Shown here piece after piece: positions 1-64,000 of a stretch of 64,000 bases of DNA; position 1 is the stretch's first letter, and every line of letters begins with the position of its first letter. Below the pieces are notes generated by a model, which saw nothing but the letters and a program-made list of their open reading frames with translations, ran no database searches and was not told the origin of the DNA. Source of the stretch: a candidate division FCPU426 bacterium (GTDB lineage: Bacteria; Oederibacteriota; Muellerivitia; Muellerivitales; Muellerivitaceae). The DNA is taken from positions 1,504,001 to 1,568,000 of the forward strand of contig CAWCKJ010000004.1 in the NCBI GenBank assembly GCA_963796105.1. The letters run 5' to 3'. The position numbers and the translations under genes were made by a program.

Positions 1-107
1 CCACAAGTGAAACACCGCCATAATAGTTCCCTCAAATCCGAGTTGGCGTCGTATAGGTAGTTGTGGAGGATTTTGATTTTAGATTCAAACTTTAAAGTGG
101 TGGACAT
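1..107 (-). CDS. 5' part of a hypothetical protein running off the window edge (MSTTLKFESKIKILHNYLYDANSDLRELLWRCFTC...)
   Basis: ATG at 107-105 preceded by GAGGGG on the minus strand; frame open to the edge; CxxC motif. Confidence 0.4.
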   Translation of the reverse strand, partial: MSTTLKFESKIKILHNYLYDANSDLRELLWRCFTC

Positions 108-320
108 CGAAGACCCCCTCTTTTCCGAATCTCCCCCTTGCCTAAATTCATTTATTACTTTACTACCGAAAAGGGGAGATTGGAAATTTTGGTAGGGTGA
201 AATGAGTTAAAAGGTTAACATTCAAAATCAAAACCCGGTTTTCCATAAGGTTTTAGGTTAAAACGGAAATATCGTTTAATTTACAATAACTCGATGTTTC
301 CAAGAAAAACCAGTTTCTGG

Positions 321-1679
321 TCATTCTCCCAGTTTCCGCAGAGTCTCAAAAGAATAGATGCCGGTCCCATGACCGTCGGACCATTGAAAATGAAGTGCGT
401 AGCGGCCGACCGGATCCACCCCGGTAATGTGGACATTGGAATCTATGGATTCGATATTCACCATCCTTTCCCCGGTCATCTCGTTCACACAGGAAGCGCA
501 GGGGCACATGCCGCGTAAATAGCGGTTCGGATATCGAAGGGTTTTATCGTCGTCCCACTTGATCACCGTGACTTTTTCGTCCTGAGTGTCCACTTCCCTG
601 GGCCGTTTGGAGACCTTTCCGGTTTCCTCATTAATGATGGAAAGCTGGGATGCCATCTGCCGCGCGATTTGGCCGTAAGCCTTGGCTGAAAGGGAATCGG
701 GATGAGAAGCCACTGTGGGAATGCCTGAATCCCCATCCTCCGCCACCAGCGCTTCCAGGGGTATTTCTCCCAGGAAAGGAACAGCCAATTTCCCGGCCAT
801 TTCCCTTCCTCCGCCTTTTTTGAAAATTTCCGTGATTTTCCCGCAATGTCCGCAAACGAAGCCGCTCATGTTTTCCACGATGCCGATAATGGGAACTTGG
901 ACCTGCTGGAACATGCGCAGCCCCTTTTGGGTGATGACCCGCGCCACGTCCTGGGGGGTCGTCACGAGAACAGCCCCCGCCAGGGGAACGGACTGAGTGA
1001 GGGTCAGTTGGATATCGCCTGTTCCCGGGGGGAGGTCTATCAATAGGTAGTCTAAAGCGCCCCATTCCACTTCGGCCAGGAATTGCTGGACCAGCTTGCT
1101 GGCCATGGGGCCCCGCCAAATAAGGGCCGTGTCGCTATTTTCCTGGAGCATGCCCACGGACATGAATTTTATGCCGTGCTTCTCGAAGGGAATCATCTTC
1201 TTGGAGAGGGGATCCATCCCGGGCTGTTTGCCTTCCACGCCCAACATACGAGGGATGGAAGGACCATAGACATCCGCGTCCATCAATCCCACTTGGGCCC
1301 CGGTTTTGGCGAGGGCCAAGGCCAGGTTGGAGGAAACGGTGCTTTTCCCCACGCCTCCTTTTCCGGAAGCGATGGCGATCAAGTTCTTGACCGTGGGCAT
1401 GTTCAGGTTCTTGATGCCGGTAGGGGCTTGTTTCACGTTGGAGGTCATTTGGACCTCCACTTGTGTGACGCCGGGAATTTTTTTGACAGCTTCCAAAGCC
1501 TGGGACTTGAATTGATCCTTAACGGGGCAAGCAGGCGTGGTCATTTCAATCTCGAAACTTACCTTTCCCCCCTCCATTTTCAGATTTTTAATGAAACCCA
1601 AAGTGACAATATCCTGGTGCAGGTCAGGATCCTTGATGCCCCGAAGGGCGTTAAACACCGCCTGCTCCGAAATACCCAT
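321..1679 (-). CDS. mrp: Mrp/ApbC/NBP35 Fe-S cluster carrier ATPase with N-terminal DUF59 and C-terminal DUF971-like domain
   Basis: DPDL..DIV..GF and TTPACP (DUF59); ASGKGGVGKS, DADVYGPS, DLPPGTGD, ENMS.FVC.HC; C-terminal LRGMCPCASC...VGRYAL...WSDGHGTGIY. Confidence 0.92.
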   Translation of the reverse strand: MGISEQAVFNALRGIKDPDLHQDIVTLGFIKNLKMEGGKVSFEIEMTTPACPVKDQFKSQALEAVKKIPGVTQVEVQMTSNVKQAPTGIKNLNMPTVKNLIAIASGKGGVGKSTVSSNLALALAKTGAQVGLMDADVYGPSIPRMLGVEGKQPGMDPLSKKMIPFEKHGIKFMSVGMLQENSDTALIWRGPMASKLVQQFLAEVEWGALDYLLIDLPPGTGDIQLTLTQSVPLAGAVLVTTPQDVARVITQKGLRMFQQVQVPIIGIVENMSGFVCGHCGKITEIFKKGGGREMAGKLAVPFLGEIPLEALVAEDGDSGIPTVASHPDSLSAKAYGQIARQMASQLSIINEETGKVSKRPREVDTQDEKVTVIKWDDDKTLRYPNRYLRGMCPCASCVNEMTGERMVNIESIDSNVHITGVDPVGRYALHFQWSDGHGTGIYSFETLRKLGE

Positions 1680-2139
1680 GATTTTCTCCTTCGAAAATTG
1701 GCTATTTGACCGCTCATTAAGACTTTAACAAGTGTAGAAAAAATGAACCTTAAAAAATTGAAACTAGTTATCAGACAATAACCAATAGATACCGGCAGAG
1801 TTTAGCGGGGTTTACCCCTTCGCATCGTCATAAAACCTATGTTCCTGTTGGTGGTAACATCGGTTCCCGGCCTCATAATTGCAAGATGTCCGTGGTTTTA
1901 TTCGAGCTCTTGGACCCTCTTTCGAACCAGATTCAATTTCATGGTCAGGTTGACCACAAATCGCGCTTATGTTTTATGTCCGGTATTTCACGGAGTACGA
2001 AACCCAGAGAAGAGTTCAATTTTCCCGTGAAAACAAGTAAAATATCTATTGCTCCTAGAAAATATTTTCAAGTCCTTTTGTAAATGATTTGTCCCATACC
2101 CCCCTCACAAGGGGGGAATTTCCGGAAACGAAGGTATCC

Positions 2140-4638
2140 ATGAAAGCCATCATTATGGCGGGTGGGTTTGGAACCCGCATGAGGCCTTTAACCATTAATC
2201 TTCCCAAACCCATGATCCCCATGGTGAACCGTCCCATCATGGAAATCATCGTGGAACTCCTCAAGAAACATTCTTTGACCGACGTAATCAGCGTTATCTA
2301 TTACCAACCGGAGACCATCACGGAATATTTCCGGGATGGGACCGAATTTGGGATTCAATTGATGTACAAGGCGGCCGAGAGCGACCTGGGAACGGCGGGC
2401 TCTGTCAAGATTTGTCAATCCTTGATCGAGGACAAGTTCATTGTCATCTCGGGGGACGTTCTCACCGATTTCAACCTCACCGAGGCCATCCGGTTCCACG
2501 ATAAGAATAAAGCCAAGGCCACCATGGTTTTGACAAGGGTTGAAAACCCCCTGGCTTTCGGAGTGGTCATTACCGATAAGGACGGGAAAATCCAAAGATT
2601 CCTCGAGAAACCAACCTGGGGGGAAGTCTTTTCCGACACCGTCAACACGGGGATCTATATCCTGGAACCGGACGTCCTGGACATGATTCCCGCCAACGAG
2701 GAATTCGATTTTTCCAAGAATCTCTTTCCCCTCATGCTTGAAAAAGGCATTCCCCTCTACGGCTACATTGCCGAGGGTTATTGGGCCGACATTGGCAATT
2801 TGGACCAATACCGCCTGGCCCATCAGGATGTTTTCGCGGGCAAGGTGGATGTCCAAATCAAGGGTTCCCGGCTGAACAAGATCGGCAAGGAGATCTGGGC
2901 GGGCGAAAAAACCCATATCGACTCCACGGCCCAGTTGTCCGGGACGGTGGTTCTCGGGGAGGGCTGTAATATCGGCAAGTACGCCAAAATCACCAATTCC
3001 GTCCTGGGAGACGGCTGCCAGGTGGAGGAGGGGGCGGTCTTGACCAATGCCATTTTATGGAGGAATGTTTCCATCGGCGCCGAGGCGCAAGTGAGGGAGT
3101 GCGTGGTGGCCTCCGGTACCGACGTTCGGGAAAAGGCCAACATTTTCGAGGGGGCCATCGTCTCGGATAATTGCACCATCGGGCGTGACGCGGTCGTCAA
3201 GGCGGGGGTCAAGGTCTGGCCCAATAAGGTCGTGGAGGACGGGGCCAGGCTTTCCACTTCCCTGGTTTGGGGCGACAAGTGGGCCCGATCCATCTTCGGG
3301 CAGCACGGCGTCACGGGAATGGCGGGCATCGACATGACTCCGGAGTTCGCGGGAAAGCTGGGGGCGGCCTATGGGGTGTCCCTGCCCAAGGGCTCCACGG
3401 TTCTCACCTCGCGGGACATTCACAAGACCAGCCGCATGATCAACCGCGCCCTCATTTCCGGCATTCTTTCCTCGGGAGTCAATGTGCACGACCTACAGGA
3501 GATGCCCATCTCGGTGGCCAGGTACGCCGTCCCGAAACTTTCCGACGCGGGGGGGCTCCACACCCGCAAGAGCCCGTTTGACAAGCAGTTCATCGACATG
3601 AAATTCTTTGACGGGCGGGGCATGGCCCTCTCCTCCGGCAAGGAAAAGGGGATCGAGAATCTCTTCTACCGCGAGGATTTCCGCAGGGCCACAATGGAGG
3701 AGACAGGGGAGCTGATGTTCCCCCACCGGATGCTGGAGTTCTATCACCAGGGTTTCCTGGACGCCTTGGACGTGAAATCCATCCTGGACTACAAACCCAA
3801 GGTGGTCATTGATTACGCTTTCTCCGCCGCCGCTCCCATCTTTCCGCTTCTTTTGGGTAAATTGGGATGTGAGGTAGTGGCCCTGAACGCCTATATGGAC
3901 GAGACCAAACTCACCAAGACCCCGGAGGAATTCCAGGCGTCCCTCAAGCAGATGACCGACATCGTCCCGACCCTGCGGGCCAATTTTGGGGTTTTATTTG
4001 ACTCGGGCGCCGAGAAGATTTTCGTCGTGGATGAGAAGGGACATCTTCTGGGAGGGACTGAACTCCTGGCGGTTTTTTCCCTTTTCACCTATCACACCCA
4101 CCAGGGCGCGAAGACGGTGGTTCCCGTCAATAGCTCCCAGGTCCTGGACGATTTGGCGAAAGCCAACGGCGGAACGGTAGTTCATTCCCGAACGACTTAC
4201 TTCTCCCTCATGGAGGCGGCCACCCAGAAAGACGTGCTGCTTGTGGGGGAATCGGACGGGGGCTTCATTTTTCCGGGTTTCGCCCCCTTCATGGACGCCA
4301 TGATGTCCACAGCGAAACTGATGGAATTCATCGCCCTGGAAGGCAAGCCCATCTCCCATTACCTGAGGGAAATCCCCAAAAAAGTAGAGATCATCCAGAA
4401 AGTCCATTGTTCCTGGGAGTTGAAGGGAAGCATCATGCGCCAGCTCATCGAGGATACGGCGAACGAGAAACGGGAGCTCATTGACGGGGTGAAGATTCAT
4501 CACAACGGTTCCTCGGTCATGATCCTTCCCGACGCTGACATGGCCCTATTCCACGTTTCCGCTGAGGCTGAAAATGAGGAAAAAGCCCAGGAGCTGGTGA
4601 CGGCTTTTGTGGAGAAAATCAAGAAGTGGCAGGGATAA
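2140..4638 (+). CDS. Mannose-1-phosphate guanylyltransferase with hexapeptide repeats fused to a phosphomannomutase-like domain
   Basis: MKAIIMAGGFGTRMRPLT..LPKPM, FLEKP, left-handed beta-helix repeats, then a PMM-like fold starting at IFGQHGVTG; ATG at 2140 preferred over the ORF-track TTG at 2089. Confidence 0.9.
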   Translation: MKAIIMAGGFGTRMRPLTINLPKPMIPMVNRPIMEIIVELLKKHSLTDVISVIYYQPETITEYFRDGTEFGIQLMYKAAESDLGTAGSVKICQSLIEDKFIVISGDVLTDFNLTEAIRFHDKNKAKATMVLTRVENPLAFGVVITDKDGKIQRFLEKPTWGEVFSDTVNTGIYILEPDVLDMIPANEEFDFSKNLFPLMLEKGIPLYGYIAEGYWADIGNLDQYRLAHQDVFAGKVDVQIKGSRLNKIGKEIWAGEKTHIDSTAQLSGTVVLGEGCNIGKYAKITNSVLGDGCQVEEGAVLTNAILWRNVSIGAEAQVRECVVASGTDVREKANIFEGAIVSDNCTIGRDAVVKAGVKVWPNKVVEDGARLSTSLVWGDKWARSIFGQHGVTGMAGIDMTPEFAGKLGAAYGVSLPKGSTVLTSRDIHKTSRMINRALISGILSSGVNVHDLQEMPISVARYAVPKLSDAGGLHTRKSPFDKQFIDMKFFDGRGMALSSGKEKGIENLFYREDFRRATMEETGELMFPHRMLEFYHQGFLDALDVKSILDYKPKVVIDYAFSAAAPIFPLLLGKLGCEVVALNAYMDETKLTKTPEEFQASLKQMTDIVPTLRANFGVLFDSGAEKIFVVDEKGHLLGGTELLAVFSLFTYHTHQGAKTVVPVNSSQVLDDLAKANGGTVVHSRTTYFSLMEAATQKDVLLVGESDGGFIFPGFAPFMDAMMSTAKLMEFIALEGKPISHYLREIPKKVEIIQKVHCSWELKGSIMRQLIEDTANEKRELIDGVKIHHNGSSVMILPDADMALFHVSAEAENEEKAQELVTAFVEKIKKWQG

Positions 4639-4757
4639 AAGAAGAAGCATTCGTTCGGTTATTTTTGGTGGTAGAGATTATTCGGCAGGCTGGGCTCATA
4701 GCAAAAGCATCATCCATGGTGTGTTTATTCCCGTTTGCCCCGTTCAGGTTAAAAACA

Positions 4758-4786
4758 TTGCCAAATATTCCTGTTTTCCGTAAACT
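4758..4786 (+). promoter_or_regulatory. Putative sigma70 promoter for the PGM gene
   Basis: TTGCCA-N17-TAAACT. Confidence 0.45.
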
Positions 4787-4826
4787 CTCTTAACTTTTCA
4801 ACTTTGATCCTATAAGGGATGTCATT

Positions 4827-6263
4827 TTGGCGAAAATCACATTTGGAACCTCCGGGTGGCGGGCGATATTAGCGGAAGATTTCACCTTCGCGAATGTCAA
4901 GATCGCGGTGGCGGCCATAGCCCAGCACCTTCAACAAGAAGGTTTGACAGCCCAGGGATTGGTGGTCGCGGGGGACTACCGCTTCCTTTCAGAGGAGTTC
5001 ATGGAGCTGACCGCCGGGGTCTTGGCGGGCCATGGAATCACCGCCTATATGTGTCCGGTCGGCACGCCCACCCCCACTGTTTCCTACGAGTTAATCCGCC
5101 GAAAGGCGGCGGGTTCCATTAATTTCACGGCCAGCCACAATCCGGCCACTTATCAAGGGTTGAAATTCAACGGGCCGGACGGAGGCCCTGCCTACCCGGA
5201 AGTCACGAAAAAATTGGAAGCCTTGGCGGCCAGCATCGCGGCTGAAGGGGGTCTCGTTCCCGAAATGGCCTTTAAAAAAGCCGTGGAAAAGGGAATGGCG
5301 GTGCCCATTGATCCGAAGCAAGCTTATTTCGCCAGGATCAGGGAATTGATCCGATTTGACATCATCAAGAAAGCCAAACTCAAGATCGTCTTGGACCTGA
5401 TGCACGGCAATGGGTTGGGATACATCGACACCCTTCTCCAGGAAGCCGGCATCAACCTGAAAGTGCTGCATAACACCCGGGACCCGTTTTTCGGCGGCAG
5501 GGGGCATCATCCGGAGCCGGGTCCGGAGGAACTCAAGGAAGCTATCCACCTGGTAAAAACCTTGCCGGCCCATTTGGGCCTCGCCAATGACGGGGACGCG
5601 GACCGTTTCGGGGTCATCGATGGGGATGGAACCTTTATTATTCCGAATGTCGTTCTTCCCATTCTCTTCGAGCACCTCCTGAATACCCGGGATTGGAAGG
5701 GATGCGTGGTCCGAACCCTTCCCACCACCCACCTCATTGACGCCATCGCGGAAGCCCACATGATCCCCGTGAGGGAAACGCCTGTAGGATTCAAGCACAT
5801 CGCGAAGGTCATGTCCGAGGAGCCCATTATCATCGGGGGAGAGGAATCGGGCGGCCTCACCGTTCATGGGCACGTGCCCGAGAAAGACGGCATCCTTGCG
5901 AACCTTCTCATGGCCGAGGTGGTGGCCACCGAAGGGAAGAACCTCTCGGCGGTTCTCCGGAATCTTTTCCAGAAATACGGGCCCTTTTACAGCGACCGCT
6001 TGAACATCGAGATCGACAAGGGAATTAGGGAAGCTATGACCGCCAAACTCAAGGACAATCCTCCATCGGAAGTGATTGAAAAACGCGTGGTGGATATCAA
6101 CCGGAAAGACCCGGACGGCACCAAACTCATCCTGGAGGACGATGAATGGCTCATGGTGCGGTTTTCCGGCACCGAACCCCTTATGCGCTGTTACATGGAA
6201 GCCCATTCCCTGTCTGACCTTGAAAAATTGAGGAAAGCCGGAAAAGAAATAACCCAAAGCTGA
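4827..6263 (+). CDS. Phosphoglucomutase/phosphomannomutase
   Basis: FGTSGWR, catalytic TASHNP, metal-binding DGDADR, GEESGG, RFSGTEP. Confidence 0.93.
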   Translation: MAKITFGTSGWRAILAEDFTFANVKIAVAAIAQHLQQEGLTAQGLVVAGDYRFLSEEFMELTAGVLAGHGITAYMCPVGTPTPTVSYELIRRKAAGSINFTASHNPATYQGLKFNGPDGGPAYPEVTKKLEALAASIAAEGGLVPEMAFKKAVEKGMAVPIDPKQAYFARIRELIRFDIIKKAKLKIVLDLMHGNGLGYIDTLLQEAGINLKVLHNTRDPFFGGRGHHPEPGPEELKEAIHLVKTLPAHLGLANDGDADRFGVIDGDGTFIIPNVVLPILFEHLLNTRDWKGCVVRTLPTTHLIDAIAEAHMIPVRETPVGFKHIAKVMSEEPIIIGGEESGGLTVHGHVPEKDGILANLLMAEVVATEGKNLSAVLRNLFQKYGPFYSDRLNIEIDKGIREAMTAKLKDNPPSEVIEKRVVDINRKDPDGTKLILEDDEWLMVRFSGTEPLMRCYMEAHSLSDLEKLRKAGKEITQS

Positions 6264-6363
6264 TTCCAATCATCCCGAACTTTCCTCTCAATTGATTTTC
6301 ATCATGCTATTCCCCCGTCTTTTGCGATAAACTAATCCCGTGTTTACCGATTAACCATATTGA

Positions 6364-6406
6364 GACTGTTGAAAAAGTCCCGTCGAAGATGGGTTTTTCA
6401 ACACTC
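6364..6406. repeat. Miniature inverted repeat/hairpin resembling paired IS ends
   Basis: GACTGTTGAAAAA ... TTTTTCAACACTC (12/13 complementary) with inner CCCGTC/GATGGG stem. Confidence 0.5.
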
Positions 6407-6429
6407 CCATTTTAAAAGGGCTCTTCATA

Positions 6430-7470
6430 ATGTTCTCGGAATCTGTCCTGAAGGCGATTAAATCCCGAATCATGAAAGTATTGGTTCCCATGATTCTTTG
6501 GTTTGCCTTGGGAACTGGCGCGGGAGTCATCGCCGCCCAATATATCCAAGATTCGGTGATTGTTGAATACATCGGGGTGGGAACCGCATTTATTCTGATC
6601 TTATGGTGGGTCTTTTTATCCTGGTGGATCAAATCCGAATGGCTCCTGGATCTACAGGGCTACCTGCTGGAGAATAAAATCCTACCTTTTAACTTCGTCA
6701 AGTTCAGCCGTTGCCTCCCCTGGACCGCGGGCGTCCAAAAGGAAAAGCTGATGCGGTCTGTCGCGGGGGAATATTACAACCTAAGGGAAAAAGCTTCTCG
6801 AACCCAGCAAACCCTTGAGAAATATGTTGGAAGTAATATCTCATCAAAGGCCGAGGAAAAGGCTAATCGTTCCGAGTTGGGCGGAGAGCTCAAGAGGGTC
6901 TATGTGCTATTTTCCGATTTGAGGGGTTTCACCCACATGACCGAGCAGCTCAAACCCGAGGAGACGGTCGATATTTTAAACAAGATGTTCACAGCCATGG
7001 CGGAGGTCATTACGCAAAACGGGGGCGACATCAACAAGTTCATCGGCGACGCCATTTTCGCTTACTTCCGCAGGCCCTACGGAAACGAGGGGGAAGCGGC
7101 CAAGCCCGTTCTGCGGGCTGCCCTGCGCATGCAGGACCGGTTCGATTTCCTGAACAAGGGCTTCAAGGCGGCCTATGGGGAACAACTGGATATCGGTTTG
7201 GGGATCGGCGTGGCCGCCGGCACGGCCATCATGGGAAACCTGGGATCGGCCAACCGCATGGAATTCACCCTCATCGGCGATACGATCAACCTGGCTTCGC
7301 GGCTATGCGGCATCGCCAAAGCCGGACAGATCCTGGTGAACGAGGAAATGGCCGAGGTGTCCCAGGATTATTTTGAGATGACGGCGCTGCCGGCGGTCCA
7401 AATCAAGGGGAAATCCGGCCTGCATACCCCCTACCAAGTGTCGGGCGAGCGGTTGACCATGAGCCGTTGA
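6430..7470 (+). CDS. Membrane-anchored class III adenylate/guanylate cyclase (adenylate-type residues)
   Basis: Two N-terminal TM segments; VLFSDLRGFT, INKFIGDA, GNLGSANRMEFTLIGDTINLASRL. Confidence 0.9.
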   Translation: MFSESVLKAIKSRIMKVLVPMILWFALGTGAGVIAAQYIQDSVIVEYIGVGTAFILILWWVFLSWWIKSEWLLDLQGYLLENKILPFNFVKFSRCLPWTAGVQKEKLMRSVAGEYYNLREKASRTQQTLEKYVGSNISSKAEEKANRSELGGELKRVYVLFSDLRGFTHMTEQLKPEETVDILNKMFTAMAEVITQNGGDINKFIGDAIFAYFRRPYGNEGEAAKPVLRAALRMQDRFDFLNKGFKAAYGEQLDIGLGIGVAAGTAIMGNLGSANRMEFTLIGDTINLASRLCGIAKAGQILVNEEMAEVSQDYFEMTALPAVQIKGKSGLHTPYQVSGERLTMSR

Positions 7471-7527
7471 TGAAAGGACCTAACACGAATTTTTCCTGTT
7501 TATTCTCAAGAGAACGGGCGAAGTGAA

Positions 7528-8766
7528 ATGAAAAAAACAAAAAAAACACGACATTCTTTCCCCGTGACGATGACCGCAGCTTACAAGCATTTCGGGATGA
7601 AAACAGATCCCTTCACAACCCTTTCCCTGCAAGCGCATAACCTTGAGTATTTCGTGGGCCGAAAGGAACTCATCGAGCGGCTGACGTCCAGTATGGGCTC
7701 CCTCTCGAACGTAGGGTTGGCGGGGGAACCCGGAGTCGGAAAAAGCAGCCTCCTGCAGATGCTCCGCGCCCGCCTTCCAAATGGTTTTTTATCCGTGAAC
7801 ATCGGCGTTCCAGTGGATGACGCCTCCTATTTTCTTTCCGAGCTCCTGCGGGAAATCCTCGCGACGTTTTCGAAAGTGCCGGGCTTGAAGCTGGGCGAAG
7901 TGGCCATGCGATTAGAAAAGGAGACTCTCAGCAAAAACACGATTTTTACCATCCTTAAGACCTTGATCGCGCACTTGAGGAAACCACTGGTGGTCTTCGT
8001 GGACGATCTTGAAAAACTAAAAGGGGACCGGGTCCGGCATTACACGCGCTCTGAAAGAACCCTCCAACTATTGGAGGAATTGAAGTCAGTCCTGGAACTG
8101 CCCCGGGTGGGGTTTGTCATAATCCTGCAGGAGGAGTTTTATTCCATATTGGGGCAGATCGTCAAGGATGGCGCCGAGCCCACCGTCCTGGGTCTTTTTA
8201 AAAACATCGTATTGGTGGAAAAATTCACCCGAGCCGAGCTCCAAGAGGCTTTAGATCTCCGCTTAAGGCGGGCGAGTTTTGGGGGCTCCATGGGGGAATT
8301 CCTGGAGCGGGAAGCCTTGTCCCTGGCCCTTTCCTTCTCATACGGCAATCCCCGCCGGTTTTTATATCTTCTTTCCGAGGGGATGTACCGGGCGTTCCGC
8401 AGGAAATCCCAGCGGGTGGATTTCCAGGATCTTTTCGACGCGGTCAATGAGCACCTGAAGCTGGATTTGACCTGCAAGAAACTGCTTTTTTTCCTGGCCA
8501 AATCCGGGCGGACGGCGGCCACCAACCACGATTTGCAAAGTTTCATGGGGCGGGACATGATCTCCATCGCCCGCAGGCTGGAAGCCCTCGCCAAAAGCCG
8601 GCTGGCTGAGATGGTTGACGTGGTGAATGGGGCCAAGGTTTACGCCCTGCCGGGGACCCAAATCGTAGCCGCCAAGGCAGTTGCTGAAAACAGGGACCCC
8701 ACCTTTCAATCCGAAGGCGGGGAGAAAGTCTACCTTTTGGACGGTGAAAACGCGTCAGGGAATTAA
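7528..8766 (+). CDS. P-loop AAA+ ATPase (ExeA/STAND-like) with probable C-terminal winged helix
   Basis: HFGMKTDPF N-terminus, Walker A GEPGVGKS, Walker B VVFVDD, GNPRR. Confidence 0.7.
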   Translation: MKKTKKTRHSFPVTMTAAYKHFGMKTDPFTTLSLQAHNLEYFVGRKELIERLTSSMGSLSNVGLAGEPGVGKSSLLQMLRARLPNGFLSVNIGVPVDDASYFLSELLREILATFSKVPGLKLGEVAMRLEKETLSKNTIFTILKTLIAHLRKPLVVFVDDLEKLKGDRVRHYTRSERTLQLLEELKSVLELPRVGFVIILQEEFYSILGQIVKDGAEPTVLGLFKNIVLVEKFTRAELQEALDLRLRRASFGGSMGEFLEREALSLALSFSYGNPRRFLYLLSEGMYRAFRRKSQRVDFQDLFDAVNEHLKLDLTCKKLLFFLAKSGRTAATNHDLQSFMGRDMISIARRLEALAKSRLAEMVDVVNGAKVYALPGTQIVAAKAVAENRDPTFQSEGGEKVYLLDGENASGN

Positions 8767-8769
8767 TCG

Positions 8770-9084
8770 ATGAAAGTTTACGTGGTTTTGATCACCACCC
8801 CCGACCGGAAGACGAGCGAAATAATCTCCAGGGGTTTGGTTGATCATAAACTGGCCGCCTGTGTCAACCGCGTTCCGGGCCTCGCGAGCCGTTATTGGTG
8901 GAAAGGGAAAGTGGAGACGGCCCGTGAGGAACTCCTGATCGCCAAGACTTCCTCGTCCCGCTGGAAATCCATCATGCTTTGGGTGAGGAAAAACCACCCC
9001 TACGGCGTTTGCGAAATACTGGCTTTGCCCGTGGCGGGGGGGAATCCGCCTTATTTGGAGTGGATCTTAAAAAGTTTGAAATAA
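8770..9084 (+). CDS. cutA: Divalent-cation tolerance protein CutA
   Basis: LAACVN, SRYWWKGKVE..E, HPY..EI. Confidence 0.92.
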   Translation: MKVYVVLITTPDRKTSEIISRGLVDHKLAACVNRVPGLASRYWWKGKVETAREELLIAKTSSSRWKSIMLWVRKNHPYGVCEILALPVAGGNPPYLEWILKSLK

Positions 9085-9110
9085 CAGCTTATAACCCAAA
9101 GGGATCTTTC

Positions 9111-10472
9111 ATGCCTTCGGTGGAAACTAACTCCCAGGCTTTCAATACGCTCATCCGGGTGAGAACCTTATGCCTTCTCGCGATGATGCTTCTGTTGTAT
9201 CTGGTGGAGGGGAAAAAGGACTCCGCCGCCATCGTGACGGCATGGGATCTCCTTTTCATCGCGACAGTCTTGAGCCTGGTATTCGGCGTCTTGGGACGCA
9301 TCAAACGGCTGACCGGCATTCTCATGCCGGTGGTTTACGCGGTTGACAGTCTCATGATTGGTTTTTGGATTTCCATTTCAGGGGGACCTGTCAGCTTTTA
9401 TATCCCGTTTTTTTTGCTTATCCTCGTGAGCGCCATCATGCTTCTGCCCCCCCGCAAGGCTATGGTCGTTATCCTGATGGTTTTCGTGTCATTGATCGCT
9501 GCTTTTTACCTGGATTTCAAATGGCATCTCGGCCGGGCCTTTGATGCCGGCGAAATCAATTTATTCTTTTCCATTATAGAAAAGGAACAGGCTCCTCAAC
9601 GCCTGCTTGTTTACAAGCAGCAGGCGGAGAGGTGGCTTTTTATTTTCCTGATGATGACCGGTCTGGGGGTTTTATTGATGCGTCAAGTCTGGGAACGGGA
9701 GGAGAAAATAAGGCTGAGGGAAAAGGCGTTGGAGCAAAAAAGGCACTTGATCCAAATGGGGGAATTGACGGGCAGGATCGCCCACGGAGTCAATACGCCT
9801 TTGGGCCTCATCTCCGGAAATTTGGAGCTCCTTTTGGCTGAAACCCGAAAGGACAACAAAATCCGGAAACAACTCGAGAAAATCGAGCAGTATGTCCAGC
9901 GCGCCATCGCGACGGTGAGGGATGTGCTGGACTTCAGCCGACAAAGCCTCTCGGAGGTCAAACCAGTCTCCCTCTCAAGAATTCTCCGGGCGGCGGTGGC
10001 GGCGGTCCAGCCAAGGTTGAAAAAGTCCGGCGGGAGGCTGATCCTGGATGTGGATGCCGACTTGCCCCTGCTCCAGGGCTATCCGGAGGGCATATTCCAG
10101 GTGATTCTCAACCTGCTCGAGAACGCGGTGGATTCCATTCCGCCCGGCGGGTTGATCACGATCTCGGCCCATTTTCAATATCAACAGGTCCGGCTGAGCG
10201 CGCAGGACCGAAGAGGCGAGATCAAAATCGAGGTGAGGGATACCGGAAAAGGGATTCCGTCGGGGGAGTTGAAGAGGATTTTCGAGCCGTTTTATTCCAC
10301 GAAGGGATTTGGAAGGGGAACGGGACTCGGCCTTGCCATTGTCAAACGCGTCGTTGAGGAGCACGAGGGGGAGATTAAAGTGGAAAGCCGCCTGGGGGAG
10401 GGAACGACTTTCATAATGCTTTTTCCAACCGAATTGAAAAAAACGGAAATCGCGGTGGAATTAGAGAATTAA
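9111..10472 (+). CDS. Membrane sensor histidine kinase
   Basis: Several TM helices; H-box IAHGVNTPL, N-box NLLENA, DTGKG, FEPFYSTK, GTGLGL; ATG 9111 chosen to avoid overlap with cutA. Confidence 0.88.
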   Translation: MPSVETNSQAFNTLIRVRTLCLLAMMLLLYLVEGKKDSAAIVTAWDLLFIATVLSLVFGVLGRIKRLTGILMPVVYAVDSLMIGFWISISGGPVSFYIPFFLLILVSAIMLLPPRKAMVVILMVFVSLIAAFYLDFKWHLGRAFDAGEINLFFSIIEKEQAPQRLLVYKQQAERWLFIFLMMTGLGVLLMRQVWEREEKIRLREKALEQKRHLIQMGELTGRIAHGVNTPLGLISGNLELLLAETRKDNKIRKQLEKIEQYVQRAIATVRDVLDFSRQSLSEVKPVSLSRILRAAVAAVQPRLKKSGGRLILDVDADLPLLQGYPEGIFQVILNLLENAVDSIPPGGLITISAHFQYQQVRLSAQDRRGEIKIEVRDTGKGIPSGELKRIFEPFYSTKGFGRGTGLGLAIVKRVVEEHEGEIKVESRLGEGTTFIMLFPTELKKTEIAVELEN

Positions 10473-10584
10473 CAACTCTTTCAGCTCTTGCCAGAGGGGG
10501 AATTCGCCATTTCCTCGAATCGGGATGATTAGTTAAGGTAAATAGGAATATAATTACAAAAGAAGGAAGTTTGACAGAAAGGGA

Positions 10585-11076
10585 TTGCCTCAAATGGGTC
10601 AGGAAAAGCCGAAAAAAAAGGGTGGATTGAAAAAAACCATTCGAAAATCCCCCGCCAAGGCCCATCTCCTGGTAGTGGACGATGAGGTAGATTTCGCCAA
10701 GTTGATCCAAAAAAGCCTGACGCAATCCGGTTACCGCGTGGATATCGCCACCAGCGCGACCCAAGCCATCGCGCTCCAGCGAAAACACTCCTATGACCTG
10801 GCGCTGGTGGACCTGCGGATGCCCGAGATGACCGGATTGGAATTACTCCAGTACCTTAAAGTCAGGGACAAGAAAATATTCGTCATTATCATGACCGCCT
10901 ACGGCTCCTTCTCCATTGGTTTCGAGGCCCTGAAAAAAGGGGCATGCGAGTACCTCGCTAAGCCTTTCAAGCTCAAGGCCATGAAGGATAAGGTCCAGGA
11001 GGCCCTTGTGAGAAGAGCCCATTTCCTGGAGGAACAAAGAGTCTTCCCCCATCGATTTTCAGCGGATGAATGGTGA
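10585..11076 (+). CDS. Single-domain response regulator
   Basis: LVVDDE, DLRMP, MTAY, KPF; start may be ATG 10594. Confidence 0.88.
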   Translation: MPQMGQEKPKKKGGLKKTIRKSPAKAHLLVVDDEVDFAKLIQKSLTQSGYRVDIATSATQAIALQRKHSYDLALVDLRMPEMTGLELLQYLKVRDKKIFVIIMTAYGSFSIGFEALKKGACEYLAKPFKLKAMKDKVQEALVRRAHFLEEQRVFPHRFSADEW

Positions 11077-11157
11077 TTTTTTTTGAAAGACAGCGGTGTT
11101 GAGCGGAGTCATGGAAAAATTAGTATTCTAAATAGAATTTAGGAAGGGTCCCACAGG

Positions 11158-11802
11158 ATGTCCGACGACTTAAGAGTTGAGAAACGGCCCATTAAGGCAA
11201 AAACTTTCCAAGGTTTTCGCAAGATATACCATGTTTTGGCGTCCTCACTTTTTCCATTAGCCTATCTCTATCTGCCTTTTCACATGACCTCTACCGCGGC
11301 AAAGCAAACCTTGTTGATTGTGAGCGGCTTATTTTTCCTTGTTTCCTTTCTCCTGGATTTCTTCAGGCTGCAAGACAAGGAATTCAACTCCAAGTTTATG
11401 CGCTTTTTTTCAGCCTTGATCCGCCATTCCGAGGAAAACAGATTCAATGGATCCACTTATCTTCTTCTGGCCTTTTTTCTGGTTATTTTTTTTTCCTCCC
11501 GAATGGTTGCCATTGCCGCGATGCTTTTTCTATCGCTTGGGGACGCGGCGGCGGAATTGGGGGGGAAGCATTTCGGACGGATGAGAATTTTTCATAAATC
11601 CTGGGAAGGGGCGTTTTTCTTTTTTGCCGTGGCTTTCTTAACCGCCTTCGCCATTTTTCAGGATTGGAGAGTCGCCGTCTTGGGAGCGGTCGCGAGCGCC
11701 TTTTTGGAATTGTTTTCCTTTGAGATTGACGACAACTTGACAGTTCCTATCGGCTCGGCTTTGGTTCTCTCCTTGGCTCTATTCTTTTTTCATTTGGTCT
11801 AA
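11158..11802 (+). CDS. CTP-dependent polyprenol/diacylglycerol kinase (dolichol/phytol kinase-like) membrane protein
   Basis: RKIYH, LGDAAA..GG..FG, KSWEG, DDNLTVP. Confidence 0.8.
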   Translation: MSDDLRVEKRPIKAKTFQGFRKIYHVLASSLFPLAYLYLPFHMTSTAAKQTLLIVSGLFFLVSFLLDFFRLQDKEFNSKFMRFFSALIRHSEENRFNGSTYLLLAFFLVIFFSSRMVAIAAMLFLSLGDAAAELGGKHFGRMRIFHKSWEGAFFFFAVAFLTAFAIFQDWRVAVLGAVASAFLELFSFEIDDNLTVPIGSALVLSLALFFFHLV

Positions 11803-11935
11803 AATCAGAAGGGAACATCAATCAGAAGTTGCTGTTTATATAAGATTTAACGTTAAAAACTGAACATTTAAGCCAGAAAAATGCCAATATTTATCGGGCC
11901 GATTCCTGCCACTTTAAGATTTCCTTTCAAAAAGC

Positions 11936-12921
11936 TATGCTTATGCACAAAGTGACCGTGCTGTAATGGGTTTTGCTAAGGCACATGCGGTCAAAGCACG
12001 GTGAAATAAGGAATCGGGATCATGACGACGGTTGAACCGATAGGCATATTCACTTAGATACCGGCCTAAATACTTAGCATCAACGCCATGATGAGTTCCA
12101 ATGATCCAGGCCTTGGCGTTGGAAATGAACCGGTGTACCCAGGGCAACCAACTTTCCAACTCTTTCGGGTCATTGGCCATCACCCGGTAGTCTGCCTCCA
12201 CTCCTTTGAGTTCACGCAAGGCTGGCGAAGCATCTGTGTTGAGGAAAGAGCCTTTTTCCATAGTCTGATTCACGAATTCCTGGCTCTCCCACTTGGTTTC
12301 CATAGCTACCTTCACCTTGGCAAAACCCGCTTTTTCCTTCTTGCAACCATTCTCATCCACCCATTCCTTGCTTTCCACCGCCACCAAGACTTCCACTTGG
12401 TTTTCCTTGGCCTTTTTCCCAAAAACCGCCCCATCCAACTCAATGACGCCCTTTAGAGTATAGCTTTCGTCCTTTTGCCTAAGACCTTCCCGGATCTTAT
12501 GCAATAGAAGCCATGCCGAATGATCCGAAAGATTTAAATGCCGCTTCAGTTCCAGGGCCGAAATACCCCGTTTGCCCTGCATCATCAAACTGATGGCCCT
12601 GACCCAGGTTAAAAGAGGCAGCTTGGAGCTTTCAAAAATCGTCCCGGCGCGAAGCCGAAGACGTTTCCGGCAATAGTCACATTCCCTCACTTCAGGCTTG
12701 GCCTGGTGTTGCCAGAAGCTTTCGCCCTCACATTGGGGACAAACAAAGTCTTTCCCGCCGAAACGGCATCTCCACACCCATTGGCGGGCTTCTTCTTCCG
12801 TGTGGATTTTCCTCAGAATTTTAATGCTTTTCATCCGCTGGTAGCTCATGTACCACCTCCCGTAGCGGACAGTATACCTATGTATTCCTTTATTTCAAGG
12901 GTCACTTAATACAGAAGCATG
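11936..12921 (-). mobile_element. Complete IS1595-family insertion sequence
   Basis: Imperfect TIRs 11937-11957 and 12900-12920 (17/21); 8-bp TSD CAAAAAGC at 11928-11935 and 12922-12929. Confidence 0.9.
11941..12849 (-). CDS. IS1595-family transposase
   Basis: Zn ribbon CPQC..CDYC, AGTIFE.SKLPL, IELDG, YLSEYAYRFNRR. Confidence 0.93.
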   Translation of the reverse strand: MSYQRMKSIKILRKIHTEEEARQWVWRCRFGGKDFVCPQCEGESFWQHQAKPEVRECDYCRKRLRLRAGTIFESSKLPLLTWVRAISLMMQGKRGISALELKRHLNLSDHSAWLLLHKIREGLRQKDESYTLKGVIELDGAVFGKKAKENQVEVLVAVESKEWVDENGCKKEKAGFAKVKVAMETKWESQEFVNQTMEKGSFLNTDASPALRELKGVEADYRVMANDPKELESWLPWVHRFISNAKAWIIGTHHGVDAKYLGRYLSEYAYRFNRRHDPDSLFHRALTACALAKPITARSLCA

Positions 12922-13105
12922 CAAAAAGCAATAAACAAAGCATTAATTTAGATTTCTGCAGCAGGGGACCTCAAAGGTTCTTTCTTAAAAAAATCACCTC
13001 AAAAAGACCTTTTTTCCCGCATTTGGGCCACTATTTTTTTGCAATAAAAACGAGTCAGCCCCGTCTAGAAAGTAGAAGTGGATATTTAAAGTGGTTTTAT
13101 TTAGA

Positions 13106-13121
13106 TGGCATGGTTGATGCT
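13106..13121 (+). promoter_or_regulatory. Putative sigma54 (-24/-12) promoter
   Basis: TGGCATGGTTGATGCT gives GG-N10-GC with a TGGCA -24 box. Confidence 0.55.
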
Positions 13122-13224
13122 TAAAAACAGAAGTAAGGTTGCCCGCTTGCAAGCGATCTACCAGAAGATGAGCTGAAGTGGGGGATTGCACGACACCTAC
13201 GGACGCCAGAAAGCGAGGGCAGTC

Positions 13225-13383
13225 ATGGATCAAAATTGCGAGAAAATCAAAAGGATGCTGGACCTTTACCGCGAGGGGAAACTGTCGGAAGCAGAAAAGG
13301 CTGATGTGGAATATCACTTGTTATATTGTCCCGAGTGCGTATTCCTTTTGACTCTGGTTCCGTCATTATGCCTGGACCGTTAA
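13225..13383 (+). CDS. Small anti-sigma-type zinc-finger (zf-HC2/ZAS) protein, 52 aa
   Basis: C...L..Y..G.L..E...VE.HL..CPEC; GAGGG RBS; downstream terminator. Confidence 0.7.
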   Translation: MDQNCEKIKRMLDLYREGKLSEAEKADVEYHLLYCPECVFLLTLVPSLCLDR

Positions 13384-13412
13384 TCAACCGGTAAAACAAC
13401 CGAAAGCTTGAC

Positions 13413-13438
13413 GCCCGCCCTGCCCGGCGGGCTTTTTT
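13413..13438 (+). terminator. Intrinsic terminator
   Basis: GCCCGCC-N6-GGCGGGC followed by a T-run. Confidence 0.8.
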
Positions 13439-13636
13439 GTTTAAAACCTTTCCTGGCTGCAACCCATAAGGCCAACTCTTGACAATCACCTGATAAAATA
13501 GGCAAGATGCGGTTAAATTAATAAAGTCCTATTGGGTTTTCTGCGCCTAAAAGCGCGGAAAGCTCTTTTCGTGTTTAGCGAGATGTTAAAAAAATGGCTG
13601 TAGCGCTATTTATTTTCTTGGAGTGATTTTATAACC

Positions 13637-16600
13637 ATGACTATTGCCGAGGAACACGGAAAGCCAGCATCCCTTAGCCCGTTTTTAATAGAAAATATCA
13701 ACTGGCCTTCGGCGGATAGGGTCCTGGAAGCTTTGAGAAAGCGAAAACCAGGAACATTCATTCACGGGGTTTCTGGATCCGCCAAGGCTTTCCTGATTTC
13801 CTGGCTTTTCCAAAAACTTAAGGAAGAGCATCCATGGTTGATTTTAACCCCCAGCCAAGAGGATGCCGTAATGCTTTATGGGGATCTCTCTACTTTAACG
13901 CCATCCACACCCATCTTCCTCTGTCCTTCCTGGGAAACCCTTCCGGGTGACCCTGAAACCCCTGACCCGGAGCTTATCGGCGACCGGCAGAGAGCTTTTT
14001 ATCAGCTGATGCAAGGCGGTTCCTTCATCGTGGTGGCGTCGCTTATCGGCGCGCTCCAGCACACCCTTCCGGCGGAGGAATGGCTGGACCAAGTCTTGGT
14101 TTTAAGGAAAGGCCAAGACGCCCCGTTGGATCTCAAGGATCGTTTGGTAGCCCTGGGTTATGAGCCGGTCAACCAGGTCGTCCAATTGGGGCAGTTCGCC
14201 ATGCGGGGAGGGATCCTGGATATCGCCTCGCCCGGTTCACCATCGGGTCCGGTCCGGCTTGAGTTTTTCGGCGAGACCCTGGATTCGGTAAGGTCTTTAA
14301 ACCTATTCAGCCAGCGTTCAGGCGGGGACCTATCCGAAATCCTGATATTTCCCGCTCATGAGGTGGTTTTAAGCCCCAAGACCCAGCAAAATTTAAAAGC
14401 GGTCTTGCGGTCCAAGGCGAAAGACGAGAACGGTGTTCCTTCCCATAACGCGGAAACTGCCTTGGAACTTCTGGGACAAACCCGCCAATTTCCCGGCTGG
14501 GAATGGCAAACGATCGGGGCGCTCGCCAAGCGGCAATGCCTCCTGGATTACATCCCGGAAGGAACAAGGATATTGATCGAGGAACCCATGGCGGTGGAAC
14601 GAAAGTTTTCCGACCTCCAAGACAAACTCATGGAATGCGGCAAGAGGGCCTTGGAGGAAAAGTTCGACTTATTCGACACTTCAACATTTTTCTCCGACTT
14701 GAGCTTTCTCAATAAATCCCTCAAAAAGGGAATGGCGGCGGGCTTGGGACAGATCCGGCAGGAGTTTCTGGGGGATGCGCCGGAGGAATCCCTGGCGGTG
14801 GAAACCCGGACCCTGCCCCCTTACAACGGCAAATTTCCTACCTTTGCCTCGGATTTGAAAAAATGGCTGGCCTCCGGGACCCACGCCGTCCTCTGGTGCC
14901 ACAACAAGGGGGAAAGGGAAAGGTTTTCGGAGCTTCTCCGGGAGCAATCCATCGAGACGAAAGAGAACCCCAAATTGTCCCTTCTGTTAGGCGAGGTGGA
15001 ACAGGGTTTCGCCATAGACGAGATCGGCTTGGCGGCGCTTCCGGATCATGTGGTCTTCCGGCGCTACCGGGGAAACCGCCGCAGGACGAGGGTGAGGGCT
15101 GTCGCGGGCGGGAAGCCCCTGGCCTCCTTGAACGAATTGTCCGTGGGCGATTGGACCGTTCACGTGGACTGCGGGATCTGTTTTTACCGGGGTTTGACGC
15201 CCCTGACGATCGATGGCGTAACGCGTGAATACATCCAATTGGAGTTCGCGGACAACGAGAAGATTTACCTTCCCACGGACCAGATCGGCCTGATCCAGCG
15301 GTATATCGGAAGCGAGGGCTCGCCCGCCTTGTCCAAGCTGGGAGGGGAGCAATGGAGCAGGGTGAAGGCCAGGGTCCGCCAGGAAATCGAGGCCGTGGCC
15401 CGGGAGTTGATGGCCCTGTACTCCACCCGGCAGGTCCTGCGCAAGAAGCCTTTTTCCTCCGACGCGCCCTGGCAAATGGAGTTCGAGGATTCCTTCATCT
15501 ATGAGTTGACCCCCGGACAGCACCAGGCCATCCAGGACGTCAAGCGCGACATGCAGTCCGAGCAGGTCATGGACCGGCTGGTGTGCGGGGACGTGGGATA
15601 CGGCAAAACCGAGGTGGCCATGAGGGCGGCTTTCAAGGCGGTCCTGGACAAGCGGCAGGTGGCGGTCTTGGTTCCCACCACCATCCTGGCCCAACAGCAT
15701 TACCACACGTTCAAGGAGCGGATGGCCGAGTACCCGGTGGAAATCCACATGCTTTCCCGTTTCAGGAGCAAGTCCGAGATCGAGAGAACCCTGGAACTTC
15801 TTCGCGAGGGAAAGGTGGATATCCTCATCGGCACGCATAAATTAATCATGAAAGACGTCCGTTTTTCCAACCTGGGGCTTTTGATCATCGACGAGGAACA
15901 CCGGTTTGGGGTCTCCCAAAAGGAGCGCCTGAAGTCGTTGAAGCGCGATGTGGATGTGCTGACGCTTACCGCCACCCCCATTCCCAGGACCCTCCACATG
16001 TCCCTCTCGGGAATCCGTGAGATTTCCATCATCGACACCCCGCCGCAAAACAGGCTTTCTGTCTTGACGCAGGTGGCTCCCATGGACGACCGCCTTGTGG
16101 CCGAAGCTGTCCGGAGGGAGCTCAACCGGGAGGGGCAGGTGTTTTACGTGCACAACCATGTCAAGGACATCGACCGGATCGCGGACAGCCTGCAAAAAAC
16201 CGTGCCGGAGGCGCGGCTGGCGGTGGCCCACGGTCAGCTGGCCAAGCACGAGCTGGAATCCGTTATGATCGATTTCGTGGACAAGGAATATGACGTTTTG
16301 GTGTGCACTTCCATCATCGAATCGGGGCTGGACATGCCTAACGTGAACACCCTCATCGTGGAGCGCGCGGACCATTTCGGGCTGGCCCAAATGTACCAGC
16401 TCAAGGGGAGGGTGGGGCGCACCGACCGCCAAGCCTACGCGTATTTTTTCTATCCCCGCTACATCACCCTGAGGGAATTGGCCCAAAAAAGACTGGAAGT
16501 GCTCCAGCAGTTTTCCACATTGGGCTCGGGCCTCCATATCGCCATGAAGGACATGGAAATCCGGGGGGCGGGGAACGTTTTGGGAACCCAGCAACACGGG

Positions 16601-17143
16601 AACATGGACTCCATCGGGTTTGACTTGTACAGCCGGATGCTAGGCCGGGAAATGGCCCGCATGAAGGGGCAGGAAGCCGAGGAGGATTTCGTTCCGGCGT
16701 TATCCCTGGGGGTGAGCGCTTATTTCCCGAAGGAGTACATCTCGGAAGAAGCGGCTAAAATCGACTTTTACCGCCGCTTGGCGGAAATGAGCGAGGAGAA
16801 GGAAGTCACGGAGATCGGGGCCGAGTTGGAGGACCGATTCGGCCCATTGCCTGCGGAGGCAAGGATGCTTCTCACCATCGCTTCCTTCCGCCCCAGGGTC
16901 AAACGCATGGGAATCCAGCGGTTGGAAGCCCTGGAGGGCTGGGTCAGCCTTCAGTGGCGCGAGGACCGGGCGCCGTCCCAGGAACGGGTGGATAAATGGT
17001 TCAAGACCTGGCCCCCTTCCCGCATCCGGTTCTCCTCCAAAGAGCCCCATTCGGTTTCCTTCCGTGTGATGAAAGGGGATGAGGACCAGGAAGCCCGGCT
17101 TCTGGCGGTGGATAAATTATTGAAGAACCTGGGTGGAGAATAG
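13637..17143 (+). CDS. mfd: Transcription-repair coupling factor
   Basis: RGGILDI, CarD-like domain, CGDVGYGKTEVAMRAAF, DEEHRFGV, TATPIPRT, QLKGRVGR, DMEIRGAGN, TRCF domain. Confidence 0.97.
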   Translation: MTIAEEHGKPASLSPFLIENINWPSADRVLEALRKRKPGTFIHGVSGSAKAFLISWLFQKLKEEHPWLILTPSQEDAVMLYGDLSTLTPSTPIFLCPSWETLPGDPETPDPELIGDRQRAFYQLMQGGSFIVVASLIGALQHTLPAEEWLDQVLVLRKGQDAPLDLKDRLVALGYEPVNQVVQLGQFAMRGGILDIASPGSPSGPVRLEFFGETLDSVRSLNLFSQRSGGDLSEILIFPAHEVVLSPKTQQNLKAVLRSKAKDENGVPSHNAETALELLGQTRQFPGWEWQTIGALAKRQCLLDYIPEGTRILIEEPMAVERKFSDLQDKLMECGKRALEEKFDLFDTSTFFSDLSFLNKSLKKGMAAGLGQIRQEFLGDAPEESLAVETRTLPPYNGKFPTFASDLKKWLASGTHAVLWCHNKGERERFSELLREQSIETKENPKLSLLLGEVEQGFAIDEIGLAALPDHVVFRRYRGNRRRTRVRAVAGGKPLASLNELSVGDWTVHVDCGICFYRGLTPLTIDGVTREYIQLEFADNEKIYLPTDQIGLIQRYIGSEGSPALSKLGGEQWSRVKARVRQEIEAVARELMALYSTRQVLRKKPFSSDAPWQMEFEDSFIYELTPGQHQAIQDVKRDMQSEQVMDRLVCGDVGYGKTEVAMRAAFKAVLDKRQVAVLVPTTILAQQHYHTFKERMAEYPVEIHMLSRFRSKSEIERTLELLREGKVDILIGTHKLIMKDVRFSNLGLLIIDEEHRFGVSQKERLKSLKRDVDVLTLTATPIPRTLHMSLSGIREISIIDTPPQNRLSVLTQVAPMDDRLVAEAVRRELNREGQVFYVHNHVKDIDRIADSLQKTVPEARLAVAHGQLAKHELESVMIDFVDKEYDVLVCTSIIESGLDMPNVNTLIVERADHFGLAQMYQLKGRVGRTDRQAYAYFFYPRYITLRELAQKRLEVLQQFSTLGSGLHIAMKDMEIRGAGNVLGTQQHGNMDSIGFDLYSRMLGREMARMKGQEAEEDFVPALSLGVSAYFPKEYISEEAAKIDFYRRLAEMSEEKEVTEIGAELEDRFGPLPAEARMLLTIASFRPRVKRMGIQRLEALEGWVSLQWREDRAPSQERVDKWFKTWPPSRIRFSSKEPHSVSFRVMKGDEDQEARLLAVDKLLKNLGGE

Positions 17144-17311
17144 AATTAGTAAAGATCTATCGGCTAAATGGACTTTTTGGTTCGAACGAACCAGGCAAAT
17201 ATCTCTGCAAAAATCCCCCAAAAGCATTAAATCTTTTATCGTTCAGCCTGATTTGATAACCTAATTCAAATAGTAGCCCCCAAAAATTTTTCCTATAAAG
17301 GCTGGCTAGTA

Positions 17312-19831
17312 TTGTCAAAGCGAAAGAAAAAAATTGATTTTATCCGTCAAAACAGGAATTTACCTGTGACGATGCTTTCCCTCAAAACTGGGTGGCCGGA
17401 AAATCAAGTTTTGGAAATTCTTAATCAATTTAAAGAAGAACCAAAAGGTTTGTCGCCGGCCTCAAACCTGATTTCTGCGCAACAAAACAATATTTCTAAC
17501 GGGAACCAAGTAAGGCCTAATCGGATACCTGTAGATAAACGAACCTTGTGGTTTTTCGCCCTTTTAACGGCGTTTTCTACTCTCATTGTCTATTTACCAT
17601 CCTTAAAAAATGATTTCGTGAATTGGGATGATGCGGACAACATCATTAACAATTCTCATATAAGAACGTTAAATTTTTCCTCCATTCATTGGATGTTAAC
17701 TAATAATTTTGAAAATTATTGGATACCCTTGTCATGGTTTTCTTGGGCTGTTGATTATTGGCTTGGGGGTTTAAATCCATTTGTTTTCCACCTAACCAAC
17801 CTGATTCTTCATACCTTCAATACGGTTTTAGTTTTCTTTTTTAGTTTACGGATACTTAAGTTGGCTCGGTTGAGCCAAAGTCCAGGGCTTGATACGACGC
17901 CAAAGCCAACCGCGGCGCATGGCGCGTTAATGACGGCCCTTTTATTTGGGCTACATCCCATTCATGTGGAATCCGTGGCTTGGGCCACGGAGAGAAAAGA
18001 CATCCTTTACACGTTCTTTTTCCTTCTAGGGCTTCTGGCCTATCTCGATTACCAATCTTCAATTGATCGAAAAAAATGGAAATTATGGGGTTGCGTGGGG
18101 CTATATCTTTTAGCGCTCATGTCGAAACCCATGGCTGTCACATTACCCCTGGTTTATCTCATCCTTGATGTTTGGCCCTTGGGCCGGATGAAAGCAAACG
18201 TTTCCAGCGTTATAAAAGAAAAAATACCATTTTTCGCCTTGGCGTTAATCGTTGGATTCACCACATTGGGAATGATGGCCGAGAAAAAAGGGATCGTACA
18301 AAGCGGTTCAATAGCCGTCAAAACGATGAACGCATTTCACTCATTGGCTTTTTATATTTGGAAAATGATTGCGCCTTTTCATTTGCTCCCTTTTTATCCA
18401 TTCCCCCGGCATTTTGATAGCGGTTATTACATCGTGGCCGTTCTTGGGGTTTTGCTTACGCTTTTGGGGTTCTTAATATGCGCGCTTTATCGAAAGGATC
18501 AGCCCAACTTGGGTGCGGCTTGGCTTTATTTTATTGTGACCATCCTTCCCACGTTGGGCTTGATACAAGTGATCGATGCGATGGCGGCGGATAGATATAT
18601 GTACCTACCGAGCTTAAGTTTATTTCTCCTTTTTTCCGGAGCAGTGGCGGTTTTTGCGCCAAATCGTAAAATATTTTTAGGACTTTGCGGTTTACTATTG
18701 ATTCTTTTGGGTTTTGGAACCATCAGGCAAATCGGTGTTTGGAAAAATTCCAAAACGCTTTGGGAAAATGTCGTAAAAGTTTATCCCGATGAAAGCAGTT
18801 TGGCGCATTCTTATTTAGCGATCAGTTATGAGCAAAAGGGCCTTTTGGATGATTCCCTCAGTGAGTATAACCGCGCCTTAAGTCTTTCGCCTGAATCGCA
18901 TCTAGCGCATGATGGAAAAGGTATTGTCCTTTTCAAAAAAGGGTTGGTGGATGAAGCCATACAGGAATATAAACTTGCTCTCACTGATGATCCTGACTTT
19001 ACGCTCGCGCATCAAAATCTTTGGGGCGCCTATGAGAAAAAAGGGATGCATGACGCCGCCATTTCAGAAATAAAAGAAGCGATAAAAATCGATCCGGATT
19101 CCGCAGTGAATTACGCCAAATTGGGCACGAGTTACTCGGCGTTAAATCAATGGAGCGCGTCTGATGAAGCCTTTAAAACAGCGTTCAATTTGGACCCGGA
19201 TTCGGCTGAAAGCCATAACGAAAAAGGGAATGTTTTTGCGCGGATGGGGAAATGGGATGCCGCAATTGAGGAATTTAAAACAGCCCTGGCATTGAATCCG
19301 CGATATGCGTTACCGGCGTTGAATCTTTGGAACATTTTTGAACACCAGGGAAGGCATAAAGATGCGATTGATGTAATGTTGACGGCTACCCAAAATAATC
19401 CCGATGACGCGGAGGTGTTTATAGATTTGGGCGTGAGTTTTAGTTTTTTAAAACAACTCAGCGATGCTGAGATGGCTTTTAAAAAAGCGTTTGATTTGGA
19501 CCCGGCAAATCCCCAAAACCTCGTAAATCTAGCCACTATTTACCAATGGCAAGGACGCGTTGATGAATCTATGGCCCTTTATCAAAAAGGGATTCTGGGA
19601 AACCCTAAGGAGCCTGTTTATTATTTGAAAATGGCGGATTTGTATTTGGACAAACATTTGCCCGCCGAGGCGTTGGAAATGCTCGACACTGGAATAAGGT
19701 TGAATCCTGGGGATCCCAAGATAGTCCAACAAATGGGAGAAGATTATGAAAGGGCAGGTCGGAAGAGTTTGGCGCAACAGTGTTTTGCCAAGGCCAGGAT
19801 TTTGTCATCGGCGTTTAGTAAGAGCAAATAA
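17312..19831 (+). CDS. TMTC-like GT-C membrane glycosyltransferase with C-terminal TPR repeats
   Basis: NDFVNWDD, HPIHVESVAW..ERKD, SKPMAVTLP, ADRYMYLP, WKNS..LW, many TPRs; visibly AT-rich. Confidence 0.85.
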   Translation: MSKRKKKIDFIRQNRNLPVTMLSLKTGWPENQVLEILNQFKEEPKGLSPASNLISAQQNNISNGNQVRPNRIPVDKRTLWFFALLTAFSTLIVYLPSLKNDFVNWDDADNIINNSHIRTLNFSSIHWMLTNNFENYWIPLSWFSWAVDYWLGGLNPFVFHLTNLILHTFNTVLVFFFSLRILKLARLSQSPGLDTTPKPTAAHGALMTALLFGLHPIHVESVAWATERKDILYTFFFLLGLLAYLDYQSSIDRKKWKLWGCVGLYLLALMSKPMAVTLPLVYLILDVWPLGRMKANVSSVIKEKIPFFALALIVGFTTLGMMAEKKGIVQSGSIAVKTMNAFHSLAFYIWKMIAPFHLLPFYPFPRHFDSGYYIVAVLGVLLTLLGFLICALYRKDQPNLGAAWLYFIVTILPTLGLIQVIDAMAADRYMYLPSLSLFLLFSGAVAVFAPNRKIFLGLCGLLLILLGFGTIRQIGVWKNSKTLWENVVKVYPDESSLAHSYLAISYEQKGLLDDSLSEYNRALSLSPESHLAHDGKGIVLFKKGLVDEAIQEYKLALTDDPDFTLAHQNLWGAYEKKGMHDAAISEIKEAIKIDPDSAVNYAKLGTSYSALNQWSASDEAFKTAFNLDPDSAESHNEKGNVFARMGKWDAAIEEFKTALALNPRYALPALNLWNIFEHQGRHKDAIDVMLTATQNNPDDAEVFIDLGVSFSFLKQLSDAEMAFKKAFDLDPANPQNLVNLATIYQWQGRVDESMALYQKGILGNPKEPVYYLKMADLYLDKHLPAEALEMLDTGIRLNPGDPKIVQQMGEDYERAGRKSLAQQCFAKARILSSAFSKSK

Positions 19832-19890
19832 ATTCAACCGTCTCCCAAAAACCTAAATATCGGCACCCTCTATGAAAAATCAACGAGCCT

Positions 19891-21648
19891 TTATTCCTCG
19901 TCCTCATGGGCGACGCGGACGAGTTCTTCCGCCGTGGTCAGGCCCTTCAAGACCTTCTTGACGCCGCATTCCCGGAGCGTCTGCATCCCGTCCTGCCTGG
20001 CGATTTTCTTGAGTTCCACTGCTGATTTCCTCTGGAAGACGCCCTTCCTGAATTCCTCGTTCAAGATCAAGACCTCATGGATGGCCATACGGCCCTTATA
20101 ACCGGTGTTGGAACAGGTGTTACAGCCCATGCCGCGGTAAAGAGTGACAGTCTCCCCGGCTTGGGGCTGGAGGCTCAAATCCTCCAGGACATCGGGCGTG
20201 GCCTCATAGGGCTGCTTACAATCCTTGCAAATTTTCCGGATCAAACGCTGGGCCACCACGCAATTGAGGGTTGAGGAAATCAGGAACGGCACGATGCCCA
20301 TGTTTCCCAAACGGGTGATCGCCCCTGGGGCGTCGTTGGTGTGGAGGGTGGAAAAGACCATCAAGCCCGTCAGTGCGGCGTTTATGGCGATCTCGGCAGT
20401 TTCCTTGTCCCGGATTTCCCCCACCATGATGATGTCCGCGTTCTGCCTGAGGAAGCACCGCAGGCCCGTCGAGAAATCGAGGCCGATGCCGGATTTTGCC
20501 TCCATTTGGTTGATCCCCGTCATCTGGTACTCCACCGGATCCTCGATCGTCGCGATGTTGATGATCGGCTTGTTGATGAAATTCAATGCCGAGTAAAGGG
20601 TGGTTGATTTTCCCGAGCCGGTTGGGCCCGTGAGCAGGACCATTCCGTAGGGCTGGGTGATGGCCTTCTCGAATTTCGGGAGGATGTCCTCCTCGAAACC
20701 CAGCTTGGGAAGGTCGAGCGAGAGGTTCGAGTGGTCCAGAATCCGCATGACCACTTTTTCGCCGAACTGCATGGGACAGATGGAAACGCGGATGTCGATT
20801 TCCTTGCCCAGCACCTTCACCTTGATGCGTCCGTCCTGAGGAAGGCGCCTCTCGGATATGTCCAGGGAGGCCATGATCTTGATGCGGGAGGAGATGGCCG
20901 CGGCGAGGACCCGCGGAGGGGATTGGACCTCATGAAGCACCCCGTCGATTCGGTACCTGCACCTGAGATTTTTCTCATAGGCTTCAATATGAATGTCGCT
21001 CGCGCCCGCCCTGACCGCTTCCGTTAAAACCAAATTGACCAGGCGGATGACGGGGGTGTCCCTGCCCGCGGCCTCCAGCTTGGAAATATCCATGTCCTCC
21101 GCTTTTTCCTCGACCAGTTCCAAGTTGGATTCGGGGCCCCCGGACATGCTGCTGAGGATCTCCTGCATGTCCCCGCCCGCGTCCTTCCCGCCATCGGCGC
21201 TTCCAGCGTTTTTGCCGTAGTACTTGGCCAGCATGGCCTTGATTTCCGCCTCGCCGGCGATGGCGGGCTCCACCTCGAAGCCGGTGGTCATCTTGATGTC
21301 ATCGAGGGCGAAAACATTCAGGGGATCGGCCATGGCCACCATCAATTTATTGTCCTTCTTGACGATGGGGATGAGGCAGTGGTTGAGAGCGATGGCCTCG
21401 GGCACCGAAAAAACAACGTCGTTCGGGATTTCCCCGATTTCATTCAAGTTCACCTGGGGTATCCCGAGCTGGGTCCCCACGAAAGCCATGATGACATCCT
21501 GCGTGACGAAGCCCTGGTCGATCAGGATCTTCTCAAGCCGTCCGCCCTTGCTCTTTTGTTCCAGCATGGCGTCCTGGAGCTGGGCGTCGGTGATGATTCC
21601 CTCATCCACCAGCATATCGCCCAGGCGTTTTCTCATGGATTCCGGCAT
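19891..21648 (-). CDS. pilB: Type IV pilus/T2SS assembly ATPase (PilB/GspE) with N-terminal MshEN motif
   Basis: RLGDMLVDEGII...L...Q, ASDIHIE, ERRLPQDGR, GPTGSGKSTT, EDPVE, VGEIRD, STLHTND, tetra-Cys; GAGGTG RBS before 21648. Confidence 0.88.
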   Translation of the reverse strand: MPESMRKRLGDMLVDEGIITDAQLQDAMLEQKSKGGRLEKILIDQGFVTQDVIMAFVGTQLGIPQVNLNEIGEIPNDVVFSVPEAIALNHCLIPIVKKDNKLMVAMADPLNVFALDDIKMTTGFEVEPAIAGEAEIKAMLAKYYGKNAGSADGGKDAGGDMQEILSSMSGGPESNLELVEEKAEDMDISKLEAAGRDTPVIRLVNLVLTEAVRAGASDIHIEAYEKNLRCRYRIDGVLHEVQSPPRVLAAAISSRIKIMASLDISERRLPQDGRIKVKVLGKEIDIRVSICPMQFGEKVVMRILDHSNLSLDLPKLGFEEDILPKFEKAITQPYGMVLLTGPTGSGKSTTLYSALNFINKPIINIATIEDPVEYQMTGINQMEAKSGIGLDFSTGLRCFLRQNADIIMVGEIRDKETAEIAINAALTGLMVFSTLHTNDAPGAITRLGNMGIVPFLISSTLNCVVAQRLIRKICKDCKQPYEATPDVLEDLSLQPQAGETVTLYRGMGCNTCSNTGYKGRMAIHEVLILNEEFRKGVFQRKSAVELKKIARQDGMQTLRECGVKKVLKGLTTAEELVRVAHEDEE

Positions 21649-21772
21649 GAAGCACCTCAATCAAGTTTAAACGGAAACTCTTGGTTTTTTCCGAGAGACC
21701 CAATCATTCCCCAGCTAGGATACCGCCCTTATTATGGAAGAACCAAGCCATTTTCGATACTTGTTTGAATAC

Positions 21773-22066
21773 TAGAACCAATCTCAAAATAACTAATTAA
21801 GCGGGCAATAGCAGTTTCTCCCTTCCCCCATGTCTCTTTGAAAAACAAAGACATTGAGCATGGGGACGTCCCCAATTTCCATTCATTATTATCACTTGGA
21901 TGAAATGGGGGATGAAAAAGGGGGGACAGGGGAGAATTAGCTTTCGTAGTGTAATACCCAGAGGCTAACCCTTCGACGTTGCTCAGGGCCCTGAGGCTCT
22001 CGAAGCACTGCCACACGCCGCGGTGCGTGGGGCTTCCCCCCAATCCCCCTCTTTCAGAGGGGGAAG
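21773..22066 (-). repeat. REP/MITE-like element (CCCCCTCTnAAAGAGGGGG family) with two nested palindromic insertions
   Basis: Reverse-complement match to 26233-26373, interrupted at about 21835-21912 and 21970-22032. Confidence 0.7.
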
Positions 22067-22190
22067 ATTAAAAAATCAATAGACCGCAGGTGCTTTGTAC
22101 ATAAGCATACCCTGTTTATATTGCGGCAGTATGGTTGATAGTGCTAGGATACGCCTCTTTAAATTTTCCTGAAATCCGAAGGGAGTTTTT

Positions 22191-22970
22191 ATGTTTTCGC
22201 GAGGCAAGAGATCCTTATTCGCCGTATTCACCGCCGGGGCCTTGATCCTGCTGGGCTGGTCCTGCAACAAATATCCCAATAAGGCGGGCATTTCGGACGG
22301 CCAGCTTGTGGCCACCGTTGGGGACCAGAAAATCACCTTCAACGATTGGATGAGGCATTTGGACCTTTTGAGGGTTTTTTCCCCCCAGCCGGTGGACCCC
22401 AACAGCGCGGAACAAGTGAAGGAAGTCCTGGAAAGCCTCATCAACCAGGAAGTGGTCCTGGGCGTCATCCAAAAGACCAATTATTCCGATCCCAAGTTCG
22501 AGGAGATGGCCCAGAAGGAACTCGTGGAGGCCGGCCTCCAAATCAAGGAGCTCAAGGATAAGTTGACCAGGGATATCGAGACCGTGAACCGCCTTGAGAA
22601 GAATTACAAGGACGGCTACATGCAGATGCTGATGGCCCAGCATTACGCCGCCTCGCAGGTGGATTCCGTGATCGTGTCGGATCAGGAAGCCAAGGAAAAA
22701 TACATGGAGCTGGCCAAGCAGGCCAAGCTCGCGGGGCAGGAAGTGCCCCCGTTCGACAAGATCGAGGACCAATTGAAACTCCGGATCCGCGCCGACAAAC
22801 TCCTGACGAAACTCCAGGGAGACCGAAAGATCAACCGGCAGGTTGACGTTATCGAAAAGTACTTAGCCAACCTTTCCTCCGAACAGCAAGCGCTTCAAGC
22901 GCCGGCACAGCCCGGAATGGGCGCGGCGCCTTCCGGCGGGAAAGGGACCCATCCCAAGGCGAAAGAATAA
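22191..22970 (+). CDS. SurA N-terminal-domain-like lipoprotein
   Basis: Lipobox-like LGWSC, VATVGDQKIT, LESLINQEVVL. Confidence 0.7.
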   Translation: MFSRGKRSLFAVFTAGALILLGWSCNKYPNKAGISDGQLVATVGDQKITFNDWMRHLDLLRVFSPQPVDPNSAEQVKEVLESLINQEVVLGVIQKTNYSDPKFEEMAQKELVEAGLQIKELKDKLTRDIETVNRLEKNYKDGYMQMLMAQHYAASQVDSVIVSDQEAKEKYMELAKQAKLAGQEVPPFDKIEDQLKLRIRADKLLTKLQGDRKINRQVDVIEKYLANLSSEQQALQAPAQPGMGAAPSGGKGTHPKAKE

Positions 22971-23060
22971 TTCCGGAATAGGGGCATCCCCTGGGGCCTT
23001 GCGAGGGGCTTCCGCGGTCGGGACAGCCTTTTCACCCGGAATTAAATCGGTGGCGCATCG

Positions 23061-24065
23061 TTGATCAACTACAAAAAAAACTTCCGGCCTCATCTACGCC
23101 TCTTTCTTTACGCCGCCGCGGGCCTGGGCATCCTGGGATGCTCCAGGGAAGTGACGGTGGATCTTTCACCGCCCCGGGTGCCGCCGGAAAAGACCGTCGT
23201 AACCGTCAATGGAGAGCCGCTTTCGCTGGAGGAATTCGACAACGAATTCCGCCTCATGGCCATCCATTACAGCGCCGTCTCCGAGGGGGACATGCGGGCC
23301 ATCAAGCGGAGGCTCTTTGAGCAGGTGATCAACCGGCGTCTTTTGGTCCAGGAAGCCCGGAAAGCGGACTTGAGGATGACCCAGAGGGAAATTGACGAGA
23401 CTTTCAGGGAAGCCTTGAGCGAGATGCCCAACAACTACCCCCAGATCCTCAAGGGATGGGGCGTCAGCGAGGCCTCCTGGCGGAGGAAGCTCCTCCAGGA
23501 GAAACTGGCGCGCAAGCTGGTGGACCTCAAGGTGAACTCGAAGGTCCAGATCACGCCCTCGGAGGTGGAGGAGTATTACTGGTCCCATCTGTCCCAGTAC
23601 TGGAAACCGGAAGCAATCCGGGCCCGGCACTTGGTCGTGACGCACAAGGGGGACTTGGACCGGGCCCTCAAGGCCCTTAAAAAGGGGGAGGAATTCTCCA
23701 TCATCGCGGAAAGCCTTTCCGAGGGGGTGGAGAAAAGCAAGGGCGGGGACTGGGGTTTCATGGATATCGACCGGCTGGACCCGGCCTACCTGAAGACCCT
23801 CGCGGACTTGAAACCAGGGGAAGTTTCCGCGCCATTGGAGGACGAGTTTGGGTATCATTTGTTCCAATTGATCGAAAGGCGCCCCCGGCGGATGCAATCC
23901 CTGGAGGATGTCCGGGACAACATTCATGATAGTTTGTTAAGGGAAGAACAGGATCGGCGGTTCGACCAGTGGATGGCCGGCATCAAGCGCAAGGCGACCA
24001 TCCGGGTCAATCAATCAATGGCGCCCCTAGTCGGGGTGACCCTGGAGGATACGAGAGATGAATAA
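23061..24065 (+). CDS. PpiC/parvulin peptidyl-prolyl isomerase lipoprotein
   Basis: ILGC lipobox, VVTVNGEPL, IRARHLVV, GGDWGF, EVSAP...FGYHL. Confidence 0.88.
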   Translation: MINYKKNFRPHLRLFLYAAAGLGILGCSREVTVDLSPPRVPPEKTVVTVNGEPLSLEEFDNEFRLMAIHYSAVSEGDMRAIKRRLFEQVINRRLLVQEARKADLRMTQREIDETFREALSEMPNNYPQILKGWGVSEASWRRKLLQEKLARKLVDLKVNSKVQITPSEVEEYYWSHLSQYWKPEAIRARHLVVTHKGDLDRALKALKKGEEFSIIAESLSEGVEKSKGGDWGFMDIDRLDPAYLKTLADLKPGEVSAPLEDEFGYHLFQLIERRPRRMQSLEDVRDNIHDSLLREEQDRRFDQWMAGIKRKATIRVNQSMAPLVGVTLEDTRDE

Positions 24066-25827
24066 ATACATCATGGTCCTGGCCGGAATTTTATTCTTGT
24101 CAGCGGCGGCCGCCCCGCCCGTAAGGGCGAAAACCCTGGATGAGACCATCCTGATCGTGGACCAAGCCGCGATGACCAAGGGCGAGATGGAGGAGGGAAT
24201 CCAGGCTTATTTCCTCGCCCAGGGGCTCAAATCGGTTGCCCAGCCGGGGACCCCCGATTACGAGAAGGCCAAGAAGGACGTATTCGAGAGCTTCATCCAG
24301 GAAGTGCTGTTGTCGGAGGAGGCGGACCGGCAGAAGATGGAAGTCTCGGACGCCGAGATCGACCACCAGGTGGACCAGGAAATCGCCACGATGAAAAAAA
24401 ACTTCGACGGAGAAAAGGCCTTTGAGGATGGGCTTAAAAAAGAGGGGATCACCCTGGAGGACCTGAAACAGGACACCCGTGACAAGCTGGCCCGGCGAAT
24501 GAAGGCGGACCGGATGCTCCGTTCGAAGCAGGAACAGCTTCCGGGATCGGCCGTCGTGGAAGATGCGGATGTCCAAAAGTATTTCCAGAAACACCCCCAG
24601 GATTACGAGAGGGTGAAGTTTTCCATCATTCTTCTGCGCCTTCCGGCGAAGGCCAAGCCCGAGAACACAGCCCAAGTGGAAAAGCAGGCCAAGAAACTCC
24701 TTCAGGAGCTTAAAGAAGGCGCCGACTTCGCGTCCTACGCGAAAAAATTCTCCGAGGACCAGGGTTCGTCCGACAAGGGCGGAGAGGTGGGAACGGTTTA
24801 CCGGACGGAATTGGACCCCAAGCTGGCCAAGGGCGTTTTCGCGATCCCGGCCAAGGGAATGGGGCTGGTCAGGGCCCCGGATGGGGTCTATATCGTGAAG
24901 GTGGATTACAAGGGGAAGGCGGACTACGATTCAGTGGCTCCCGCCATCAAGGACCACCTGGCGAAAGAACAGCAAACCACGGCGCTTCAAAGCTGGATGG
25001 AGGGTTTGAAAAAAAACGCTTATATCGTTGAGGACGGAAAGGTTATTACAGAGGCGTCCAAACCGTTGAGTCCCGGGGAGATCGCGTCCGCGGCGGCTGC
25101 GCAATCACAGGATGAGGATACTGAGGCGGCCGGGCAAACCACGAACGCGGCGTCAGCGGAACCGATCGCCGAGGAACAGGGGAATTCCCGCGATAATCCC
25201 ACCCTGCCAAGCGGGGGCAGTTCGGCCCTGGCTTTCCATTTAAACGGGTTGAATTACGGGACCGATGATCTTTCGAGTTATTACGGCTCTTCGGTCAATA
25301 CCAACCAGGGTTTTCCTTTTGGCTTGGGTTTGGACCTGGGATGGGAAATAGCGGTGGACCAGACCATCGAAGTGGGGATTCTCGGGGATGTCCTTCATGA
25401 ATTTGAGGAGGATCTTACGGATTCCTCCGGAAACAAGAACGAGTGGAACTCCACAGCCGCAGGGCCCCTGCTTTCAGCCAGGGTCTTGATTCCCTTGGAT
25501 GAGGGTACCAATTTCATCCTCAGCGCCGCGGGAGGCTATTACTTCCTCATGAGCGGAAGCGTCTCCGTGACGGGATCGGCCCCGCGGAACATCGATTTGA
25601 GCGGCGGGTCCTTTGGCGGGAGGGCGGGTCTCGGGACGGAGTTTTTCCTGGATGATGACAAGAATACTTCCCTGGACCTGGGGCTCGCTTACCGCTTGGT
25701 CAAGTTTTCCTCGCTTACGGCCAAGACCACTACCGGGACACTTCTTCCCACGCCCGGAAGCATCGACTTTTCGGGAATCCAGATCGGAGTCGGTATCCGG
25801 TTTTACCTGGATAAGGACCTGGAATAA
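24058..25827 (+). CDS. SurA-like chaperone/parvulin fused to a predicted outer-membrane beta-barrel
   Basis: Signal peptide, SurA_N helices, FASYAKKFSED..GGEVG, then amphipathic strands ending GIQIGVGIRFYL. Confidence 0.75.
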   Translation: MNKYIMVLAGILFLSAAAAPPVRAKTLDETILIVDQAAMTKGEMEEGIQAYFLAQGLKSVAQPGTPDYEKAKKDVFESFIQEVLLSEEADRQKMEVSDAEIDHQVDQEIATMKKNFDGEKAFEDGLKKEGITLEDLKQDTRDKLARRMKADRMLRSKQEQLPGSAVVEDADVQKYFQKHPQDYERVKFSIILLRLPAKAKPENTAQVEKQAKKLLQELKEGADFASYAKKFSEDQGSSDKGGEVGTVYRTELDPKLAKGVFAIPAKGMGLVRAPDGVYIVKVDYKGKADYDSVAPAIKDHLAKEQQTTALQSWMEGLKKNAYIVEDGKVITEASKPLSPGEIASAAAAQSQDEDTEAAGQTTNAASAEPIAEEQGNSRDNPTLPSGGSSALAFHLNGLNYGTDDLSSYYGSSVNTNQGFPFGLGLDLGWEIAVDQTIEVGILGDVLHEFEEDLTDSSGNKNEWNSTAAGPLLSARVLIPLDEGTNFILSAAGGYYFLMSGSVSVTGSAPRNIDLSGGSFGGRAGLGTEFFLDDDKNTSLDLGLAYRLVKFSSLTAKTTTGTLLPTPGSIDFSGIQIGVGIRFYLDKDLE

Positions 25828-25858
25828 GGGCGGTTGAAAGGGAAGACCGGGAGGGATT

Positions 25859-26119
25859 TTGAGGGTGGACCTTTTTCTAAAATTGATCGGAATCACCAAA
25901 ACCCGGATGACCGCCAAGCGGTTGTGCGACTCGGGCAAGGTCCAACTCGGTCAAAAGCCCTTGAAGCCTTCCCATGAGATCCTGGGGGGAGAAATCCTCG
26001 ATTTGTTCCTGCCTCAGAAAAGCCTCCAAATAAAGATCCTCGAAGTTCCCGCGGGGAAGTCCGTATCCAAAAAAGACCGCAGGAATTTTTATACCCTTCT
26101 TTCCAGCCGGGATGATTAA
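25859..26119 (+). CDS. S4-domain RNA-binding protein (Hsp15/YabO-like)
   Basis: RVDLFLK..I.K.R..AK..C..GKV..KPS; GGAGG RBS. Confidence 0.85.
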   Translation: MRVDLFLKLIGITKTRMTAKRLCDSGKVQLGQKPLKPSHEILGGEILDLFLPQKSLQIKILEVPAGKSVSKKDRRNFYTLLSSRDD

Positions 26120-26162
26120 CCAACCTCTCCTCCCTTTGTTGTCATTTCCCTTAGTTGTCATT

Positions 26163-26199
26163 TGCCGATTCACCATTAGACAGTTAAGGGAATCGGTAC
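26163..26199 (-). repeat. Hairpin repeat, GTACCGATT...AATCGGCA family
   Basis: TGCCGATTC...GAATCGGTAC; loop CATTAGACAGTTAA is the reverse complement of 33247-33260. Confidence 0.65.
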
Positions 26200-26232
26200 G
26201 ATACCGACTTTTTTAAAATCCACAATATGTCG

Positions 26233-26373
26233 TCTCCCCCTCTGAAAGAGGGGGAATAAGGGGAAGTTAGCTTTTCCGACAAGTTGTATTAACAACTAAT
26301 ACCCCCCTCCCCCCTTTTTCAAAGGGGGGAAGCTGCTATCGTCCGCCCAGTATGTATTTTGAGATAGGCTCTA
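26233..26373 (+). repeat. REP/MITE-like element (CCCCCTCTnAAAGAGGGGG family)
   Basis: Two GC hairpins; similar copies at 34451-34559 and (inverted) 21773-22066. Confidence 0.75.
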
Positions 26374-26450
26374 ATAAACCCTTGATTTAATTTTGATAAC
26401 AATTATCATTTAGTTAAAGCGGAATTTGGAATTATTAAGGATTTTTCAAT

Positions 26451-27749
26451 ATGGAAAAAAGCGAAGCTGTAGTTCCTCCTGCTGTTTCCTCCCTCAAGGT
26501 TCCCGGTTGGAAGAAACTAGGGGCGTTCCTCATGGTCATGGGCCCCGGCTTGATCGTGATGCAGGCCGATACGGAAGCCGGAAGCATCACCACCGCCGCC
26601 GTGGCTGGCGCCCAATACGGCTATCTCCTGGTGGGACTCCTGGTAATCCTGGCAGTTCCTCTTTACGTGGTCCAGGAAATGACTGCCCGCCTTGGTTCCA
26701 TCACGGGCAGGGGCCACGCCTTCCTGATCCGCCAAAAATACGGGATGGGATGGGCCTGGGTTTCCCTTATCATCCTTTTCGCCTGCAACGTCGCGGCCCT
26801 GGTCACGGAATTCGCGGGTATCCTGAGCGCGGCCCGTCTGGCCCATATCCCGCCTTTGGTTTCCGTCTCCCTTTCTGCCGTCTTACTAGTTTTGGTCGTG
26901 GTTTCCGGCACTTACAAAACAGCCGAATACATCGCCTTGGCTTTCTGCCTGGTGGACCTTCTCTTCATTCCCGCGGCTTTCATGGCTCATCCGGATTGGG
27001 GACAGGTCGCGAAGGTGTCTTTTTCGATTCCAACAGGCCCGATTACCCGGGATTTCGTCTTGATCGTCATTGGGTTGATCGGGGCTGTCATCATGCCCTG
27101 GATGATCTATTACCAGCAAAGCGCAGTGGTAGATAAGAAACTTAAGGGCGGGGATTTGGGCTTTGAGAGGCTGGATACCGCCATCGGCGCGGTGGTGACG
27201 GAGGCCATCATGGCCTTTATCGTGATCGCCACGGGGGCCACCCTTTACATCAACCATGTTTCCATCGATGACGCCGCGCAGGCCGCCCAGGCCCTCATCC
27301 CGCTGGCGGGGAAGTACGCGGGAGCCCTTTTCGCGGTGGGGCTTGCCAGCGCCTCGTTTCTCGGGGCTTTCGTGGTGGCGGTCTCAACCGCCTGGGCTTT
27401 CGGCGAGACTTTCGGCTGGCCTCACAGCCTTAACCACCATCTTCCCCAGGCTAAGAGGTTTTACGGGTTTTACGCGGCTGGCGTGGCCCTGGCGGCGGGT
27501 ATCGTGCTGATCCCCCAGATCCCCCTGGTCCATATCATGGTCATGGTCCAGGTTGGTAACGCCCTGCTTCTTCCCATCGTGCTGGCTTTCCTGCTTCTTT
27601 TGACCAACGACAAGAACCTTTTGGGAAACGCCGTCAACGGCTGGAAGGCCAACACTTTGGTCATCGCTACCGGCGCCATTGTGATTCTTTTGGGCCTGCT
27701 GTCCGTGGGCATGACCCTATTTCCAGGCTGGCCCTCTTACCTGAAATAA
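26451..27749 (+). CDS. Nramp-family divalent metal transporter
   Basis: GPGLIV..ADTEAG, QEMTARLG..TGRG, IGAVIMPW, about 11 TM segments. Confidence 0.88.
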   Translation: MEKSEAVVPPAVSSLKVPGWKKLGAFLMVMGPGLIVMQADTEAGSITTAAVAGAQYGYLLVGLLVILAVPLYVVQEMTARLGSITGRGHAFLIRQKYGMGWAWVSLIILFACNVAALVTEFAGILSAARLAHIPPLVSVSLSAVLLVLVVVSGTYKTAEYIALAFCLVDLLFIPAAFMAHPDWGQVAKVSFSIPTGPITRDFVLIVIGLIGAVIMPWMIYYQQSAVVDKKLKGGDLGFERLDTAIGAVVTEAIMAFIVIATGATLYINHVSIDDAAQAAQALIPLAGKYAGALFAVGLASASFLGAFVVAVSTAWAFGETFGWPHSLNHHLPQAKRFYGFYAAGVALAAGIVLIPQIPLVHIMVMVQVGNALLLPIVLAFLLLLTNDKNLLGNAVNGWKANTLVIATGAIVILLGLLSVGMTLFPGWPSYLK

Positions 27750-27807
27750 GCCTTTCTTTCAAAGGCGTTAACACCACACCTGTCCAAAATAATACTTAAC
27801 CACGGAT

Positions 27808-27883
27808 GTGCCGATCATCCATAAAACCATAGGGAGACCGGTACGATACCAGCCTCCATTTCAGCTTTATGGAAGGCTGGCAT
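27808..27883 (-). repeat. Bipartite hairpin (BIME-like) repeat
   Basis: GTGCCGATC...ACCGGTAC plus TACCAGCCT...AGGCTGGCA; inverted counterpart at 33198-33272. Confidence 0.65.
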
Positions 27884-27931
27884 GCATGGGATATAAACCA
27901 TAAACATTTAAAGCCTTTTTCTTTATTTAGC

Positions 27932-27966
27932 TTCAAAACTCAAAATTTAACATTGGTTTTCAAGAT
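27932..27966 (+). repeat. 35-bp direct repeat, left copy
   Basis: TTCAAAACTCAAAATTTAACATTGGTTTTCAAGAT, identical to 33295-33329. Confidence 0.9.
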
Positions 27967-27998
27967 TCCCCGCCGGCGGGGCCGCCACGGCGAGGCGG

Positions 27999-28709
27999 TT
28001 ATCCATTAAACACCCCCGATTGCCACCGGGCGAGGATCTCCCGCACCTCGGGCTCGACCCTTTCCCTCGCCTCATGGCGTTCCAGGCCCCTGGAGAAAAA
28101 CTCCTCGTAATGAGTGTGCCGGTGGCGGATATAGGCCCTGACGCCCAGTGAAATGGCCGCGGGGTCGAAAGCCTTGGCGGCGGCGCCGCGGCCCACCCGG
28201 CCGCTATATTTGCGGCAGGCGTGACGCGCGATTCCCGCCGCCTCGTTGGGGGGGCATTGGGGGAACTCCTTGAGGATGTGTTCCGCGAACTGTTGGATGT
28301 AAACCGCGTCTTCCTGGGCGCGTCTTTCAGCTTCCCGGAGCCGCCGGGCTTCCCGCGAGGCCGCGTCGGACAGGCATTCCTTTTCGGCCCGGTCGATCGC
28401 ATCCGGTTCCGCCAGGATCCCCTGGCGCTCATACCGTTTGCGGGCCGGGGCCCACCTCAACACGACCGCGTGAAGACGCGAGTATTTGGAGGCCCGGCGG
28501 GTCAGGGCCGCGTTGCCTGGCGCCAGGAATTCCAAATGGCCCATGTCCGCGCAGGAAAGGCAAAGCGCCCCCTTGGGCCCCTCCAAGCGGATGATCCGGC
28601 CGGGGAGGAGTTCTTGGCCGCATTCCCCGCATACGGTTTCTTTCCGGGTCATGAAGGTCAAAAGACGGTTTGGGTACCCGGATATGGGGGGGAATTCCGT
28701 TTCAGGCAT
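27999..28709 (-). CDS. DUF2293-domain protein with N-terminal Zn ribbon
   Basis: CGEC..CLSCAD, GNAALTRRA, RKRYERQG, FPQCP, SGRVGR, AYIRHRHT.Y. Confidence 0.85.
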   Translation of the reverse strand: MPETEFPPISGYPNRLLTFMTRKETVCGECGQELLPGRIIRLEGPKGALCLSCADMGHLEFLAPGNAALTRRASKYSRLHAVVLRWAPARKRYERQGILAEPDAIDRAEKECLSDAASREARRLREAERRAQEDAVYIQQFAEHILKEFPQCPPNEAAGIARHACRKYSGRVGRGAAAKAFDPAAISLGVRAYIRHRHTHYEEFFSRGLERHEARERVEPEVREILARWQSGVFNG

Positions 28710-28869
28710 GTTAAGCCGTCCTTTCTGTTCATTCCCGGCGGCGGATAAAGGCCCGCGGCCCTCAGCCAGCGGACAGCCCAGCCGCCGCCGGATATTTTAA
28801 AATCCGAACGGCAAGCCGGGCAATGGAAACTTTCCGTATAGGCGAGAAACTTTCAAGGGGGAAAATATT

Positions 28870-31800
28870 TTGGTAGGATGTCCCATGCTTTCCGCGTCCC
28901 CCCAAATGAAATCTCCCCTCAAAACCATGCCGGTCCCGGCGGATATCCGGGTTTTGCACGGCTCGTGGATACCGTCCTCAAAAGGAGAAAGGGGATTTTT
29001 CCTGTTGTGGGGGGAAGGCGTCCGGGAACAGCCGGATCGCCGCCTTGAAATAACCGGTAAAAAAAAGAAAGACCGCAAACCCCCGCCGGCAACACCCCGG
29101 CATCCCTGCCTGGTTCCCGCCAAATATTTGAAGGCGATCTTGGACGCAACGGAGAGGGAAACAACCTTGACCCTTCCGGGACGAGATGGAATGCCCTTGC
29201 CGGGCCATCCGCTTTTGGAGGACATGGATCTTCCAGGGCGGGTGGCCCCAGGGGGCAAAAACCCCGCCCCCGCCAAGGCTCCGGCGGGCGGACGGGCGGG
29301 AGTCTTGGGCTTGGCCCTTTGGCAAGTTCGGGGGTTGGCCGTGACTTCCGGGCTTATCACCAGCCTTTTGGGCCTTCCCGACGGGGAAGAATTGAAAGAA
29401 CTTGGATTCCTGGCCGCCGATGACCTGCTTTTTTGGAGTTCAGCCGCGCGGCTGGCTTGGGAAATGGCCGCGGGGGAAAATTTTCTTCCGGCCCTAGCGG
29501 GAACGGTAGCCCAAACGGCGGGCTTTTGGAAGCCCTTGTGGGACACTGGGGAAGCCGGGGAAAAACTCAAGATCCTATCGGAGGCATTTCCGCCATCGGT
29601 TTTGGCCCCGGTCCTGGATCCCGGGACCAGGCGGTCCCCCTTGACGGGGGAGGAATTAACCAGGGATTTTATCGCCAGCGCGGTGGACCAGGAAGTCCGC
29701 CGTGCCGCCAGGGAAGTCCTCTCCCTTTCCCATCCGGCCACGCCGCAGGAAGCCTGGCTGGCGTCATTGGCCTCGGAAGACGGGGCCGTCCCCGCGGGCG
29801 CCGGGGATATGGCGGCCCTGGCGGATTCCCTCCGGGAATGGGAGGACCGTCGCCGGGCCCCCTGCAGGGATGGTTTGCGCGTGGTCCTGAGATTGTCGCC
29901 TCCGGGCCCGGTATCCCCGAAATGGTCCTTGGAGTACCTTCTACAGCCTATGGCTGATCCGAGTTTCCTGGTTCCGGCCAAGGACCTGTGGCGGGACTCA
30001 TCGGCCCGCCGGAGGCTGGCGGTTTTTTCCCCCGCCGACCCGGACGACATCCTTTTGAGCGCCCTGGGGCTGGCCGGACGCCTTTTTCCGCCCATCGACG
30101 CGGGACTCAGGAAATCGAAACCATCCGCCCAAGCCCTGGACGACCAACAGGCCTATGCCTTCCTCCAAAACGCCGCGCCCGCCTTGACGCTGGCGGGATT
30201 CAGCGTGCTCTTGCCTCCCTGGTGGAGGTCCAAGTCCGCGCCAAGGCTGGGCTTGCGGGTGAAAATGAAGCCGCGGGGCGAGGGGGCGGGCCTGGCTGAT
30301 TCGCTGGATATCGATTGGGAACTGGCCTTGGGCGACAAGACCTTGTCTGTCAGGGAATTGGAAGCCTTGGCGGACCTGAAAATTCCCCTGGTCCAAGTCC
30401 GGGGCCAATGGATTGAGGTGGACCCCGCCGCCTTGAGGGAAGCGCTGAGCCATTGGGACCGTTTCTCCGAAAAACCCAGGGACTTGGGGGAAATACTGAG
30501 GTCCATAAGGGAATCAGGCGGGCTTGAAATCGCTTCGGTGACGGGCGAGGGATGGGTCAAGGAGCTTTTCGAGGGATCGGAGGAAGGCGCTTTCAAAGTC
30601 CTTCCCCCGCCCGAGGGGCTTCAAGCCAAACTGCGGCCCTACCAGGAACGGGGTTTTTCTTGGCTTTCCTTCCTCGGCCGCCTGGGCCTGGGCGCCTGCC
30701 TGGCCGACGATATGGGCCTGGGGAAAACCCTCCAAACCCTGGCATTCCTCCTGCGCGAGAAGACGGAGGGGCGCCTGGATAAGCCCGCCCTGCTCCTGTG
30801 CCCCACTTCCGTGGCGGGCAACTGGGTCAAGGAGTCGGAACGCTTCACGCCGGGCTTGCGCGTCCACCTGCGCCACGGACTGGACCGGACTCGTTCCGCC
30901 GCGTCTTTCCAAAAAGAAACCGGGAACAGCGACCTGGTGGTCACCACCTACGGCCTGGCCCGGAGGGAAGAGGAACTTCTAGCCGGCATGGACTGGGCCG
31001 GGGTGATCCTGGACGAGGCCCAAAACATCAAGAACCCCGAGGCCCGGCAAAGCCGCGCCGCGCGGTCCCTCAAGGGGCGGTTCCGCCTGGCATTGACCGG
31101 CACCCCGGTGGAGAACCGCCTTTCCGAGCTTTGGTCCATCTTCGAGTTCCTGAATCCGGGCTTCCTGGGTTCCTATAACGACTTTTCCCGGCGCTTCGCC
31201 GCGCCGGTGGAGCGGTACCAGGACGGCCGCGCCGCCTCGCGCCTCAAGCGGCTGACCCAGCCCTTCCTCCTGAGGCGCCTCAAGACGGACCGCCGGATCA
31301 TTTCCGACCTGCCTGAAAAGCTGGAAATGAAGGTCTATTGCGGCCTCACCCGGGAACAGGCCACGCTTTACCAGGCGGTGGTGAAGGAGATGACCGCCAA
31401 GATCGAGGATTCGGAAGGCATCACCCGGCGGGGCCTGGTCCTGGCCACCCTCACCAAGCTCAAGCAGGTCCTCAACCACCCCGCCCATTTCCTGGGGGAC
31501 GGAAGCCCCCTGCCGGGCCGGTCAGGAAAGCTTACCCGCCTCACCGAGATGCTGGAGGAGGCCCTTTCGGCGGGCGATTCCGCGCTGGTTTTCACCCAGT
31601 ACACCCAGATGGGGGAGATGCTCAACCGGCATTTACGGCAATCCCTCCTGGAGCCGGTGCTGTTCTTCCACGGGGGCCTGGCCAAGGCCGCGAGGGACCG
31701 CATGGTGGAGGACCTCCAGGCCGGCAAGTCCCGGATCATGGTCCTCTCGCTCAAGGCCGGGGGCACGGGTTTGAACCTGACCAAGGCGAACCACGTGTTC

Positions 31801-32064
31801 CACTATGACCGCTGGTGGAACCCGGCGGTGGAGAACCAGGCCACGGACCGGGCTTTCCGCATCGGCCAAACCAAGAAGGTGCAGGTGCGTAAGTTCCTGT
31901 GCGCCGGCACCCTGGAGGAGAAGATCGACCAGCTCATCGAGTCCAAAAAGGCCCTGGCGGGGCAGGTGCTGGGAGCGGGCGAGAATTGGCTGACGGAGCT
32001 TTCCAACGGCGAATTGCGCGACTTGTTCGCCCTGAGGCGGGAAGCCCTGGAGGAGGCAACATGA
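28870..32064 (+). CDS. SNF2-family helicase (DUF3670-type)
   Basis: LRPYQERG, LADDMGLGKT, DEAQNIKN, LTGTPVEN, DRWWNPAVENQATDRAFRIGQ; true start may lie up to 28927. Confidence 0.93.
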   Translation: MVGCPMLSASPQMKSPLKTMPVPADIRVLHGSWIPSSKGERGFFLLWGEGVREQPDRRLEITGKKKKDRKPPPATPRHPCLVPAKYLKAILDATERETTLTLPGRDGMPLPGHPLLEDMDLPGRVAPGGKNPAPAKAPAGGRAGVLGLALWQVRGLAVTSGLITSLLGLPDGEELKELGFLAADDLLFWSSAARLAWEMAAGENFLPALAGTVAQTAGFWKPLWDTGEAGEKLKILSEAFPPSVLAPVLDPGTRRSPLTGEELTRDFIASAVDQEVRRAAREVLSLSHPATPQEAWLASLASEDGAVPAGAGDMAALADSLREWEDRRRAPCRDGLRVVLRLSPPGPVSPKWSLEYLLQPMADPSFLVPAKDLWRDSSARRRLAVFSPADPDDILLSALGLAGRLFPPIDAGLRKSKPSAQALDDQQAYAFLQNAAPALTLAGFSVLLPPWWRSKSAPRLGLRVKMKPRGEGAGLADSLDIDWELALGDKTLSVRELEALADLKIPLVQVRGQWIEVDPAALREALSHWDRFSEKPRDLGEILRSIRESGGLEIASVTGEGWVKELFEGSEEGAFKVLPPPEGLQAKLRPYQERGFSWLSFLGRLGLGACLADDMGLGKTLQTLAFLLREKTEGRLDKPALLLCPTSVAGNWVKESERFTPGLRVHLRHGLDRTRSAASFQKETGNSDLVVTTYGLARREEELLAGMDWAGVILDEAQNIKNPEARQSRAARSLKGRFRLALTGTPVENRLSELWSIFEFLNPGFLGSYNDFSRRFAAPVERYQDGRAASRLKRLTQPFLLRRLKTDRRIISDLPEKLEMKVYCGLTREQATLYQAVVKEMTAKIEDSEGITRRGLVLATLTKLKQVLNHPAHFLGDGSPLPGRSGKLTRLTEMLEEALSAGDSALVFTQYTQMGEMLNRHLRQSLLEPVLFFHGGLAKAARDRMVEDLQAGKSRIMVLSLKAGGTGLNLTKANHVFHYDRWWNPAVENQATDRAFRIGQTKKVQVRKFLCAGTLEEKIDQLIESKKALAGQVLGAGENWLTELSNGELRDLFALRREALEEAT

Positions 32065-33071
32065 GCGAATGGGGCTTGTATTACCCGCGTTCCACGCCGC
32101 GAAAGGCCAAGGACGGGATACGCCTTCGGGCGGGGAAGGGAGCCGCCCAAAGCTGGTGGGGGGAGAAATGGGTCGCGGCCCTGGAATCCTTCGGCTGGCA
32201 CACCCGCCTGACCCGGGGCCGCAACTACGCCCGGAGCGGCCAGGTGGTCTCCATCGACCTGAAGCCGGGCGAGGTCCTGGCCAGGGTGCAGGGCTCCAAG
32301 CCCAAGCCCTATGAGGTCCGCATCGGGCTGAGGCGCACCCCCCGCAAGGATTGGCTGCGGGTGGCCGACATCCTGGCCAAGAAAGCCGTCTTCACCGCGA
32401 AACTCCTGGCGGGGGAAATGCCCGAGGGGCTGGATGAGGCGTTCCGGAAAGAGGGCATCCCCTTGTTTCCCAAAAGCAAGAAGGACCTGGAGATGGAATG
32501 CTCCTGTCCCGACTGGGAGAATCCCTGCAAGCACATCGCCGCCGCCTACTACATATTGGCCCAGGAACTGGACCGGGACCCCTTTCTGCTGTTGAGGATA
32601 CGGGGCTTGGAGAAGGAGGATTTCCTGTCCCAGGTCCGCTCTTCCCGGCGCCAAGGACCCTCCATCCCGGGTGATCCTGACGGACACCGGCCTCCTGGGT
32701 TCGCGCCGCCCGCGGGGAAAAAAGCGGAAAAAACGGGCAAAGCCGCCTCCGGGGCAAAATTGTCCGCTGGGGATTTGGGGGATTTTTACCGCCTGGCCCG
32801 GGAACTTCCGGCGGACTGGGGGCCCAATCCTGACCGCGTCGCGCGAGCCCCCGCTCCCGGGTCGCTCATCAAGGAAATGGGAGTGCCGCCCTTTTGGAGG
32901 GGAGACGTTTCCTTCACGGAAATCCTCCGGAAGGTCATGGAGTCGGTTCGGACTAACGCCGCAGTCCAGGCGGGGATGACTGGACCTCGGGGGAAAGCAA
33001 TGGATCAGGCATTAGCCCGGAAAGCCAGCCGGGGGGATGTTTCACGAAAAAATCCGAATAGCCGATTCTGA
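32061..33071 (+). CDS. SWIM zinc-finger protein (SNF2 partner)
   Basis: ATG overlapping the SNF2 stop (ATGA); RL.RGR.YAR, CSCPDWENPCKH, DPFLL..RG. Confidence 0.92.
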   Translation: MSEWGLYYPRSTPRKAKDGIRLRAGKGAAQSWWGEKWVAALESFGWHTRLTRGRNYARSGQVVSIDLKPGEVLARVQGSKPKPYEVRIGLRRTPRKDWLRVADILAKKAVFTAKLLAGEMPEGLDEAFRKEGIPLFPKSKKDLEMECSCPDWENPCKHIAAAYYILAQELDRDPFLLLRIRGLEKEDFLSQVRSSRRQGPSIPGDPDGHRPPGFAPPAGKKAEKTGKAASGAKLSAGDLGDFYRLARELPADWGPNPDRVARAPAPGSLIKEMGVPPFWRGDVSFTEILRKVMESVRTNAAVQAGMTGPRGKAMDQALARKASRGDVSRKNPNSRF

Positions 33072-33197
33072 GTTCCATGGGCTTGCCAGCGCAGGGTCGT
33101 TGACCTTCCGGATGATGCCGGGGTCCTGCCCGCATTTCAACGGCAATTTTTAATTTTGAATGTTAAATGTTGAATTATTGAGGATTTCCATTTATCG

Positions 33198-33272
33198 CGC
33201 CAGCCTTCTATAAAACTAAAACGAGGCTGGTACTGTACTAATTTCATTAACTGTCTAATGGGAAATTGGCAC
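33198..33272 (+). repeat. Bipartite hairpin (BIME-like) repeat
   Basis: GCCAGCCT...AGGCTGGTA plus GTACTAATT...AATTGGCAC. Confidence 0.65.
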
Positions 33273-33294
33273 GGAAATCTACCAAAATTTAGAA

Positions 33295-33329
33295 TTCAAA
33301 ACTCAAAATTTAACATTGGTTTTCAAGAT
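33295..33329 (+). repeat. 35-bp direct repeat, right copy
   Basis: Identical to 27932-27966. Confidence 0.9.
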
Positions 33330-33397
33330 GCCTTGCCACAGGTGTCAGGAGCCCAACCCGCTCACATTTCCGCCGGTAAACTAGGATAACCTGGTGA

Positions 33398-34012
33398 CAC
33401 CTACCGGCATGGGGGTCTCAGCTACCGGCATGGCGGGAATCACCTACCGGCATGGGGGTCTCAGCTACCGGCATGGCGGGGATCGCCTACCGGCATGAGG
33501 TTCTCAGCTGCCGGCATGGCGGGAATCACCTACCGGCATGAGGTTCTCAGCTACCGGCATGGCGGGGATCGCCTACCGGCATGGGGGTCTCAGCTACCGG
33601 CATGGCGGGAATCACCTACCGGCATGGGGGTCTCAGCTACCGGCATGGTGGGAATCACCTACCGGCATGGGGGTCTCAGCTACCGGCATGGCGGGGATCG
33701 CCTACCGGCATGAGGTTCTCAGCTACCGGCATGGCGGGAATCACCTACCGGCATGAGGTTCTCAGCTACCGGCATGGCGGGGATTGCCTACCGGCATGGG
33801 GGTCTCAGCTACCGGCATGGCGGGAATCACCTACCGGCATGAGGTTCTCAGCTACCGGCATGGCGGGGATCGCCTACCGGCATGAGGTTCTCAACTACCG
33901 GCATGGCGGGGATCGCCTACCGGCATGGGGGTCTCAGCTACCGGCATGGCGGGGATCGCCTACCGGCATGAGGTTCTCAACTACCGGCATGGCAGGGTTC
34001 GCCTACTGGCAT
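33398..34012. repeat. Tandem array of 14 x 43-bp units plus a partial unit; CTACCGGCATG core every 21/22 bp
   Basis: Unit CRC-CTACCGGCATG-RGGKTCTCAR-CTACCGGCATG-GCGGGRAT read directly. Confidence 0.97.
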
Positions 34013-34450
34013 ATTCCTGGGCTCTTATTTGCAGGCGAGTTTTCCACCAATCCGGGGTCAAGTTTTCCGTCGTCCGGTGCCGGGTTTCCGCCATCCGGAG
34101 ACGGGCTTTCCGGCGACATGGCGGTCGGGTGGAGCGGCAGGCATGTCGGAGGCCCTGTCGGAATGGGCGGTCCGACTGCTGGCATTGACGTTGAGTCCGC
34201 CTAATTCTTTATTTCTTGCAACAATTCTTCATTTTTCATTGCCTTGCCGTGAGCTTGTCGAATCCGTCATTTTTCGTTTTTTCCCCGTTTTCTCCTAACT
34301 TTTTTGATGTTCCTCATTTTCCATTCTACATTGTTCATTTTTCATTGTTTTCCGTTGGTGGCATAATGAGGGCCGGTTTTTGGCGTATGACGTAAGATAA
34401 ACTGAAAATTAATAAAAAACTCAACTTTGGAAAATTTTTAGGCCGTTGGT

Positions 34451-34559
34451 TCTTCCCCCTCTGAAAGAGGGGGATTAAGGGGAAGTTAGAATTGTTTTGG
34501 GTTTTAGCAACAACTAATACCCCCCTATCCCCCCTTTTTCAAAGGGGGGAATAGCTATC
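34451..34559 (+). repeat. REP/MITE-like element (CCCCCTCTnAAAGAGGGGG family) upstream of hsdM
   Basis: Close match to 26233-26340. Confidence 0.75.
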
Positions 34560-34617
34560 TAAAGCATGTCTTTCGAAATTTGCCAAAGTTGAGTAAAAAA
34601 TATAAATAAAGGCCCCC

Positions 34618-36075
34618 ATGTTCGAACAAGCATTTAAAAACATTGATGATGTGCTTTATAAAGAAGATGGTTGCAGCACGGAACTCGATTATGCCGAGCA
34701 ATCCTCTTGGCTCCTTTTCTTAAAATACCTCGATGGGTTAGAGCAGGAACGCGCGACGGCGGCTAAGCTGGACGGCAAGAGATACAGCTATATCCTCGAT
34801 GAACCTTATCGCTGGGCGTCTTGGGCCGCGCCTAAAACTAAGGATGGAAAATTAGACCATAACAATGCCCAAACCGGCGATGATTTGCGCGACTTTGTGG
34901 ATAAAAAACTTTTCCCGTATTTTCGGGCATTTAAGAGTAAGGCGAGTGGGCCCAACACCATCGAATACAAAATCGGGGAAATCTTTAGTGAGATAAAAAA
35001 TAGGATTCAAAGCGGTTACAACATGCGCGAGATCATCGACCACATCGATGAATTGCGGTTCGGCTCACAAAAAGATAAGCACGAACTTTCCCACCTATAC
35101 GAAGCCAAGATAAAGAATATGGGAAACGCCGGGAGGAATGGCGGTCAGTATTACACTCCCCGCCCATTGATCCGGGCCATTATCCAGGTCGTTAAGCCCG
35201 AATTAGGGGAGCGCATTTACGACGGGGCGGTCGGGTCTGCGGGCTTCTTATGCGAGTCTTACAACTACCTCTTGGCCAACAATCCCAAACGATCCACGGC
35301 ACAGGATAAGACCTTGCAAGAGCGTACCTTTTATGGGAAGGAAAAGAAGTCCCTCGCCTATGTCATAGCCATCATGAACATGATTTTACATGGCATTGAA
35401 GCGCCTAATATCATCCATACCAACACGCTTTCCGAGAACCTCGCCGACATCCAGGAAAAAGACCGTTATGAGGTTGTAGTAGCCAATCCGCCCTTTGGTG
35501 GTGGGGAACGAAAGGAAGTTCAGCAAAATTTTCCCATCCGCACCGGGGAAACCGCCTTTTTGTTCCTTCAGCATTTCATCAAAATCCTAAAAGCTGGTGG
35601 ACGCGGCGGCGTAGTTATCAAAAACACTTTTCTATCCAATACCGATAATGCCTCCACCTCTCTGCGTAAACTGCTCTTGGAAAGTTGCAACCTCCATACC
35701 GTGCTCGATTGCCCCGGAGGTACGTTCCTGGGCGCGGGGGTAAAGACCGTTGTACTCTTCTTCGAGAAAGGCGTACCCACCCGGAAGATTTGGTATTACC
35801 AGCTTGATCCTGGCCGCAACATGGGCAAGACCAACTCACTTAACGACGATGACCTTTCCGAATTTGTGAAGTTGCAAAAGAAATTCGCCGATTCACCAAA
35901 GTCGTGGTCGGTGGATGCCAAGGGTATTGATAAGGAAACCTTCGATCTTTCCGTAAAGAACCCCAACGGTGGCGAGGAAGTTAAACACCGTAATCCAAAG
36001 GCGATCATGGACGAAATTGCCAAGCTCGATTCAGAAAGCGCCAAAGTGTTGGGAAACATCAGGAAGTTGGTATGA
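34618..36075 (+). CDS. hsdM: Type I R-M methyltransferase subunit (m6A)
   Basis: GQYYTPRPLI, YDGAVGSAGFL, NPPF. Confidence 0.96.
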   Translation: MFEQAFKNIDDVLYKEDGCSTELDYAEQSSWLLFLKYLDGLEQERATAAKLDGKRYSYILDEPYRWASWAAPKTKDGKLDHNNAQTGDDLRDFVDKKLFPYFRAFKSKASGPNTIEYKIGEIFSEIKNRIQSGYNMREIIDHIDELRFGSQKDKHELSHLYEAKIKNMGNAGRNGGQYYTPRPLIRAIIQVVKPELGERIYDGAVGSAGFLCESYNYLLANNPKRSTAQDKTLQERTFYGKEKKSLAYVIAIMNMILHGIEAPNIIHTNTLSENLADIQEKDRYEVVVANPPFGGGERKEVQQNFPIRTGETAFLFLQHFIKILKAGGRGGVVIKNTFLSNTDNASTSLRKLLLESCNLHTVLDCPGGTFLGAGVKTVVLFFEKGVPTRKIWYYQLDPGRNMGKTNSLNDDDLSEFVKLQKKFADSPKSWSVDAKGIDKETFDLSVKNPNGGEEVKHRNPKAIMDEIAKLDSESAKVLGNIRKLV

Positions 36076-37247
36076 AAAACGGATGGGAAATAAAAAAACT
36101 TGGCGATGTTAGTGATTTCGAAGGAGGTTCTCAACCGCCGAAATCGAAATTCATATTTGAAAAGAGACCGGGTTATGTGCGTTTTCTTCAAATTCGGGAT
36201 TTTACCAAAGATAAAAATATTACTTATATACCTGAATCGAAAAAGAATCGACTCTGCAAAGAAGATGACATACTGATTGGAAGGTATGGCGCTTCGGTTG
36301 GAAAGATTTTGACAGGTAAGGCGGGTGCTTACAACGTGGCTTTAATGAAGACCAAGCCAAATTTGGCTTTGTTTGAGAAATCTTGGTTTTATAATTATCT
36401 CGTATCAGATGAGTTTCAAGGCCGCTTGGCTAATGTTGCTGACCGTTCAGCTCAAAATGGATTTAGCAAAGAAGATATATTTAATTTTCCTGTGCCCATT
36501 CCTCCGCTTACCGTACAGAAACGGATTGTCGGCATTCTCGACGAAGCGTTTGAGGGTATCACCACTGCCAAAGCCAACGCCGAAAAGAATCTCCAAAACG
36601 CCCGCGCCATCTTTGAAAGTCATCTCCAATCCGTCTTCACCAAGCCCGGCGGGGGGTGGATGGAGAAACGTCTAGTAGAGATTGCGCAAGAATTTGGTCG
36701 TGGTAAGTCTAAGCATCGTCCGCGTAATGACCCCAAACTCTACGGCGGCAAATACCCGTTCGTCCAGACGGGAGATGTCAGCAACGCTGATCACTGGCTA
36801 ACAAACTACTCCCAGACCTATGGCGAAGTTGGTCTAGACCAAAGTCGGTTGTGGCCGAAAGGGACTATCTGCATCGCAATTGTCGGGGCAACTGTTGGCG
36901 AAACTGCAATTCTTAACTTCGAAGCATGTTTTCCAGACAGCGTAATCGGGATCATAGTTAATGAGAAGCTCGCGGATAACGAGTATGTAGAATACTTGCT
37001 TCAATCATACAAAGCACTCTTGAAAGAGAAGGGGCAGGGCACAGCGCGCGATAATATTAATCTTGGGACATTTGAAAACCAAACTTTTCCATTCCCGTCG
37101 TTGAAGTTGCAGAAAGAAATTGTGGTTACGCTTAATGCGCTACACAAAGAAACCCAACATCTTGAATCCATCTACCAGCACAAGCTCGAAGCGCTGGAAG
37201 AATTGAAAAAGTCATTGCTGAACCAAGCCTTCACCGGAGAATTATAG
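36072..37247 (+). CDS. hsdS: Type I R-M specificity subunit, two TRDs
   Basis: GWEIKKLGDV, PIPPL..QKRIV..LD, second TRD after GWMEKRL, LKKSLLNQAFTGEL. Confidence 0.95.
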   Translation: MKNGWEIKKLGDVSDFEGGSQPPKSKFIFEKRPGYVRFLQIRDFTKDKNITYIPESKKNRLCKEDDILIGRYGASVGKILTGKAGAYNVALMKTKPNLALFEKSWFYNYLVSDEFQGRLANVADRSAQNGFSKEDIFNFPVPIPPLTVQKRIVGILDEAFEGITTAKANAEKNLQNARAIFESHLQSVFTKPGGGWMEKRLVEIAQEFGRGKSKHRPRNDPKLYGGKYPFVQTGDVSNADHWLTNYSQTYGEVGLDQSRLWPKGTICIAIVGATVGETAILNFEACFPDSVIGIIVNEKLADNEYVEYLLQSYKALLKEKGQGTARDNINLGTFENQTFPFPSLKLQKEIVVTLNALHKETQHLESIYQHKLEALEELKKSLLNQAFTGEL

Positions 37248-37250
37248 ATA

Positions 37251-38447
37251 ATGCCCATTCCTGATAACAAACCACCGCAATCCAGCATTGTCCTCTACCG
37301 GACGGAGGACGGACGCACGCGCATCCAATGCCGGTTTGAAAATGAGACAATCTGGCTTACGCAAGTGCAAATCGCAGAACTGTTTCAAACTACCGTGCCT
37401 AATGTCAATCAACATATCAAGGCCATATATGACGAAGGCGAATTAGCCGAAGAGGCAACTATTAAGTCTTACTTAATAGTTCGATCCGAAGGCTCCAGGG
37501 AGGTTTCCCGCGATGTGATGCATTACAGTCTTCCTGCCATCCTCGCTGTCGGCTACCGTGTACGCAGCTCCCGAGGTACGCAGTTCCGCCAGTGGGCGAC
37601 AACGCGCTTGAACGAGTACCTGGTGAAGGGTTTCACCATGGACGATGAACGCCTGAAAAACCCCCCGGGACCAGGCTATACGGACTATTTCGACGAGTTG
37701 CTGGAGCGTATCCGGGACATCCGGGCCAGCGAGCGCCGGGTTTATTTGCGGGTCAGGGAAATACTGGCCTTGGCCGCCGACTACAAGCCCACCGGCGGGG
37801 AAACCAAGGTTTTCTACCAAACCGTCCAAAACAAGCTTCATTTCGCCGCCACAGGCAAAACCGCCTCCGAATTGATCGCGCAAAGGGCTGACGCTAAAAA
37901 GCCCAACATGGGCCTGACCTCCTGGAAAAGCGGCGTGGTGCGCAAGGGCGACGTGACAGTGGCCAAAAACTACCTGCGCGAACCCGAGATCGACGAACTG
38001 AACCGCATCGTCGTCATGTTCCTCGATTTCGCCGAGGACCAGGCCCGCCGGCGCAAACAGATATTCCTGAGGGACTGGAAAACCCGATTGGATGCTTTCC
38101 TGAAATTCAACGAGCGCGCCGTACTGCCCGGGGCCGGGAAGATCAGCCATGAAAAAGCGGAAGCGATGGCGGAAAAAGAATACGAGCTTTTCGCCGAAAG
38201 GCGCCGCGCCCAGCTTGAGGAGGAAGCCGAAACGGATACCCTTCGTCAGCTTGAGGCTGAGGTCAAGGGACGACCCTTCGGGTCGCCACTTGGGCGGGGC
38301 ATGGAACCCCGCCCAAGTACACGGCTAGGCTCTCGGGCATCTGGCTACACTAAAGCTTCGCCAGATAGGCGCCCGGAGCCTCGGCAGCCGGTGAAAAAAC
38401 TGCCCAAGCGGAAGAAACCCAGGAAGGGCAAGCCATGTACCGATTAA
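37251..38447 (+). CDS. rhuM: RhuM-family (virulence/DNA-binding) protein with a palindromic C-terminal insertion
   Basis: ETIWLTQ..IAELFQ, HI..IY.EGEL, ILAVGYRVRS.RGTQFRQWA, YLVKGF.MDDERLK, RIRDIRASE, VQNKLHFA, AKNYL. Confidence 0.92.
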   Translation: MPIPDNKPPQSSIVLYRTEDGRTRIQCRFENETIWLTQVQIAELFQTTVPNVNQHIKAIYDEGELAEEATIKSYLIVRSEGSREVSRDVMHYSLPAILAVGYRVRSSRGTQFRQWATTRLNEYLVKGFTMDDERLKNPPGPGYTDYFDELLERIRDIRASERRVYLRVREILALAADYKPTGGETKVFYQTVQNKLHFAATGKTASELIAQRADAKKPNMGLTSWKSGVVRKGDVTVAKNYLREPEIDELNRIVVMFLDFAEDQARRRKQIFLRDWKTRLDAFLKFNERAVLPGAGKISHEKAEAMAEKEYELFAERRRAQLEEEAETDTLRQLEAEVKGRPFGSPLGRGMEPRPSTRLGSRASGYTKASPDRRPEPRQPVKKLPKRKKPRKGKPCTD

Positions 38448-38739
38448 TATTTTTATTATTCTAGGGAATCGGCACTATGCTGGGCCGGTTCTCCTATGGA
38501 ACCTGCACCATCAAAACGAGTGCCTCGGCCGGAAGCCTCGGCACAGATAGACTTTTTTAATAATAATTTTAAACAGAAGGTCAGCATGTACCGATTAATA
38601 TTTTCGATAATTCATGGAAATCGGCACTATACCGGCCTCAGTATAAAAACTTCCATTAGAAGGTCAGCATGAACGAAGCCGAGACCAGGGCCGAACACAT
38701 AGACCCGGCGTTGAAAAACGCGGGGTGGGGCGTGGTGGA
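38415..38739 (+). repeat. Long direct repeat, copy 1 (rhuM 3' end, hairpin units, hsdR 5' end)
   Basis: Aligns with 42915-43322, which carries one extra 83-bp unit. Confidence 0.93.
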
Positions 38740-38743
38740 ATGA
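38669..38743 (+). pseudogene. hsdR: hsdR 5' stub 1 (24 codons)
   Basis: 71 bp identical to 43252-43322, then TGA. Confidence 0.9.
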
Positions 38744-38769
38744 AGAGCCGATAAAGAGGGTTGGAATTG

Positions 38770-38990
38770 AACCGTCGACAGTTTGTCGACAGTCCAATAG
38801 GGCATACATCTTTGAAGATAAAGAATTGCGCCGGAAAGCAACTGTTCGGAAATTCCGAATAGTTTGAAATGAAGGCGGACGAGAGGCAGTTATCCGGAAA
38901 TCCCGGATAGCTCGTTTTGTGGGTGTGCGCGGTGGCGAATGAGTAGAGCCGGCAACTTGTAAGGATTAATTACAAGTTCGAAAGGGGCGT
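38770..38990 (+). pseudogene. Four concatenated RhuM-like fragments, each centred on a 25-bp palindrome
   Basis: Translations TVDSLSTVQ*G, IFEDKELRRKATVRKFRIV*NEGGRE, EAVIRKSRIAR, GE*VEPATCKD*LQVRKG versus RhuM IYDEGELAEEATIKSYLIVRSEGSRE. Confidence 0.75.
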
Positions 38991-38992
38991 TT

Positions 38993-39829
38993 ATGAAGCA
39001 ACTGTTAGCCAAATTTGAAGGCCATGCCATCCGCCGAGTTTATGACGAGGATACTGAAACCTGGTGGTTCTCCGTGGTAGATATTATGCGGGTGCTGACC
39101 CAACAACCGGATTACCAGACCGCCCGCAAATACTGGAACAAGCTAAAAGAGCGGCTGGTTAAAGAAGGCAGTGAGTCGGTGACAAATTGTCACCAACTGA
39201 AACTTCCCGCCTCCGACGGCAAAAGTTACCTCACCGATGTCGCCACCGCCAAGACGCTATTGCGCCTGGTGCAGTCTGTGCCCAGTCCCAAGGCGGAACC
39301 GATCAAGTTGTGGCTGGCCAAGGTGGGCCACGAGCGCCTGAAAGATATGGCGGACCCAGCTCTTTCCCTGGATCGCGCCCGCGAGTATTGGAAACAGCAG
39401 GGCCGAAGTGAGAAGTGGGTCCAACAGCGCATGATGGGCCAGGAAACCCGGAACAAACTGACGGATTACTGGAAAGGCCACGAGATCAAGGGAGATGACG
39501 AATACGCCCTGTTGACCGACCTGATCCACCGGGAATGGGCGGATGTTTCGGTGAAACAGCACAAACAAATGAAGGGGCTCAAGACCCAAAATCTTCGCGA
39601 CCACATGACGGAGGCGGAATTGATCTTTACGGCTTTGGCCGAGCTTTCCACCCGGCAAATGGCCGAGAGTGTTGAAGCCACCGGGTTGAATGAGAATAAA
39701 ACAGCGGCCAAAAAGGGCGGCCATATCGCCAAAAACGCGCGGCTTGACCTGGAAAGCAAGACCGGGAAAAGGGTCATTACCGGCGATAATTATCTGCCGC
39801 CGCAACGCCGCATCACTGGAAAGAAATAA
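38993..39829 (+). CDS. BRO-N/antirepressor-like DNA-binding protein
   Basis: FE...IRRVYD...WWFSVVD, ARKYWNKLK.RL, DGK.Y.TDVA, QSVPSPKAEP.K.WLA, NLRDHMT. Confidence 0.85.
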   Translation: MKQLLAKFEGHAIRRVYDEDTETWWFSVVDIMRVLTQQPDYQTARKYWNKLKERLVKEGSESVTNCHQLKLPASDGKSYLTDVATAKTLLRLVQSVPSPKAEPIKLWLAKVGHERLKDMADPALSLDRAREYWKQQGRSEKWVQQRMMGQETRNKLTDYWKGHEIKGDDEYALLTDLIHREWADVSVKQHKQMKGLKTQNLRDHMTEAELIFTALAELSTRQMAESVEATGLNENKTAAKKGGHIAKNARLDLESKTGKRVITGDNYLPPQRRITGKK

Positions 39830-39852
39830 TGTACCGATTAATCTTTTTAATA

Positions 39853-41496
39853 CCTGAATTTTGCGCCTAATAAAAAAACCATCTAGGAAACCATTATAGG
39901 ATAAGGGTTGCGAAGCCAACTCATCCTAAAAGAGGGTCCCCCAGATGGTGAAACGTCAAGATACGCCTCAGAAATCAAACCCGCAAGTCCAGAAAAAAGC
40001 CAATCGAAACGGGAGAATCGCGCCCAAGATTACGGCCAATACTCCCGTAGGTATTTGCGAAGACCGCCTAACAGCTTTTGGCGGATTGTTGGCATTGGCG
40101 AAGATGTTCGACCTTCTTGATTTTGAGCGGGAATTCAAAAAACACTATGCCGCACCTAAACGCCTTCCGAATTTGGGCCACTACCGGATGGTAAGCGGCA
40201 TCCTAATGCTTCTTTTCATCGGGTTTCAAAGGCTTGGCCATTTTGCCTACCTGAGGGGTGAGGTCATGCTGTGCGGTTTACTGCGGGTTCCCTTGTTGCC
40301 GGTAGTGACAACTTTTTGGAGATACCTGAGGTCGCTGGGGATCGGGCAGTCGGCATCGTTGCTGAATCTGAGTGGGGCGTTACGGGCCAAGGTTTGGGGA
40401 CAGGTGAAATATGCCCCCAAGAAGGTGGAGATCAACATCGATACCACCACCGCAACGGTCTACGGAAATATCGAGGGAAGCCGAAAAGGATACAACCCCA
40501 AGCACCGGGGCAAGAAGGGACTGAGGCCCATTCTGTGTTTTCTCCAGGAAACCCGGGAATATTTGTGCGGAACCCAAAGACGCGGAACCACCCTTAGTTC
40601 TGAGGAAGTGGCCCGCCAAATTAGACAATTCCGGCGACTCTTGCCGTCCTGTGTCCGGACGATTCTGGTGCGCGGTGACGGTGAAATGATCGGCTGGGAA
40701 AGCGTGAAAGCCTGTGAAAAAGAAGGGTTTTCTTTCATCTTCGGGAACAAGCGGCATGACCCGCCTTTCACGAAAAAGGGTTGGTACCGCCATGGAGAAC
40801 ACGAATACAACGAATGTGTCCATCAACCCATAGGCTGGCAACAACCAGTCCGGTTTGTGGCGATGAGGACGCTGGATGAAAAAGCGCGGGAGAAACAATT
40901 GAGCCTTCCTGAAATGGAAGGATATGTCTACCGAATCTTCGCGACCAACTGTCTGGGAGCACCCCATCGGGTGGTTGAGGAATACGACCTGCGCGCGGAT
41001 GTGGAAAACCTGATTGGTGAGGCGCAACGGGAGGGGTTATTAGCAATTCCCTCTAAGAGTTTCCAAAGCCACCATGCTTTTTTCCAGATCGTGATGCTGG
41101 CTTACAACCTCTGGAGGTGGATGAAACTAATGGTGGGCCATTGTGGAAAAGAAAAGCGACCGGGAAAGAAGCCACAGGAGAAGGAACAGATCACCATGCC
41201 GGACCATACCCTTCGGATCGCACGTTTGAAGATGCTCTTTGTAGCCGCCCGAATCCAGTATCACGGCCATCGGGATGTGGTGAGGTATTCAATCCATGAT
41301 GATAGGACAGCGGGCCTATTGGGTTTCCTCAAATACCTTGATCGAAAACGATTGGAAAGACCCAGGGCGGCCTAGAAGTGGCTTGGTGCAAAAAATTCTT
41401 TGCACATAAGTTCACTTCTGATGAAAATGGCCACTGTCGGGTCCCGATTCAGGCCGATCTGGCCACGGAATCGGTAAACTCGGTGCAAAATTCAGG
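39853..41496 (+). mobile_element. Complete IS1380-family insertion sequence
   Basis: TIR CCTGAATTTTGC(G/A)CC at both ends; 5-bp TSD TAATA at 39848-39852 and 41497-41501. Confidence 0.92.
39945..41375 (+). CDS. IS1380-family DDE transposase
   Basis: LTAFGGL, INIDTT...VYG..EG...GYN, VRGDG, Y..RA.VENLI.E, MLAYNL. Confidence 0.9.
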   Translation: MVKRQDTPQKSNPQVQKKANRNGRIAPKITANTPVGICEDRLTAFGGLLALAKMFDLLDFEREFKKHYAAPKRLPNLGHYRMVSGILMLLFIGFQRLGHFAYLRGEVMLCGLLRVPLLPVVTTFWRYLRSLGIGQSASLLNLSGALRAKVWGQVKYAPKKVEINIDTTTATVYGNIEGSRKGYNPKHRGKKGLRPILCFLQETREYLCGTQRRGTTLSSEEVARQIRQFRRLLPSCVRTILVRGDGEMIGWESVKACEKEGFSFIFGNKRHDPPFTKKGWYRHGEHEYNECVHQPIGWQQPVRFVAMRTLDEKAREKQLSLPEMEGYVYRIFATNCLGAPHRVVEEYDLRADVENLIGEAQREGLLAIPSKSFQSHHAFFQIVMLAYNLWRWMKLMVGHCGKEKRPGKKPQEKEQITMPDHTLRIARLKMLFVAARIQYHGHRDVVRYSIHDDRTAGLLGFLKYLDRKRLERPRAA

Positions 41497-41518
41497 TAAT
41501 AATTAATGGAGAGTCGGC

Positions 41519-41632
41519 ATGTACGAAGCTGAAACCAGAGCCGAACACATAGACCCGGCGTTGAAAAATACCGGGTGGGGCGTTGTGGACGGCAGCCGCG
41601 TACTGCGGGAATACCAAATGACCGCAGGATAG
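41519..41632 (+). pseudogene. hsdR: hsdR 5' stub 2 (37 codons), divergent allele
   Basis: MYEAETRAEHIDPALKNTGWGVVDGSRVLREYQMTAG* versus the HsdR N-terminus. Confidence 0.9.
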
Positions 41633-41656
41633 ACAAATGCCTAACACCCGGCCTCC

Positions 41657-41686
41657 TTGACACCCCCCAAAGCCCTGATTTATAAT
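41657..41686 (+). promoter_or_regulatory. Sigma70 promoter of the AAA/DUF4143 gene
   Basis: TTGACA-N18-TATAAT, followed by an imperfect inverted repeat at about 41690-41720 (possible operator). Confidence 0.6.
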
Positions 41687-41723
41687 CCTTGAAAATTGAA
41701 AGGCAGGCTTACGGATTTCACGA

Positions 41724-42890
41724 ATGAAAAAATGGATCCCCAGACCCCGGCTTGAACAAGAATTGGCGCGTTCCCTCAAAACGTGGCGCGTCACCTGCCT
41801 ATTGGGCCCCCGCCAATGCGGCAAAACCAGCGCGGCTAAGGCCGTCGCCGGGAAGGCCAAGGCCCATTATTTCGACCTGGAGGACCCCGACGATTTTGAG
41901 CGCCTTCAAAACGCGAAGGCCGTCCTTTCGCCCATCAAGGGCCTGGTGGTGCTGGATGAGGCCCAGCGCATGCCCCAGTTGTTTCCCGTCCTGCGGGTTT
42001 TGGCGGACCGCAAGCCCCTTGCGGCCAGGTTCCTGATCCTGGGCAGCGCCTCGCCTGAACTGGTCAAGGGCGTGACCGAGTCGCTCGCGGGGCGGGTCCA
42101 TTACATCGAAATGGAAGGCTTCCAACTTTCCGAGGTCGGCGTTCCGGGCATGGAAAGGCTTTGGGTCCGGGGCGGCTTTCCCGGTTCCTACCTGGCCGCC
42201 TCCTTGGCCCAGAGCCTTTCCTGGAGGGAAGATTACATCCGGAATTTCCTGGAACGGGACATTCCCCAACTGCATATCCGCATACCCGCCCTGGCCCTCC
42301 GCCGTTTTTGGACCATGGTGGCCCACTACCACGGGCAGATTTGGAACGCCACGGAGATCGCGGGGTCCATGGGAATCAGCCATCCCACGGCCCGCCAGTA
42401 CCTGGACCTTTTGACCGGGGCTTTCGCGATCCGGCAATTGGCCCCATTGGCGGTGAACCTCTCGAAGAGGCTGGTCAAGTCGCCCAAAATTTACATCCGC
42501 GACAGCGGAATTTTTCACGCCCTTCTCGCGGTGCCGGATATGGGAAGGCTCCAGTCCAACCCGAAATACGGCGCCTCCTGGGAAGGTTTCGCCCTGGAGC
42601 ATTTGCTGGCCATGGCGGGGGAAAGGCACGCGGCTTTCTGGTCCACCCATGGGGGGGCCGAGCTGGACCTGGTCATCGAAACGGCAAAAGGCCGGTTCGG
42701 CTTCGAGTTTAAGGCCGCCGGGAGCCCCGGAATGACCCGGTCCTTGCACGAGGCCTTGAAGGATTTGAAACCGAAACGCATTTGGGTGGTTCACCCGGGG
42801 GAGAAAGCCTACCCCCTTCATGAAAAAGTGGATGCTTTGCCGTTAAGCCAATTGGAAACCCTAAGAAAAACGATCGGGGCCCAAACGTAA
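41724..42890 (+). CDS. AAA_14 ATPase with DUF4143 (C-terminal PD-(D/E)xK-like) domain
   Basis: GPRQCGKT, LDEAQ, LGSAS, ESLAGR, RGGFP, KSPKIYIRDSG, ELDLV...FEFK. Confidence 0.9.
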   Translation: MKKWIPRPRLEQELARSLKTWRVTCLLGPRQCGKTSAAKAVAGKAKAHYFDLEDPDDFERLQNAKAVLSPIKGLVVLDEAQRMPQLFPVLRVLADRKPLAARFLILGSASPELVKGVTESLAGRVHYIEMEGFQLSEVGVPGMERLWVRGGFPGSYLAASLAQSLSWREDYIRNFLERDIPQLHIRIPALALRRFWTMVAHYHGQIWNATEIAGSMGISHPTARQYLDLLTGAFAIRQLAPLAVNLSKRLVKSPKIYIRDSGIFHALLAVPDMGRLQSNPKYGASWEGFALEHLLAMAGERHAAFWSTHGGAELDLVIETAKGRFGFEFKAAGSPGMTRSLHEALKDLKPKRIWVVHPGEKAYPLHEKVDALPLSQLETLRKTIGAQT

Positions 42891-42914
42891 AGGCGCAAGA
42901 ATCCGCCTGGGATA

Positions 42915-43322
42915 AAACCCAAGAAGGGCAAGCCATGTACCGATTAATATTTTTAACAATTCATGGGAATCGGCACTATGCCGGGCCGGTTCCCCTATGG
43001 AACCGGCACCATCAAAACGAGTGCCTCGGCCGGAAGCCTCGGCACAGATAGACTTCCTTATAAAAATTTCCAATAGAAGGTCAGCATGTACCGATTAATA
43101 TTTTCGATAATTCAAGGAAATCGGCACTATACCGGCCTCAGTATAAAAACTTCCATTAGAAGGTCAGCATGTACCGATTAATATTTTCGATAATTCAAGG
43201 AAATCGGCACTATACCGGCCTCAGTATAAAAACTTCCATTAGAAGGTCAGCATGAACGAAGCCGAGACCAGGGCCGAACACATAGACCCGGCGTTGAAAA
43301 ACGCGGGGTGGGGCGTGGTGGA
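42915..43322 (+). repeat. Long direct repeat, copy 2, with an 83-bp tandem duplication (43086-43168, 43169-43251)
   Basis: Direct alignment to 38415-38739. Confidence 0.93.
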
Positions 43323-45606
43323 CGGCAGCCGCATTTTGCGGGAATACCAAATTACTCCCGGGCGCATCGAGGGGGTGGGGAGACCCAATAAGCCTTCGAT
43401 TGCCGATTATGTGTTGGTCTATCGAAACAACAAGATGGCCGTGGTGGAAGCCAAGGCTTGGGATGAGGAATTAACCGAAGGGGTTGGCCAGGCCAAGGCC
43501 TACGCGGACAAAATGGCTGTTCGGTTCGCCTATTCCACCAACGGCCAGGGCGTTTACCAGATCGACATGCAGACCGGCAAAGAGGGCAAGTTATCTGCTT
43601 TTCCAACGCCCGATCAGCTTTGGGCCGCGACTTTTTCCGAAGCGAACGCCTGGCGGGACCGTTTCTCCGAAGTGCCTTATGAGGACAAAAGCGGCAGTCA
43701 TCCATCGCGCTTTTACCAGGACATCGCCATTGACCGGGTGATGGAGGCTATCGCGGCAAAGAAAAACCGCATCCTGCTTACCCTGGCCACGGGAACGGGA
43801 AAGACCTTTATCGCATTCCAGATCGCCTGGAAACTTTTCCATAGCCGATGGAACCTGAGCGGCCAACCCACCCGCCGTCCCCGAATTCTTTTCCTCGCCG
43901 ACCGCAACAACCTGGCCGACCAGGCCTATAACGCTTTTTCCGCGTTTGCCGAGGACGCATTGGTTCGCATCAAGCCGGACGAGATCCGGAAAAAGGATCG
44001 GGTGCCGACTAACGGGAGCATCTTCTTCACGATTTTCCAAACTTTTATGAGCGGCCCGCCCAAGGAGGGGAAGCCGCCTGTCCCTCAAAGCCCAGCGGGC
44101 GTAGTGGGATCGCCCTATTTCGGCGATTACCCGAAAGATTTCTTCGATTTTATCGTGATTGACGAGTGCCATCGCGGAGGGGCGAACGATGAAAGCAATT
44201 GGCGCGGCATCATGGAATATTTTTCCCCGGCCGTGCAGTTGGGCCTCACGGCTACACCCAAGCGCCAGGAGAACGCGGATACCTACGCCTATTTCGGCGA
44301 ACCGGTTTATATCTATTCCCTGAAGGAAGGCATCAACGATGGGTTCCTCACACCCTTCAAGGTGCGGCAGATATCCACGACATTGGATGAATATGTCTAT
44401 ACCCAGGACGATAACGTTGTTGAGGGTGAAATCGAGGCGGGCAAAAGGTACACCGAGCCCGACTTCAACCGGATCATCGAAATCAAGGAACGCGAAGCCT
44501 ACCGGGTGAAACTGTTCATGGACCAGATCAACCAGAACGAGAAAACCCTGGTCTTTTGCGCCACGCAAGCCCACGCTTTGGCGGTTAGGGACCTGGTCAA
44601 TCAGATGAAGACCAGCACAGATCCCAACTATTGCCAAAGGGTCACGGCCGATGAGGGGGAACTTGGAAACCAGTACTTGCGGGATTTCCAGGACAACGAA
44701 AAGACCATCCCGACCATTTTGACCACTTCCCAGAAGCTCTCCACCGGGGTGGATGCCCGCAACGTGCGCAATATCGTGCTGATGAGGCCGATCAATTCCA
44801 TGATCGAGTTCAAGCAGATCATCGGCCGGGGGACCCGCCTTTATGACGGCAAGTATTACTTCACGGTTTACGACTTCGTGAAGGCCCACCACCACTTTAA
44901 CGACCCGGAATGGGACGGGGAACCACTGGAGCCGGAACCGAAAGAGCCGAAATACAAGGATGATCATCATCACCCGGGGGCGAGTGAAAAAAAGGCTGAA
45001 CATGATAGACCGCAAAGAGTCAAAATAAAACTCGCCGATGGGAAAGCCCGTACCATCCAATCAATGATGGTCACGAGTTTCTGGCATCCCGACGGGACTC
45101 CCATGAGCGCCCAACAATTCATGGAATTGCTATTCGGGAAATTACCAGGATTTTTCAAGAACGAGGCAGAGCTTCGCGCGATTTGGAGCGCGCCGGACAC
45201 GCGCCAGGGATTATTAGAAGGTCTTTCCGAGAAAGGTTTCGGGAAGGATCAACTTACCGAGATGCAAAAGATCATTGACGCGGAAAAGAGCGACTTATTT
45301 GATGTATTGGCTCACGTAGCTTATGCTTTGGCGCCCTTGACCCGCGAGGAACGAGCCCAAAAGGCAAAACCCCAGATCAGCGCCCAATTCAACGCCCACC
45401 AGCAGGCTTTCCTTGATTTCGTGCTCGACCATTATGTAAATGATGGGGTGGAAGAGTTGGAAACCTCGAAGCTGACGCCTCTTCTTCGCCTCAAGTACCA
45501 CAATGCTCTTCAAGACGCCTTGGCTGACCTAGGCCCAGCCGAAACAATCAATAAAATGTTCTTCGGCTTCCAGAAGTACCTTTACCAACCTGTAACATCG
45601 AACTGA
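43252..45606 (+). CDS. hsdR: Type I R-M restriction subunit (EcoAI/EcoEI-like)
   Basis: ADY...VVEAK nuclease motif, LATGTGKT, DECH, GLTATP, QIIGRGTR, EcoEI-type C-terminus. Confidence 0.96.
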   Translation: MNEAETRAEHIDPALKNAGWGVVDGSRILREYQITPGRIEGVGRPNKPSIADYVLVYRNNKMAVVEAKAWDEELTEGVGQAKAYADKMAVRFAYSTNGQGVYQIDMQTGKEGKLSAFPTPDQLWAATFSEANAWRDRFSEVPYEDKSGSHPSRFYQDIAIDRVMEAIAAKKNRILLTLATGTGKTFIAFQIAWKLFHSRWNLSGQPTRRPRILFLADRNNLADQAYNAFSAFAEDALVRIKPDEIRKKDRVPTNGSIFFTIFQTFMSGPPKEGKPPVPQSPAGVVGSPYFGDYPKDFFDFIVIDECHRGGANDESNWRGIMEYFSPAVQLGLTATPKRQENADTYAYFGEPVYIYSLKEGINDGFLTPFKVRQISTTLDEYVYTQDDNVVEGEIEAGKRYTEPDFNRIIEIKEREAYRVKLFMDQINQNEKTLVFCATQAHALAVRDLVNQMKTSTDPNYCQRVTADEGELGNQYLRDFQDNEKTIPTILTTSQKLSTGVDARNVRNIVLMRPINSMIEFKQIIGRGTRLYDGKYYFTVYDFVKAHHHFNDPEWDGEPLEPEPKEPKYKDDHHHPGASEKKAEHDRPQRVKIKLADGKARTIQSMMVTSFWHPDGTPMSAQQFMELLFGKLPGFFKNEAELRAIWSAPDTRQGLLEGLSEKGFGKDQLTEMQKIIDAEKSDLFDVLAHVAYALAPLTREERAQKAKPQISAQFNAHQQAFLDFVLDHYVNDGVEELETSKLTPLLRLKYHNALQDALADLGPAETINKMFFGFQKYLYQPVTSN

Positions 45607-45864
45607 AAAAAACCTAGTCCGAACTTGACCCAAATATCCTATGTCCGGAATTGTTCCGATATTTGTGTCTGAAATGGGAACTTATGGCCAATTAAGGCCA
45701 TTATTAAAAAATATGGTGGTATTGTCTTTTGGGTTGGGGGGTTATAATTTTAGTGAAAGAGCGTTAATAATATAGACGTCAAAAAAGACGATGCTATACT
45801 CACCCCCTTAAATTCAAGTTAAGTTCGCGAGTTCATTGCCGTTAGGGAATACAGGAGTTGCCTT

Positions 45865-46341
45865 ATGACCCGCTACCCATTGTTCTTTACCTACAGCTTT
45901 ACGATTCCCGGGAATAATTTTTTGGCCACCATCAGAATATCGAATGGACAGGCTCTGATGGTCCAAGACGAGGATGAGTGGTGGATGTACGGTGTTTGCC
46001 CCGGTTCTATCTCCGACGGCGGCGCTACGCCCCAAGAAGCTTATTTAAAATTCTGCGATACCTTCAAACAGATTCTGGAAGATATCGCTTTTGATAAACA
46101 CGATTTTCAGTCGTTTGAATCGGAAGTTAAAAGCTTTGTCCTGGCCGCGGATGCCAGCGAGCAAAAAGAGTGGTTAAACGCCCGGGAGTCGATACGTTCA
46201 GGACAAATACAGCCGGAGGGCCCATTTAAGGATTTAAAGCGCATTACGACCGATCCTGGCGTAATGGTTACGGTGTCGTGCCTAGACGTTAAAAAATCTT
46301 TTGAAGTTGCGGCCGATAACCAATTAGCTGCCGCGGCTTGA
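45865..46341 (+). CDS. HicB-like protein (putative antitoxin)
   Basis: WW.YG..PG.....GATPQEA RNase H-like HicB pattern; ends one base before the next ORF. Confidence 0.5.
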   Translation: MTRYPLFFTYSFTIPGNNFLATIRISNGQALMVQDEDEWWMYGVCPGSISDGGATPQEAYLKFCDTFKQILEDIAFDKHDFQSFESEVKSFVLAADASEQKEWLNARESIRSGQIQPEGPFKDLKRITTDPGVMVTVSCLDVKKSFEVAADNQLAAAA

Positions 46342-46342
46342 G

Positions 46343-46618
46343 TTGACCTCGACTGGTCAATGCCGCCTAAGCATTATCAGGGAAATGCTGGAACATTGCG
46401 TCCCGGGTTCTCATTTGGAGTTAAAAAAACATCATTATTGGGTTTATTGCCCTGGAAAAGAAATTTTCAGGGATTTGCCCAAGGGGGAACATGGTGCGCA
46501 AGACCCGGAAATCCAAATGGGAAAAATCAAGAAAATGGTCCGGTTTCTTGGGATAGAAGAATGCGCATCCGGTTTTATCCCGGGAATAAAGTTCAAGCAA
46601 ACCGCATCGGAAGGTTAA
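46343..46618 (+). CDS. HicA-like small protein (putative toxin)
   Basis: HHYWVY...LP..H...EI..G.IKKM...LGI pattern; TTG start. Confidence 0.5.
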   Translation: MTSTGQCRLSIIREMLEHCVPGSHLELKKHHYWVYCPGKEIFRDLPKGEHGAQDPEIQMGKIKKMVRFLGIEECASGFIPGIKFKQTASEG

Positions 46619-46653
46619 CCACATGAGTATTTCCAGGGAAGAAAATTAACACT

Positions 46654-47259
46654 ATGGCTACCCCGTTCCAATACCGGAAAATCACCCAAGCGATAAATTT
46701 TTTCGCTGAAAAAGAAAATAATAAAACCATCAACGTCACAAAAGTCGTAAAACTCCTCTGGGCCGCCGATCGATATCACTTACGTAAATACGGAAGATTA
46801 TTAACTTGCGATAATTACGTCGCGATGGAAAGGGGCCCGGTGGGTTCAACGGTTAAAGACATCGCGGAAGAAAGCAATTTTTTACCCGCCGGCATTGATT
46901 CATATTCGACCAAATACCTGAAGCCTAGGCAATATGTGACCCAGTCATGCCGTGAAGCCGATATGAAAGTGTTTTCACAAACTGATATTGAAGCTTTGGA
47001 ATTTGCCAATACTAATTTTGGCTCCATGTCCCAAAGCGAATTAACGCATTTATCACATCAATATCCGGAATGGAAAAGATTCGAGGGGAAATTAAAGTCC
47101 AAAGCTAGTTTGAAAGAAGATATCGACTTCCTTGATTTCTTTCTCGATCCAAACCCTGAAAACGTCCCGGACGATAAATTCAAAATGGATGACGAGCTTT
47201 TAGCTTTAAGCAAGGATATTTTCTCTGAAGAGACTGAAATTACGGGTTTGCTTTCTTGA
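46654..47259 (+). CDS. Panacea/DUF4065 (SocA-like) antitoxin-domain protein
   Basis: KVVKLLWAADRYHLRKYGR.L..D.Y.AM..GPV, L..LSH.YPEW. Confidence 0.85.
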   Translation: MATPFQYRKITQAINFFAEKENNKTINVTKVVKLLWAADRYHLRKYGRLLTCDNYVAMERGPVGSTVKDIAEESNFLPAGIDSYSTKYLKPRQYVTQSCREADMKVFSQTDIEALEFANTNFGSMSQSELTHLSHQYPEWKRFEGKLKSKASLKEDIDFLDFFLDPNPENVPDDKFKMDDELLALSKDIFSEETEITGLLS

Positions 47260-47265
47260 AAAATC

Positions 47266-47700
47266 ATGACACTTACACCGGAAGAATTAAATGATTATAT
47301 TTTTCCAGGTTCCGTACTTCGCTTAAGCAATTCCAATACCTTTTCCGTAGAACCCCATTACCATATCATCCTGAATAAAAATCCGCTAACTGATCCGGAC
47401 ATAGTCATGGTTATTGCTTCGACCAACATCGAGGGAAGATTGCGGCATGCGCAAAAAACAGGCAAGGCTCCATCGACATTGTTGATTTTTGAAAATAAAG
47501 ATTGTTCTTTTTTAAGCGAGGAATCTATTTTTGATTGTAATTCGCCCTCCGCCATTTCCTTGAGCGCCCTTTATGACAAATATAATTGTGGGGAATGGAC
47601 AATTAAGAATAAATTTTCAGTGTCACCTGAGATATTGGAGAAATTTAGAAATGCGGTTCGGCTTAGCGCTGCTGCGGCCTATTTTAAGGAATTGCTTTAA
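47266..47700 (+). CDS. Hypothetical protein, possibly PemK/MazF-like toxin
   Basis: PGSVL...PHYHIILN...VMVIAST...FL.E.S..DC; directly after the Panacea gene. Confidence 0.5.
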   Translation: MTLTPEELNDYIFPGSVLRLSNSNTFSVEPHYHIILNKNPLTDPDIVMVIASTNIEGRLRHAQKTGKAPSTLLIFENKDCSFLSEESIFDCNSPSAISLSALYDKYNCGEWTIKNKFSVSPEILEKFRNAVRLSAAAAYFKELL

Positions 47701-47784
47701 GGGCGAAATGCCATGGTTTCGGGCCTCAATTTCATTGGAAAGTATTCCTGAAGCAGTTAAAACCTCTTAAGCACCGGTTGTAAT

Positions 47785-48432
47785 TCAATGCAATAGATCG
47801 GTCAATTGATTGAGGGAATCCACCAGCCAATCGGGATGAAGAGAAACCAGCTTTTCCTTGGGAACAAATCCATGGGCCACCAGTCCCACCCTCAAACCTG
47901 CGGCGCGGGCCGCCTCTAGGTCCACAGACGAATCACCGATCATCACCGCCTCTTCCTGGGTTACTCCCAATTTTTTCAATACTTTTAGCAAGGGGTCCGG
48001 GTTGGGTTTCTTATTCTGGGTAGCGTCCGCCCCCAGTACCGCCGTAAAGAAATGAAACAAGCCCAGTTTTTGAAGGGTTAATTGGGTGAGCTCATGGGGT
48101 TTGTTGGAAACCAGCCCCAGCTTTATCCCCCGGCTCACCAGCGATTCCAGCAATTCCCTGGTGCCCGGAAATACGATGGTTTGATCCACGCAATGCACCT
48201 TGTAATGATCCCCGAGGACCTTCAACCCTTCCGCGAGAATGGCGGGGTCCTCCGTGCCAAGCGCTTTCTTGTTCAAGTGCTCGACGCCCCAGCCGATGTA
48301 GCCCACCAGTGTTTCCAAATCCAGGGGAACCATACCGAAATGCAGGCGCGCGGCGTTCGCGGCGGCGGCGATGTCTTTTTTTGAGTCAATGAGGGTTCCA
48401 TCCAGATCAAACAGTACCGCTTTGAGTTTCAT
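47785..48432 (-). CDS. gph: HAD-family phosphatase (phosphoglycolate phosphatase-like)
   Basis: FDLDGTLIDS, SNKP, KPNPDP, MIGDS..D. Confidence 0.85.
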   Translation of the reverse strand: MKLKAVLFDLDGTLIDSKKDIAAAANAARLHFGMVPLDLETLVGYIGWGVEHLNKKALGTEDPAILAEGLKVLGDHYKVHCVDQTIVFPGTRELLESLVSRGIKLGLVSNKPHELTQLTLQKLGLFHFFTAVLGADATQNKKPNPDPLLKVLKKLGVTQEEAVMIGDSSVDLEAARAAGLRVGLVAHGFVPKEKLVSLHPDWLVDSLNQLTDLLH

Positions 48433-48500
48433 TTATAGGCCCTTTCATTTTTGAAATACTTTATAGACCGATGATTTATAACAACAAAAATATTAAATTT

Positions 48501-48603
48501 CACCACAGGTTCTTTCAGAACCACAAAGGCACAGTAGGGAAAAGCCTAATGTTTTAAAGACTTAAACCCAACGAAGACTTACTTCGGTGCGAAACCCCAC
48601 TGT
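48501..48603 (+). repeat. REP-like element (CACCACAG...GGCACAG family)
   Basis: First 36 bp nearly identical to 51416-51451; shared CGGTGCGAA. Confidence 0.65.
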
Positions 48604-48887
48604 TTAAAAAAGCAATTTAGTGAGGACCTCATAAATAATTATATGGTGATTCCATGCATGGCAACCTAAGTTCTTGGATTAAATGTTACAACTTCATCTC
48701 ACCACAGGGACTCAGGGTCTCAGCTAAAAACTACTAACTTTCACCACGGCTGTGCTCTTGGCGCGATCTAAATATCACAAAGTGGGGTATTGTCAAAGGC
48801 CGGGGTCGTTGTAGTTTTCGAGGGGCCTGCTAAAATAACGGCTCTGTTCGAGTTGTGTTGAATAACGCGTTAAACAGGAAAATCGCC

Positions 48888-50087
48888 ATGAAACAACTTA
48901 CACTTCCGCTTCCCCTGGGTTATATCGCCTCCGGCGTCCACGCGGGATTGAAGAAAGACCGCAGGTTAGACCTGGCGTTAATTTGCTCCACTCTGCCGGC
49001 ACAGGCCGTTGGAATGGTCACCACCAACCGCGTGAAGGCCGCCCCGGCCCGGCATACCGAAAAGGCCCTGAAGGCCGGACATGCAATCCAGGCGGCCGTG
49101 GTCACAACGGCAAACGCCAACGCCTTGACGGGCAAGCAGGGGGAGAAGGACGTGCAAACCACCGTCAAATCCGCGGCCCATCTTTTGGGTTTAAACGAAA
49201 AATCGGTCCTGATGCATTCCACGGGAGTCATCGGGGTGCCTTTGCCCATGCCCAAAGTATTGACGGGATTGAGGCATGCGGTTCTTTGCCTGAATCGAAA
49301 GGGCGGGATGGACGCGGCCAACGCCATTATGACCACGGATACCTTCGCGAAGGTTTCCGCCAGACCCTTTTCGGTTGGCGGTAAAAACGCCTGGCTGACG
49401 GGAATGGCCAAGGGTTCTGGAATGATTCATCCGAACATGGCCACGATGCTGGTTTATCTATTGACGGATGCCGCCATCACCCGGCCGCTTTTACACAAAG
49501 CCCTCCGGGAGGCGGTTGAGGAAAGCTTCCACCGGATCACCGTGGACGGGGATGTTTCCACCAACGATTCAGTGCTGTTGCTGGCCAACGGAGCCTGCTC
49601 CAACAAGCCCTTGGCTACAGTGGGGGCGGATTACCGGAATTTCGTGAAAGTCCTCAGCGAGGTCTGCCTGGACCTGGCGAAAGCCGTCGTGAGGGACGGG
49701 GAAGGCGCGACTAAATTCGTTACCATCACGGTTCGGGGAGCAAAGTCGGATTCGGACGCTTACCTGGCGGCCATGGCGGCGGCCAAATCCCCCCTGGTAA
49801 AAACCGCCCTGTTCGGGGCGGACCCCAACTGGGGAAGGGTCCTGGCAGCCGTGGGTTATTCCGGGGCGCAGGCGGAAGAGTACAAGTCGAAAGTCTGGAT
49901 CGGGGGCTACCGGGTTTACGACCGGGGGAAAAAAGTGGCCTGGTCGAGGGAAAGATTGAAAAAAATCCTTCAGGGAAACAACGTGGATATCGCGGTGGAC
50001 CTGGGCCTGGGCAAGGGAAAATGTACCGTTTACACATGCGACCTGACGGATGGTTACATCGACATCAACGGCCGTTATACGACCTAA
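48888..50087 (+). CDS. argJ: Bifunctional ornithine acetyltransferase/N-acetylglutamate synthase
   Basis: STGVIG, AIMTTDT, KGSGMIHPNMATML, DVSTND, DGEGATK, DPNWGR. Confidence 0.97.
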   Translation: MKQLTLPLPLGYIASGVHAGLKKDRRLDLALICSTLPAQAVGMVTTNRVKAAPARHTEKALKAGHAIQAAVVTTANANALTGKQGEKDVQTTVKSAAHLLGLNEKSVLMHSTGVIGVPLPMPKVLTGLRHAVLCLNRKGGMDAANAIMTTDTFAKVSARPFSVGGKNAWLTGMAKGSGMIHPNMATMLVYLLTDAAITRPLLHKALREAVEESFHRITVDGDVSTNDSVLLLANGACSNKPLATVGADYRNFVKVLSEVCLDLAKAVVRDGEGATKFVTITVRGAKSDSDAYLAAMAAAKSPLVKTALFGADPNWGRVLAAVGYSGAQAEEYKSKVWIGGYRVYDRGKKVAWSRERLKKILQGNNVDIAVDLGLGKGKCTVYTCDLTDGYIDINGRYTT

Positions 50088-50143
50088 AAGTTCAAATCGT
50101 AAATTCATTCCGGGTTAACTGTTTCGGTGCAACTTCAGTTAGT

Positions 50144-50302
50144 TGTCATTGCGAGAAGCGTTTAATTCCTTGGTTTAAGCGACGAAGCAACCCCGGTTTA
50201 TGCGTTCTAAATACGCCTATACTAAGTTTTAATCTTAGAATAATGGCAAACAACCCATAGACTTGGGTTGCTTCGCTTCATAATTCGAAGCTCGCAATGA
50301 CA
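50144..50302. repeat. Palindromic REP-like element TGTCATTGCGAG...CTCGCAATGACA
   Basis: 12-bp terminal inverted repeat plus inner CGAAGCAACCC/GGGTTGCTTCG. Confidence 0.8.
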
Positions 50303-50361
50303 TCTTAAAGATGAAGGCTTTTTATAAAAATCGGATGGAGTGATTGAAGTAGGAGAGACGA

Positions 50362-51405
50362 TTGAAAAAACCAAAAAACCAAAAGGGCGCTATCGGGGAA
50401 ATCGGTGAATTCGGGTTCATCGGGAGAATCAGGACCCTCTTAAAGTCCGACCATCCCTCCGTCATCCAGGGTTTGGGAGACGATGCCGCCATCTTCAAGC
50501 CCTCGGCGGGCCACGAACTGATCTTCACCACCGACATGTTAGTGGAGGGCCGTCACTTCGATTTCCGCTACATCACGCCCTGGCAATTGGGAGCCAAAAC
50601 CATGGCGGTCAACCTGAGCGACTGCGCGGCCATGGGAGCGAAACCCACCGTGGCGGTGCTTTCACTCGGGGTGCCTTCATCTTTTCCCGTGAAGGACTTA
50701 GAAGCCTTTTATGACGGCCTCAAGGGATGGGGGGAATCCTACGGGGCCAGGGTCGTGGGCGGCGACACGGTCGGAAGCGAAAAGTTCATCGTGAACCTGG
50801 CCTTGATCGGCGAGATTGAGCCGGGAAGATCCTTATTGAGAAGCGGGGCCAAAGCGGGGGACTCGGTCCTAGTGACAGGCACCCTGGGTGATTCCGCCGC
50901 CGGGCTTCACGCCCTCAGCCATCCCTCCCGGAAGGCCCAGGAAGCCGTTCCGCTTTTGGTCAAACGGCACCTGACGCCTGTACCGCGTTTCAACGTAGGC
51001 CGGTACCTTTCCACGAAGAGACTGGCGACCTCCGCCATTGATATCTCGGACGGCCTTTCCAGCGAGATTAACCATTTGTGCCGTGAATCCGGCGTGGGCG
51101 CGGAGATTCAAGAGGATGCCATTCCGCTTTCCATCGCCTTGATCCACTATTGCCATCAGAACAAGTTGAAACCGTTGGATTTCGCCTTGCGGGGCGGGGA
51201 AGACTACGAGCTTTTATTCACCGTGAAGACTTCCCTGGCCGAGCGAGTCTCCCATGAGCTATCCGCGGAAACGGGCGCGCCGGTTCATATCATCGGGAAG
51301 ATGGTTTCCGCTTCCAAAGGGGTTCAACTCATCACCCGCGGGGGAAAAAGAAAATCCTTAAAGCCATCCGGCTATGATCATTTTTCGGGTTTGAAGAAAT
51401 CTTAA
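50362..51405 (+). CDS. thiL: Thiamine-monophosphate kinase
   Basis: GEFGFI, GDDAA, TDMLVEGRHF, NLSD.AAMG, GGDT, DISDGL, GGEDYEL. Confidence 0.96.
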   Translation: MKKPKNQKGAIGEIGEFGFIGRIRTLLKSDHPSVIQGLGDDAAIFKPSAGHELIFTTDMLVEGRHFDFRYITPWQLGAKTMAVNLSDCAAMGAKPTVAVLSLGVPSSFPVKDLEAFYDGLKGWGESYGARVVGGDTVGSEKFIVNLALIGEIEPGRSLLRSGAKAGDSVLVTGTLGDSAAGLHALSHPSRKAQEAVPLLVKRHLTPVPRFNVGRYLSTKRLATSAIDISDGLSSEINHLCRESGVGAEIQEDAIPLSIALIHYCHQNKLKPLDFALRGGEDYELLFTVKTSLAERVSHELSAETGAPVHIIGKMVSASKGVQLITRGGKRKSLKPSGYDHFSGLKKS

Positions 51406-51415
51406 AAACCAAATC

Positions 51416-51558
51416 CACCACAGGTTCCTTCGGAACCACAAAGGCACAGTAAAAAATGACCGCGAAAGACAAAGGATTAAAACTGTGCCTCGCCTCTTAT
51501 CCTTGTTATCTCAATATAGCCCAGCAAGTCACTGTGCGGTGCGAAGCACCGCTGTGGT
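51416..51558 (+). repeat. REP-like element (CACCACAG...CTGTGGT family)
   Basis: ACCACAG/CTGTGGT ends; GGCACAGT/ACTGTGCC inner pair; related to 48501-48603. Confidence 0.65.
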
Positions 51559-51601
51559 AAAAATGAATTTTTTTGAAAGTCCTTAATAACAGGGGTTCTT
51601 T

Positions 51602-52075
51602 TTGCTGACCACGAGTTTTAACTGCGAGACGCCGGAACAGACTCTCCAACTGGGGGAGCTGATCGGCTCCAAGGCATTGCGGGGCGAAGTCTGGTGTCTC
51701 AAGGGTTCCTTGGGGGCCGGCAAAACCCTTTTGGTGAAAGGCTTAGCCAAGGGGCTGGGTTATGAGGGTATGGTGACCTCTCCCACCTTCACGCTCCAGC
51801 ATATTTATGAGGGGCGGCTGGCGCTTTACCATTTCGATTGGTACAGGCTTTCGAGCCCCTCGGAGGTGCAGGGCCTGGGCTGGGAGGAGTGGCTGGAGCG
51901 CGGCGGGGTGGTGGCGGTGGAGTGGGGCGATAAATTCCCGAAACTCATGCCCGAAAAAACCCTTACAATGGAAATTGAAATTCTCTCGGACACAGTCAGG
52001 CGCGTGACGCTGGAAGCCGGGCATCCCGGAAGCATCCAGCGATTGGAGGAATTGATTAAATGCTGGCCGCCCTAG
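51602..52075 (+). CDS. tsaE: tRNA t6A biosynthesis ATPase
   Basis: GSLGAGKT, VTSPTF, HFDWYRL, VEW. Confidence 0.95.
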   Translation: MLTTSFNCETPEQTLQLGELIGSKALRGEVWCLKGSLGAGKTLLVKGLAKGLGYEGMVTSPTFTLQHIYEGRLALYHFDWYRLSSPSEVQGLGWEEWLERGGVVAVEWGDKFPKLMPEKTLTMEIEILSDTVRRVTLEAGHPGSIQRLEELIKCWPP

Positions 52076-52749
52076 AAACATCGACGCGATTTTCAAGCGT
52101 AGCCCTTCTCGACTTGGTCACGGGCGAGGAAATCGCCGAATGCTCCCTGCCCGCGGGTTGGGAGAGCTCATCGACCCTAGTTCCGGCCCTGGAAACACTC
52201 CTTCAACAGAAGGGATTTGATCCCAGGGACCTGGACGCGGTGGCGGTATCCACCGGGCCCGGAAGTTTCACGGGCATCCGGGTGGGCATGGCCACGGCGC
52301 AAGGCCTCTGCCTTCCCTCCAACCTCCTGGCTTATGGAGTCAATACCCTGGACGGTTTGGCGGAAAATCTCCGGCAAGCTGAGATGCTGGGGGAGGCCCT
52401 TTGCCTCCTGGACGCACAAAGGGGTGAGTGTTTTACGGGGCATTACCTAATTGAGCAGGAGGGTTTCCGCCACCTGAGTCCCCCGGGAATCATGAGCGTG
52501 GACATGATGCCGGCCCTGCTGAAAGAACGGGCCTGGATCGTCGGCCCAGGCGCCTTGAAATTCGAGAAAGACATCCGGGAATGCATGGGGTCCAGCGCCA
52601 TGTTCGCTTTCACGTCCCTTCACCAACCCAAAGCCATGAGCATCGCCCGTATCGCCTACCGGCGTTGGAGGGATGGAATCCGCTCGACCGTTGACCAGTT
52701 GGAGCCCCTTTACCTGCGCCCCCCAGCCGTGGATGAACAAAAAAATTAG
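52060..52749 (+). CDS. tsaB: tRNA t6A biosynthesis protein
   Basis: ALETST, GPGSFTGIRVG, DAQRGE, EPLYLR. Confidence 0.95.
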   Translation: MLAALETSTRFSSVALLDLVTGEEIAECSLPAGWESSSTLVPALETLLQQKGFDPRDLDAVAVSTGPGSFTGIRVGMATAQGLCLPSNLLAYGVNTLDGLAENLRQAEMLGEALCLLDAQRGECFTGHYLIEQEGFRHLSPPGIMSVDMMPALLKERAWIVGPGALKFEKDIRECMGSSAMFAFTSLHQPKAMSIARIAYRRWRDGIRSTVDQLEPLYLRPPAVDEQKN

Positions 52750-52903
52750 GAGTTGGCAGGGAGGAATTAGAAGTTGAAAAATTTCAAATATTCACCCACG
52801 ACAAACAAAATCCCATTATGCTTTCGAGGAAAAGGAAACCAAAGAAATTGAGCCGAAAATTATTCCCCTTAATTCCTAATTCCTCATTTCTCATTCCTAA
52901 TTC
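52744..52903. repeat. Inverted heptamer repeat clusters (AATTAGG / CCTAATT type)
   Basis: 7-bp periodic runs at about 52744-52775 and complementary runs at about 52872-52903. Confidence 0.6.
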
Positions 52904-52909
52904 GCCATC

Positions 52910-53359
52910 ATGATCTTCAGGCCCATGCTGTTGGAAGACCTGGACCAAGTGGCGGAGATTGAGAAAAATTCCATGCCCTCCCCCTGGTCCAAGGAATTGT
53001 TCGAGGAAGAACTCCACCGGGATTTGGCGCATTATTTCGTCATGGAAGAGGATGGGAAGGTCGCGGGTTACATGGGCTATTGGGAAGCCCCCCAGGAAGC
53101 CCATATCATCACTTTGGCGGTTCATTCCGGATACCGGTCCAAGGGTTTGGGAAGCAGGATCATCCAACAATGCCTTGCTTATGCCTTCAAGCGGGGGGCC
53201 AGGCTGGCAACCCTGGAAGTTCGGGAAGGCAATGAGGCGGCCAGGGGCCTCTATGAGAAATGCGGGTTTCGGTTCATCGCGATCCGTAAAAAATATTACA
53301 GTGACAACCTGGAAGACGCGATTGTGATGATCCGGGAACTTACGGATGAAACGGCCTGA
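52910..53359 (+). CDS. rimI: Ribosomal protein S18 N-acetyltransferase
   Basis: PWS, EAHI..LAV..R.KG.G, LEVR.GN..A..LY...GF, RKKYY, EDA. Confidence 0.92.
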   Translation: MIFRPMLLEDLDQVAEIEKNSMPSPWSKELFEEELHRDLAHYFVMEEDGKVAGYMGYWEAPQEAHIITLAVHSGYRSKGLGSRIIQQCLAYAFKRGARLATLEVREGNEAARGLYEKCGFRFIAIRKKYYSDNLEDAIVMIRELTDETA

Positions 53360-53459
53360 GGGACTGAATAGAGTTTTATTTTTGAAATCAATGATCTATC
53401 ACGAGAATATTTAGTATATAGCTTTGTTTTAATACCGACATTTTGTTAAAAGGTCATTC

Positions 53460-54806
53460 ATGCCTGAACCGTTTCAAAATTTACTATCCACCTTGCGAGA
53501 CACCAGCGAGGAAGCCTTCGAGGTGGTTTTCAAGAAACCCATCAACCTCCTGGGGGAGCAAGGGATTAAGGCCCGCAGGATGTTCCTGGGACTTCCCTCG
53601 CGCCAGAAAACCACTATTTACGCGGGTGTCCTCTGGGTCATCCCGATCGTCATTGTCAACCAATATGTCACCCTCTATATGGTGGATATGGGCCTTTCCA
53701 AGACGGAGGTGGGGGTTTACCAGTCCTTGATGGGGCTGGTGAGTTTGGTCGGGTACTTTCTGGGCGGTTATCTTTCCGACGCCTGGGGAAGAAAAAAAAC
53801 ATTGATTACTTTCGACATACTCAGCTGGGGGGGATATTGTTTTTGCCTGGCGGTGGCGAGCAATAAGTGGTGGTGCGTGGCGGCCATTTTCTTCATGGCC
53901 ACCAATTCTGGATCGACAGCTCCCTACATCTGCCTCTTGGCGGAGGGCGTTTCCGCCAAGGCCAGGTCTCTTGTTTTTTCCGTCCTGGCCATCGTCAACA
54001 TGATTCCGTCCCTGGCGTTTCTTCCCCTCGTGGGGGGGATCTGGGTGAACCAGATGGGCCGATTGAAAGCCTGCCACGAGATGTTCTGGCTTTTCTTCGC
54101 CCTGATCGCCTTGGGCATTGGTTTGAGGTGGAAATTTCTCCCGGAATCCCCGACCTTCGAGAAGCCCCCTGACTCCTGGCTTCAAGTTTTCCGAGAGGGT
54201 CTGCTCCAATATTGGAAATCCCTCCGGATTTTTTTCCAAAAGAAAACATCCAGGGTCCTTCTTCTGTCCAAATTCCTGGATGAATGGATCATCTGGGCCT
54301 GGGGCACTTATTCCTCCCTTTATTATGTAGACCATCTCGGCTTGAAGGATTCCTATCTCTCGATCCTGGGTCCTGTCTCCACCTATGTGGCTTCTTTGGT
54401 GGTTTTCCTGTTCGTCCCCCAGCTTACGCAAAAACAAGTGGTGAAAATCTTGGGGGGGGATCAATTGTTCGGCATTGCCTCCTTCGCGGTCCTCCTGCTT
54501 CTTTCCTCCGGCGGAAACAACATCCTCCTGGTTTGCCTGTTATCCGCGAGCTTGGGCGCCGTCGGGGGAGCCCTTTATGGTTCGGTTACCGTTTCCGTGT
54601 GGATGAACATCATGAGGGAAAAGGAAAGGGGGAAGGTGGTGGCGGCCTCTTACGCTGTCATCAAGCTGGGCCTCCTGACCGGGACGTTTGGCGCCCTTAT
54701 CTATGGAAAAGTCTCACCCGTTGTATTGCTTTATTTGATGATCGCTTTGCGAATTTTAAATTTTTACCTATTGCGGCGCGCCTCAAGACTCCTTCTGAAA
54801 GCTTGA
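53460..54806 (+). CDS. MFS transporter
   Basis: GGYLSDAWGRKK motif A; about 12 TM segments. Confidence 0.85.
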   Translation: MPEPFQNLLSTLRDTSEEAFEVVFKKPINLLGEQGIKARRMFLGLPSRQKTTIYAGVLWVIPIVIVNQYVTLYMVDMGLSKTEVGVYQSLMGLVSLVGYFLGGYLSDAWGRKKTLITFDILSWGGYCFCLAVASNKWWCVAAIFFMATNSGSTAPYICLLAEGVSAKARSLVFSVLAIVNMIPSLAFLPLVGGIWVNQMGRLKACHEMFWLFFALIALGIGLRWKFLPESPTFEKPPDSWLQVFREGLLQYWKSLRIFFQKKTSRVLLLSKFLDEWIIWAWGTYSSLYYVDHLGLKDSYLSILGPVSTYVASLVVFLFVPQLTQKQVVKILGGDQLFGIASFAVLLLLSSGGNNILLVCLLSASLGAVGGALYGSVTVSVWMNIMREKERGKVVAASYAVIKLGLLTGTFGALIYGKVSPVVLLYLMIALRILNFYLLRRASRLLLKA

Positions 54807-54832
54807 TGAACCGATAACTGAAAAGGGATGGA

Positions 54833-55706
54833 ATGGGTTACCTATACGCCTTAGCGGCTTTCGCCTGCATCGGCAGTTACCTGGTGCCGATTCGCTTTTC
54901 CTCGGCCAAGGGAATATCCTTCCTGCCCCTCATGGGTTTGGGAATGATCCTGATTGAGCTGTTCCGATGGGAGTCGGTCAAATCGCTCTGGGCCCATCCC
55001 CTTTGGTTTTGGGGAAGCCTGGGTTCGGGGTTTCTTTGGGTCCTGGGCCAGGGTTTCGGAAACCTGGCGCTGGAGGAAATAAGCCTGGCGAAAGCCGCCA
55101 CTTTCTACAATATCAATACTTTCATCAACATCGGCCTGGGTTTGGCCCTCTTCAAGGAAGCCTCGGGTTGGAAATCCTACCTCTTATTGCTGGCGGGGGG
55201 ATGCCTGCTTTTCATCGGAGCTCTCTGGGTGTCCAGAGCGTCCGCTACGCCTGCCAAGGAAAATAACCTGAAAAAGGGAATCTGGATGAGCTTGTGCGCC
55301 GGGTTTTTCTGGGGAATTTACTTCGCTCCGGTGAAGGCGCTCCAGGTTTTTTCCCCTGAGCCCGCCCTCTCGTCTTTGGACATTCTCGCTGGTCTTGTGT
55401 TGGGGGGAAGCCTGCCGGCCCTGGCTTTGGGATTGTTTCAATCCCGGAAGATACTGGACTTTCCGAAACACGGCTTGCGGCGTCACCTGCGCCGTGCTTT
55501 GGAACGTCGGGACTTTCTTTTTTTTAATGGCCATCCAGACCCTGGGACTTTCACGCGCCGTTCCCGTGATTAACGCCAACAGCTTGGTTTACGCGGCATG
55601 GTCTTTTTTCGTTTTCAAGGAACTTCCATTGTCCCAAGGCGGAAAAGTCCTGGGGGGAACCGCCTTAGCTGTTATGGGAATAATTCTTCTGGCCTGTTCC
55701 GCGTAA
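54833..55706 (+). CDS. DMT/GRP-family transporter, frameshifted near 55445
   Basis: Hydrophobic two-repeat DMT pattern; the second half continues in the 55395-55706 frame (LGLSRAVPV...VFKE). Confidence 0.7.
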
Positions 55707-55818
55707 AAAACCCGTAATATTTTCAGATTCAAAAGGGCTTAAAAATATATATTTCCGGTGGATTTCGAGTTCTTTAACGCTTGAAAGTTTTTAGTTAAAA
55801 CCACATAATCTTTTTTCC

Positions 55819-56394
55819 ATGAAAACACAAAACAATATCGCATTCAAGGAATGGGCGGTCATCCTCAAGGCTTTGGAGGAAGGCAAGCAAACCATTCTTT
55901 TGGGCAAGGACGGCATCCAGGAAGAGGGCGGGGATTTCAAACCCGAACATCCCGAGTTTTTCCTTTATCCGACCCTGGAGCACGAGTCCGCGCAAGGGAT
56001 CAAGCCGGACTGGCGCCCGCGGCTTGCCGCCATCGAGCGTGAAAACAAGGACCCCAAACGGATCCATTTCAGGCTTTACGGCATATTGGAAAACACGGTA
56101 AAAGTGACCGATTGGGAAATTTGCAAGCGGATCATTCCCTTCACGGTTTTTAGCGATGAGGCTGTGGAAAAACGCTTCAACGGCGGGGATTGGCAGGGTG
56201 TTTTCATTTTTATCGTGCGCGCTTTTTTTTTGCCGGTGCCCCTGGATCTTCCCTTAAAGCCGCCGTACACCGGCTTTAAATCATGGGTCCCCCTGGAAAC
56301 TTCCATGTTTACCTCGGGATCCCTTCCCGTGATCCCCGATGGGGCCTGGCCTTACACCAAAGAACGCATTTTGAAAATGCTGTCAGCCGGTTGA
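55819..56394 (+). CDS. DUF1802-family protein
   Basis: AFKEWA....L..G.Q.ILL.K.GI.E, FFLYPT.EH, SWV.L. Confidence 0.85.
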   Translation: MKTQNNIAFKEWAVILKALEEGKQTILLGKDGIQEEGGDFKPEHPEFFLYPTLEHESAQGIKPDWRPRLAAIERENKDPKRIHFRLYGILENTVKVTDWEICKRIIPFTVFSDEAVEKRFNGGDWQGVFIFIVRAFFLPVPLDLPLKPPYTGFKSWVPLETSMFTSGSLPVIPDGAWPYTKERILKMLSAG

Positions 56395-56433
56395 GCCCAA
56401 TCTGAAAATCCTTGCGGACCAATCCCTGAAACC

Positions 56434-57273
56434 ATGAAACTCAAGACAGCTGTCGCGGGCCAGTTCTATCCCCGGGAAAAAATCCAATTGGAGAAGGTTC
56501 TGGAAACTTTCCGGACCCAGAGCCAGCCGGCCCCTTTGCCAGGCGAGCCTGTCGGAATGCTGCTGCCCCACGCTGGATATCCCTATTCGGGCGCCGTGGC
56601 TTCCTTGGGTTATCTTTCCCTTCTTTCCCGCGGCATTGAGACGGTGGTGGTGGCCGGCCCCAGTCATTATGTTTCCTTCGGCGGGATCTCGATTTTCGCG
56701 GGGGAGGCGGTACAGACCCCCCTGGGGGACCTGCCGGTTGACCAGGAGGCCTGCCGGATTCTGATGGATGAGGACGAGCATTTCGCTGAATTTCCCCAAG
56801 CTTTCACCCGCGAGCATTCCGTGGAGGTGCATTTTCCGCTTATCCGCCATTTCCTTCCCGGCGCGAAAGTTGTGCCATTAGTCCTGGGACAGGGTTCGGA
56901 GGAAACCGCGGTGCCCTTGGTCAAGGGGCTGAAGGCTTTGAGGAAAGTAAAACCGTTTCTATTCGTGGCTTCCTCGGACCTTTCGCATTTTCCGGATTAT
57001 GACACGGCCAACAAGGCGGACCGGCAATTTTTGGAAGCCCTCCTGTCAGGGGACGAGAAAAAGGTAAGGCAAGCCGACGAAAAAATCATGTCCAGCGGCC
57101 TGAGGGATTATCATTGCACCCACTGCGGCAGGGAACCGGTCTCGGCGCTTTTGAAATGGGCCAGGCAGGAAAACGCGGAAAAAATTCAAACATTAGCCTA
57201 CAGAAACTCGGGTGATGTCACGGGGGATCTTTCGCGGGTCGTGGGTTATTCCTGCGTCGCTTTTTGTAAATAA
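56434..57273 (+). CDS. amrB: AmmeMemoRadiSam system protein B (MEMO1 family)
   Basis: AVAGQFYP, PHAGY.YSG, GPSH, EHSVEV, SSDLSH, NSGD, VVGY. Confidence 0.92.
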   Translation: MKLKTAVAGQFYPREKIQLEKVLETFRTQSQPAPLPGEPVGMLLPHAGYPYSGAVASLGYLSLLSRGIETVVVAGPSHYVSFGGISIFAGEAVQTPLGDLPVDQEACRILMDEDEHFAEFPQAFTREHSVEVHFPLIRHFLPGAKVVPLVLGQGSEETAVPLVKGLKALRKVKPFLFVASSDLSHFPDYDTANKADRQFLEALLSGDEKKVRQADEKIMSSGLRDYHCTHCGREPVSALLKWARQENAEKIQTLAYRNSGDVTGDLSRVVGYSCVAFCK

Positions 57274-57526
57274 AAAAACAAGCGTTGTTGAGCCGTTTGA
57301 GCAAAGCCAAGAAATCCTATTACCCTTTGAGGATCCACTCCGCCGTCATTGTAAGGGGTTCAATTCGGTTTTATAATGCGGTATAACCTTAATTTAATCG
57401 TGAAGTTCTTGACCTGACTGTCCAGCCGAGCTATACCAACTGACCCCGCCCTTGAAAAGACGGCTGGAATTTCTCATCATGACTTAAGTAACTGACTCAT
57501 AAACGTCCATTCCATGGAGAATATTA

Positions 57527-58030
57527 ATGATTGAAATGAAAGTGAGGGGAATCGCGGTTGATCCCAACCTGAAGACCCCCGCGGTGATCCTGACCGATGA
57601 GGAGGAAAAACGATATCTTCCCATTTGGATCGGCGTGGCGGAAGCCACCGCCATTTTTATCCAGTTGAATGAGCAAACCCTTCCCAGGCCCATGACCCAT
57701 GATCTCCTCAAAAGCGTCATTGAGACCCTGGGGGCCAAAGTGATCAAGGTTTTGGTCAACGACATCAACCAGAACACATTTTTCGCGAGGATTTTCCTGG
57801 AGTTTCCCGAGGCGGGTGAGAGGTTCGATATAGACGCGAGGCCCTCGGATGCCATCGCCTTGGCACTGCGGACAAATTCCCCTATCTTCGTGGCGGAAAA
57901 GGTGGTGGTCAACGCCACCATAGTGGATAAGGATAAGTACAAGGAAGAGATGAGCGAGTTCAAGAAATTCCTGGAGAATCTCACCCCGACCGACTTTAAG
58001 GATATTTCAGGGCCCGCCGCGGAGAGTTGA
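57527..58030 (+). CDS. Bifunctional nuclease family (DUF151)
   Basis: LPIWIG..EA, RPMTHDL, DARPSDAIALALR. Confidence 0.93.
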   Translation: MIEMKVRGIAVDPNLKTPAVILTDEEEKRYLPIWIGVAEATAIFIQLNEQTLPRPMTHDLLKSVIETLGAKVIKVLVNDINQNTFFARIFLEFPEAGERFDIDARPSDAIALALRTNSPIFVAEKVVVNATIVDKDKYKEEMSEFKKFLENLTPTDFKDISGPAAES

Positions 58031-58172
58031 GCCTGTATCCCCTGGTTTAAAGATTGGGAATTTCAATATATGGGATCCTTTATAAAGAAGGACCCACCCC
58101 CCTATTTTTCCCAAGAGGTTTATTGGTTTTAACCTTCTGACGGCGCTCAAGTGATCCGGGAAAGGAACAAAG

Positions 58173-58505
58173 GTGTACGCGTCGAATCAAGTTTCCGGCC
58201 CCTTAGCCTTGACGGACGCCCACTTTATCCTTTTATTCCACACGACCCATGAGACCATGCATGCTGAGTCCATTTTAAAGACGAACCGCATGCGGTTTAA
58301 ATTGATCCCGCGGCCCCGGGTCATCGAGGATGATTGCGGGTTGGGCTTGGTGATCGTCAAGGATGACAGGGGCCAGGTTGAGTTTCTCCTGAAAGCCGCT
58401 GAAATCTACATCAAGGCCGCATTTCATGTTGAAAAGGACGGAAATTGGACCAGGGAAAATTATCCACAAGCGCCAATTTACTACGACTCTCCACCCTCGG
58501 GCTGA
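58173..58505 (+). CDS. DUF3343-like protein
   Basis: ILLFHTTH..M.AE..LK, LIP.PR.I..DCGL; AAAGGA RBS with GTG start. Confidence 0.7.
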   Translation: MYASNQVSGPLALTDAHFILLFHTTHETMHAESILKTNRMRFKLIPRPRVIEDDCGLGLVIVKDDRGQVEFLLKAAEIYIKAAFHVEKDGNWTRENYPQAPIYYDSPPSG

Positions 58506-58693
58506 ATTTCAGCTTTTCCATATTCCTGGGAATGGGTTTGGGGTGGTGTCTTTATAAATGGCTGCACTTGGGGGGGTGGGTCATCATCGCCGGCTTATTG
58601 ATCGGCATTGTATCCAGTTATGTCCTACTAATAGAAGATTTAAGAGCCCTCACGGCGCCACCAGGATCCTCCCCAAATGAGAAAAATAAATAA
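58445..58693 (+). CDS. AtpZ/ATPase gene-1 family membrane protein
   Basis: LGL...SI.LG.G.G..L..W....W.IIAGLL.G; first gene of the atp cluster. Confidence 0.75.
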   Translation: MDQGKLSTSANLLRLSTLGLNFSFSIFLGMGLGWCLYKWLHLGGWVIIAGLLIGIVSSYVLLIEDLRALTAPPGSSPNEKNK

Positions 58694-59090
58694 TATTTTC
58701 CAAGAGGGCATTCCCTTGAGTGCTTTGCTATGGAAAGCTTGCCTTGGAACCTTGTTGGGTGGATTCCTTTTAGGTATTGGCGCCGCCATTTCGGGAAATC
58801 CACATCTGGCGTTGGGGTTCTTGTTGGGAGCTTTATTGTCAGTTTTAAATTTCCTTTTTTTAAATACCCTGGTCGTGAAAGTGTTATCAGCGGGCGGGGT
58901 AAAGGGAAACAAGATATTTTGGTCCCAGCAAGTCCTTCGCTGGATTGCATTTGCCTTGATTGTTTTAGTCTTGGTGCGTGTTTCCTTTCCCTGTCTTTTA
59001 GGCGCCCTTGGCAGTTATCTTTGGTTTCTGGCGCTTTTGGCCTGGCTGGGTTGGCGTTCCGCCAGGACGGGAAAAAATATTAAACTTTAA
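58677..59090 (+). CDS. atpI: ATP synthase protein I
   Basis: Four TM segments, GFLLGA..SVLNF, LRW; position before atpB. Confidence 0.75.
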   Translation: MRKINNIFQEGIPLSALLWKACLGTLLGGFLLGIGAAISGNPHLALGFLLGALLSVLNFLFLNTLVVKVLSAGGVKGNKIFWSQQVLRWIAFALIVLVLVRVSFPCLLGALGSYLWFLALLAWLGWRSARTGKNIKL

Positions 59091-59155
59091 GCTAAATAAT
59101 AATTTTCATCCTTCAAAAATATTTTTTGGATATTTCCTCCCGCTTTTAAATAGCG

Positions 59156-59184
59156 TTGACCATTCAAGAATCCCCCATTAGACT
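59156..59184 (+). promoter_or_regulatory. Putative sigma70 promoter for atpB
   Basis: TTGACC-N17-TAGACT. Confidence 0.5.
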
Positions 59185-59308
59185 AACCCTTGTTTTTCTG
59201 GGGAGAACTTTTTCTCAAAGTTTACGGCGAGTTCCAACGCTTTTTCCATTCATGCTCCCGAACTTTCAGATCCATTATTGTCACAAGACTTGAGAAAGGC
59301 TCCAGTCC

Positions 59309-60139
59309 ATGCACGAGGCTGAGAACCCCATAATTATTCCCACCCATCTTTTCGCTTTCCTGGGTTTCGATAATCTCATCAATCCCTACACGGTTGCCTT
59401 GCTTGCCTTCGGCCTGGTTTTCCTCCTGATGTGGAGGGCCCGCGCGAACATGAAATTGGTGCCGACGGGCGCCCAAAATTTCGTGGAAATGGTTTTCGAT
59501 TTCGTCCAGAACCTGGCCGAGCCTCTCGTCGGCAAGCACACCGGTTTTTTTTTCCCCGTGTTTTTCATGCTGTTCATGTTCATCTTTTTCGGGAACCTGA
59601 TGGGCCTGGTTCCCGGCTTGGTATCGCCCACCAGCCGCCTGGAAGTCAACGCGGGCATGGCTTTGATTGTTTTTTTCTCCACCCATCTCTGGGGCGTCAA
59701 AGAGAAAGGCCTCAAGTATTTTGAGCATTTCCTGCCGCCCAAAATACCGGCCAACTCGCCCAACTTTCTCCTCAACCTTTTAATGAGGCTCATCTACCTG
59801 GTGCTTCTGGTCTTAATGCCCATCATCCACGTCATCGGGGAACTTGTGAAACCCGTCTCCCTTACCTTCCGTTTATTCGGCAACATGATGGCCAAGGAGA
59901 AACTTCTGGCCATCCTGGTTTTCCTGGTCACGGTTTTTTGGGACCAAAACCTCGCCCTGAAGATCGCGTCCTCCTTTCCCTTCCTTTTAAGGGTGGCCAT
60001 CGTGATTCTGGGGGTTTTCGTTTCTTTCGTTCAGGCTTTTGTATTCATGCTTTTGGCCATGGTTTACATCGGGGGAGCCGTCCAATCCCACGAGAGCCAC
60101 ACGGAAGGCGGGGAGGAACACAGCCACTCCGCTTCCTGA
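59309..60139 (+). CDS. atpB: ATP synthase F0 subunit a
   Basis: P.G.QNFVE, NLMGLVPG..SPT, KPVSLTFRLFGNM, QAFVF. Confidence 0.96.
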   Translation: MHEAENPIIIPTHLFAFLGFDNLINPYTVALLAFGLVFLLMWRARANMKLVPTGAQNFVEMVFDFVQNLAEPLVGKHTGFFFPVFFMLFMFIFFGNLMGLVPGLVSPTSRLEVNAGMALIVFFSTHLWGVKEKGLKYFEHFLPPKIPANSPNFLLNLLMRLIYLVLLVLMPIIHVIGELVKPVSLTFRLFGNMMAKEKLLAILVFLVTVFWDQNLALKIASSFPFLLRVAIVILGVFVSFVQAFVFMLLAMVYIGGAVQSHESHTEGGEEHSHSAS

Positions 60140-60218
60140 AGGATTCCTTGCCGGTTGCAAGGGCGAATGAATATTGATGTACCCTCGTTAAGAGGGTTCC
60201 CCGGCCAGCCCCCGCTGA

Positions 60219-60611
<393 letters not shown>

Positions 60612-60678
60612 ATCAGGTTAAAGAACGCTCGCCAAGGGGTTTGAGGCCCCTTGGCGAACAACTTAGAAGAGGGAATCC

Positions 60679-61167
60679 ATGGAATTCAACGTCAATTTTT
60701 TCGTCTTGCAGCTGGTCACCTTCGCGATCGGGATTTGGCTGGCCACCCTGATCTTCATTCCTTACCTTAAGAATTGGATGCAAAGCCGCCAAAAACGCAT
60801 CGAGGACCAGCTTAACACCGCCGAAAAACGCCAAAAAGAGTCGGAATCCCTTAAAGCGGATTTGGAACGCAAGTTGAAGGACCTCGAGCAAAGAACCACT
60901 GAGACCCTGCAGGAAGCCCGTAAGGAGGCCGCCCGGATGAAGGACGATATCGTCCATGCCGCCCGCAAAGAAGCGGATCTCTTCCTGGCGGACGCCCGCA
61001 GAACCATTGAGAACGAGAGCCAAGCTGTTTCCCTGGCCCTTCAAAAAGAAGTCGGTTCTTTGGCCGTCTCCATAGCGGAAAAACTCATCCGTTCCTCCGT
61101 GGACGCGAAGGTGCAGGATAAAATCGTTCAGGAAAGTATCAAAGAAATAAACGCGCAAAAGAATTAA
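60679..61167 (+). CDS. atpF: ATP synthase F0 subunit b
   Basis: N-terminal TM, R...I...L..AE coiled coil, IAEKLI. Confidence 0.93.
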   Translation: MEFNVNFFVLQLVTFAIGIWLATLIFIPYLKNWMQSRQKRIEDQLNTAEKRQKESESLKADLERKLKDLEQRTTETLQEARKEAARMKDDIVHAARKEADLFLADARRTIENESQAVSLALQKEVGSLAVSIAEKLIRSSVDAKVQDKIVQESIKEINAQKN

Positions 61168-61191
61168 TTCCGCAGTTTTGGGAGTGAAAAT

Positions 61192-61737
61192 ATGGAATCG
61201 GTCATCGCAGAGAAGTACGCCGTAGCCCTTTTGCAGGTGGCCCGTGAGTTGAAAACCGTGGACGAGCTTGGCGCCGAGATCCAGTCCGTCCAGGATCTCG
61301 TGGATTCCTATCCTGACCTCAAAGCGACCCTGGAGCATCCGCGGATCAAGTCCCAGGAGAAGCTCGATGCATTGAAGGCCCTTTTGGGAAACAAGCTTTC
61401 CCGGACCCTGGAAAATTTCCTTCGCCTCCTTTTGGCTAAGAAGCGCATCGGGCACCTGAAGGCCGTCACGGAGCATTACGAGAGGTTGTGCCTGCAGATG
61501 AAAGGAAAAGCCGCCGCGCGGGTTTTAACGGCCATGCCCTTATCCGCGGCCCAAAAAGGGGCTTTGTCCCAAAAGCTCACCCAGATGTTCGGCTTGACGG
61601 TCGAGTTGAAAGAGGAAGTCAAGCCGGATTTGATCGGGGGTATGATGGTTTACCTGGGGGACCAGCGCATGGACGGAAGCATCCTGGGACAATTGGAAAA
61701 AATGAAGCAAAGGCTGATGAAGGTGGAGATCGATTAA
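61192..61737 (+). CDS. atpH: ATP synthase F1 delta
   Basis: A.KYA.AL, NFL.LL..K.R, LIGG......DGS. Confidence 0.94.
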   Translation: MESVIAEKYAVALLQVARELKTVDELGAEIQSVQDLVDSYPDLKATLEHPRIKSQEKLDALKALLGNKLSRTLENFLRLLLAKKRIGHLKAVTEHYERLCLQMKGKAAARVLTAMPLSAAQKGALSQKLTQMFGLTVELKEEVKPDLIGGMMVYLGDQRMDGSILGQLEKMKQRLMKVEID

Positions 61738-61771
61738 GGCGTTTTAACACAAGAAATTCGGGAGGTTCGAC

Positions 61772-63272
61772 GTGGCCATCCAAGCTGATGAAGTGACGAA
61801 AATATTAAAAACCCGCATCAAGGAATTCAAACCCGAGGCCGAACTCACCCAGGTCGGAGAGGTCATCAAGGTCGGGGACGGCGTGGCCGTCGTGTACGGA
61901 TTGAAAAACGCTATGGCGGGAGAGCTGCTGAAATTTCCCAACGATGTTTATGGAATCGTCTTCAACCTGGAGACCGATTCGGTGGGAGTGGTGCTCATGG
62001 GGGAAACCCAGAAGGTCCACGAGGGGGATCCCGTCTCTTTGACCGGGCGAATTTCCGAAGTGCCGACAGGGAAGGAGCTTTTGGGACGCGTAGTCAACCC
62101 CTTGGGCGAGCCCTTGGATGGAAAAGGCCCCTTGAACGCCTCCTCCAGCCGGCGAATCGAGTTCAAGGCCCCGGGCGTGGTGCAAAGGCAGCCGGTCAAG
62201 GAACCCCTTCATACCGGCATCAAGGCCATCGACTGCATGATTCCCATCGGCCGGGGACAACGGGAGCTCATCATCGGGGACCGCCAGACCGGAAAGACCG
62301 CCATCGCCCTGGACACCATCCTGAACCAAAAAGGAAAGGACGTGGTTTGCGTCTATGTCGCCATCGGCCAGAAGCAATCCACTGTGGCCCAGTTCGCCCG
62401 CACCCTGGAAGAGCATGACGCATTGAAATACTGCATCATCGTTTCGGCCACGGCCTCCACTCCCGCGCCCCTGCAATATATCGCCCCATACGCCGGCTGC
62501 GCCATGGCGGAGGAATTCACCTATAATGGCGGCCATGCCCTGGTGGTTTACGACGACTTGTCCAAGCAAGCCGTGGCTTACCGCGAGTTGTCCCTCTTGC
62601 TGCGCGGCCCCCGGCCGCGAGGCATACCCGGGGGATGTTTTCTACCTTCATTCCCGCCTGCTGGAGAGGGCCTGCAAACTCAACGAGAAATTAGGGGGCG
62701 GTTCCCTGACGGCGCTTCCCATCATCGAGACCCAGGCCGGGGACGTGACGGCTTATATTCCCACGAATGTCATTTCCATCACGGACGGCCAGATCTACCT
62801 GGAATCCAACCTGTTTTACTCGGGGGTTCGTCCCGCCATCAACGTCGGTATTTCGGTCTCCCGCGTGGGCGGCAACGCCCAAACCAAGGCCACGAAAAAG
62901 GTGGCGGGAAGGTTGAAACTGGACATGGGGCAATACAACGAGCTGGCGGCTTTCGCCCAGTTCGGCGCGGAACTGGACAAGGTGTCCATGGCCCAGTTAA
63001 GCCGGGGCGCCCATATGGTGGAACTCCTCAAGCAGCCCCAGTACTCGCCCATGCTGATGGATGAGCAGGTCGCCTCGGTTTTCGCCGGGGTCAATGGGTA
63101 CATGGACAGCCTCCCGATCGAAAAGGTCAAGGCGTTCGAGACCGGCCTTTTGGCGTTCTTGAAGAACAAGCGTCCCGAAATTCTCAAGGATATCCGCGAC
63201 AAGAACGACTTGACCGACGACAACAAGACGAAACTAGTGGCGGCCATAGAGGAATTCGCGAAAACCTTCTGA
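61772..63272 (+). CDS. atpA: ATP synthase F1 alpha, apparent frameshift near 62605
   Basis: [16 protein letters not shown] in the first frame; [20 protein letters not shown] onward in the 62526-63272 frame. Confidence 0.95.
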
Positions 63273-63285
63273 GGAGTCTTTTTCA

Positions 63286-64000
63286 TTGGCACAGATTAGG
63301 GAAATCAAGCAGCGCCTGAAAAACGCCAAAAACATCAACCAAATCACCATGGCCATGAAAATGGTGGCCACGGCGCGGCTGAAAAGGGCACAACAGCGCA
63401 TCATGGGGGCCAGGCCATACGCCTACCGCATGAGGGATGTCATCCAGAATCTCGCCTCCAGCGTCAGCGAGGATGTTCATCCGCTGATGGCCTCCCGGGA
63501 GAAGGGGCACCTCGGGCCTATTGGTGGTGACGGCCGACAGGGGATTTTGCGGCAGTTTCAACGCCAATATTATCCGCCGGGCGCAGGCCTATATCCGGGA
63601 AAATCCCGATACGGTTCTTCTCACCGTGGGGAAAAAGGGCCGGGATTTTTTCAAACGGCGGAGCTTCAATATCCGCAAGGAATGGATGCAAATTTTCCCC
63701 CAGGTTCCATACGAGTCGATCCAGGAGATGAGGGATGTGATCGAGACCCTTTACGTTAAGGAGGGGTTCAAATCCATCACGGCCCTTTACAACGAGTTTA
63801 AGAGCGTTGTCCAGCAGAAGGTCACATTGGAGACCCTTCTTCCCTTGAAAATTTCGGGGGAGGAAAAAGAGGGGAAAGCCGATTATGCCGGAGGGGATTA
63901 CGCTTTTGAGCCGGATGTGAGCACCATCCTGGAATCCCTGCTTTCCAAATACCTGGCCACTGAAATCCACCGGATATTACTGGAGAGTTTTTCCTCAGAA
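63286..64000 (+). CDS. atpG: ATP synthase F1 gamma, partial, apparent frameshift near 63510
   Basis: IT.AMKMVA.ARL, then LLVVTADRGFCGSFNANI and YAFEPD in the shifted frame; runs off the window. Confidence 0.93.

Follow-up and report, generated by a model that had tools for sequence, protein, structure and literature searches.

A predicted DNA self-recognition code in rhuM-type genes and an array of palindromes of the same geometry in a type I restriction operon

RhuM has so far been a 'virulence' label without a molecular function. According to the available parts of the sources, induction of a member of the PADLOC candidate family PDC-S05 in E. coli reduces the plating of T7 and T5 about 1000-fold (bioRxiv 10.1101/2024.09.26.614923), RhuM genes are enriched beside invertible loci with an odds ratio of 14.4 (PMC9881135) and one rhuM promoter site is bound by LexA (PMC3998124). 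Those parts of the accounts of RhuM and PDC-S05 mention neither a palindrome nor DNA specificity (bioRxiv 10.1101/2024.09.26.614923; PMC9881135). A literature search whose reach stopped short of most subscription papers and all supplements found no account of a palindrome in rhuM, Bro or ORF6N genes or of a helix–site code.

The locus described here lies in a 64,000-nucleotide stretch of DNA from a candidate division FCPU426 bacterium (the window). It carries a rhuM gene with a 25-bp palindrome in its coding sequence and, further downstream, an array of four palindromes with the same 11-3-11 geometry in front of a bro gene (Table 1). This raises the question of what such a palindrome does inside a gene and how four others came to lie beside it. 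An earlier note on this DNA had taken the four for silent RhuM helix variants, and had offered three explanations: donor cassettes for gene conversion, operator or decoy sites bound by the RhuM variants that they encode, and scars of repeated allele replacement at a hairpin hotspot. We regard it as moderately probable that rhuM contains a predicted self-operator and that the array consists of foreign sites left over from gene replacement.

Table 1. Features of the locus, in window coordinates
Feature	Position	Strand	Details
hsdM	34618–36075		upstream of hsdS
hsdS of host type I restriction operon	36072–37247	+	
rhuM	37251–38447	+	PF13310; PADLOC candidate PDC-S05; N-terminal winged-helix domain predicted
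rhuM codons 47–54 (TTVPNVNQ)	37389–37412	+	N-terminal end of predicted recognition helix; residues covarying with palindrome
rhuM in-gene palindrome	37457–37481		11/11 pairs; core ATTAAG; predicted self-operator; encodes wing strand
hsdR leader copy	38415–38674	+	93% identical to 42915–43174; 38575–38739 is 99.4% identical to 43158–43322
hsdR stub 1	38669–38743	+	24 codons, then stop
Array unit 1	38770–38794 (palindrome)		core GTCGAC; extended to 38766–38798, pairs 13/15
Array unit 2, rhuM fragment	38806–38886	+	palindrome 38840–38864; cores GTTCGG/ATTCGG; TGA 38865–38867
Array unit 3, rhuM-like fragment	38882–38930	+	palindrome 38888–38912; core ATCCGG; shared GAGG joins unit 2
Array unit 4, rhuM fragment	38934–38984	+	palindrome 38954–38978; core TGTAAG; in-frame TAA
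bro	38993–39829	+	PF02498 Bro-N; PADLOC candidate PDC-S13
bro in-gene palindrome, 11-3-11	39174–39198		10/11 pairs; core GGTGAC; predicted self-operator
hsdR, intact	43252–45606	+	

The palindrome in rhuM and the predicted recognition helix

The RhuM of the window scores 373.7 bits with the PF13310 profile (curated cut-off 33.7 bits) and matches the PDC-S05 profile with an E value of 1e-161. Its palindrome is perfect, as the earlier note had stated, and the same codons carry a palindrome in all 80 rhuM loci compared (the best 80 of 430 confirmed); mean pairing in these homologues is 10.2 at the palindrome and 6.5 at the next-best of 930 positions. The suspicion that homologues would prove variable here, yet self-complementary, was borne out: the 80 loci contain 46 different 25-mers, with compensatory changes at every variable pair. 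In a wider set, in which 232 profile hits in 294 loci gave 228 complete and finally 197 distinct N-terminal domains (the window gene included), the palindrome is present in 194 of the 197. Mismatch types are about even (five G:T, three A:C), and in 18 genes with GC3 above 0.8 the third-position GC inside the palindrome is 0.31. Since host codon bias is ignored and G:U is not preferred, the constraint lies on the DNA. An RNA hairpin was rejected, as an excess of G:U over A:C is absent and no Rfam match was found at E values up to 1.

The predicted structure of RhuM (pLDDT 81, pTM 0.53; pLDDT 83–93 for residues 31–100) suggests that the N-terminal domain is a winged helix, a DNA-binding fold. 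In the model, the recognition helix is the long helix of residues 49–61, whereas codons 69–77, in which the palindrome lies, encode the end of a four-residue helix and the wing strand; to call the array units helix variants is therefore wrong on the predicted structure. The solved fold closest to residues 35–107 is the DNA-binding domain of pSK1 Par (PDB 8csh; rmsd 2.3, 53 aligned residues, 13% identity), with a moderate Z of 7.7, below 8 and in the range that the fold-comparison tool calls common. Other fold matches include ParA2, RacA and Xis, the sole Foldseek match with E <0.001 is DdrC (TM 0.24), and the PDB holds no sequence match for RhuM. A catalytic C-terminal domain was considered and rejected: it gave no PDB sequence match, only generic helical matches, atlas scores of 0.76 and no lead to a nuclease or recombinase.

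The same palindrome and wing types turn up on branches that are far apart, with 37 changes against a minimum of 17 and, for the type-B wing, six changes in six genes. Another wing type (AADGK), found together with AGTT..AACT ends, occurs on six separate branches (L002, L005, L010, L030, L048 and L078). The wing may read the outer bases of the palindrome.

The inner bases follow the helix. In the 194 domains that have a palindrome (the three without it were dropped), bases 5–10 share normalised mutual information of 0.44–0.82 with residues 47–51, 53 and 54, compared with 0.01 at the buried residues 52 and 55 and at most 0.17 at residues 56–68, which are closer to the palindrome. Bases 8–10 track residues 51 and 54. 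Individual residues go with particular bases: N, S and T at residue 53 with AT (65/67), GT (49/54) and TG (35/36), E at residue 54 with CGG (54/55), T and N at residue 51 with CG (60/64) and AA (81/89), and, among genes of the TIR type, R or K at residue 50 with base 7 being C. The adjacent codons 53 and 54 vary independently, each with its own part of the site, in a 3 × 4 grid. Changes at two of the base pairs are silent in both arms: in 53 TIR-type genes, pair 7/19 is C with R/K50 (28/28) and T with other residues (25/25), and pair 10/16 is A with H/Y54 (12/12) and G with others (136/136) in 148 genes of two amino-acid backgrounds. At 38 other silent positions the value is at most 0.13, against 0.90 for pair 7/19.

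Changes were traced on a FastTree phylogeny from which helix and site had been removed, giving 13 joint helix–site changes for pair 7/19 and nine for pair 10/16. Independent pairs were distributed 6:0 for the former (p 0.03) and 5:0 for the latter (p 0.06, five pairs being too few to reach significance); three further tests of this kind had a median p of 0.016–0.03, and that of N at residue 53 was not significant (p 0.07). In the stretch between helix and site, codon identity is no higher in same-core pairs (0.40–0.45 vs 0.41–0.45). Once relatives of ≥80% identity had been excluded and 35 domains whose arms are unequal set aside, the six-base core was predicted correctly from the helix in 138 of 159 domains and from the rest of the domain in 68, and by a simple rule helix and site agree in 146 of the 159 genes. 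Among 14 fresh plasmid and phage records, which were chosen after the rule, one arm was predicted by the helix in 11 and by the rest of the domain in four; three of these records are close to training members, and the remaining 11 gave eight and one, respectively.

Bro and ORF6N genes have the same arrangement. All 80 Bro relatives carry an in-gene palindrome, base 8 of which follows the helix, and RKYWNK goes with GGTGAC in 66 of 68 distinct stretches, while all seven GTTAC sites go with YWKV or YWRV. A palindrome of the same geometry is found in each of 30 ORF6N loci, with EQ matched by CG (8/8), KA by TC (5/5) and Q[ATG] by CA (12/13); these Bro and ORF6N figures are counts that ignore kinship. 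At the outer bases 2–4 of Bro the arms covary and the helix is not tracked. Bro and ORF6N proteins thus likely each bind a predicted site in their own gene as well. Profile comparison of RhuM and Bro gave a homology probability of 0.14%, though helix and wing fell in register. Some ORF6N genes (L319, L321 and L323, of the ORF6N loci L307–L336) have extra in-frame palindromes spaced 27, 36 or 54 bp, orphan sites lie upstream at L320, L323, L330 and L334, and genome G000 has seven ORF6N matches.

Such patterns might also arise without DNA binding, if hairpin-templated repair kept the arms symmetric and the helix covaried through packing against the wing and through linkage. Residue 54 and residues 72 and 75 show charge complementarity (E54 with R72/R75, K54 with E75), possibly pairs at the protein level; helix and site are just 60 nt apart; the outer bases of Bro covary without a helix partner; and because paired silent sites evolve slowly, an old linkage could last longer there than at ordinary silent sites. 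We nevertheless consider this account very unlikely. Independently of one another, codons 53 and 54 each follow their own part of the site, the other silent sites stay far below pair 7/19, and orphan sites decay, hence symmetry is not automatic. Finally, each of the two silent base pairs goes with a single residue in every gene concerned, 53 and 148 respectively, which, as far as sequences can tell, argues against linkage or protein packing. It is highly probable that RhuM binds the predicted site inside its own gene. The operator idea of the earlier note therefore survives in part: the site does track a segment of RhuM, but this is the recognition helix encoded about 60 nt upstream and not the peptide that the palindrome encodes, and the sites of the array mismatch the resident RhuM. 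We propose that the winged-helix domain would bind the 25-bp palindrome as a dimer and repress its own gene by a roadblock about 200 bp into it, which would let a cargo gene carry its own control into foreign operons.

The cargo of the restriction operon and the array

The operon, with its cargo genes between hsdS and hsdR, reads hsdM–hsdS–[rhuM]–[hsdR stub, array, bro]–[DDE transposase]–[hsdR stub, AAA+DUF4143]–hsdR, and the three cargo genes match the PADLOC defence candidates PDC-S05, PDC-S13 and PDC-S01. The hsdR leader and start are copied ahead of each cargo unit (38415–38743, 41519–41632 and 42915–43322), and the leader contains an 83-bp tandem repeat. Owing to the 99.4% identity of the duplicate before the array, the bro unit would have arrived recently; the decayed array probably came in together with it. 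In sequencing run X1, one contig joins hsdS to the hsdR start without cargo. The DDE transposase (PF13701; 39945–41375) is inserted 3' of bro, and near-identical copies of it occur at higher depth in runs X1–X3. The 3' end of rhuM (38250–38447, the last 60 codons) resembles a repeat at about ten other genome sites and holds a hairpin (38289–38317); this insert is absent from the rhuM of genome G026. A tandem repeat region with long repetitive ORFs lies upstream of hsdM (33495–34204), and directly 3' of hsdR (46654–47700) are a SocA/Panacea antitoxin-like gene and a 144-aa neighbour without assignment. No tyrosine integrase was detected among the 14 ORFs scanned at 28.0–47.7 kb of the window, three of which have no family. 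Outside the locus, the 4.98 Mb genome contains one doubtful match to a RhuM- or Bro-type site and no clear one.

The four palindromes of the array lie where the earlier note had placed them, with 9, 10, 9 and 9 of 11 pairs in units 1–4 and unit spacings of 70, 48 and 66. Four such hairpins in 243 bp were reached in none of 5000 dinucleotide shuffles, the maximum being two. Units 2–4 do share one frame with stops, as had been described: a TGA follows unit 2 directly, another precedes unit 4 and a TAA lies inside unit 4. The RhuM-like flanks that had been claimed for all four are present in units 2, 3 and 4 (E 3.5e-13, 2.8e-4 and 2.9e-5, respectively) and missing in unit 1, which has no match to the RhuM nucleotide profile (80 homologues, the window excluded). 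The flanks of unit 1 stay at background level against RhuM (p 0.07–0.61), and its core is found in none of 194 RhuM domains; its inner part equals the Bro core GACA-N3-TGTC. Look-alikes stand beside Bro-type sites at one other locus (L337) and between rhuM and hsdR in genome G026, and a search for the source gene gave three viral and five other-genome matches, none of which lies within a gene that is clearly Bro or RhuM. Judged by sequence, unit 1 is probably Bro-like or of a third family, and by its flanks not RhuM. It is no assembly artefact, since a contig of run X3 spans 38595–38842 with one difference. Another contig of that run, of 367 nt, shares 37 of 40 nt with unit 4 and extends on both sides as rhuM-like coding sequence.

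By the residue–base table, unit 2 would be the site for the VPTVNEH type, unit 3 for KDVRTINEH and unit 4 for TPQNITLH. The resident type, TTVPNVNQH, goes with ATTAAG, a core that none of the four units has, and the array was thus rejected as an operator of the resident RhuM. Unit 3 scores as terminator-like, with four such sites in 800 bp against 1.2 in shuffles.

Could the units be a silent donor library, copied into rhuM by gene conversion so as to change the wing segment? Partial homology does flank units 2–4 on both sides, and the recurrence of wing and palindrome types on distant branches implies that segments move between rhuM genes over long times. However, these units begin no earlier than about codon 58, beyond the helix codons 47–54, which they do not contain, so that a swap of the site alone would uncouple it from the helix with which it agrees in most genes. 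Unit 4 has an in-frame stop, a stop comes right after unit 2, unit 1 is not RhuM, and arrays also precede bro genes, as at L120, where six orphans lie before bro and rhuM is absent from the 3–4 kb examined. The donor-cassette reading is most improbable. In three sequencing runs (5–7% of words, contigs only), rhuM was represented by one low-depth contig with the same allele as the window.

Orphan sites at other loci and the origin of the array

Fragment arrays recur beside rhuM and bro genes, a point that the earlier note had proposed to check. Upstream of these genes, 39 orphans were found in 28 of 263 loci, against two expected by chance from Markov copies (39 against 13 in a looser initial scan); they include three before rhuM at L047, and L337 also has an array. 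Unit spacings in other arrays are 37, 38, 48, 83, 95, 73, 32, 41 and 50, and array joints reuse microhomologies of 3–5 nt (GAGG or GGC of the flanks), which yields spacings such as 48 and 38. Fully cognate orphans number none of 15 before rhuM (one half-cognate, 14 not at all) and three of 13 before bro; as operators of the next rhuM, upstream orphans were rejected on this count. Orphans have 1.05 mismatches on average, compared with 0.32 for in-gene sites. Thirteen of the 39 are perfect, four related bro leaders (L106, L112–L114) have kept 43 of 44 pairs, with compensatory changes, and 28 lie in leader position, which points to selection or repair in some. Co-resident RhuMs are no more different than chance predicts (two of 31 pairs alike, 2.2 expected), and on this count, at low power, selection for differing specificities inside one genome was rejected.

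The distance from the upstream orphan to the in-gene site is exactly 248 bp at three rhuM and three bro loci (L016, L066, L077, L106, L112 and L113), although their start codons differ; it may reflect chance, shared descent or looping. At L384 (Wolbachia phage WO gp8; 680 and ~1080), the in-gene site has decayed to 6/11 pairs, and 215 bp upstream of the start there is a site that has the predicted core and is near-perfect; from its sequence, this operator may have moved out of the gene.

How sites come to be left behind is indicated by remnants. In 323 sequences that had been masked, the site lies within 13 of the 14 short rhuM remnants (10 of 11 once two units of the window and a reverse-strand double are set aside); the same search recovered 97% of control pieces, which were 60 nt long, mutated and drawn from all parts of the gene. 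Half of 16 gene starts break off within 17 nt after the site (two being near-duplicates, at the mask edge), and translation confirmed the break at L073, L210, L227 and L279. Truncated genes are found at L004, L073, L210 and L279; at L004, bro is cut about 12 nt after its own site and rhuM stands behind it. Such a series, in which intact genes, 5' halves and bare sites follow one another, is consistent with repeated replacement next to a site to which protein is bound. Newer cargo genes would replace older ones beside the site, and the old sites would stay behind: units 2–4 from other rhuM alleles and unit 1 from one Bro-like gene. The site might survive as a protein-covered footprint that halts resection or marks break points. 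Of the explanations first offered, the neutral one, which invokes hotspot scars, accounts best for how the array arose, given the truncated genes, the remnants over the site and the non-cognate, decaying orphans. In all likelihood, the array is a scar in origin.

With the same self-operator code, the array might instead be selected, as a panel of sites in the bro leader for foreign RhuM and Bro variants that acts as a titrating decoy or as a sensor through which incoming elements switch bro and hsdR. The cores of units 2–4 are the three most frequent in the family (34, 25 and 17 of 159), 28 of the 39 orphans occupy a leader position 200–600 bp upstream of an in-gene site, some non-coding orphans are perfect and show compensatory changes, L384 has its cognate orphan upstream of a gene with a decayed site, and RhuM is found on phages (53 records) and plasmids (130), all of which would suit such a panel. 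Random capture, however, would also yield common cores, and the leader position is equally expected from insertion just after the predecessor's site (L004, L210). Moreover, none of the four units is free of mismatches, decay in orphans is three times that of in-gene sites, and the genome, 96.8% complete, contains one RhuM domain and no second. We rate a selected panel as rather unlikely and lean towards a scar that at present has no selected job.

Significance and comparison with known systems

The array has led to a predicted code, open to experiment, by which RhuM, Bro and ORF6N domains would recognise sites in their own genes. Through the covariation, the DNA target of every family member can be predicted from its own gene, the base-by-residue table lends itself to a test by one binding experiment, and the family offers at least 20 natural winged-helix specificities from which orthogonal repressors could be built. 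The covariation also suggests how defence-type cargo genes control themselves after landing in foreign operons, and would explain the orphan palindromes that litter restriction loci; arrays, if selected, would be a new kind of decoy or sensor. In its widest form, the RhuM, Bro and ORF6N winged helices would be widespread self-addressed switches with a modular protein–DNA code, and the arrays a selected record of foreign addresses, in which captured sites trap or sense variants on incoming phages and plasmids, as a protein-read memory in the restriction operon; this we think unlikely.

Several known systems resemble parts of this arrangement. REP/BIME repeats pair a protein with a short palindrome near its gene, and the variants of the two co-evolve. 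Both REP/BIME and Ssn/NTS repeats come in many dispersed copies, whereas the sites described here are confined to the locus but for the one doubtful match. In the available part of its description, Ssn/NTS consists of a GIY-YIG single-strand nuclease and many dispersed repeats flanking its gene, and, like RhuM, it combines a cognate protein with a short palindrome near the gene and co-evolving variants (PMC11893778). RhuM differs from the system as described there in that its site is inside the gene, at one genome locus, and a nuclease domain was not detected (PMC11893778). For an integron attC array, a fixed crossover at the palindrome would be expected; the spacings here and elsewhere vary. 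The silent cassettes of Neisseria pilS and Borrelia vls comprise several promoterless partial copies near an intact gene. Units 2–4 are likewise partial copies with homology on both sides, in short flanks, which unit 1 is not; unlike pilS and vls, the array copies lack specificity residues, contain stops and have 5–36 nt of flank. The winged-helix domains of pSK1 Par, RacA, Xis and DdrC share their fold with the predicted structure of RhuM residues 35–107, and to our knowledge bind sites outside their own coding sequences. A nearer parallel in the place of the site is Roi of phage HK022, a DNA-binding protein that, reportedly in work by Clerget and Boccard in 1996, binds a site within its own gene, as is predicted for RhuM. 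Roi is one protein with one site, whereas RhuM would represent a family-wide code together with arrays of foreign sites.
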